Assembly (NCBI GenBank): GCA_002269645.1
Contig: NIVC01004886.1
Span: forward strand, 1 to 32,363
Length of the DNA stretch: 32,363 bases
Reading direction: 5' to 3'
Source of the DNA: Macrostomum lignano
Lineage: Eukaryota
Part shown: positions 1 through 32,363 of the stretch, in pieces
How the letters are laid out: each line of letters begins with the position of its first letter
Position numbering within the stretch: position 1 is the first letter of the stretch
Notes under the pieces: generated by a model
The model's input: the letters and a program-made list of their open reading frames with translations, nothing else
The model's database searches: none
Told to the model about the DNA's origin: nothing
Position numbers and translations under genes: made by a program

Positions 1-719
1 TATCAGGGATGTAAATCTAATGAACTGTTCTATCTACGAGCTAGCTCTACCTTGTCCCAGAGGCTTCAACCAGTCATTTTAATCGAAAGGATATTTAGTG
101 TGTTAAAAAGTGTTTTATTCAAAAAACAATTAAATGAAATGCAGATATCGAAGTGGGAGCACAAAAGTCAATGTTGCAAATACGAACGCGAAGTGAAATA
201 AAAGAGAGAGAGAGAGAAAGGGAGATAGGAGAGAGACAGAGCAGACAGAGAGGTTGAAGCTAAGGATTTTCAGTAGACATTATTAATAATATTAGCAATA
301 AGGATAAACATAATTATAAGCACGATGGACTGCAGTACATAAGAATACTCGTATGTGTGTTGCTTCTTCATTTTCTGGTCACGCTATTCTCATATTAATA
401 GACAATAGCTGATAGACCTTTGTTGTGCACCGAAGCAGACCAACTAAAAAGGATCAAGCATTGTTGATCTTTATTAGTGCTTCGGTCCATTTGTATTTTT
501 TTTCATTTACGGTGCCGCCTTTGCAGTCAAAGAGAGCGCGCATCAATGCAGCTGTTTGCGGACCGTTTTCTAGAGCTGTTTTTAGCGCGTGCTGAAACTT
601 GAACGGAGAAAATTTTCATCAAGTAAAATTGTAATTGGTTTCTTGATATTGAAATTATTCAGTATCATATTATTGATCTATTTAAACCGTTACTGATTCC
701 ATCGATTTCATGAAAATCT

Positions 720-1190
720 TATTGATTTCATTGATCTCATTGTTATAATTGATCTCATAAATCTCATTGATCTCATTGATCTCACCGATCTCATTGATCT
801 CACCGATCTCATTGTTATAATTGATCTCATAAATCTCATCGATCTCATTGATCTCATTGATCTCAGTGAACTCATTGTTATAATTGATCTCATAAATCTC
901 ATCGATCTCATTGATCTCATTGATCTCATTGTTATAATTGATCTCATAAATCTCATTGATCTCATTGATCTCATTGATCTCAGTGAACTCATTGTTATAA
1001 TTGATCTCATAGATCTCATCGATCTTATTGATCTTATTGATCTCACCGATCTCATTGTTATAATTGATCTCATAAATCTCATCGATCTCATTGATCTCAC
1101 CGATCTCATTGTTATAATTGATCTCATAAATCTCATCGATCTTATTGATCTCATTGATCTCAGTGAACTCATCGATCTCATTAATCTCAC
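720..1190. repeat. 9-bp (GATCTCATT) tandem array with higher-order TGTTATAATT spacers
   Basis: Direct inspection. It explains the MRS-repeat ORF 708..1271. Confidence 0.9.
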
Positions 1191-2051
1191 TGATTGTTTT
1201 GAAGTCATTATTTTGATTGACCGCATTTTCTCTCTTTTCGATCTCATTGGCATAATTAATTGGATTTTCATCTCTGCATATTTAATTGATTTATTAACCG
1301 ATAAATTGATTGACTGACTAATTTCTGCTAATCATCGGAAAGAAAATAATGCAAATTACACATAGATTTAATTGGTCTCCAGAAGAACAAATCGACAGGG
1401 GGGGGCATATATTTAGCACAGATAAACCCGAACCAAATAAAAAGTTTGTGTCGCACTTGAAGGCCAAAAATTAAGAGCACAGGCGGTGATAAACCCGATG
1501 AGAAGAACGTTTGCACAATTGCAGTTCTGCTGGTTTAATAGCTCGATTATACATAGGAAAATATATATCAACAATTATGGCTGAAAAAAAAAATTTTCAT
1601 GATTTCTCCAATTTTAAAAAAAATTAAAAAATTTAAAATTTAAAAATTTCCCAAGAAAAGAAAGAAACTGCGGAATGGACGGATAAGTTGATAAAGGTTC
1701 CATTTTGGGTAAAGTTATGTGTCTATCAGAAACAGGCTAGTGTCTTGAAGTCATGCAAAAATATAATATTGGATTATTTTCCTTTTATCATGCAGAATCA
1801 AAAGGAAAAAACTTAAAAAATTGCACTACGAAAATGGGGAGAGTTTACAACGGAATTATTTTCAAACAGTGATGAATGTGTAGCTTGAGTTTATCTAAAA
1901 AATATTTCTCAATTTCAATTTCAATTTTCAATCTGCTTTAAAGTTTCAAATAAAGTTTGCTAACGATTTTTTAAAGGGAATAAGACTCTTGAAATCTAAG
2001 CACAAAAACCTCGTTTGCACTACTGACAGTAGCTAGTAGACGAGTAGTAAA

Positions 2052-3695
2052 TCAAAGGATGCTATCCCAGTTAAAGTCGTCTTCAACAACATCTTGGCCA
2101 GCATCGTGAGCCGGCCGGTGCGGCTGCTGCTGGCTTGGCGGCTGATGGTGGCCCCAGCGTGGCGGCAGCGGCGGCGGCGGCTGCGATCGAGCGGTCGCTT
2201 GGGCCTGACGCCGCTGCACATCGCTGCCGACAGTCGGCAGCGGGATGACGGCTGCCGTCGCTGCCGCTGGTCCGGCGCCACCCAGGCCGCCTTGATAGAC
2301 GTTGGACTCGGCAGCGGCGGGCGGGCGCGAGCCGGAGCGGCAGTGATCCCACAGGTCGTGCAGGGCGCTGTCCGACAGCTGGAAGCTGTCCTTCAACTGT
2401 GGCAGCATTCGCTGCACAAAGTCCAGCGTTGAAGCTGACAGGTCAGGTGGTTGGCAGGGCGCGCTAACGCCGCTGCCGCTGCTGCCGCCGCTGCCGCCGC
2501 TGCCGCCGCCGCCGCCAATCTCGATGCTAGCAAAAGCGCCGCTGCTGCCACCCGAGGAGGATTCGCCGAGCAGGGAGCGGCAGATTGTCTGCAGAGAAGC
2601 GCTCAGACTGAGCTGGTCTGTTGTGCCAGCCGACGGTGGTGACAGTGGCGGTGGCGGCGGAGTCAGACAGGGTGACGGATCCGGCCGGTTGGGAAGCTGC
2701 ATTGTTGCTGACGGCGCTGGCAGCTGCTGGGGCGCCTGAGCACCGGCCGACTCGGGAGCGAAGGCGGCTCCGAGCACCTGGTCGCTCTGGCTACCCATGA
2801 GTGCGGCCAAAGCGCCAACGGTGCTGTCTGTCAGAAGTCCGTCTTGGCCAGAGACACCGCTGGCCGCTAGTGGGGCCTGTTGCGGTGCCTCGCTCATGAA
2901 GCTGGCAAATCCCGGGGAGGAAGTGTTGCCGTTTTTAACGGCGCCAAGATCGACAACTCCATGCTGAGGATGTTGGTCGCCAGAGTCTGTCACAGTTATG
3001 GTTGGCATCCGCGTGGCTGAACTGGCCTGCGTGCTTTCGGGTCGGAATCCTTCTCTTAGACTCCAATAGCAGCCTTTACCCAGGTCGCCCTTGTCTCTTG
3101 GTACTTTGATGAAGCATTTGTTAAGAGACAGATTGTGCCGGATAGAATTCTAAAAGTTTATAAATATTTATTTTGGGTGGCTTCTGTATGCGAAACATGA
3201 ATAGTTTTCTTTATAAATCTACTTGATCAAATTTTAATCGAATATGCAATCAAGTTGTGATCGTTTTCAGAAAATTGCAAATCCAGTTTTTCAATTAATA
3301 AAAACGTATTTATGTGTTGCGTCAGTAGAACATTCAAAAAAGCAAAAAATCATTTATGTAAAAATTCAGTCAAAATATAACAATATACCTACCTTCCAAC
3401 CATTTCGAGCATCCTTATAATATGGAAAGTTGTCAGTGATCCATTTATATATTTGACGCAATGACATTCGCTTCGATCTGGTGCTTGAAATAGCAAATTT
3501 AATTAAAGTAGAATAGCTGTGGGATGGCTTCCCAGTCTCTCGCTCGATTGGTCGAAAATCCTCAAAGTGTTTCGAGCTTGATGGATTTGTGAGCGACAAG
3601 CTTGATTCCAGGAGCTCATTTTTTGCAGGAGTGATGTTTACATCGACTGCAGATAGCCAGTCCATTGTAGTTAGACTGTTATCACACTCTGCCAT
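2052..3695 (-). CDS. FoxJ2/3: Forkhead transcription factor, FoxJ2/3-like; 2 coding exons (3393-3695, 2052-3149), 466 aa
   Basis: Exon 1 ends ...[13 protein letters not shown] at AAG|GTAGGT (intron 3150-3392, phase 0). The acceptor TTTTAG| resumes [31 protein letters not shown], in frame with ORF 2052..3008. The forkhead domain is complete. The N-terminal SLTTMDWL and C-terminal DDFNWDSIL motifs resemble FoxJ2/J3 as I know them. Confidence 0.9.
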
Positions 3696-6600
3696 TTTTA
3701 AAGCTTATCACACGGTCTTTTAACGTAAAAGAATGTGTGAAATAAATAAGAACCACCAATCATCAATAAAATGAGCGCTTAAACAGAAGTCAAATATTCA
3801 TTCAAACAGTCATTTCCCATAACAGTAAAAAAATCTAGCTGCAAAAAAACTTAAAGCAGTTTTAAAAGCTTAAAGAAAAAATATTATGTGAAGTTATTAA
3901 TAAATTACTTTTTATTGTATATATTTTGTTATAAAAACTATTTTTTGCTTGTACCGGTTTTCCGTTTTCCGTGAACGTTAATGAAAATTTGCTTTTGTCG
4001 TTTTGATTCTCAGTCAAAAGCAGTCAGTCATAAGTCATGTCATGACATGCAGTAGTCATGCAGCAGGGCCTAGCACCTTTTTTATAAATATGTAAAAATG
4101 ATATTGGTTTAATAATAATAGGCCAATAGACCTATATAGGCTAAAATATAGCCAGGGTCATGGTAGGGCCTTAGGGTATGCCTAAGCCTAGGCCTACTAC
4201 ACCTTCCTCTTCTAGGCCCTACACAGCCCTGGGCCCTATTGGCTAGGGCCTACATTTTTCCCAGGACCCAGGCATGCTGCATAATGCAGTAGCCAGTAGC
4301 CTCATAGCCTATGGTGTAGGCCTAGTACGGGGTCAATTTTTTGGCAAAGGCCTACTATGTAAGCTTTTGAGTATAGGCCTAGGTAGGCCTAGGGAGGGCT
4401 AAAGTTAATAAGTCTAGGCCTACCCTAGCTTTGTTGAAAAGATAATTTAAATGAAAATGGCATAGCCATAGGCATCTAGATTAAAGTTTATACTAGAAAA
4501 ACAAATTTACTCATGATATATTAATAGGCCTATAATATGGTAATATGCTGGATATTATCAGAGGTGTAGGACCAAGACTGCCACATACCAAGACCACCAC
4601 ACTTGGGGAGCTAAGGGAGAAATTTGAATTTATGTGTTATTAGATGGTGCTAGAGAGGAGATGAGTGGGTAGGAGAGCCAGCAGCGAGAAAGGAACCTAT
4701 GGCTATGAGAGGAATAGCAATGCTAGAAGATTGGTAGCTCTCCCTCAATATCAGTAGCCAGTAATAGCTGTGGTGGTCTTGGTGTGTGGTGGTCTTGGTC
4801 ATGCGCCTTATCAGAAAAGTGTTGCAACAACAAAGGACTTTTTTTGCATTGCAACAATATAAGACTTTTTTGAATTAGGCCCCTACAACATTTAAGTTTT
4901 TTGTATACCAATGGCTATGCCATATGCCGGGTTTATAGCTCAATTTTTTGGCAGACTTTGTATACCCAATATGGCGATACTTTATGCCAACCATTTTTTT
5001 ATATCAATTTTATGTTAGAATTTTCTATTATACCATGTATATTTCTATTTTCTAGTAGACCTACTACTATTTCTATAAGGATTTAATTTAGCTTAGGAAG
5101 ATTCTCCAAGATATATTATCAGCTTCTGTTAAAATAATATTTCTAGATAGTTTTTACTAATTTAGCTTATGCATATAGCATTAAAAAGTAGTAACTTCTT
5201 GGCTGACAAGTGACATTGTGAATGCCCAAGCAGTAGTAGGTTGTGACTTGTGAGTGTGCCTCTTCCACAGGCCAACAACTCCATGACTATGTCCACAAGT
5301 CATGTGCATTTGTTTTGGAATGTGCAGACTACTAGTGCTACTATATAGTATGTAATATATGTATATACATTTATATTGCTTTGCATAGTAATTTTCTCAC
5401 ATTAGTCACATGATAAAAAAAGTAATTTGCAGCATTGTTATAACATATAAGAATGGTACAACAAGGATGATACTAGAAAAATATCAATCTCAGGATAATC
5501 CCACAATCCCAAGATTTGACATTTCCTAATCCTGGGATCCTGGGATTGACAGAAACTGGGATTTTGTGACCCCTACTTTGAACCACTTTTTAACAACAAA
5601 AATTTGCCCCTTGCTCTATCATAACCCTATCCTAGTCTCTAGACATAAGAGCTCTCCCTACATTGAAAGTGAAATTATTCATTTTAATTTTAGCCTTCAG
5701 TTAACCTAGCTATAATATAACATGTTATGCCATATAATATGTGATATCAAAACTCTATTGTTAAAGTTTCTAAATCTATATAGAAACTTAATAGCTTCCC
5801 TTTGAAAATGGAAACATTTATCTTAATTTTAGTCTTATTACCTAATTACAATATAGACATGGTATTGAAATCTCTGTTGTTTAAATATTATATTCTAGTT
5901 TTAGGGACTTATTAAGAGTTCCTCTCACTTTGAAACTGGCAATATTCATTTATCTCTACCTATATCAGATCAATAGTTCCAATGGTTTTTCAAGTCTCAG
6001 TTACTGAGATATGGGAACTAGAGAAAATGTGTTCCTATATCTATATGCTTTTTCTAAAAACCTTTGTATCCATAACTTCCTATAGCCATATCTATAGCTA
6101 AGGTGGAACTCTAACAACAACAAAGTATGCAAGGTCATGGAGCAAGGTATATTAGATAGTGTGCTGCAGAGCCTGAGAACAGACTAAGTCTGCCCAATTG
6201 GCAGTGTTGAGCAAGTGCCCCAGTGTTGCATAGTAGGCAGTCCATGTATTGACAAGTTTGGGCATGACCTTGCCTAAATGGGCCCTGCAAGGTGAGCAGC
6301 AGAATGTTTTGAATGGGTTTTGGGTGGGGTAATAGCCCTTGGCCCAGATCAAGTGGCTGCCAATTGAAGTCACCACTGGCACAAGATGATGGATAGGCCT
6401 TGTAGCTTGGCCCAATCATACAGAGCCTTGGTCCCGATGCTCTTGCCAGTTTGAATATTTATACAACAGTAGTTATTATATGAGTATTCAAATATCTATG
6501 AATATAGTCTGGATATCAAAGAATCCTAATAGTGATAAAATCATAGATATGTTCAAATAAACTATGAATTATAGAAAGGAATTCTAAAATGTGTAAGTTA

Positions 6601-6747
6601 AACAAGCTAGGTGCCAATTTGGCATCTAGGGTCCAAATTCAGGATGCCAAAATTAGTTTGTCATCACAAGCTATAGTGCAAAAAACCTAGATGCTAATAG
6701 TCTTATGTTAACAGCTTAAAATTTTGACCTACAGAATTGCCAGCAAA

Positions 6748-7284
6748 ATGTCGGACAACAGTGCCAGTGCAGGCAACGCCATTAGCAGTTTTGATCAGCT
6801 TCGCCAAGAATGCGAGCTGACTGTGCAGTCTGTGTGCGACAGTCTGGCCAACCGCCTGCCTGCTGATTGCGATTTAGCCAAGATGCAGTCAGCTGTGCTG
6901 GCAGATTTCACCGAGTTTTTAGCCAACATAACCGCTGGCGAGTCAGTTGAAGCTGGCTGCGCTAAACTCGATCAGGCCAATGCCCGGCCGCTTCCCGACG
7001 GCCGGTTGGCATGGCGACCGCCGCTGGATCTGCCTGGACCAGATCGGCCCAGGGCTATCTGTCGCGACGCCACCTATGCCGACCTGCTGGCCTATCACGA
7101 CTGGCTGCGTCAGCACTGCGCCAGCCTGCTTAATGAGTGCCGCGATTTGCGCGCTAATCTACGCGCCGAATTGGCGCAAGCCGATGCTAACGTGATTGAA
7201 TTGGAGGCGCAAGCCGAGGTGCTTAGCTGTCTGGCTGGGTCAGCTGATCAATTCAATCTGGATCCCCGGCTGCTCCCTGAGTGA
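6748..7284 (+). CDS. Probable PMF1/Nnf1-like MIS12-complex kinetochore subunit, 178 aa, no coding intron
   Basis: ATG at 6748 in AAAATG context. The protein is helical with an AWRP motif followed by a coiled-coil C-terminal half, the layout and size I recall for PMF1/Nnf1. Identity rests on the motif only. Confidence 0.55.
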   Translation: MSDNSASAGNAISSFDQLRQECELTVQSVCDSLANRLPADCDLAKMQSAVLADFTEFLANITAGESVEAGCAKLDQANARPLPDGRLAWRPPLDLPGPDRPRAICRDATYADLLAYHDWLRQHCASLLNECRDLRANLRAELAQADANVIELEAQAEVLSCLAGSADQFNLDPRLLPE

Positions 7285-7319
7285 CAATGCCAACTAGAAT
7301 TTGTTCGTTTGTTTAATAC

Positions 7320-7615
7320 CTTTGATCCTGCCGCTACTCCCTGTCTATCAGCGTTTAGACCTTGCCGCTAATCCCTATCTTATCGATCCTTTGATATTGC
7401 CGCTACTCCCTATCTTATCGATCCTTTGATCTTGCCGCTACTCCCTATCTTATCGATCCTTTGATCTTGCCGCTACTCCCTATCTTATCGATCCTTTGAT
7501 CTTGCCGCTACTCCCTATCTTATCGATCCTTTGATCTTGCCGCTACTCCCTATCCTATCGATCGTTTGATCTTGCCGCCACTCCCTGTTTCATCGATACT
7601 TTAATCCTGCTGCTA
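7320..7615. repeat. 35-bp minisatellite, about 8 copies
   Basis: CTTGCCGCTACTCCCTATCTTATCGATCCTTTGAT with period 35 (7441, 7476, ...). Confidence 0.9.
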
Positions 7616-7994
7616 TTATTATGTCACAGTATTGTTTACCTTTGGATCCCTTAATCAGCGGCTCATATACAATCTAACCCTGATTGTGTACTTGTCCTCC
7701 TGGTGTCAGTTAAAGCTTATTAATTTATTACCGCAAGCGTTTTTTCGCGTTAATTACTTTGTGTGCTAGTTAAGATGTTTTGCATTTTGCATCGCACTAG
7801 CGAGGAAAAATTTTTTGTTTTTAGCTTGTTCAATTTCTACTCATTTTTGCTACAGTTTTTGTTATCAACAACCGTTTATTTTCCGTTCATACATAAGTAA
7901 ATTGTCTCAGCAGTTATTCTTTTTGCATCAATCGCACTGATTGAAAAATGAGTTACTTTTTGTTTAAACATACTTCTAGCTACCACCGCTCTCC

Positions 7995-8640
7995 CAGATC
8001 CTCAGTTGCTAGGCCAGCCTCCCAGATCCTCAATTTCTGGGCCACCAGCCTCCTAGATCCTCAGTTGCTGGGCCACCAGCCTTCCAGAGCCTCAGTTGCT
8101 GGGCCAGCCTCCCAGATCCTCAATTTCTGGGCCACCAGCCTCCTAGATCTTCAGTTGCTGGGCCAGCCTCCCAGATCCTCAATTTCTGGGCCACCAGCCT
8201 CCTAGATCCTCAGTTGCTGGGCCACCAGCCTTCCAGAGCCTCAGTTGCTGGGCCAGCCTCCCAGATCCTCAATTTCTGGGCCACCAGCCTCCTAGATCTT
8301 CAGTTGCTGGGCCAGCCTCCCAGATCCTCAGTTGCTGGGCCACCAGCCTCCCAGATCCTCAGTTGCTGGGCCAGCCTCTCAGATCCTCAGTTGCTGGACC
8401 AACCTCCCAGATCCTCAGTTGCTGGGCCAGCCTCCCAGATCCTCAGTTTCTGGGCCACCAGCCTCCTAGATCCTCAGTTGCTAGGCCAGCCTCCCAGATC
8501 CTCAGTTTCTGGGCCACCAGCCTCCTAGATCCTCAGTTGCTGGGCCAGCCTTCCAGATCCCTAGTTGCTGGGCCAGCCTCCCAGATCCTCAGCTGCTGGG
8601 CCAGCCTCCCAGATCCTCAGCTGCTGGGCCACCCCCACCC
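7995..8640. repeat. 28-31-bp minisatellite with variant units
   Basis: CTCCCAGATCCTCAGTTGCTGGGCCA(CCA)GC variants. It ends 88 bp before the RPL24 ATG. Confidence 0.9.
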
Positions 8641-8727
8641 CAGATCGCCCCCAGTTTAACCTTGTTGCTAATCTGCCAATCGAACGGTCTCGCGCAACCC
8701 TCCATTGATGCTCAAAGCATCTCAAGC

Positions 8728-9210
8728 ATGAAGCTCGAACTGTGCAGCTTCTCCGGCTTCAAGGTTTACCCCGGCCGCGGCCGCTGGCTGATCCGCACGG
8801 ACGGCAAGACCTTCCACTTCCTGAACTCGAAGTGCGAGCGCTCCCACTTCCAGAAGAAGAACCCGCGCGAGGTCAGCTGGACTGTGCTGTACAGGCGCAA
8901 GCACAAGAAGGGCCAGGTGGAGGAGGCCGCCAAGAAGAAGTCGCGCAAGTCGCACAAGGCCATCCGCGCTGTGGCCGGCCTGTCCATGGCCGACCTCATG
9001 GCCAAGCGGAACCAGAAGCCGGAGTTCCGCAAGGCCCAGCGCGAACAGGCGGTCCGCAACGCCAAGGAGAAGGCCAAGGCAAAGGAAGCCGAGAAGAAGG
9101 CGCAGAAGCAGGCCGAGGCCAAGCAGGCTCGGGCTGGCGGCGCCGGCCAGAAGCAGAAGGCAGCCAAGGTGGTGAAGCCGAGCGCGCCGCGAGTTGGCGG
9201 CAAGCGCTAA
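8728..9210 (+). CDS. RPL24: 60S ribosomal protein L24 (eL24), 160 aa, intronless CDS
   Basis: [62 protein letters not shown] ... APRVGGKR is a clear eL24 sequence. Codons are strongly GC3. AATAAA at 9290-9295. The true start is M at 8728, not 8662. Confidence 0.97.
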
Positions 9211-9870
9211 TAGCAAGCAGACTGGCAGTACAATAGCATAACAATTCGAGGCTGGATTTGACATTGCGACATTTCTGATTATTGTCTATAATAAATTCAG
9301 AAATACACGATGACACACTGGGCAGTGTCAACCACAGATACTATAAACACTAGATAGGCCGCTCAGGCTAATTTTCTGGGCAAGTTTTTTATTCTACTTT
9401 CTGCTTAGTAGCAATGAAAGGAAGCAACAGTATTATTTGCTAAATTAGACAAATCGAGTGACTGTTTTTAAGACATCGTTTTGCTAACGCCATAAACAAC
9501 TAACTTGTTTTGTGCAGTAATGGTGTACATTAAGACGCGACAGACAGTGTGCAATGCCGCTATCTTTCAAAGTGGAGGAAGGGGGGTAGTCTGGAATAGG
9601 GTTAATATCAGTTTCGTATAAGGCAGGGTGAGTGGATCGATAATTTAGGCCTACTGGTGGTGGGATAGAAAATAAAGGACTGCACATAGCTAGCCTGGGT
9701 TAGGGGTGGGGTGGGGGTTGAGAGGTTGTGGGTTAGAAAATTTGGGGGTGGCGAATCGTGCTTAAATACAAGCTTATATAGATGAACAGGACAAGAGTCA
9801 GAGTTAAAGAAAGTTCGAGTGCATACTAGCTTTTCTATCTAATCTTGTACTCGAGAAATGTTTTGATTCG

Positions 9871-11003
9871 AACCACTGCTGTGCTCCCACTTGCACGAGC
9901 TTTGTACTAGTGCTATTAACATCCGAGAAAGAAAAATCCGTTGCGAATGCATAAATTACCAAAAGATGACACTGGCGAAGCGCTGGCAGCAGCTACTACA
10001 GGAGCGTGGATATTGATCTTTATAAACAATTAAATCACGGGGCCTCCGTGTGTTCAGCTTGCACTTTATGGACGAGGCCTACTGCTGCCTTACAAAGTGC
10101 CACGGATGTGCAAGACATCTGTTTTCGCTGGGACGCAATCCCACACCAAGAGTTGATGCTGCCTCGGCTCGTTCAAATAGACCAGCTACCCTCTGTGCAA
10201 AGGACTGATAAACGATGAAGAGGCAGACGACATGTACCCTCCAGTGCTGGGGCCAATTAGCAATCTATCTGCAGCCGAGCCTGCGACTTGCCTGCTGCCA
10301 GTGCTGTGGCAGAGCAACCTTCGGCTACCAGATTCTGCGCCGAGAACAGCTGTTGCGGCTGAAAGCTCTCACCTCTGCAGCCGATTCGCGGGTTCCAAGC
10401 GCTAGAGGCAAAGATCAAGCGGCTGCAGCAACGATCCCGAAAGTGACAGGCGAATCAAGCGGCTGCAGCGGCAATCCCGAAAGTGACAGGCGAATCAAGC
10501 GGCTGCAGCGGCAATCCCGAAAGCGACAGGCAAATCAAGCGGCTGCAGCGGCAATCCCGAAAGCGACAGGCAAATCAAGCGGCTGCAGCGGCAATCCCGA
10601 AAGCGACAGGCAAATCAAGCGGCTGCAGCGGCAATCCCGAAAGCGACAGGCAAATCAAGCGGCTGCAGCGGCAACTCTCGATGGTCAAGGCAAGTGCAGC
10701 GCAGTCGTGCATCCATGGACTGTGGAGGCGTGGCTAGCGCAGCTTCCAGCGGTCGACTGGGCGGCAGGGCGCTCGCAGTCAGGGGTGCTCTGGTCAAAGG
10801 ATGTCATCTCATCAGCAGCTCATTGCAGCTGCACCACAAAAGTCCTGCTGCTTATCGGCTGCCTGTTACGAAACCACTGAGGATTGGCTCCATCGGATAC
10901 ATCCCTGGACCTTGAAGTGGCGCATTCGCCAGTTTTTTTCATCTGTTGGGCCGTTCTGAATGCTGCCTCTGAACAAGGGCGACTGGCGACCCTGTTCTTC
11001 GAC
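9871..11003 (+). pseudogene. Decayed THAP-domain P-type transposase (N-terminal part)
   Basis: Fragments in shifting frames: NHCCAPTC (9871), HKLPKD, AKRWQQL, RVFSLHF (CSxHF mutated), RWDAIP (THAP end), WSKDVIS + LQLHHKSPAAYRL (about 10791-10861), and GRLATLFFD (to 11003, first catalytic-Asp region). Confidence 0.7.
10408..10672. repeat. 40-bp tandem repeat, about 6.5 copies, inside the P element
   Basis: AATCAAGCGGCTGCAGCGGCAATCCCGAAAGYGACAGGCR with period 40 (10441, 10481, ...). Confidence 0.9.
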
Positions 11004-11904
11004 AGCACGCTGCGAGTTTCACAAACAGATGAGCTGATTAAGATGAGAAATCTTTCTATTTTGCTTCACGAATATGGATTATGGAGTATATGATATAGCT
11101 CGTATTTGCTAAATATACAATAGTAGACTGCAATAATATAGCCTTCTATGCAATCTAAAGCATTCACAATGTTGCTTTGAATTGTGGAAAGTATAATTAT
11201 AAGTTTCTTTTTGCAAAAAATCAATACAATTGCTGCATTGCATTCATCTGTTTTTTTATTTTAAAAAAATATAAATAACGCTAAAATGTTTTTACTACTA
11301 CTAAGCAGAAAGTAGAGTAAACTGTCGTGTTGTGAAAATTGGCTGGAGTGGCCTATCTAGTGTTTATAGTATCTGTGGTGTCAACTGCCTGCGATGGATG
11401 GCCGACTTTCGTATTGAAAGCTTGCTTTGGAAAGAAAAAAAAATATTGACTTCTGGTTTTTATTACAATGCGTCATATTTATATAGTAGCCAGAAATAAG
11501 CTAATCTGTACCGAATTTAAATTTACGCAAAATGGGAACATTGTAAAGCAATAATTGGGCATCAGAAATTGATTTATTATGCAACCAATTGTGTCAACTG
11601 ACGCCTGCATCAGCGCGCACTTTCTACTACTTGAAGTAGCAAAAGGCACAAGAGCTCACTAGTTTAGAATCCCTGCGTGATCTCAACCAGTGGCTAGTCC
11701 AAAATGCGAGTAGCAAGTAGCATAAGTCTACATGTGCAGTACAGTTATCACGGACAGCTGGATTAGAGGGACGCTGCACTCAATTTTTTAGTAGCCTAAT
11801 TTGTCTATGGCCAAACCCCATTCAGCGCTATGCGTTCGTTCCTTACCGGCCTCCAGCTTATTTCTAAGAAAACCTTCTCGAGCTGCGCGTTTGGATTATT
11901 GGAT

Positions 11905-12015
11905 TTTGCGCGCTTATACCAGTGCGCGCTTATACTATTGCGCACTTATGGCACTGCGCGTTTATACCAGTGCACACATACCAGTGCGCGCTTTCGTTAG
12001 TGCGCGCTTATACAT
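11905..12015. repeat. Short degenerate GCGCGCTTATACCAGT-type repeat
   Basis: About six imperfect copies. Confidence 0.6.
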
Positions 12016-12276
12016 AGCTATGTAGTTGAGTGCGCTTGCACTGGTTATGAAGGTGCCTCGATGATGATTCTCCACTCATATTTAGCCCACATTCGACATT
12101 AATATTCTCATCATCACTGGGACAAACGGCCATGTATTTCTCTTATCCAAACCAGGTTATTTATCTCGCAAATGTATTTAATTAACACCTGAAAAAGTTG
12201 AGATCTAAAATTTTCTTTCGTGTCATAGTTATTGGTAACTCGATCCCTTCATTAGAAATGCTTTGCTTTATAACAA

Positions 12277-12635
12277 AGGGGGTTGCAGCCTAGATAGGGG
12301 ATTGTAGCCTTAGATAGGGGATTGTAGCCTTAGATAGGGGATTGTAGCCTTAGCTAAGGGATTTTAGCCTTGTATAGGGGATTGTAGCCTTGTATAGGGG
12401 ATTGTAGCCTTAGATAGGGGATTGTAGCTTTGTATAGGGGATTGTAGCCTTAGATAGGGGATTTTAGCCTTAGATAGGGGATTGTAGCCTTAGATAGGGG
12501 ATTGTAGCCTTAGAAAGGGGATTGTAGCCTTAGAAAGGGGATTGTAGCCTTAGAAAGGGATTGTAGCCTTAGATAGGGGATTGTAGCCTTAGAAAGGGAT
12601 TGTAGCCTTAGATAGGGGATTGTAGTTTAGTATAA
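12277..12635. repeat. 20-bp minisatellite (GGGGATTGTAGCCTTAGATA), about 17 copies, abutting the SINE head
   Basis: Direct inspection. Confidence 0.9.
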
Positions 12636-12920
12636 GGGGTTGTAGCCTAGTGGTTAGAGCGTCTGATTCACGACTTTAAGGTCGGGGGTTCGATTCCCGA
12701 TCCCCCAGGAAAAATTTGTGTCCTTGAGGAAGACACTTAACTCTTGCTTTAGTTCACCCAGCTGTAAAATGGGTGCCAGCATTAGCTGGGGTAATTGAGG
12801 GCGTGTGGCGACCCCCCAGTCCTTGGACTGAACAGCCGTACGCAGCCTTCCGATGCGCCGCGCAATAGCTGCGGCTGAGCTGTCGGTTGGCCTATTAAGG
12901 CAGGTGAAATCAATTATTAT
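12636..12920 (+). mobile_element. tRNA-derived SINE, family A
   Basis: A box TAGCCTAGTGG (12643-53) and B box GGTTCGATTCC (12687-97), with a degenerate cloverleaf. The body GTCCTTGAGGAAGACACTTAAC...CACCCAGCTGTAAAATGGGT resembles conserved central domains of tRNA SINEs. It has an AT-rich tail. Confidence 0.75.
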
Positions 12921-13736
12921 TTATAACGAAAACAAAATAATTTGATCGATTATTTTAGATTGTGTTGCTAGGCGGCCACAATAATCAAAAGTTCGTAATG
13001 CCCTTGGCACAATGTTTGCGTTCCGGAAAATTCGGAATCAAAATTCATTCGATTTATGACGGCAATTTATGACCTTCGTGGCCGCAATCGCTTGATGAAG
13101 ACTGAAATTCATTAAAATTCTGATTCCGTTATCAGAGTTTTGGATGGCCAAGCAAATCTCTTGAAGGGATTATCTGTAAGCTGCTGCCGCTAATGCTGTT
13201 AATCTGACTCACTAGAAGGGCTCTGACCTGCCTCCTCTCCTTAAATCCCGCGCGCAGCGCTTGTAATTAATGTCTCCCCTCTCGACTGGAAATGCCGGTC
13301 CAAATAAACAGTCCGCTTTACTTTGCATTCCCCCCAATGGCTGTAGGCAAAGGCTTCAATATATTGCATATTATATACTGCCTGCCTGCAATACTAGTAT
13401 TCAGGGCGGGACACTGCGAAGCTCTGATTTCAAGGAAAACACGGCAGCAAATAGAGGGGAGGATGGGGGGGGGTAAGTGGGGTGGGGGGAAGGAAAGGAA
13501 AGGAGCGATCGGTGAAAAATGCGAATACATTTAGCATAGGCCTTCGCCGCACCGGTTCAGCACTGCGGAGAGATTGAGATACAGCATAAGGCATAGCATA
13601 GAATATAACGGTTCGGCATTGAACAAAAATAGAGGCAGGAAGATGGCTTAGGCAAATTTTCTATTGGCCCATGGCCCCCATTGGATCGTATTGATTGCAC
13701 AGTCACCTCGCCTCTGTAGCGCAGCTGCAGCATGCA

Positions 13737-13742
13737 TATAAA
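13737..13742 (+). promoter_or_regulatory. Candidate TATA box of the secreted follistatin-like gene
   Basis: TATAAA about 100 nt upstream of ATG 13842. Confidence 0.35.
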
Positions 13743-13841
13743 TGCATGCAACCGGCACTAGCCCGGCAAGCCTGCCTGCACACTGACTGTCCTGAATACC
13801 GCTTCATCGGCCAGTCTTTCTTTGTCAAGCAACTCTGCACA

Positions 13842-16800
13842 ATGCTGCTGTTGAGGGCCCTCATTCTGGCTTTGCCAGCTGCTGCGGCTCTGGTGACCTC
13901 TGACTCCAGCTGCAGACAGGCGGCAGTCCCGGCCGACTGCTCTAGGAGGGACCTGCGCCGCTGCGGCCGTCCGATAGCCAGCCGGTGCCAGTCGGCATCG
14001 CCGAGCATGCCCAGGCCTCGGTGGTGCCGTTGCTGCATCGACTGCGACACCGCTAGACTTGGCGCCGATGCCGGCGCCACCGTAGGCGACAAGACCAGCT
14101 CGCGGCGCCAACTGCGACGGCGACTGCGTCGACTTGTGCGACGTCTCGGCGCTAATCGCGACGCAGCTGACGGTCGGCGGCTGCCAGCAGCCCGGCGCGA
14201 CCGGATGATGGAGCAGCTGCTGGATCTGGAGCTGCGCCTGCTCAGCCTGAGAAAACGCAGGCGCAAAAGTGCAAAAAGAGGCCGAAAGAAAAACACAAGG
14301 AATGCAGCAGCAGCTGAGACTGCAGTCTCGGCAGGCAAAAGCAAAATTGGAGGCGGCCGCGGTGCCTGGAGCCCTGGCAGTCTGGAGCAGCAATATTTTG
14401 TTGACAGACCGGCCTCTCAAACAGGTGCGGCCAACTCAGCTGAGAACGGCACTGAGGCCAGCTCAGGCCGGATTCTGGCTTTGATGAGCTATCTGGAGGG
14501 GCAGAGGACGGATAAAGTGAAAGGTAGGTGGCTTGGTGTGTACTATAGGTTCCGGGTTCGATGCACGAGCAAAACTATTAAAGTACTTTCAAAAGCCCAA
14601 AACTTGGTAACCTGAAACTTCATAATTCCTAGCCTATACACGGAGTGCTTTATTATAACAACCGTTTGGGGTTGCTGGGGTTGCAAATTTCTGAATCGCC
14701 CAAGTGGTTTCACATTCACACGCTCACACAGGGTGAACAGCGGCCCTGACTTTTTAATTGTCAGGCATTTACACTCTGTGTGCCCTGGGGGTTGGCCCTC
14801 ATGGCTGTGAATCGCACTTCAACCCATGGGTCAATTTTTCGTTCACAAGCCCCAAGTGAATGAGTGTTTGCGCACGGAATCGAACCAAGGGATCGCGGCC
14901 CGAGAGTCAGGCGCCTTTGCCGCGAGCTGCTCTGCATTTCGAACCTATCGATCTACTCTCGTAATTAAAAAATGCAAAATTAAACAGTCTTCAGTGTAGA
15001 GAGTTAAGTGTTGAAACGCTCATCAACTGCTACACCTGTGTTGTTCGGATTTTAACCTCGAGTTGAAAAAATTGCGCAGCGACTCTGGCAATTTTAACGC
15101 ACTGCAAATTTCAAACCATATTTATAGTTACGCGTGCAGTCGGCGGGAGTGCAGAGCGCGCAGTTGCGTCAATCAGGGCTTGCCATGCAATTTGGCCTGG
15201 CCAGACTATTTGCATAGCAACTAGGTCTGTCACCAAATCTATGTGAACCATTAATTAGATCTAGGCACAGTTTAGATTAGAAAACCATAAACTGGCCTGC
15301 GAAACAAGGACTGTCAGCTACAGCTGACCTGCCCAAAGTGCCATTAGGGGGGGGGAAGTGAAGTTCAGTTCCTGATTAAGTGTAGTTGGGAATTTTTGTA
15401 GTGCTTCCCGTGATAAATTTGAACCGGAAATCTTGAGGAAAAGTTCCAAAGTTTAAAAACCTAACCTATTGACTCAAGAAGACAGAGACAGAATGGATGG
15501 AATTCTAGCAAAATTTATCAAAGACATGACACAAGCCAGGTTGCAACTGCCCTGAAGGCTTCACATTTTTTTCTTTGAAAATTTAATAATCTGCCCCCTC
15601 TCGTGCACATTTACTAATAGTAGTACAATAAAAAAATAATATTCAAACCCCATATTCGAGCTGTCAACCGTTCGCAATGCTAAGCAAAAAAGCAAAGCAT
15701 TCAAAACGAAACAAATGTGGGTCCCGGTCGCATCTTTTAGGCTTGAAAATTTCTATACACCTCCTGTGTATAGCTATAGGGTATATTTTTATTGTGCACT
15801 AAACAACAGGAAGAGAGCAATGATGCCAGTTCGCTGGGGCGAAAGACTGACTCCCTCTCTGCCTTTCTCTCTCACTGTACGAGCCAGCTGTTTTTCACCC
15901 CCATTGTGTTGTAAATAAGCCTATTGAGCGTCTCATTGAAAGGCAACAATAAGGTTGCTCATCGAGTCCATGCAGATATAAGAGGCGAACGCAGTGCAAT
16001 AAAAATGTGCAAAGACAGCGCAGCAGGCTGCAACACTGGAAGAGCCAAAGGCACGCAGGCCGGCCACCGCCATGATTCCCGCCGCGCTAGTCGAAGCCGT
16101 CCAACGGGACAGCGTCGATGCTCTGCGCCGCCTGCTGACCTCCACGCCGCCGTCGCCCGACACTCTGTCGGCTGCCCTGGCGCTGGCCGCCGCCCTGCCC
16201 TGCCAGCTGGAAACGGCGGCCGTCTTGCTGGAATTCGGCGCCAACCCGGAGCGCGCCTTGGCCCTGGTAGCCGCCTGCGATCAGGACAGGCGCGACTGTC
16301 CGGAATTGGCGCGCCTATTGGTGGCGCGCGGCGCCAGCGTCAACCAGGTCAGCCGGCCGGACGGCAAGCCGGCGCTGCTGCTGGCGGTGCGGCGCGGCCA
16401 CGCGGGCCTGACGCGCCAGCTGATTGAGGCTCGAGCCGACGTCAACCTGGCTGAGCCGAATCTCCGCTGGACGCCGCTGCTGGCTGCCGTCAGCATCGAC
16501 CGGCCGGATCTGGCCAAGCTGCTCCTGGATGCCCGCGCCGACCCCAACGCCATGAGCTCGGACGGCACTGCGCTGGCAATGGCCGCCTGCCGCGGCCATC
16601 CCGGCCTCGTCCGCCTCCTGCTCGATCGCCGAGCCGATCCGAATCTCTGCGCACCCGTTGACCCGGATGCGAAACCGGATGCGGACCAGGACGCTGATCC
16701 GGACGATCTGGACAGCTACAGCCCGCTGGCCTACGCCGCCTGCAACGGGCACCGCGAGTGCGTGGAGCTCCTGCTGCGAGCCGGTGCGCGGCCCGACACC

Positions 16801-19800
16801 CCGACAAGCGCACTGGGCCGCACGCCGCTAATCCTGGCCGCCCTGAACGGCCACGCCGGCGTCGCTGCCGCCCTGCTGGCCGCCGGCGCCAACCCGAATC
16901 TGGCCGAACCGCTCCACCGCTGGACGCCGCTAGTAACGGCGGTGCACACCGACGCCGTCGAGGTTGTGAATGTCCTCCTGGCCGACCGGCGGACCGACGT
17001 CAACTGGCTGACCGACGACGGCACCGCTCTGGCCAAGGCGGCCGAGGCTGGCAACGTTGCCTTGGTGACGCGCTTGCTGTCGGCCGGGGCAGACGCCGAC
17101 AAAGCCGACGAGGTGGACGGGCACACGCCGCTGATGTGGGCGGCCCAGTCCGGCCACGCTGGAGCCATCGAGCGCCTACTGAGCCGCGGTGCCCGGCCGG
17201 AGCGCGAGAACTCGGCCGGCCAGTCGGCCATCCTGCTGGCCGCCTGCAACGGCCATGCCGCGGCTCTGGAGCAGCTGCTGAGGCGCTCGGAAAGCAGCGC
17301 CGCGAAGCAGCAGGCGGTCAACGCCGCCATGCAGGCCGTGGCTGGCGACGCAGGCAGGCAGCTGGAGCCGGGCGTGGCTCGGCGCATTCGCAACCTGATG
17401 GAGACGGCTCGGGAAGAGTGAGTGCTCGGTTTGTTTGCTTTTAGCTCTGCCCATTGATACGGGTCTGCGAGAATTGTGCGATGAGCTTAATCTACAGGGG
17501 GCGCCAGCTACAGGGGGGGCACCAGCTACAGAGGGGGCACCAGCTACAGGGGGGGCACCAGCTACAGAGGGGGCACCAGCTACAGAGGGGGCGCCAGCTA
17601 CAGAGGGGGCACCAGCTACAGGGGGGCACCAGCTACAGAGGGGGCACCAGCTACAGGGGGGCACCAGCTACAGAGGGGGCACCAGCTACAGAGGGGGCGC
17701 CAGCTACAGAGGGGGCACCAGCTACAGAGGGGGCGCCAGCTACAGAGGGGGCGCCAGCTACAGAGGGGGCACCAGCTACAGGGGGGCACCAGCTACAGAG
17801 GGGGCACCAGCTACAGGGGGGCACCAGCTACAGAGGGGGCACCAGCTACAGGGGGGGCACCAGCTACAGAGGGGGCACCAGCTACAGAGGGGGCGCCAGC
17901 TAGAGAGGGGGCACCAGCTACAGAGGGGGCGCCAGCTACAGAGGGGGCGCCAGCTACAGAGGGGGCACCAGCTACAGGGGGGGCACCAGCTACAGTAGGG
18001 CTGGCTAGAAAAGTCCAGGACGCTGGCTGCTTACCGACAACCTATTTCACGAGTAGAAGATAAGATTAGGCAGGAAAATCTCATAAATTCCGGGGTGAGT
18101 TCTCATGCTCTCATAGAAAGGCTTGACTAGATTGATTTTCCACTCGCTGTCTTGGTGCCTAAATAAAGGTAAACAAGTCTCATTTAAATAGTCCAGACTC
18201 AGTATTATGTTCACTTGAAGTACATTTGTTGGATTCAGATTGACTTCTTTTCGCGTCATAGATTTTATTTTAAATCCGCTCGTAATTCTTCACCATTTCA
18301 GAGTGGTGGAGAACCAGAGCAACAATCTGGTTGGCGGTCTGGTCTCGCCAAAGTCGGGCCGCTCTGTCAGGGACAGCAGCGGAGTTCCCGGGCCAGCCGC
18401 CGCCGCCTCCGCCGCTGTCGCCGCCCCTGCAGCCCCTCCCGTAGTGAGCGGCACCATGACCCGACTGATCAGCAGCCAGACGGTGCTGCCACAGTGAGTT
18501 CTCAAAGAGGGTAGCTGAGATGCCAACTCTCAAAGAGGGTAGCTGAGATGCCAAACTCTCAAAGAGGGTAGCTGAGATGCCAACTCTCAAAGAGGGTAGC
18601 TGAGATGCCAAAACTCTCAAAGAGGGTAGCTGAGATGCCAACTCTCAAAGAGGGTAGCTGAGATGCCAAAACTCTCAAAGAGGGTAGCTGAGATGCCAAC
18701 TCTCAAAGAGGGTAGCTGAGATGCCAACTCTCAAAGAGGGTAGCTGAGATGCCAACTCTCAAAGAGGGTAGCTGAGATGCCAACTCTCAAAGAGGGTAGC
18801 TGAGATGCCAACTCTCAAAGAGGGTAGCTGAGATGCCAACTCTCAAAGAGGGTAGCTGAGATGCCAAAACTCTCAAAGAGGGTTGCTGAGATGCCAAACT
18901 CTCAAAGAGGGTTGCTGAGATGCCAAACTCTCAAAGAGGGTAGCTGAGATGCCAAAACTCTCAAGGAGGGTAGCTGAGATGCCAAAACTCTCAAGGAGGG
19001 TAGCTGAGATGCCAAAACTCTCAAAGAGGGTTGCTGAGATGCCAAAACTCTCAAAGAGGGTAGCTGAGATGCCAACTCTCAAAGAGGGTAGCTGAGATGC
19101 CAACTCTCAAAGAGGGTAGCTGAGATGCCAACTCTCAAAGAGGGTAGCTGAGATGCCAAAACTCTCAAGAGGGTAGCTGAGTAGCTGAGATGCCAACTCT
19201 CAAAGAGGGTAGCTGAGATGCCAAAACTCTCAAAGAGGGTTGCTGAGATGCCAAACTCTCAAAGAGGGTTGCTGAGATGCCAAACTCTCAAAGAGGGTTG
19301 CTGAGATGCCAAACTCTCAAAGAGGGTTGCTGAGATGCCAAACTCTCAAAGAGGGTAGCTGAGATGCCAAAACTCTCAAGGAGGGTAGCTGAGATGCCAA
19401 AACTCTCAAGGAGGGTAGCTGAGATGCCAAAACTCTCAAAGAGGGTTGCTGAGATGCCAAAAAAGAGGGTAGCTGAGATGCCAACTCTCAAAGAGGGTAG
19501 CTGAGATGCCAACTCTCAAAGAGGGTAGCTGAGATGCCAACTCTCAAAGAGGGTAGCTGAGATGCCAACTCTCAAAGAGGGTAGCTGAGATGCTCTCAAA
19601 GAGGGTTGCTGAGATGCCAACTCTCAAAGAGGGTAGCTGAGATGCCAACTCTCAAAGAGGGTAGCTGAGATGCCAACTCTCAAAGAGGGTTCTCAAGCTG
19701 AGATGCCAAACTGAGATGCTCTCAAAGAGGGTTGCTGAGATGCCAAACTCTCAAAGAGGGTAGCTGAGATGCCAAAACTCTCAAGGAGCTGAGATGCCAG

Positions 19801-22800
19801 CTGAGATGCCAAAACTCTCAAGGAGGGTAGCTGAGATGCCAAAACTCTCAAAGAGGGTTGCTGAGATGCCAAAGCTCAAAGAGGGTTTACTCGTAGAAAA
19901 GTACAAAGATCTGCCAACTCTCAATTGCTGAAAACCTAAGTTCCGATTTTTGATGCCATTTTCATCCCCAGAGGCTTCCTGCAGAGCCTGGACATCCGCC
20001 GCGACACCCTTCGGTACAAAGATCTTTCACTCGCAATTGCTAAAACCTAAGTTCCGATTTTTTATCGCCATTTTCATCCCCAGCGGCTTCCTGCAGAGCC
20101 TGGACATCCGCCGCGACACACCTGAGCCAAGGTCATTTCGGCTGCGTCTACCAAGCCCAGCGCGCTGACGGTCACTACGTGGTGCTCAAAGTGGTGTCCG
20201 CTCCATTTCGGCCCAACCAGCCTGACCAGGCTAGCTCAGTCTCCGAGGCCAACCGGCGCGAGGTCGAACTGATGCAGGCGATGAGGCACCGGAACATTGT
20301 GCAGTTCTACACCGCCCAGCTGGTGCCCGGCTCGCTCGTCATCTGCATGGAGTACATCCACGGCGAGAACCTCCGGCTGTACAGGCAGCGCCTCGGCAGC
20401 CTGGCAGAGTCATTGATCGTCAATTACCTGAGCCAGATCTGCCACGGCCTGAACTATGTGCACAGCCAGAATGTCTGTCATCGCGATGTCAAGTGCGAGA
20501 ACATCATGCTGCAGCTGTCCACCGGCCTGGTGAAGATCATTGACTTCGGCTTGTCAAAGAAGATTCACGCCACTGAAGTGTACCATTCAGGAGTTGGCAC
20601 CCTGCTGTGGATGGCCCCGGAGGTGCTGCTATTTGCCGAGGATCCGACACGTCGTCGGCGGCGCTACGACCCGAAGGCCGCCGATGTGTACTCGCTCGGC
20701 TGCAGCCTGCACGAGCTGTGCACCGGGGTGCCGCCGCTGTACAGCGAGGAGGGCCCGGGCTTCCTCAAGTGCCTGTACCACGCCAAGCGGACCGATGAGC
20801 CGCTGCCCGAGGACGCCCTGCTGCGCTGCGGCATGAGCCAGAGCCTCCGCTCCTTCTATGCGGCCTGCGTAGCCAAGAATCCATTGGCCAGGCCGACCCT
20901 GCCGCAGCTGCTGGCGCATCCCCTCATTGTTGGAGCCGCCTACTGACTCCTCTATTTAATGTATTGTTGCCGACTGACGGACCTTGGCGTTCACGAGTTC
21001 TATTAGAAATTCTGTTATTCAGACTGTACGGCTTTTTATTGAGAAATTTATTCCAGCTGCAGATGCTAAAATATACAGCTCGAATTTATTGTTGGCTTGC
21101 TATCTTATAACTGATAGAATTCAATGGAGAGTGACAGTATTATCAGATATTTACAGTACTATCAACAGTACTATCAACAGACTATCTACAGTGCTATCTA
21201 CAGTACTATCTACAGTACTATCAACAGACTATCTACAGTGCTATCTACAGTACTATCTACAGTACTATCAACAGACTATCTACAGTACTATCTATACAGT
21301 ACTATCTACAGTACTATCTACAGTACTATCAACAGACTATCTACAGTGCTATCTACAGTACTATCTACAGTACTATCAACAGACTATCTACAGTACTATC
21401 TATACAGTACTATCTACAGTACTATCTACAGTACTATCTACAGTGCTATCTACAGTACTATCTACAGTACTATCTACAGTACTATCAACAGACTATCTAC
21501 AGTACTATCTATACAGTACTATCTACAGTACTATCAACAGACTATCTACAGTACTATCTATACAGTACTATCTACAGTACTATCTACAGTACTATCTACA
21601 GTACTGTCTACAGTACTATCTACAGTATTATCTACAGTGCTATTTACAGCACTATCTACAGTAATATTTACAGCAGTATACATCGACTATGATTATGATC
21701 AATTATGATATCTGCGGGCAGAGCAGCCCCGGCAGTTCGTGCAGTTCACAGCCATGAGGGCCAACCCCAAGGCACAGAGAGTGTACATGCCTGACGGTTA
21801 GAAAGTCAGGGCCACTGTACACCCCGTGTGTGAGTTCCTATTATGATTTATTTTTAAAAAACTTAAATTTACTGCCAAGGCATAATAAAAGTTGCCGCCG
21901 AATCTCCACGCAGCCACCTGCCGTTCGGTGACCTGCAGCTGGGACAAGGGCCAGCTGTGCCTGGTAAACATCCAGGACCTGCCAATCTGCAGCTGCGTCA
22001 CCAACGATCGCTGCCTCGCAGAACGGCGCAGACTTCGTCAACGCCGACGCAACGGACGTCGCCGATCGGGAAGGCGTCGAGGTCGTCGGCGGCCGCGTCG
22101 CAACGGTTTGGACGGCCGGTCGAATGTCACGACGACGGAGTCGACGCCGCTGATTAAGCGGCAGTTCTTTGGCCGGGTCTGCGCCCTGCTGAGCGGCCTG
22201 CCTGCCGAGCGCAGCTACACCAGCCTCTGCCACATGCAGGCCGCCGCCTGCGCCAGCGACTCGCAGGTGAGCAGTCAGGGCGGCTGGATTCTCGAGAGTC
22301 AATTTGAGAACAGCACTGATTCTGTTTGAGAACAGCACAGATTCTGTTTGAGAACAGCACAGATTCTGTTTGAGAACAGCACTGATTCTGTTTGAGAACA
22401 GCACTGATTCTGTTTGAGAACAGCACTGATTCTGTTTGAGAACAGCACAGATTCTGTTTGAGAACAGCACTGATTCTGTTTGAGAACAGGCCTAAATATG
22501 CTTATAAAGAGCAATAAATCTGTTGAAAACAGTTTTTTAAGCCTAGATTAAAATCCCCCCAAGGGAGAATCGCCCCAAAGCACAGGTGAGAATCGCCCCA
22601 AAGCACAGGTGAGAATCGCCCCAAAGCACAGGTGAGAATCGCCCCAAAGCACAGGCAGAATCGCCCCAAAGCACAGGTGAGAATCACCCCAAAGCACAGT
22701 GAGAATCGCCTCAAAGCACAGGTGAGAATCACCCCAAAGCACAGGTGAGAATCGCCCCAAAACACAGGTGAGAATCACCCCAAAGCACAGGTGAGAATCG

Positions 22801-23495
22801 CCCCAAAGCACAGGTGAGAATCGCCCCAAAGCACAGGTGAGAATCACCCCAAAACACAGGTGAGAATCGCCTCAAAGCACAGGTGAGAATCACCCCAAAG
22901 CACAGGTGCGAATCGCCTCAAAGCACAGGCAGAATCGCCTCAAAGCACAGGTGAGAATCACCCCAAAGCACAGGTGAGAATCGCCTCAAAGCACAGGTGA
23001 GAATCACCCCAAAGCACAGGTGAGAATCGCCTCAAAGCACAGGTGAGAATCGCCCCAAAGCACAGGTGAGAATCACCCCAAAGCACAGGTGAGAATCGCC
23101 CCAAAACACAGGCAGAATCGCCCCAAAGCACAGGTGAGAATCGCCCCAAAGCACAGGTGAGAATCACCCCAAAGCACAAATGAGAATCACCCCAAAGCAC
23201 AGGTGAGAATCACTCAAAGCCCATGTGAGAATCCTTCTGTCACTGCAAGAAAATCAAATTACAGTCTCAGCCAAGACAATTCACATTCAACCCAAAACTG
23301 AAAACAACTCCAATTAAGGTTCTGCGCCTGTCCAATGGCGCCTGCTCCAATCACGACCCGGAGTCGGAGGCCCTGGAGACTCTCACTAATCAAACGTGCG
23401 CCAGATGCCAGGCGCGCGGTTGGCGCGGCAGAGGCTGCAAAAAATGGCGCCGCAAATGCCGGAGGCCGCCGGTTCTGTCAAGTGACGAATTCTGA
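13842..23495 (+). CDS. Predicted secreted, Arg/Lys-rich follistatin(FOLN)-Kazal protein with an N-terminal IGFBP-like Cys motif; 3 exons (13842-14523, 21914-22266, 23319-23495), about 403 aa
   Basis: Exon 1 has a signal peptide ([16 protein letters not shown]), a Cys cluster ending WCRCCIDC, and a donor AAAG|GTAGGT (phase 1). Exon 2 has acceptor CCACGCAG| (phase 1), FOLN-like TCRSVTC...LC...[11 protein letters not shown], Kazal-like VCA...[13 protein letters not shown], and donor CAG|GTGAGC (phase 0). Exon 3 has acceptor ATTAAG| (phase 0) and VLRLSNGAC completes the Kazal; TGA at 23493-95, AATAAA at 23539-44. The exon 2-3 join is strong. The exon 1-2 join is inferred from phase and from the lack of any other signal-peptide exon nearby. 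Confidence 0.65.
14706..14937 (-). mobile_element. tRNA-derived SINE, family B, near full length
   Basis: On the minus strand there is a tRNA-like head GCAGAGCAGCTCGCGGCAAAGG and a B box GGTTCGATTCC (14876-86). The 3' body is shared with 21716-21834 and 26951-27106. Confidence 0.75.
15977..15984 (+). promoter_or_regulatory. Candidate TATA box of the ANK-kinase gene
   Basis: TATAAGAG about 90 nt upstream of a strong Kozak ATG at 16072. Confidence 0.3.
16072..20946 (+). CDS. Ankyrin-repeat (about 12) + Ser/Thr protein kinase (STE/MAP3K-like) gene; 3 exons (16072-17417, 18302-18493, 20084 or 20097-20946), about 795-799 aa
   Basis: CCACCGCCATG start. The apparent ANK stop overlaps a donor (GA|GTGAGT). 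The middle exon is bounded by TTTCAG| and CA|GTGAGT. All junctions are phase 2. The kinase has [35 protein letters not shown] and DVYSLG. The frame at the start of exon 3 is ambiguous (see findings). Confidence 0.8.
17492..17995. repeat. 18-19-bp G-rich minisatellite (CAGCTACAGAGGGGGCAC) in ANK-kinase intron 1
   Basis: About 27 copies. It explains the GAPATE and GTSYRG ORFs. Confidence 0.92.
18500..19886. repeat. 28-30-bp minisatellite (CTCTCAAAGAGGGTAGCTGAGATGCCAA) filling ANK-kinase intron 2
   Basis: It starts right after the donor GTGAGT. Units become ragged after about 19150. Confidence 0.92.
21140..21670. repeat. 12-bp tandem array (TACAGTACTATC) with variants
   Basis: Direct inspection. 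It explains the STIY and YYLQ ORFs. Confidence 0.92.
21716..21834 (+). mobile_element. SINE family B, internally deleted copy
   Basis: Head remnant GCAGAGCAGC joined to the body CACAGCCATGAGGGCCAACCCC...AAAGTCAGGGCC...GTGTGAG. Confidence 0.7.
21914..22266 (+). CDS. Exon encoding FOLN + most of a Kazal domain, split by an Arg-rich insert
   Basis: The Cys pattern matches follistatin/SPARC-type FOLN-Kazal. It is flanked by AG and GTGAGC. Confidence 0.8.
22301..22488. repeat. 22-bp minisatellite (TTTGAGAACAGCACWGATTCTG), about 8.5 copies
   Basis: Period 22; lies in intron 2 of the follistatin-like gene. Confidence 0.9.
22565..23225. repeat. 23-bp minisatellite (GAGAATCRCCCCAAAGCACAGGT), about 29 copies
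   Basis: Direct inspection; same intron. Confidence 0.92.
23319..23495 (+). CDS. Terminal exon (absent from the ORF track): end of Kazal + basic four-Cys tail
   Basis: Translates to [58 protein letters not shown]. It is phase-0 compatible with the donor at 22266 and is followed by AATAAA. Confidence 0.8.
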   Translation, partial: VLRLSNGACSNHDPESEALETLTNQTCARCQARGWRGRGCKKWRRKCRRPPVLSSDEF

Positions 23496-24277
23496 GCAGT
23501 TCTGACTGCATCCTGGAGTCTGGTTGGCATCAAAAGTGAATAAAATTCTTATTTGTTGTGAAGTTTCTTTTCCTGTTGTGTGCAGTTAAACAAAACTAAT
23601 TAAAATAATTATTTTTCGCCCTAGTAGAAATGTAGCAAAGGCCGAGATGCACTAGCGAGATAGGAATTGTTAGCACTTAAATTAAAAAATTGTCTGTGGT
23701 TGAAACCCCAATTATTGCAATACAATATTCTACATGTAATGTAAAAACTTTAAAAATTCGAATTCCCTAACTCGCTAGACGCTAGTGCAGTTTGAGTTTG
23801 AAATGAAATTAAGTTGGCCTTCAAATAAACTTCCCTTTCTCTTACTACCTGACTGGAATGAGGAAATCCTTTAGCAGGCTATTGATGATTGCCAATGAAA
23901 GAGATGAGAGAGAAGAGAGAAGAGAGCTGAGACGAGAGACAAGCCTTGAGCGGGCCTGGATTGCTATTGTGAAGTTTCAAAGTACCCGAGGGCTGGCCGG
24001 AGTTTAGAGCGTGAATTAAAGTCGGTCACAGTCATTATTTAATATTTATCTATCTATTTATTTATTTATTCATTTATTTTTTCACATAAGTCGACAACTC
24101 TCAGCCACAGATCTCTGAAACACTGCATGAATGGGCAAATTTTTTAGTTACTGATGATACTACTTACATTTGGGCGTCTGTTTAGAGTTTTGTCGTGATA
24201 GATTTGCGTTTCAAAAAGTTACTCAGCAGTCAAGCGAAATCTGCGTTCGGGAGTTTAAATATTGACTGCCGGCCATA

Positions 24278-24825
24278 GGTTAGGGTGGTTTAGGCTAGAG
24301 CTATGTTAAAGTTTAGGTTAGAGTTTATTTTAGGGTTTAGGTTAGGGTTTAGGTTAGGTTTTGAGTCAGAATTTAAGTTAGGGTTACAGTTTAGGTTAAG
24401 GTTAGAGTTTAGGTCAGGGTTACAGTTTAGGTTAAGGTTAGAGTTTAGGTCAGGGTTACAGTTTAGGTTAAGGTTAGAGTTTAGGTCAGGGTTACAGTTT
24501 AGGTTAAGGTTAGAGTTTAGGTCAGGGTTACAGTTTAGGTTAAGGTTAGAGTTTAGGTCAGGGTTACAGTTTAGGTTAAGGTTAGAGTTTAGGTCAGGGT
24601 TACAGTTTAGGTTAGGGTTAGGTTGGGGTTAGGGTTAGGGTTTTGGTTAGGGTTAGTGTTTAGGTTAGAGTTTAGGTTAGGGTTTAGGTTAGGTTTAAAG
24701 TTTAGGTTAGGGTTTAGGTTAGGGTTAGAGTTTAGGTTAGGGTTTAGGTTAGGTTTAAAGTTTAGGTTAGGGTTTAGGTTAGGGTTAGAGTTTAGGTTAG
24801 GGTTTAGGTTGGAGCTTAGGTTGGG
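24278..24825. repeat. Interstitial TTAGGG-like hexamer array with a 36-bp higher-order unit
   Basis: TTAGGG, TTAGGT, TTAAGG and TTAGAG variants; 36-bp period over about 24380-24615. Confidence 0.88.
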
Positions 24826-25349
24826 CCCATGGTCGGCAGTCAATTTGGGGTAGTTGATTTTTTGACAAATCGATTTTTCCGAGCTTTGGTGACGACTTCT
24901 TGTCAGGAACTATTAGCTTTGTAACTGAGGTAGAGGATGATTGCATCTAGCTGCAGTGTTTCTAGATCTGTGCTTTGAATCCACTAATTTCACCGAAAGA
25001 ATATAGCTGTCTAAATTTAGTGAAACTCGCAACATTTTTTGTTAAAAATTGCCTAACAACTTCTATAGCATAACAGCAGCCCGTTTCCACCCCAGTTGCA
25101 AACCCTAGCAAACATGCAGCTGTGCATCACCCACATAATCTTTCTATTTTAAAACAAATCGCCAAGTTTTTGTGTAAATTCATGTTCGCTTGTGATTTTT
25201 TTGTTTCGCCTTGTTGTAGGAAAGCAAACAAAAATATAAGAAACAGCAGCAACAACATCTTTGAACCATCTTTTTGTTGCATGAGACATCTGCAAAACTT
25301 TTTTTGTTTCATGTTGTCCTTCTAAACAGTTGGAGTGAAAGCATGGAGG

Positions 25350-25626
25350 AGTCAGTCAGTCAGTCAGTCAGTCAGTCAGTCAGTCAGTCAGTCAGTCAGT
25401 CAGTCAGTCAGTCAGTCAGTCAGTCAGTCAGTCAGTCAGTCAGTCAGTCAGTCAGTCAGTCAGTCAGTCAGTCAGTCAGTCAGTCAGTCAGTCAGTCAGT
25501 CAGTCAGTCAGTCAGTCAGTCAGTCAGTCAGTCAGTCAGTCAGTCAGTCAGTCAGTCAGTCAGTCAGTCAGTCAGTCAGTCAGTCAGTCAGTCAGTCAGT
25601 CAGTCAGTTAGTCAGTCAGTCAGTCA
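25350..25626. repeat. (AGTC)n microsatellite, about 69 units
   Basis: Near-perfect, with one TTAG variant near 25607. Confidence 0.97.
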
Positions 25627-25881
25627 TCTACCTAATTTCTACAAAAAGCAAGTGCAGCGTTTGAGTGAGTTGTTCGGCGTTCAGTTTTGTTGTTGTAAAA
25701 AGCATCATCTAACACGAGAAACGAAAATATTGAACGCATCATTTAGGCTTGTTGAGGTGTTGAAACTTGTTATATTTTACACACAAAAGGATCAGCTTGG
25801 CCAACAGTAACCAATTATTAACCAATCGTATTGTTTTTTCTATAATAAAGGGTTTTCAGTCATTTAGTATATTTATCCAAT

Positions 25882-26276
25882 TCAGACCAGGGCCATAGCT
25901 GGGCACATCTGCACGGCTACCTTAGGCAGGGTGCCAGTCTTTCCCAGGGACTCCAGGCACCAGCTGTTGGCGCAGCCCAGAAGGTCAACTTCCTGCAATT
26001 TTTTAAATATTGGCGATTTTAATTAAACAAATTCTATTCAAATAGCAGAGCATCATTGCTCAGATCTGTGCTCACCTTGCCCTCGCCGTGGAAGCAATAG
26101 TTGCAGACGAACAGGCAGCGCTGCCAGCCGGACATCTCGGCGAAGTGCTCCGTCTCAATGCCCTCGGGTACGCCGCCGGCTGAACCACCACCCGAACGGA
26201 CGGTGAAGGCCTGGCAGCCGATGGCAGCGGCCAGGAGCAGGCAGGCGATGGCGGACAGGCAGGGGAGCTGGCTCAT
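25882..26276 (-). CDS. Secreted six-cysteine peptide precursor, eclosion-hormone-like; 2 exons (26076-26276, 25882-25992), 103 aa
   Basis: The signal peptide ends about CQA. An 83-nt phase-0 intron (AAG|GTGAGC ... TTGCAG|GAA) gives ...RCLFVCNYCFHGEGKEVDLLGCANSWCLESLGKTGTLPKVAVQMCPAMALV*. Cys spacing is x3, x2, x12, x4, x17. The gene structure is solid; the family call is about 0.6. Confidence 0.8.
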
Positions 26277-26950
26277 GCTGATGCGCTTGGCGAGAGTCTT
26301 GCGATTAGCGGTAAAAATGCTTTGCTTGCAATAGCGACTCGGTCCGGGAGCTGAGCGATCGACACTGTGAGCTGGCCGTCCAGCCGGCGCCGGTGCTGCT
26401 CCTTTTAAGCGGCCACTTCCCCACCCCCATCCATGATTTCTTGGTCACGAGTCGGTATAGCGATGCTCCGCTGAGCAGGAAGTGGAGCAGGTCTTGGGGC
26501 AATTTTTTGGGTCCTGATTGCTCTCTTCCTATAAGCTGCAGCCTCCTCAGTTGCCCCGGGGCTGGGCATGTATAATTGCATCGGTATCTTTGAAGCAACT
26601 GAGCTACGCCGAGCTTTTTCGAGCATACTCTCGAAAGCAATTTATAAACCGCTTTCGGCTGGATAAATTTGGAAATGCAGATTTCTCATAATTACAATTA
26701 TTCCCTTCCCTGACGGAATTGCCTCAGGTCAGGTTGGTGAGGCAGGTCTTCTAGAACGGAAGGTTTTTTGTTTCCTGCAATTTTCTTGCTAGTTTTTCAA
26801 AGAGCGAAGTGGCAGCTATAAATATACACTGTGACTCAGTTCAGTCTCAAGTATTGAGCTGTTCTTGAATTGGAAGATGACACGATATGGCACTGCACAA
26901 TATACACGCTATTACAGATTTTAGGTAAATTTAAACGTCATGTAGCGGGA

Positions 26951-27106
26951 GGTGGCAAAGCAGCTCAGTGTGGTAAACGGTCTGACTCTCGCTCTGCGAC
27001 CCCAGGTTTGATCAATTTGACCAATCCCCAAGGCACAGAGAGTGTACATGCCGACGAATAAAAAAGTCAGGGCCGCTGTACACCCTGTGTGAGCGTGTGC
27101 GTGAGT
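26951..27106 (+). mobile_element. SINE family B, internally deleted copy
   Basis: Head GCAAAGCAGCTCAGTGTGGTAAACGGTCTGACTCTC, a degenerate B box GGTTTGATC, then the same 3' body CCCCAAGGCACAGAGAGTGTACATGCC...GTGTGAGCG. Confidence 0.7.
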
Positions 27107-27236
27107 TCGTGCCTGCGTACAGCATTGGCGAGGTTGTGTGCTCAGGAGTCACCATGACGTTGTGTGACCATGTCGCCAAAGGCGTTTTGCCAGGATGCCT
27201 GCAAGCCTTCTTCATTAGTGTTACGCGGTATTGTAT

Positions 27237-28086
27237 TATAGCATTTTCCAAGCCAATTGAGCCTAGGAGCAAGCAATTTAACCCTTATTGGGAGAATCAA
27301 GCTATTGAAGACTTGTTTTTAATTGTCTATGGCCCGAAAGGGGGTCTATGGAGCAACCAATTTGAGAATCTGGGCGCGCAATTAATCCTTTTCACAGTGC
27401 TCGTGTATCCTTCACAAATAACTTCACTGAAATAATGTCTGCAAGTAGATGGCATATCAAAAAACGATTGACATTAACACTTTGATTTCAGAGAAACCAA
27501 TCAAAACAGGCAAATGCAAAACCATAGCATACAGTAAAGCCGAGAACAATCGTGTCTCTCAAAACAGTGTTGGACAGATTGAAATCAAACCCGATCAATG
27601 TTCAGAGCTCTTCAACGTCATTAGAGGATTGCTATCCAGTGATAAAAGAAGCAGTTGCATGTGTTGCTCTTCCAGTTACGATGCTCGATCTCCACCCCCT
27701 CGTGCGCGGCCCCGGCGTCCCGTGATTTCATAGCGACGCCTGTTAGAATACACTGTTTTTCTCTTTACGTCCAGCCATCGCGAAATGTCCGCAGCACTAT
27801 CACATTTCTCGATAGCAGCGACAATCAGGACGTACTTTTCGTTGCTTATCTCGCGATAGGGTTCTCGCCCTGCAGGATTCTGCTCAACCACTGCATCTTG
27901 GGCTGTAGCAAAACTTTTGTCACTGCTCTGCTCGCTAAATTATTCGCCTGCTATATTTATGTTTGTTTGCTCCATAGACCCCCCATTCGGGCCATAGACA
28001 ATGAAAAATAAGTCTTCAATAGCTTGATTTTCCCACTAAGGATTAAATTGTTTGCTCCTAGGCTCAATTGGCTTGAAAAAGCTATA
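27237..28086 (-). mobile_element. Tc1/mariner-IS630-like non-autonomous element with about 125-bp TIRs
   Basis: 27237-27360 is an imperfect inverted copy of 27963-28086, with TA at both outer ends. The internal minus ORF 27676..27891 encodes an HTH-like N-terminus (AADISRWLDVKRKTVYS...RARGGGDR), then a stop and degraded sequence (...LDSNPLMTLK). Confidence 0.75.
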
Positions 28087-28336
28087 TTACTCCATTTATT
28101 AGCGACCGCAATGTTTATCGGTTATTATTTGTCGGGTATACAGTACATACGCACACCCGCGCACAGATTCTTCGGAAGTCTTGGCCACAGACATTTTGCA
28201 GAATTAGCTGCATGCTGAGAATTCTCGTTCGCTCATTCATAGGCAAGAAAGCAAAGTAAGCCTGGCAGCGCTGATTCCATAACTCAAAAATCTGTTGGAA
28301 CAGCTGTCAGCAGCTCCTCAAAGTACACTTAAAATA

Positions 28337-28693
28337 ATGAACAATAGCGCTTGCAGCGCTGACTGGCAGCTAGCGGCTTGTAGGCGGCCTCGTAGGCCCT
28401 GCACAGATTCCAGCGTGAACTGGAAGGACTGCGTGCATCGCTGGAAACGAAGCCGAGACAAATGGCGATTCGAGGCTGTCGGCCTGCAAAAGCAACTGTA
28501 CGAGCTGACGGGCAGCGCGCAGCACTGGAGTCGTCAGGCGAGCGCGGCCCAGTCCCAGCTGGCCCAGGCGCGAGGCGCTCTGAACGGCTGGCGGGCTGAC
28601 ACCTACCGCGGCAGGGAATCGGCCGGCCAGTGGAAGGCTCAAGCAATCGGCTGGCGCGAGGAGGCCCGGCGTTGGAAGCTGAACTGCGGTTAG
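28337..28693 (+). CDS. Short ORF encoding a Trp-heptad coiled coil, function unknown
   Basis: GC-rich island in AT-rich DNA. Eight Trp lie at spacings 7, 7, 21, 21, 14, 7, 7. The start is uncertain (M at 28337 assumed). Confidence 0.45.
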   Translation: MNNSACSADWQLAACRRPRRPCTDSSVNWKDCVHRWKRSRDKWRFEAVGLQKQLYELTGSAQHWSRQASAAQSQLAQARGALNGWRADTYRGRESAGQWKAQAIGWREEARRWKLNCG

Positions 28694-31225
28694 CTGATGG
28701 ACCGAAAGGACGACAGGCAGATTGGCCTGATGTGCCGGGCCAGGCAAACACAGCGCGCCGAGCTGCTGCGCAACCAGTTTAGCGGGTGATGTCAATAGAT
28801 CTACTGTTCGCCGCTTTCTTAATGGATTGTGTCAAACGCATTGAGCTATCGAAAGCGGAGCTCCGGAGAAATATTCGTGTGATGCTTTTTTCATCAAGAC
28901 TATCGAAAATAAAGTCATTTTTATTTTAACCGCAGGTGCTTAGGTTTTTTTTTCTGAAAAAATTCATAACAAGCCTTCAACGACTTTGTTGTTTTATGTT
29001 TGTGCATAAATCGAACTAAAAAGAAATTTAATATCTACCCAGCCGGCCCGTCGACGAGTTCTCGTTTTAACTGTTATTACACTTAGCCGTAAGAAATAGG
29101 CGAAGTTGCTGCATTGCGTATTGGCTTTATGGTAGACAACGCATGCATGTTACCATTGATGTGTTCCTTACTACCAAGACTTTGTTAGTAATCAAGGAAC
29201 AATCACTTCTAGCTACACTGCTATAGGCAACCCAGTAATCCAATGAAGCTAGGTATCTCTTACCTTGATTCCTGATCAGTTGTTCGCTTCTTGAGTCTTG
29301 TTCTCTTTCTTAATTAGTCTCGTTTCTTATCTTCCGGAAGTTTAGACGTCTTGAATCAGTTGTTCTGGTCCTGGTTCCTCTTGTACTTCCAATGAAGTCG
29401 TCTCCGACCGGTATCTGTGCCTCAAATCAGAAGCTTCAAATCAACAATAGGGATCCCTGCGCCGCGCTGCGGTTTCAAATAAGCCTTCTCCTTCTAGCAG
29501 TGTCTTAAATACACTCTAGGTATAGCTCCGGTAATCACTGATAGTCCTCTGGTGACTACGAGTATCAGGGTAGTCCTTCTGGAGACTACAAACAATGGAG
29601 TCGCAATTAGACTCAGTAACAACAATAATATCGAGTCGACTCTAACACCTGGTGCAAATGAGTAGGGCTTACCGCAAGAACTCAGCCGAGTCTCGGTTGA
29701 CTTGGTCTGAAGGAAGTTCCTCGCCGACTTGCTCTTCGGAGCTCTTCTTCCCTCTGGAAGGTTCTCTGTAGCCTCTGTTGTTGCTCCGGTCCGCTTGTCG
29801 GACCACTTGTATTTATAGGCGATTTTGCTAACTATAATTATAGCAACATGACTCATGTGTTTCACATTAAATAGTAACATGATTCATTTTGGGTTATAAA
29901 TAGTATCATGATTCACTCCTTTGCTATAAATATTATCATGATTCATAGTTAACGTTTCGGTGCGCATGTGTGCTTTGTTCTACTTACAGTAACATTCTAT
30001 GAATAAACTACATTAACAATTTTTATCATTTTTGTGGGAAGTAGAATAACACTACACCATATGCATACTTGTATATGGTACCGCGGTCCTGCGCTGAACG
30101 CTCTCTTAACACTGCATATCCCTCTATATCAAGCACGCAATCGAATCGGAACTACGTAAGCTCATACAGCAACATTTTGATGTTTATGCATGAATAAATG
30201 ATATTGTGACGAATAAGGCGAATAAGACGGTCTTGTGTAGCGGTTAATTTAGATAGTTTACGATTAGTTAGCAGATCGGCAAGCCGCTTCCACCCTTAGA
30301 CTTTTTACTTTTACTAGTGCTACTTAAAATTGCTGGATCAGTTGATTAACTAATTAATTGGTGGGCCAAGGTAGACGGCGGAAGAGTTGGTGTAAGGAGG
30401 CCAGATAGCGTCACAGCTAAGGGTTAGCGAGCCTAGGTCGAGAAGCGAAGCAAGGGCCGAAGGGCGAGAGCGGCTGCTGACTGTAGCGTAAGCATATATT
30501 TAAAGGTAAACAGATACCAACACCCTTAATCCAAACCCCAGGCAAACAACCCCCCACGCGGCGCGCAATGTACATGTACAAAGTAATCGATAAAATATAT
30601 CATGCAAGAATAATTAACATACGTCAGTACATGTACATAGGTAGAACTACTTTACGAGAAATAATAACGATATGAATGAAATACAAATAATATAATAAAT
30701 ACATACGAGGCTACAAAAACAAAGCAATTAACAGTAAAAATAGCGCGATAATAATATGTACGAATTGTACGAACGAACAATTGTATGTACGAACCGTACT
30801 AACTCATTTTACCATTTATTGGTAAAATAAATGAAAGAATACAGTAGTAGTACGGTATGCATATGAAAATAAACAAATACGATACACGCTTCTACGAATC
30901 ACACTGTCACAATATACATGTATACAGATGTAAATTTCACACACGTTGCAGATGTTAGAAGGCAATAAATACGCATGTACATGCATTACTGTACACGTGT
31001 TGTACTATGCACGCATAAAAAGCTTACGATTAGCCTTGACTTGACTAGATCAGAATAAAAAGTTGTACATATAGTTTGTGTGCAGAGCCACCTGATCCGC
31101 TCAAACAAACTACAGGCATCAACAGCATCATGATATGTAAATGAATGCACATGTAGTCGTTTTTATAGCGAGTTACAGTTGCTCAGTAATTGGTGCTTAA
31201 AAATCTATCGTATTCTGACTATAAT

Positions 31226-31359
31226 ATCTTATTTCCTGCAAGCGGGTATCGGATTGCAAAAGGGATGCCACCCGCCGCAGTCACATTGCAATCTTATTTC
31301 CAGCAAGCGGGTATCGGATTGCAAAAGGGATGCCACCCCGCCGCAGTCACATTGCAATC
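31226..31359. repeat. Tandem duplication of a 65-bp unit (2 copies)
   Basis: ATCTTATTTCC...GCAAGCGGGTATCGGATTGCAAAAGGGATGCCACCC...CACATTGCA at 31226 and 31291. Confidence 0.85.
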
Positions 31360-32363
31360 ACACCGGAGTAATCACATTGAGAAGATAAAACTGTACAAAG
31401 TTTTGTAAAATGTGTCTAGTTTTATTTTTAAGCCAGGTCATGACATTTTGAAATTTATAGCTTTGATACACAATATTAGCACTTACTTTTATGTGTTGTT
31501 TTGAACTTTTTCCTATAAATGTTGACGCGCGTGTCAGTTTCTATGAAACAGTATTTTTTGACCTGACATTTGTCTACACTCAAACTCATCAGCCTTGTTA
31601 GAAATTTACATAGTAGTAGGGCTGATTAAATAATATCTATCATACTTGACACAGGCCTATTAGTAATTAGTAATCATTAAGGCTGTCTACTGCTATATTC
31701 TAACTACTGCTGCTCGAGGGTGTTTGGTTTCAATTTTTTAAGCTCTATTTGCCATTGCCAGTTAGGTATGATAACTCATCATGCGATGCTCATCAGTGAT
31801 GGGCACGGCTAAATTTATTTTTAGTGCGCTAATTAGTGCTGTCACTAACTGATAGAAGAAAAAAATTAGCAATCGCTAATTAGCGGGCACTATAATTTTC
31901 TACTTTGAATTTAGCATAGGGCCTAATTAGCACTGCTAATTTTGAAATGCACTAAGGGGGGCTAATTAATAAATACATTTAATATAAACTGCTTTTTCAC
32001 ACGTATTTATGTGTTTTTGCACATTTTGAACTCACACGTTTTAAATGAATATAAGCTAATAATGCTATTCCTAATAATATGTATTTATTATCAATCCTAG
32101 GCCTAATAAAAATCCTCAAGCCGCTGAACTGTTAAAGCAACAATTGGTAGAAAGATTTCCTAAATTACAATGCTGTTTGCCTTGAAAAATGTCAAGGGCC
32201 CTTGCTACTGGGGCCATGGCCTTCTTATACTCAAGAAAGAAGATAAGATCATCAGCTTAAAATGGTAGTACAGGTTACGGGATTTTATTAACCCCACTAT
32301 CACCCTGTTGATTGTCTAAATAAGTCTGATTTTATATTGTCTTTTTATTATAGAGATAGAATA

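Follow-up and report, generated by a model that had tools for sequence, protein, structure and literature searches.

In the flatworm Macrostomum lignano, an ankyrin repeat (ANK)-kinase gene lies within the first intron of a second gene on the same strand, and the host mRNA, according to the deposited annotation, joins position 14523 directly to position 21914. We put the probability that this is a genuine same-strand host/nested gene pair at about 85%. The nested pair is real but ordinary, and it is already recorded in the public annotation. As same-strand nesting is moreover common and well surveyed, the finding adds little to the biology; of more interest is how host exon 1 avoids the stronger acceptors of the nested gene, and whether an inverted repeat pair might contribute to this. 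M. lignano is a flatworm capable of transgenesis, where small experiments on the question may be worthwhile.

Gene models, annotation and paralogous loci

We analyzed the entire contig NIVC01004886.1 of the Mlig_3_7 assembly (32,363 nt, referred to as the window; Table 1). Joining 13842-14523, 21914-22266 and 23319-23495 gives an open frame of 403 aa, which is contained with 100% identity and 100% coverage in the GenBank protein PAA46387.1 (BOX15_Mlig029094g4, 435 aa); PAA46387.1 therefore uses the 14523/21914 junction. Since the M. lignano annotation draws on RNA-seq data, assembled by STAR/StringTie/TACO, together with a de novo transcriptome (PMC5730564), the exon join of the original prediction is backed by an RNA-seq-derived model; a correct long-range join had thus been recovered from the raw sequence alone. 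The predicted nesting is likewise found in GenBank, which places the host coding sequence at 13746-23495 and, separately and on the same strand, the ANK gene at 16072-20168. The full nested coding sequence (16072-20946) falls entirely within the host intron (14524-21913).

Both splice sites of this intron are in phase 1, with the donor AAG/GTAGGT after 14523 and the acceptor CACGCAG before 21914. The end of exon 2 is corrected here to 22266, its donor GT being 22267-22268. GenBank starts the host coding sequence further upstream, at an ATG (13746) that is missing from the paralogous locus L002; the conserved start is therefore 13842, whose ATG is followed by a hydrophobic, signal-like N-terminus. 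The TATA-like box further upstream may act as the host promoter, and a 15-bp deletion in L002 takes away part of it; the AATAAA downstream of the host stop codon is the likely poly(A) signal. As predicted, exon 1 is the nearest signal-peptide exon: no other ATG-initiated hydrophobic phase-1 exon occurs in 20947-21913, and a scan of 10000-21913 returned one other candidate, upstream of exon 1. The region between the nested stop and exon 2, described earlier as holding just a 12-bp array and a SINE, does contain the array and a SINE-like fragment, but also ~200 nt of unique sequence. The unusual poly-Arg/Lys tracts said to be common to both host parts are reflected in a matched Arg content (17.2% in exon 1 and 18.8% in exons 2+3; 8.0% in the nested protein).

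Annotated models show this nesting at two further loci, NIVC01002599 (where the nested product, of 765 aa, has both an ANK and a Pkinase domain) and NIVC01002382; in NIVC01001985 it is present in the sequence. Host and nested gene are both on the plus strand here and in L002-L004, donors and acceptors are identical across 4/4 loci, and the three full-length annotated host proteins have the junction ...DKVK-A-TCRSV... in common. One comparison contig (158 kb, ~1% diverged) carries the same flanking genes. With three other contigs agreeing in gene order and splice sites, a misassembly is unlikely. Searchable papers gave no mention of Mlig029094, Mlig024801 or Mlig008546, and no expression data were found.

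Table 1. Features of the host/nested gene locus (positions in the window)
Feature	Position	Strand	Remarks
TATA-like box CATATAAATG	13734..13743	+	sequence and motif scan; ~100 nt 5' of host start codon
Host exon 1 (BOX15_Mlig029094g4)	13842..14523	+	signal-like N-terminus, 8 Cys, Arg-rich helices
Host intron 1	14524..21913	+	7,390 nt; contains whole nested gene; splice sites identical in 4 loci
SINE-like repeat copy A	14690..14950		pairing arm 14720-14817, starting 197 nt after exon-1 donor
TATAAG	15977..15982	+	95 nt upstream of nested ATG; motif scan
Nested exon 1 (BOX15_Mlig024801g3)	16072..17417	+	ankyrin repeats; Pfam Ank_2 E = 1.7e-90; annotated product P0008
18-bp minisatellite	17496..18000		28 copies; nested intron 1
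Nested exon 2	18302..18493	+	linker, 192 nt; good acceptor TTTCAG, good donor ACA/GTGAGT
28/29-bp minisatellite	18500..19886		47 copies; nested intron 2
112-bp tandem duplication	19901..20119		spans acceptor and first bases of kinase exon; followed by 8-bp deletion
Nested exon 3	20084..20946	+	Ser/Thr protein kinase domain; Pfam Pkinase E = 3.1e-57
12-bp minisatellite	21148..21673		44 copies; between nested stop and host exon 2
SINE-like repeat copy B	21739..21835		inverted relative to copy A; ends 78 nt before exon-2 acceptor
AATAAA	21884..21889	+	first canonical one after nested stop; 24 nt from its end to host exon 2
Host exon 2	21914..22266	+	six-Cys module, FOLN-like spacing; Arg-rich insert; first part of Kazal-like stretch
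Host intron 2	22267..23318	+	22-bp array 22303-22489, 23-bp array 22565-23233
Host exon 3	23319..23495	+	includes stop codon
AATAAA	23539..23544	+	44 nt 3' of host stop codon

Host protein and nested kinase

Judged by its sequence, the product of the host gene Mlig029094 is lineage-restricted and very rich in Arg and Cys; it has a signal-like N-terminus and a putative degenerate Kazal-like module. An exhaustive HMMER search among 1.84 billion representatives found no homologue outside M. lignano, the sole match being a 69-aa product of the fourth locus. The search thus turned up no distant relatives against which the fused ORF could be compared, and gives no support to purifying selection on it. 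A 95-aa peptide straddling the exon 1/2 junction found no match when searched against proteins, not even the GenBank protein itself, which deprives this negative of weight. A 36-aa JGI member of the protein cluster was dismissed as unrelated noise, as were TAL-effector repeat matches from a sequence search of solved structures, which we consider spurious.

The earlier label of the host as a follistatin/Kazal gene needs to be qualified. Kazal_2, Kazal_CFAI and Kazal_C6 all match the same stretch (residues 99-127 of the exon 2+3 protein), each below the Pfam cut-off; for Kazal_2 the score is 18.0 bits with exons 2+3 (E = 0.0033) and 21.1 bits with the isolated half (E = 0.00035), short of the cut-off of 22.8. 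The follistatin part found no such counterpart: FOLN (PF09289) gave no match at E up to 10 with the isolated N-terminal half or up to 1 with exons 2+3, and neither the solved structures nor large protein searches with the host protein yielded any follistatin, SPARC or other follistatin-like (FS) protein. The host cysteines are spaced C-x4-C-x7-C-x9-C-x-C-x5-C, then C-x15-C-x6-C-x13-C, with Y-x3-C, an order that we take to resemble an FS module. The FS modules of SPARC, follistatin and agrin are made up of an N-terminal FOLN hairpin and a Kazal-like domain; in contrast to these, the host module is split by an Arg-rich insert of ~50 residues.

For the nested gene, all three predicted exons were confirmed (stop at 20944-20946), but it is not whole in this copy. 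Compared with the three other loci, it has lost 8 bp between 20119 and 20120, so that in NIVC01004886.1 as assembled the kinase exon no longer continues the reading frame of nested exon 2 and the gene is disrupted; GenBank consequently annotates just a 540-aa ANK protein ending at the TGA 20166-20168. A mini-exon rescue of the kinase frame via the duplicated acceptor at ~19972 was rejected, as duplication and deletion are absent from the other three loci. The frame-corrected composite ORF comprises 802 aa with HRD, DFG and APE motifs, and the solved structures closest to its kinase domain are TAO2, MAP3K5 and MAP4K1. The predicted product of an intact copy is an ANK-repeat, STE-like Ser/Thr kinase of 802 aa; in L002 both domains are indeed annotated in a single product of 765 aa. 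The TATAAG motif upstream of the nested ATG is a candidate promoter of its own.

Splicing past the nested gene and alternative readings

Transcription of the host probably reads through the nested gene. This is suggested by the lack of any canonical AATAAA for 938 nt 3' of the nested stop, by the premature stops that arise in intact copies when exon 1 is spliced into either nested exon and, possibly, by the folding-out of the nested gene by an inverted pair of SINE-like repeats. If exon 1 is spliced to nested exon 2, a stop follows after 47 codons; if intron 1 is retained, one comes after 30 codons, at 14613-14615; mis-spliced products are probably non-productive and degraded by nonsense-mediated decay. 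Since the nested acceptors look stronger than the acceptor of host exon 2, splice-site strength does not explain efficient skipping. The original prediction had deduced from the nesting that the two genes are expressed in a mutually exclusive manner or that a dedicated mechanism skips the nested gene. This does not necessarily follow, and mutually exclusive promoter use would be insufficient because the nested splice sites stay in the host pre-mRNA.

A tentative answer, to which we give rather poor odds, is that the two inverted SINE-like copies form an RNA bridge that loops the nested gene out of the host pre-mRNA. Pairing of copies A and B would put the exon-1 donor beside the weaker exon-2 acceptor and would sequester the whole nested gene, its stronger acceptors included, in a 6.9-kb loop. 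The arms (14720-14817 and 21739-21835) are 82-91% complementary, and their predicted duplex of -169 kcal/mol (-58 +/- 6 for 200 shuffles) is what would be expected for any inverted copies of the same family. A and B, at 87% identity, are no closer to each other than to a third copy located elsewhere than in this gene (90%), and the copies in the paralogues are too similar to reveal covariation. The element matched neither a tRNA nor an Rfam family. If the bridge exists, it would be a transposon pair that makes the same-strand nesting at this locus workable.

Among the alternatives to a genuine gene pair, the one that survives best, unlikely as we consider it, accepts the splicing as real and takes the host transcript to be low-level, non-functional or very young, with exon 1 recently recruited and the fused ORF not selected. 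The absence of homologues outside M. lignano would fit this, as would the low confidence of a single-sequence AlphaFold model of the host (mean pLDDT 50.8, ~50-60 over the module and too low for a fold search) and the composition of exon 1, where GC by codon position is 0.64/0.62/0.65 with no GC3 excess (position 3 reaches 0.79-0.85 in exon 2 and the nested exons). Between exon 1 and the 1%-diverged copy, 7 differences are non-synonymous and 3 synonymous, a neutral-looking ratio; these are, however, too few to decide dN/dS, as ~1% divergence leaves almost no power. The same exon has 0 indels between copies in its 682 nt, compared with 4 gaps in the 543 nt upstream, and its first conserved ATG directly opens a signal-like N-terminus. 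The cysteines, even in number (8 + 14), and a Kazal-like stretch matched by three Kazal models also argue against this reading.

It is considerably less probable that exon 1 and exons 2-3 are separate transcripts merged by the annotation pipeline, so that the nesting is no real mRNA structure. TBONE does merge an ORF transcript without poly(A) site with a following ORF-less one having it if they are <= 10 kb apart with a repetitive spacer, and a single read could map to as many as 1000 places; exon 1, which lacks the GC3 bias, also ends at its own in-frame stop if the intron is retained. However, a merge would not place the join precisely between a GT donor and an AG acceptor with matching phase and an open frame, and the spacer holds an annotated gene, not repeats alone. 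Exons 2-3 by themselves have neither a start codon for the Cys-rich frame nor a signal peptide. Exact look-ups returned no record of an intron-retained exon-1 product, which is weak evidence against a merge. A genuine same-strand pair remains our preferred reading.

Comparison with known systems

About 15% of M. lignano genes have been placed in operons, by the criterion of < 1 kb between genes after subtraction of repeats (PMC8629364). The locus resembles these spliced-leader operons, and those of nematodes, in its close same-strand genes after repeat subtraction (968 nt from the nested stop to exon 2, ~620 nt of it minisatellite and SINE-like repeat) and in its poly(A) hexamer near the acceptor, the sole canonical AATAAA after the nested stop lying at a distance similar to operon poly(A)/trans-splice spacing. 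That exon 1, the ANK-kinase and exons 2-3 are cistrons of one polycistronic transcript, with a trans-splice acceptor for the spliced leader at 21913, is nevertheless the least probable reading of all: exon 2 has no start codon of its own, its Cys-rich frame needing one upstream base and reaching its first ATG only at Met367 of the annotated protein; the terminal ATG of the leader would be out of frame and would meet a stop as its seventh codon (ATG CCA CCT GCC GTT CGG TGA); the acceptor, ACGCAG, departs from the trans-splice motif [T/C]TNCAG; and in the annotation exons 1 and 2 are linked in cis, a pipeline that cuts transcripts at leader sites having left the two joined at three loci.

The putative RNA bridge has a parallel in loop-out by inverted intronic Alu pairs (PMC13019027), where the skipped region is likewise flanked by inverted repeats, as it is here by two SINE-like copies with a long and stable predicted duplex. 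In contrast to the Alu case, a whole 4.9-kb gene with a promoter-like element would be looped out here rather than a cassette exon of the same gene, and the pair, which belongs to a different repeat family, is known from sequence and a predicted duplex.

The gene pair itself is best compared with the host/nested pairs of mouse and human, surveyed in 2024 (PMC11694760). The original prediction had taken most nested genes to be antisense to their hosts; this was not borne out by the survey, in which same-orientation pairs are nearly as frequent as opposite ones, with only a slight bias to opposite orientation, and thus no dedicated mechanism is implied by the shared strand. The most 5' and longest host intron is the preferred location of nested genes there (PMC11694760), and the M. 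lignano pair conforms to this, a complete gene occupying just such an intron. The case differs from the mammalian pairs in that it comes from a flatworm and involves a multi-exon nested gene, which is no departure from the general class.

Gene models of the host and the nested gene

The window comprises the complete contig NIVC01004886.1 (32,363 nt) of assembly GCA_002269645.1 (Mlig_3_7). The three host exons, when joined, give an open 403-aa frame, and a protein search with this frame returned one match, GenBank PAA46387.1 (435 aa; 'hypothetical protein BOX15_Mlig029094g4 [Macrostomum lignano]'), with 100% identity and 100% query coverage. The 14523/21914 join and the open frame of the original prediction are thus identical, over their full length, to part of a deposited protein. 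From an ATG at 13746, the GenBank protein gains 32 further residues, N-terminal to the signal-like segment. Since this ATG falls in a 15-bp segment missing from the paralogous locus L002 (window 13746-13841 vs L002 9900-10000), where the annotated host protein begins at the Met equivalent to 13842, we regard 13842 as the conserved start. Exon 1 had also been proposed as the signal-like first exon for exon 2, and it holds that place: a scan of 10000-21913 for all open segments with an initial ATG and a terminal phase-1 GT found one hydrophobic candidate besides exon 1, located upstream of it, and no credible candidate between the nested stop and host exon 2. Both exon sets also have an unusual composition in common, evident from their Arg content (17.2% in exon 1 and 18.8% in exons 2 and 3, vs 8.0% in the nested protein); exon 1 encodes 8 cysteines, exons 2 and 3 together 14.

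The ankyrin-repeat (ANK) kinase predicted to lie on the same strand within host intron 1 is present in the record as a separate gene of the same orientation, annotated with ankyrin repeats at 16072-20168. Pfam identifies Ank_2 (E = 1.7e-90) and, within 20084-20946, Pkinase (E = 3.1e-57); the nearest solved structures of the kinase are the STE-group kinases TAO2, MAP3K5 and MAP4K1. The kinase exon of the window copy does not share the frame of the preceding exon, owing to a 112-bp tandem duplication of its intron/exon boundary (19901-20119), followed by an 8-bp deletion (CCTTCGGT), both confined to this contig when compared with the three other loci, and the annotated product therefore ends at 20166-20168 after 540 aa. 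Combining the undamaged parts yields an 802-aa composite ANK-kinase with HRD, DFG and APE motifs. In the window copy alone, the kinase exon is coincidentally in frame with host exon 1, and splicing of the two would give an open 514-aa fusion.

Features of the host gene, the nested gene and their surroundings
Feature	Position	Strand	Details
ORF, 318 aa	2052-3008	-	inside 65% GC island; no Pfam match
Ribosomal protein L24e gene	8713-9210	+	intronless, 165 aa; Pfam E = 6e-29
Host coding exon 1	13842-14523	+	ATG at 13842, signal-like segment; donor AAG/GTAGGT, phase 1
Arm A	14720-14817		inverted copy of SINE-like repeat; begins 197 nt past exon-1 donor
Nested gene exons	16072-17417, 18302-18493, 20084-20946	+	junctions 17417/18302 and 18493/20084
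Minisatellite	17496-18000
Minisatellite	18500-19886
Minisatellite	21148-21673
Arm B	21739-21835		inverted copy of SINE-like repeat; ends 78 nt ahead of exon-2 acceptor
Host exon 2	21914-22266	+	acceptor CACGCAG/, phase 1; donor CAG/GTGAGC
Minisatellite	22303-22489
Minisatellite	22565-23233		23-bp unit
Host exon 3	23319-23495	+	acceptor TTAAG/; ORF ends at 23495
Degenerate TTAGG-like array	24288-24822		12/18/72-bp periods; strong GC skew
Perfect (AGTC)69 microsatellite	25350-25626		downstream of host gene

Each intron of both genes has its own minisatellite, with array lengths that vary among the paralogous loci, and CTACAG is present in the 12-bp and 18-bp units. The unit of the longer array in host intron 2, GCACAG/GTGAGAATC, amounts to a consensus 5' splice site with a recursive-site-like AG/GT, repeated 29 times past the real donor. 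The L24e gene precedes the host gene by about 4.6 kb and has the same relative position in L002. The record's annotation was consulted over 3746-32363, a range that begins downstream of the 318-aa ORF.

Splicing past the nested gene

The need for the host transcript to bypass the nested gene is real, since the nested acceptors (TTTCAG, pyrimidine fraction 0.72; CCCCAG, 0.78) look better than that of host exon 2 (ACGCAG, 0.61). Joined to nested exon 2, exon 1 runs into a stop after 47 codons; joined to the kinase exon, it loses the frame in intact copies; and with intron 1 retained, the stop comes after 30 codons. Host transcripts of these kinds would be non-productive and would probably be degraded. 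Neither AATAAA nor ATTAAA is found within 938 nt after the nested stop, which suggests a weak or distant nested poly(A) site that permits read-through. The first canonical AATAAA past this stop (21884-21889) ends 24 nt ahead of host exon 2. Its use would set 3'-end cleavage of the nested transcript in competition with the host 3' splice site over the same few bases.

A possible means of bypass, judged from sequence, is the pairing of the inverted SINE-like copies near the two ends of the intron (arms A and B; 82-91% complementarity), which would place the whole nested gene in a loop. Their predicted duplex energy is -169 kcal/mol vs -58 +/- 6 in shuffles. The repeat has three copies in the contig, and the probability of such a pair under random placement is about 3.5e-4, for a pair noticed post hoc. 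We found no sign of selection for pairing, as A-B identity is not above identity to the third copy. Looping by inverted Alu pairs has been described in exon skipping (PMC13019027); the likeness here lies in inverted repeat copies that flank a segment and are predicted to pair.

An unlikely alternative is an operon-like arrangement of exon 1, the ANK-kinase and exons 2-3; operons are prevalent in M. lignano (PMC8629364). The spacing from the nested stop to exon 2 is short once repeats are subtracted, and an AATAAA stands immediately ahead of exon 2. However, translation from a leader ATG joined to exon 2 would end at codon 7, the Cys-rich frame of exon 2 requires one base from an upstream exon, and its acceptor lacks the [T/C]TNCAG motif (PMC8629364).

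Paralogous loci and the origin of the annotated junction

Misassembly as a source of the nested arrangement is countered by the same segment in three further contigs, NIVC01002599 (L002), NIVC01002382 (L003) and NIVC01001985 (L004): the host splice sites are identical at all four loci, host intron 1 measures 7.2-7.5 kb, and flanking genes match within the stretches compared, including the L24e gene upstream in L002. The window is virtually the same sequence as L003 and L004, while L002 diverges by about 1-1.5%; this agrees with the known redundancy of Mlig_3_7, a hidden-polyploid assembly (PMC5730564). The nested gene is annotated within the host gene at three of the four loci; at L004 the host call is cut to 69 aa by indels in exon 1 (9 gaps and 0 mismatches in 1700-2370). 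With one-base deletions in GCCCG in L002 (16924-16926 region) and in CCCGGG in L003 (5453 region), locus-specific indels account for annotated product lengths of 765 (L002), 495 (L003) and 69 aa (L004). These small indels look like long-read consensus (homopolymer) errors.

The GenBank models derive from STAR/StringTie/TACO RNA-seq assemblies merged with a de novo transcriptome, after which transcripts were split at spliced-leader and poly(A) sites that had been mapped by experiment (PMC5730564). We therefore take the 14523/21914 junction as transcript-supported through this deposited annotation. One merging step of the pipeline is able to join separate transcripts (PMC5730564), but a pure annotation artefact is unlikely, because the coding join coincides to the base with a canonical donor and acceptor of matching phase and an annotated gene sits between the joined parts.

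Host protein and comparison with known nested genes

The follistatin/Kazal label given to the host gene is partly supported. Three Kazal models match one 28-residue stretch below threshold (Pfam Kazal_2, 18-21 bits; cut-off 22.8), and by eye the Cys spacing is consistent with that of a follistatin-like module interrupted by an insert rich in Arg. Pfam gave no FOLN match, a solved-structure search returned nothing supporting such a module, and the single-sequence AlphaFold model was of poor quality. Relatives of the host protein outside M. lignano were found neither by a word-indexed search nor by HMMER run exhaustively against 1.84 billion representatives. Exon 1 lacks the GC3 excess present in exon 2 and the nested exons, and its comparison with L002 shows 7 non-synonymous and 3 synonymous substitutions and no indels. 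Together with the missing outside relatives, these few data suggest that the host gene may be young or fast-evolving.

Taken together, the nested arrangement is confirmed as an observation and its structural interpretation is supported. The mechanistic inference is only partly supported. The view of same-strand nesting as an exception, with most nested genes antisense to their host, is overstated. More than one in ten mouse and human genes belong to host/nested pairs, which favour long 5' introns and in which opposite orientation is only slightly preferred (PMC11694760). The M. lignano pair is an ordinary member of this host/nested class, already recorded in GenBank.

What the first reader, a model, noticed from the sequence alone, without database searches (positions are those of the whole stretch)
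14706..21834. Inverted SINE pair at the two ends of the 7.4-kb host intron could loop out the nested gene
Seen: a family-B SINE on the minus strand starts about 180 nt after the donor (arm about 14723-14817). A plus-strand copy ends about 80 nt before the acceptor (arm about 21739-21834). The arms are complementary over about 95 nt, roughly 85-90% by eye. Established: long-range RNA duplexes between inverted repeats can drive exon skipping and are ADAR substrates. Inference: the duplex would bring donor 14523 next to acceptor 21913 and sequester all three ANK-kinase exons, a simple mechanism making same-strand nesting workable. Coincidence is possible because this SINE is common (third copy at 26951).
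Basis: partly seen in the sequence, partly recalled or inferred. Interest (0 to 1): 0.78.

Follow-up and report, generated by a model that had tools for sequence, protein, structure and literature searches.

The report
Inverted SINE pair in flatworm intron
Two copies of a common short repeat sit in opposite orientation at the two ends of a 7.4-kb intron of a flatworm (Macrostomum lignano) gene that contains another gene; they could pair in the RNA, but nothing shows this is more than two chance insertions.

Summary
The window is a whole Macrostomum lignano contig (NIVC01004886.1). The arms are 14723-14817 (minus-strand SINE) and 21739-21834 (plus-strand SINE). They match at 84 of 97 aligned columns. 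They lie 199 nt after the donor and 79 nt before the acceptor of the annotated 7,390-nt intron of an orphan secreted-protein gene. That intron holds a same-strand ANK-kinase gene. The predicted duplex is very stable (-169 kcal/mol) and appears in the minimum-energy fold of the whole intron.

No evidence makes the pair a selected device:
- The two arms are independent insertions; B has its own perfect target-site duplication and A an imperfect candidate.
- Arm A matches a third copy outside the host gene better than it matches arm B.
- The only unrelated M. lignano locus I could fetch also has an inverted pair of this family. There it flanks four coding exons.
- Four paralogous loci keep the pair, but they differ too little to test covariation.
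- The only canonical poly(A) signal after the nested gene lies outside the proposed loop.

Best reading: a neutral by-product of SINE insertion into the intron's unconstrained spacers. The pair probably forms intronic dsRNA, as inverted Alu pairs do. A splicing role is possible but untested.

The parts
14701..14938 (-). SINE copy A, full length (about 238 nt). It has a tRNA-like head with a perfect B box, GGTTCGATTCC. Its 3' tail faces the host donor.
   Evidence: nhmmer family profile positions 7-227. B-box motif. Imperfect candidate target-site duplication, TTCGAAAT / TTCAGAAAT, judged by eye.
14723..14817 (+). Arm A as read in the host pre-mRNA (antisense of the SINE tail). It starts 199 nt after the donor.
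   Evidence: Local alignment, cofold, MFE of the whole intron.
21710..21839 (+). SINE copy B, 130 nt. It keeps the family's 5' start (GCAGAGCAGC) and its tail, and lacks the middle. It is flanked by a perfect 8-nt target-site duplication, ATTATGAT (21702-21709 and 21840-21847).
   Evidence: Sequence, flanks, profile positions 108-208.
21739..21834 (+). Arm B. It ends 79 nt before the host acceptor.
26946..27116 (+). SINE copy C, intergenic and outside the host gene. It carries an internal deletion in this contig and in L004, and is full length in L002 and L003. It is the better sequence match to arm A (90% over 79 nt).
13746..14523 (+). Host gene exon 1 (signal-peptide-like [18 protein letters not shown], Cys-rich). 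Donor AAAG|gtaggt.
14524..21913 (+). Host intron 1, 7,390 nt. It contains the nested gene, both SINEs and several tandem-repeat arrays.
21914..22266 (+). Host exon 2 (follistatin-N-like Cys pattern, by eye, and the start of a Kazal-like segment).
23319..23495 (+). Host exon 3, with its stop at 23493-23495.
16072..17417 (+). Nested gene exon 1 (ankyrin repeats).
18302..18493 (+). Nested gene exon 2.
20084..20946 (+). Nested gene exon 3 (protein kinase domain). In this contig the reading frame is broken by the 112-bp duplication just upstream.
21884..21889 (+). The only AATAAA/ATTAAA between the nested stop codon and the host acceptor. It lies downstream of SINE B, outside the putative loop.

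Best explanation
The pair is a neutral by-product of transposition. Two separate retroposition events of a roughly 230-nt SINE family with a tRNA-like head landed in the only AT-rich spacers of this intron that are neither exon nor tandem repeat. Copy A is antisense and sits upstream of the nested gene. Copy B is sense and sits downstream of it. Both insertions predate the duplications that produced the four copies of this locus. Because no other copy lies in the same transcript, any pre-mRNA that runs through the whole intron should fold the two tails into an imperfect dsRNA stem of about 95 bp. That stem would close a 6.9-kb loop, as inverted Alu pairs do in human introns. This may shorten the effective donor-acceptor distance or attract dsRNA-binding proteins. 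The arrangement was not selected for that effect and is not what makes the nesting workable. Shown here: the repeat identity, the target-site duplication of B, the abundance of the family, the in-silico stability, and the presence of the pair in all paralogs. Inferred: duplex formation in vivo and neutrality.
For:: B is flanked by a perfect ATTATGAT duplication and A by a different, imperfect one, so the insertions were independent rather than an inverted duplication or a composite element. A-C identity (90%) exceeds A-B (86.6%), so the arms are not specially matched; the unrelated locus L008 (27.6 kb) has two more copies, again minus then plus. They lie in two different introns and flank four coding exons of a NACHT-ANK gene, with a net duplex energy of -63.6 kcal/mol. 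Together with the window this makes 5 copies in 60 kb; 100-1,600 introns genome-wide are expected to carry an inverted pair by chance; all four paralogous loci keep A, B and C. The homeolog L003 differs by about 1.4% in the 5' spacer, so about 1.3 changes are expected per arm. Zero substitutions were seen, plus one 1-nt deletion in B that adds a bulge. This shows neither constraint nor compensation; the only canonical poly(A) signal lies outside the loop; host exon 1 evolves at the intronic rate (7 nonsynonymous and 3 synonymous changes, 1.47%), so there is little sign that precise host expression is under strong selection; the duplex is thermodynamically dominant, so passive dsRNA formation is plausible.
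Against: The exact geometry is not common under a uniform-insertion null. One copy in each spacer, on opposite strands, close to both splice sites and bracketing the whole nested gene has a probability of 0.04-0.6%. Given an inverted pair somewhere in the intron's insertable space, my hand estimate for this placement is about 6-20%. The density estimate rests on only two independent loci. The published SINE fraction (0.39% of the genome, PMC5730564 Suppl. Table 4) gives the lower figures. Neutrality cannot be shown without RNA data or outgroup species.
Confidence: 0.72

Rival explanations
1. Adaptive loop-out. The stem is maintained because it brings donor 14523 next to acceptor 21914 and hides the nested gene's splice sites. 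This would let the host gene be spliced correctly across a same-strand nested gene.
For: The geometry fits. The arms lie 199 nt and 79 nt from the splice sites and bracket all nested exons. The helix is in the global MFE of the intron with a net gain of -96.5 kcal/mol. No competing inverted repeat of 40 nt or more lies in the host transcript. The pair is retained in all four paralogous loci. The mechanism class is established: intron bridging and exon loop-out by complementary intronic sequences (review PMC7404189). The placement is improbable under a uniform null at 0.04-0.6%. The intron is about 6 times the species' mean intron length of 1.1-1.4 kb (PMC5730564).
Against: There is no covariation, and the one arm mutation weakens pairing. 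Arm A pairs better with copy C outside the gene. The same family forms an inverted pair around constitutive coding exons in L008, so such pairs are tolerated where looping would be harmful. Arm B is transcribed after every nested acceptor, so the stem cannot act until the competing sites have been exposed for 1.7-5.7 kb of transcription (inference). The candidate nested poly(A) signal at 21884 is not sequestered. Host exon 1 shows no purifying selection between homeologs. The hypothesis was formed post hoc.
Confidence: 0.1
2. dsRNA-based regulation. The stem serves mainly as a substrate for ADAR editing or Dicer/RNAi, or for nuclear retention. It would tune host or nested transcript levels rather than splice-site choice.
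For: A 95-bp duplex at about 87% identity is long enough for ADAR or Dicer (established knowledge). Intronic transposon-derived inverted repeats form edited dsRNA in C. elegans and are associated with higher-than-expected host gene expression (PMC6239182). Flatworms (planarians) have functional ADARs that suppress the dsRNA response (PMC8797187).
Against: No RNA data could be examined here. ADAR was not checked in M. lignano. The same absence of constraint applies. Such effects are usually incidental consequences of inverted repeats.
Confidence: 0.08
3. The nested-gene premise is wrong or incomplete. The region would be one long transcription unit resolved by spliced-leader trans-splicing and polyadenylation, like an operon. 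The 14523^21914 junction would be a minor or artefactual isoform, leaving no host intron for the pair to serve.
For: 38.8% of M. lignano genes are trans-spliced, and about 7% of transcription units are multi-gene precursors (PMC5730564). About 15% of genes are in operons (PMC8629364). An acceptor-like CACGCAG| identical to the host acceptor heptamer lies 14 nt upstream of the nested ATG (16052-16058). In the paralog L002 only a 69-aa ORF is called downstream, and no host model. The host protein is an orphan with no homolog outside these loci.
Against: The RNA-seq-guided annotation calls the same host-across-nested model in three of four paralogous loci. L002's failure is explained by many 1-3-nt indels that break exon 1. 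Exons 2-3 have no start codon or signal peptide of their own. They begin directly with a Cys-rich module that needs exon 1's signal peptide, and the reading frame is continuous across the junction. The spliced leader's own ATG would be out of frame at 21914 (derived from the SL sequence). A TATA-like ATATAAG sits 90 nt upstream of the nested ATG.
Confidence: 0.1

Closest known systems
Inverted-repeat Alu pairs (IRAlus) in human introns and UTRs
   Same: Two copies of one SINE family sit in opposite orientation within one transcript. They are predicted to form a long imperfect dsRNA stem. They arise by independent insertions, and most are incidental. Such pairs can influence the splicing of flanked exons (Lev-Maor et al. 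2008, cited in PMC7404189).
   Different: The SINE family is different: a flatworm element with a tRNA-like head rather than a 7SL-derived one. The arms are only about 95 nt long and 6.9 kb apart. What they flank is a whole nested gene rather than an alternative exon. No editing or splicing data exist for it.
Intron-bridging 'zipper' stems (yeast introns, Howe & Ares 1997; AC/GT-repeat introns of fish and lamprey, Lin et al. 2016), as reviewed in PMC7404189
   Same: Complementary segments near the 5' and 3' ends of one intron would shorten the effective distance between the splice sites.
   Different: The known cases are conserved or recur systematically, and they have experimental support. 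Here the complementarity comes from two random SINE insertions, there is no conservation signal, and the loop holds a functional gene.
Reverse-complementary repeats that promote back-splicing (circRNA biogenesis)
   Same: Inverted transposon copies flank exons that carry their own splice sites. Young transposable elements are argued to create such structures largely as by-products (PMC8516420).
   Different: Both arms lie in a single host intron. The first flanked exon has no proven acceptor, so a back-splice product is not obviously available. This was not tested.
Transposon-derived intronic dsRNA loci in C. elegans (Reich & Bass 2018, PMC6239182)
   Same: An invertebrate intronic inverted repeat derived from repeats and predicted to form dsRNA. 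Any function is uncertain and rests on association only.
   Different: Those loci were defined with editing data and expression correlations. No such data were available here.

Membership tests
SINE (short interspersed element with pol III promoter) | Short (under about 500 nt), non-coding, dispersed in many copies | tested here: met
   Full-length copies are about 230-238 nt. Five independent copies were found in 60 kb at two unrelated loci, on both strands.
SINE (short interspersed element with pol III promoter) | Internal A and B boxes at tRNA-like spacing | tested here: met
   B box: GGTTCGATTCC in A (perfect), GGTTTGATCCC in C, GGCTCGATTCC in the L008 copy. An A-box-like AGCTCAGTGTGG lies about 44 nt upstream of the B box in C (spacing counted by eye).
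SINE (short interspersed element with pol III promoter) | Head recognisably homologous to a tRNA (or to 7SL or 5S) | tested here: not met
   ARAGORN finds no tRNA in the window. Rfam gives no tRNA match even at E <= 10 on copy A or on the full-length copy C of L002. The head is therefore tRNA-like by motif only.
SINE (short interspersed element with pol III promoter) | Target-site duplications flanking each copy | tested here: met
   B has a perfect 8-nt ATTATGAT on both sides. A has an imperfect candidate of about 9 nt, judged by eye. The other copies were not examined.
Inverted SINE pair forming intronic dsRNA (IRAlu-like) | Two same-family copies in opposite orientation within one transcription unit | tested here: met
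   A (minus) and B (plus) both lie inside the annotated host intron 14524-21913.
Inverted SINE pair forming intronic dsRNA (IRAlu-like) | Stable intramolecular duplex | tested here: met
   In silico only. Cofold energy is -169.1 kcal/mol, a net -96.5 against the self-folds. 88 inter-arm pairs appear in the MFE of the 7,390-nt intron.
Inverted SINE pair forming intronic dsRNA (IRAlu-like) | A-to-I editing clusters or other in vivo evidence of dsRNA | not testable with these tools
Intron-bridging / loop-out splicing structures | Complementary boxes close to the 5' splice site and to the branch point or 3' splice site of the same intron | tested here: met
   The boxes lie 199 nt from the donor and 79 nt from the acceptor.
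Intron-bridging / loop-out splicing structures | Evolutionary maintenance of pairing (conservation with compensatory change) | tested here: inconclusive
   The four paralogous loci differ by 1.4% or less. Arm A is invariant and arm B has one 1-nt indel that weakens pairing. About 1.3 changes per arm are expected, so there is no statistical power. No other Macrostomum species is available.
Intron-bridging / loop-out splicing structures | Splicing outcome depends on the pairing | not testable with these tools
   This needs a minigene or transgene, or junction-read counts.
Same-strand nested (intronic) gene | A complete gene lies inside one intron of another gene on the same strand | tested here: met
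   By annotation, host 13746-23495 and nested 16072-20168 are on the plus strand. The same layout is called in L003 and L004. My exon model reproduces the host protein exactly. Direct RNA evidence for the junction could not be inspected.

The most novel reading that the evidence does not exclude
The inverted SINE tails have been co-opted as an RNA insulator. By zipping the ends of the intron together they loop out a complete same-strand nested gene. The host spliceosome would then join 14523 to 21914 instead of splicing into the nested exons. Such end-of-intron inverted repeats would be a general feature of introns that host same-strand genes in the repeat-rich, trans-splicing genome of M. lignano.
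Probability: 0.08. Interest if true: 0.55.

Novelty: new member of a known kind. Interest (0 to 1): 0.2.

Why it matters
If the pairing were shown to be needed for host splicing, it would give a simple and testable answer to how same-strand nested genes avoid splicing interference. It would do so in an organism where transgenesis is available. As it stands, the pair is an ordinary example of something well known from Alu-rich human introns: random SINE insertions create long intronic dsRNA stems. The practical value is smaller. The work defines a SINE family that is abundant in M. lignano genes. It confirms the nested host/ANK-kinase gene model in three of four paralogous loci. It also flags a locus where a cheap RNA-seq check could measure what an intronic inverted repeat does.

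Tried and rejected
- Rfam at gathering thresholds over the whole window, and at E <= 10 on SINE copies A and C, together with ARAGORN. No tRNA or other RNA family was found, so tRNA derivation of the head is unproven.
- A search for homologs of the host protein. Only the locus's own paralogs were found, so the host is an orphan and gives no outgroup information.
- A kinase-domain search meant to harvest unrelated M. lignano loci for a density estimate. It returned none, so the density rests on the window plus L008.
- A look-up of an L008 retrotransposon protein to sample more of the genome.
- A covariation and constraint test across the four paralogous loci. Divergence is too low to have power.
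- The idea that the pair marks an inverted segmental duplication or the ends of a composite mobile element carrying the nested gene. I rejected it because each SINE appears to have its own target-site duplication (perfect for B, an imperfect candidate for A) and the two copies differ in structure (A is full length, B is internally deleted).
- The idea that copy C competes as a partner inside the host transcript. I rejected it because C lies 3.4 kb beyond the annotated host stop codon.
- A search for competing inverted repeats in the host transcript. Besides the SINE arms themselves (I1 and I2, the latter 34 nt at 91%), none exceeds 35 nt or reaches 85% complementarity.


Full report
**Source and gene models**

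The window is the complete 32,363-bp contig NIVC01004886.1 of the Macrostomum lignano Mlig_3_7 assembly (GCA_002269645.1). That assembly's annotation was guided by RNA-seq (PMC5730564). It places a 435-aa gene at 13746-23495 (+) and a 540-aa ankyrin gene at 16072-20168 (+) inside it.

I rebuilt the host gene as three exons: 13746-14523, 21914-22266 and 23319-23495. The splice sites are AAAG|gtaggt, cacgcag|CC, GCAG|gtgagc and ttaag|GT. The translation matches PAA46387.1 (BOX15_Mlig029094g4) at 100% identity over 100% of its length.

The host protein is an orphan. It has a signal-peptide-like N-terminus and a follistatin-N-like cysteine pattern at the start of exon 2, both judged by eye. A sub-threshold Kazal_2 match (E = 0.011) spans the exon 2/3 junction.

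The nested gene encodes ankyrin repeats and a protein kinase domain in three exons: 16072-17417, 18302-18493 and 20084-20946.

**The observation**

There are 84 matches over 97 aligned columns, or 86.6%. The ungapped scan gives 78 nt at 82%.

Arm A begins 199 nt after the donor, and arm B ends 79 nt before the acceptor. The third copy is at 26946-27116.

**What the repeats are**

A three-copy profile finds the family at the same three places in every paralogous locus, and twice more at an unrelated locus.

- Copy A (14701-14938, minus strand) is full length at about 238 nt.
- Its head carries a perfect B box, GGTTCGATTCC. The full-length copy C of the paralogs also carries an A-box-like AGCTCAGTGTGG about 44 nt upstream of its B box.
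- Neither ARAGORN nor Rfam recognises a tRNA in the head. I therefore call it tRNA-like by motif only.
- Copy B (21710-21839, plus strand) keeps the family's first bases and its tail but lacks the middle. It is flanked by a perfect 8-nt target-site duplication, ATTATGAT.
- Copy A has a different, imperfect flanking repeat.

The arms are therefore the tails of two independent retroposition events. They are not an inverted duplication, and they are not the ends of a composite element.

**Thermodynamics**

- The two arms cofold at -169.1 kcal/mol. This is 96.5 kcal/mol better than their separate folds.
- Duplexes of arm A with 500 dinucleotide shuffles of arm B average -58.7 +/- 5.8 kcal/mol.
- The minimum-energy fold of the whole 7,390-nt intron contains 88 inter-arm base pairs.
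- No other inverted repeat in the host transcript exceeds 35 nt.

If a transcript spans the intron, the stem is by far its strongest long-range pairing. It would leave about 278 nt between donor and acceptor and a loop of 6.9 kb.

**Paralogs**

The assembly holds four copies of this locus: the window; L002; L003 (also fetched as L005); and L004, which joins L007.

The host-across-nested model is annotated in three of the four. In L002 many 1-3-nt indels break host exon 1 and the ANK exon. These are either assembly errors or decay.

All four loci keep copies A, B and C in place, so the insertions predate the duplications.

The most diverged copy, L003, differs by about 1.4% in the 5' spacer. 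At that rate about 1.3 substitutions are expected per 95-nt arm. Arm A has none. Arm B has one 1-nt deletion of a C in the window and L004, which removes a base pair present in L002 and L003. This shows neither constraint nor compensation, and the test has no power.

Host exon 1 changes at the intronic rate, with 7 nonsynonymous and 3 synonymous differences. Nested exon 1 shows 5 and 5 in 1,346 nt.

**Chance**

The only unrelated M. lignano locus I could fetch is L008, 27.6 kb around a NACHT-ANK gene. It carries two more copies of the family, again minus then plus. They lie in two different introns and bracket four coding exons. Their predicted net duplex energy is -63.6 kcal/mol. Inverted pairs of this family therefore occur where looping out would be harmful.

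| Source of the density estimate | Copies per kb |
|---|---|
| L008 alone (unbiased by the finding) | 0.072 |
| Window | 0.093 |
| Published SINE fraction of 0.39% of the genome, at about 170 nt per copy | about 0.023 |

| Quantity, across these densities | Value |
|---|---|
| P(an inverted pair in a 7.39-kb intron) | 0.7-8.5% |
| P(one copy in each spacer, opposite strands) | 0.04-0.6% |
| Introns genome-wide expected to hold an inverted pair | about 100-1,600 |

Suppose the two copies are restricted to intronic DNA that is neither exon nor tandem repeat. Then the chance that they fall on opposite sides of the nested gene is about 20%. This is my arithmetic from the coordinates.

The geometry is somewhat unusual, but it was noticed post hoc and lies within what chance produces many times over in this genome.

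**Mechanistic assessment**

The proposed mechanism belongs to known classes. Complementary intronic sequences can bridge splice sites, and they can loop out exons (review PMC7404189).

For it here:
- The geometry and the stability fit.
- There is no competing partner inside the transcript.

Against it here:
- Arm A matches copy C, outside the gene, better than arm B (90% vs 86.6%). The arms are not specially matched.
- The only AATAAA/ATTAAA between the nested stop and the host acceptor is at 21884. It lies downstream of arm B and outside the loop. The stem would therefore not shield host transcripts from the most likely nested poly(A) site.
- Arm B is made only after every nested acceptor has been transcribed (inference).
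- Splicing of host exon 1 to nested exon 2 would be out of frame. This is my own reading of the sequence.

Alternative consequences of the same stem are ADAR or RNAi targeting. These are plausible from work in C. elegans (PMC6239182) and planarians (PMC8797187), but they could not be tested here.

An operon-like reading of the locus is possible, given how common trans-splicing is in this species. It is disfavoured for two reasons. The same model is annotated in three loci. Exons 2-3 also depend on exon 1 for a start codon and a signal peptide.

**Verdict**

| Reading | Estimated probability |
|---|---|
| Real inverted SINE pair arising from two chance insertions; likely forms intronic dsRNA incidentally | 0.72 |
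| dsRNA-based regulation | 0.08 |
| Nested-gene premise wrong or incomplete | 0.1 |

I found no paper proposing inverted repeats as insulators of nested genes in one full-text search. If the idea were proven it would be a modest novelty. The object itself is a new member of a well-known kind.

Noticed in passing
window 19917-20007 and 20029-20119: A diverged (84% identical) 112-bp tandem duplication covers the acceptor and first ~40 nt of the kinase exon. It exists only in this contig, not in the three paralogous loci. It shifts the frame, so the annotated nested protein stops at 20168 (540 aa). A GT..AG mini-intron at 20014-20126 would restore a 799-aa ORF that lacks three residues (YLS).
   Followed up: partly
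L008 12198-12320 (-) and 16377-16574 (+): An unrelated NACHT-ANK gene carries an inverted pair of the same SINE family in two different introns, flanking four coding exons. This is a natural comparison case for any effect of such pairs on exon skipping or circular RNA formation.
   Followed up: partly
window 27244-27344 and 27980-28080: A 101-nt inverted repeat at 92% complementarity, 635 nt apart. It is stronger than the pair under study. It looks like the terminal inverted repeats of a decayed DNA transposon of about 837 bp lying between two genes.
   Followed up: no
window 8858-13030 (inverted repeat 9321-9376 / 11334-11389): This 4.2-kb stretch, which includes most of the RPL24e coding sequence, has no counterpart in paralog L002, where about 1.7 kb stands in its place. 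It contains a 56-nt, 86% inverted repeat pair about 2 kb apart, which may be a mobile element.
   Followed up: no
L002 about 7040-7880 and its ANK exon: L002 has more than ten 1-3-nt indels in the GC-rich host exon 1 and frameshifts in the ANK exon. These are either uncorrected long-read errors or decay of this paralog. They explain why the host gene is not annotated there.
   Followed up: partly
window 27013-27027 versus L002 20227-20303 and L003: SINE copy C has lost about 60-75 nt of its middle in the window and L004, but is full length in L002 and L003. This groups the four loci into two pairs.
   Followed up: yes
window 16052-16058 and 21907-21913: The same acceptor-like heptamer, CACGCAG|, ends the host intron and also sits 14 nt upstream of the nested gene's ATG. 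The nested gene might therefore be spliced-leader trans-spliced. A TATA-like ATATAAG lies at 15976-15982.
   Followed up: no
window 21884-21889: The only AATAAA/ATTAAA between the nested stop codon (20946) and the host acceptor lies 24 nt before that acceptor. If it is used, SINE B and the 12-mer tandem array would be in the nested gene's 3' UTR. Cleavage would then fall almost on the host 3' splice site.
   Followed up: no
window 13842-14523 versus L003: Host exon 1 differs from its homeolog by 10 nt (7 nonsynonymous, 3 synonymous; 1.47%). This equals the intronic rate, so the orphan host gene shows no clear purifying selection in this exon.
   Followed up: partly
window 17461-18066, 18511-19900, 21093-21673, 22252-23295 and others: About a third of the host intron, and much of the window, consists of minisatellite arrays with periods of 12, 18, 22, 23 and 28-30 nt. 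Array lengths differ between paralogs; for example L003 has about 170 extra nt in the 12-mer array.
   Followed up: no
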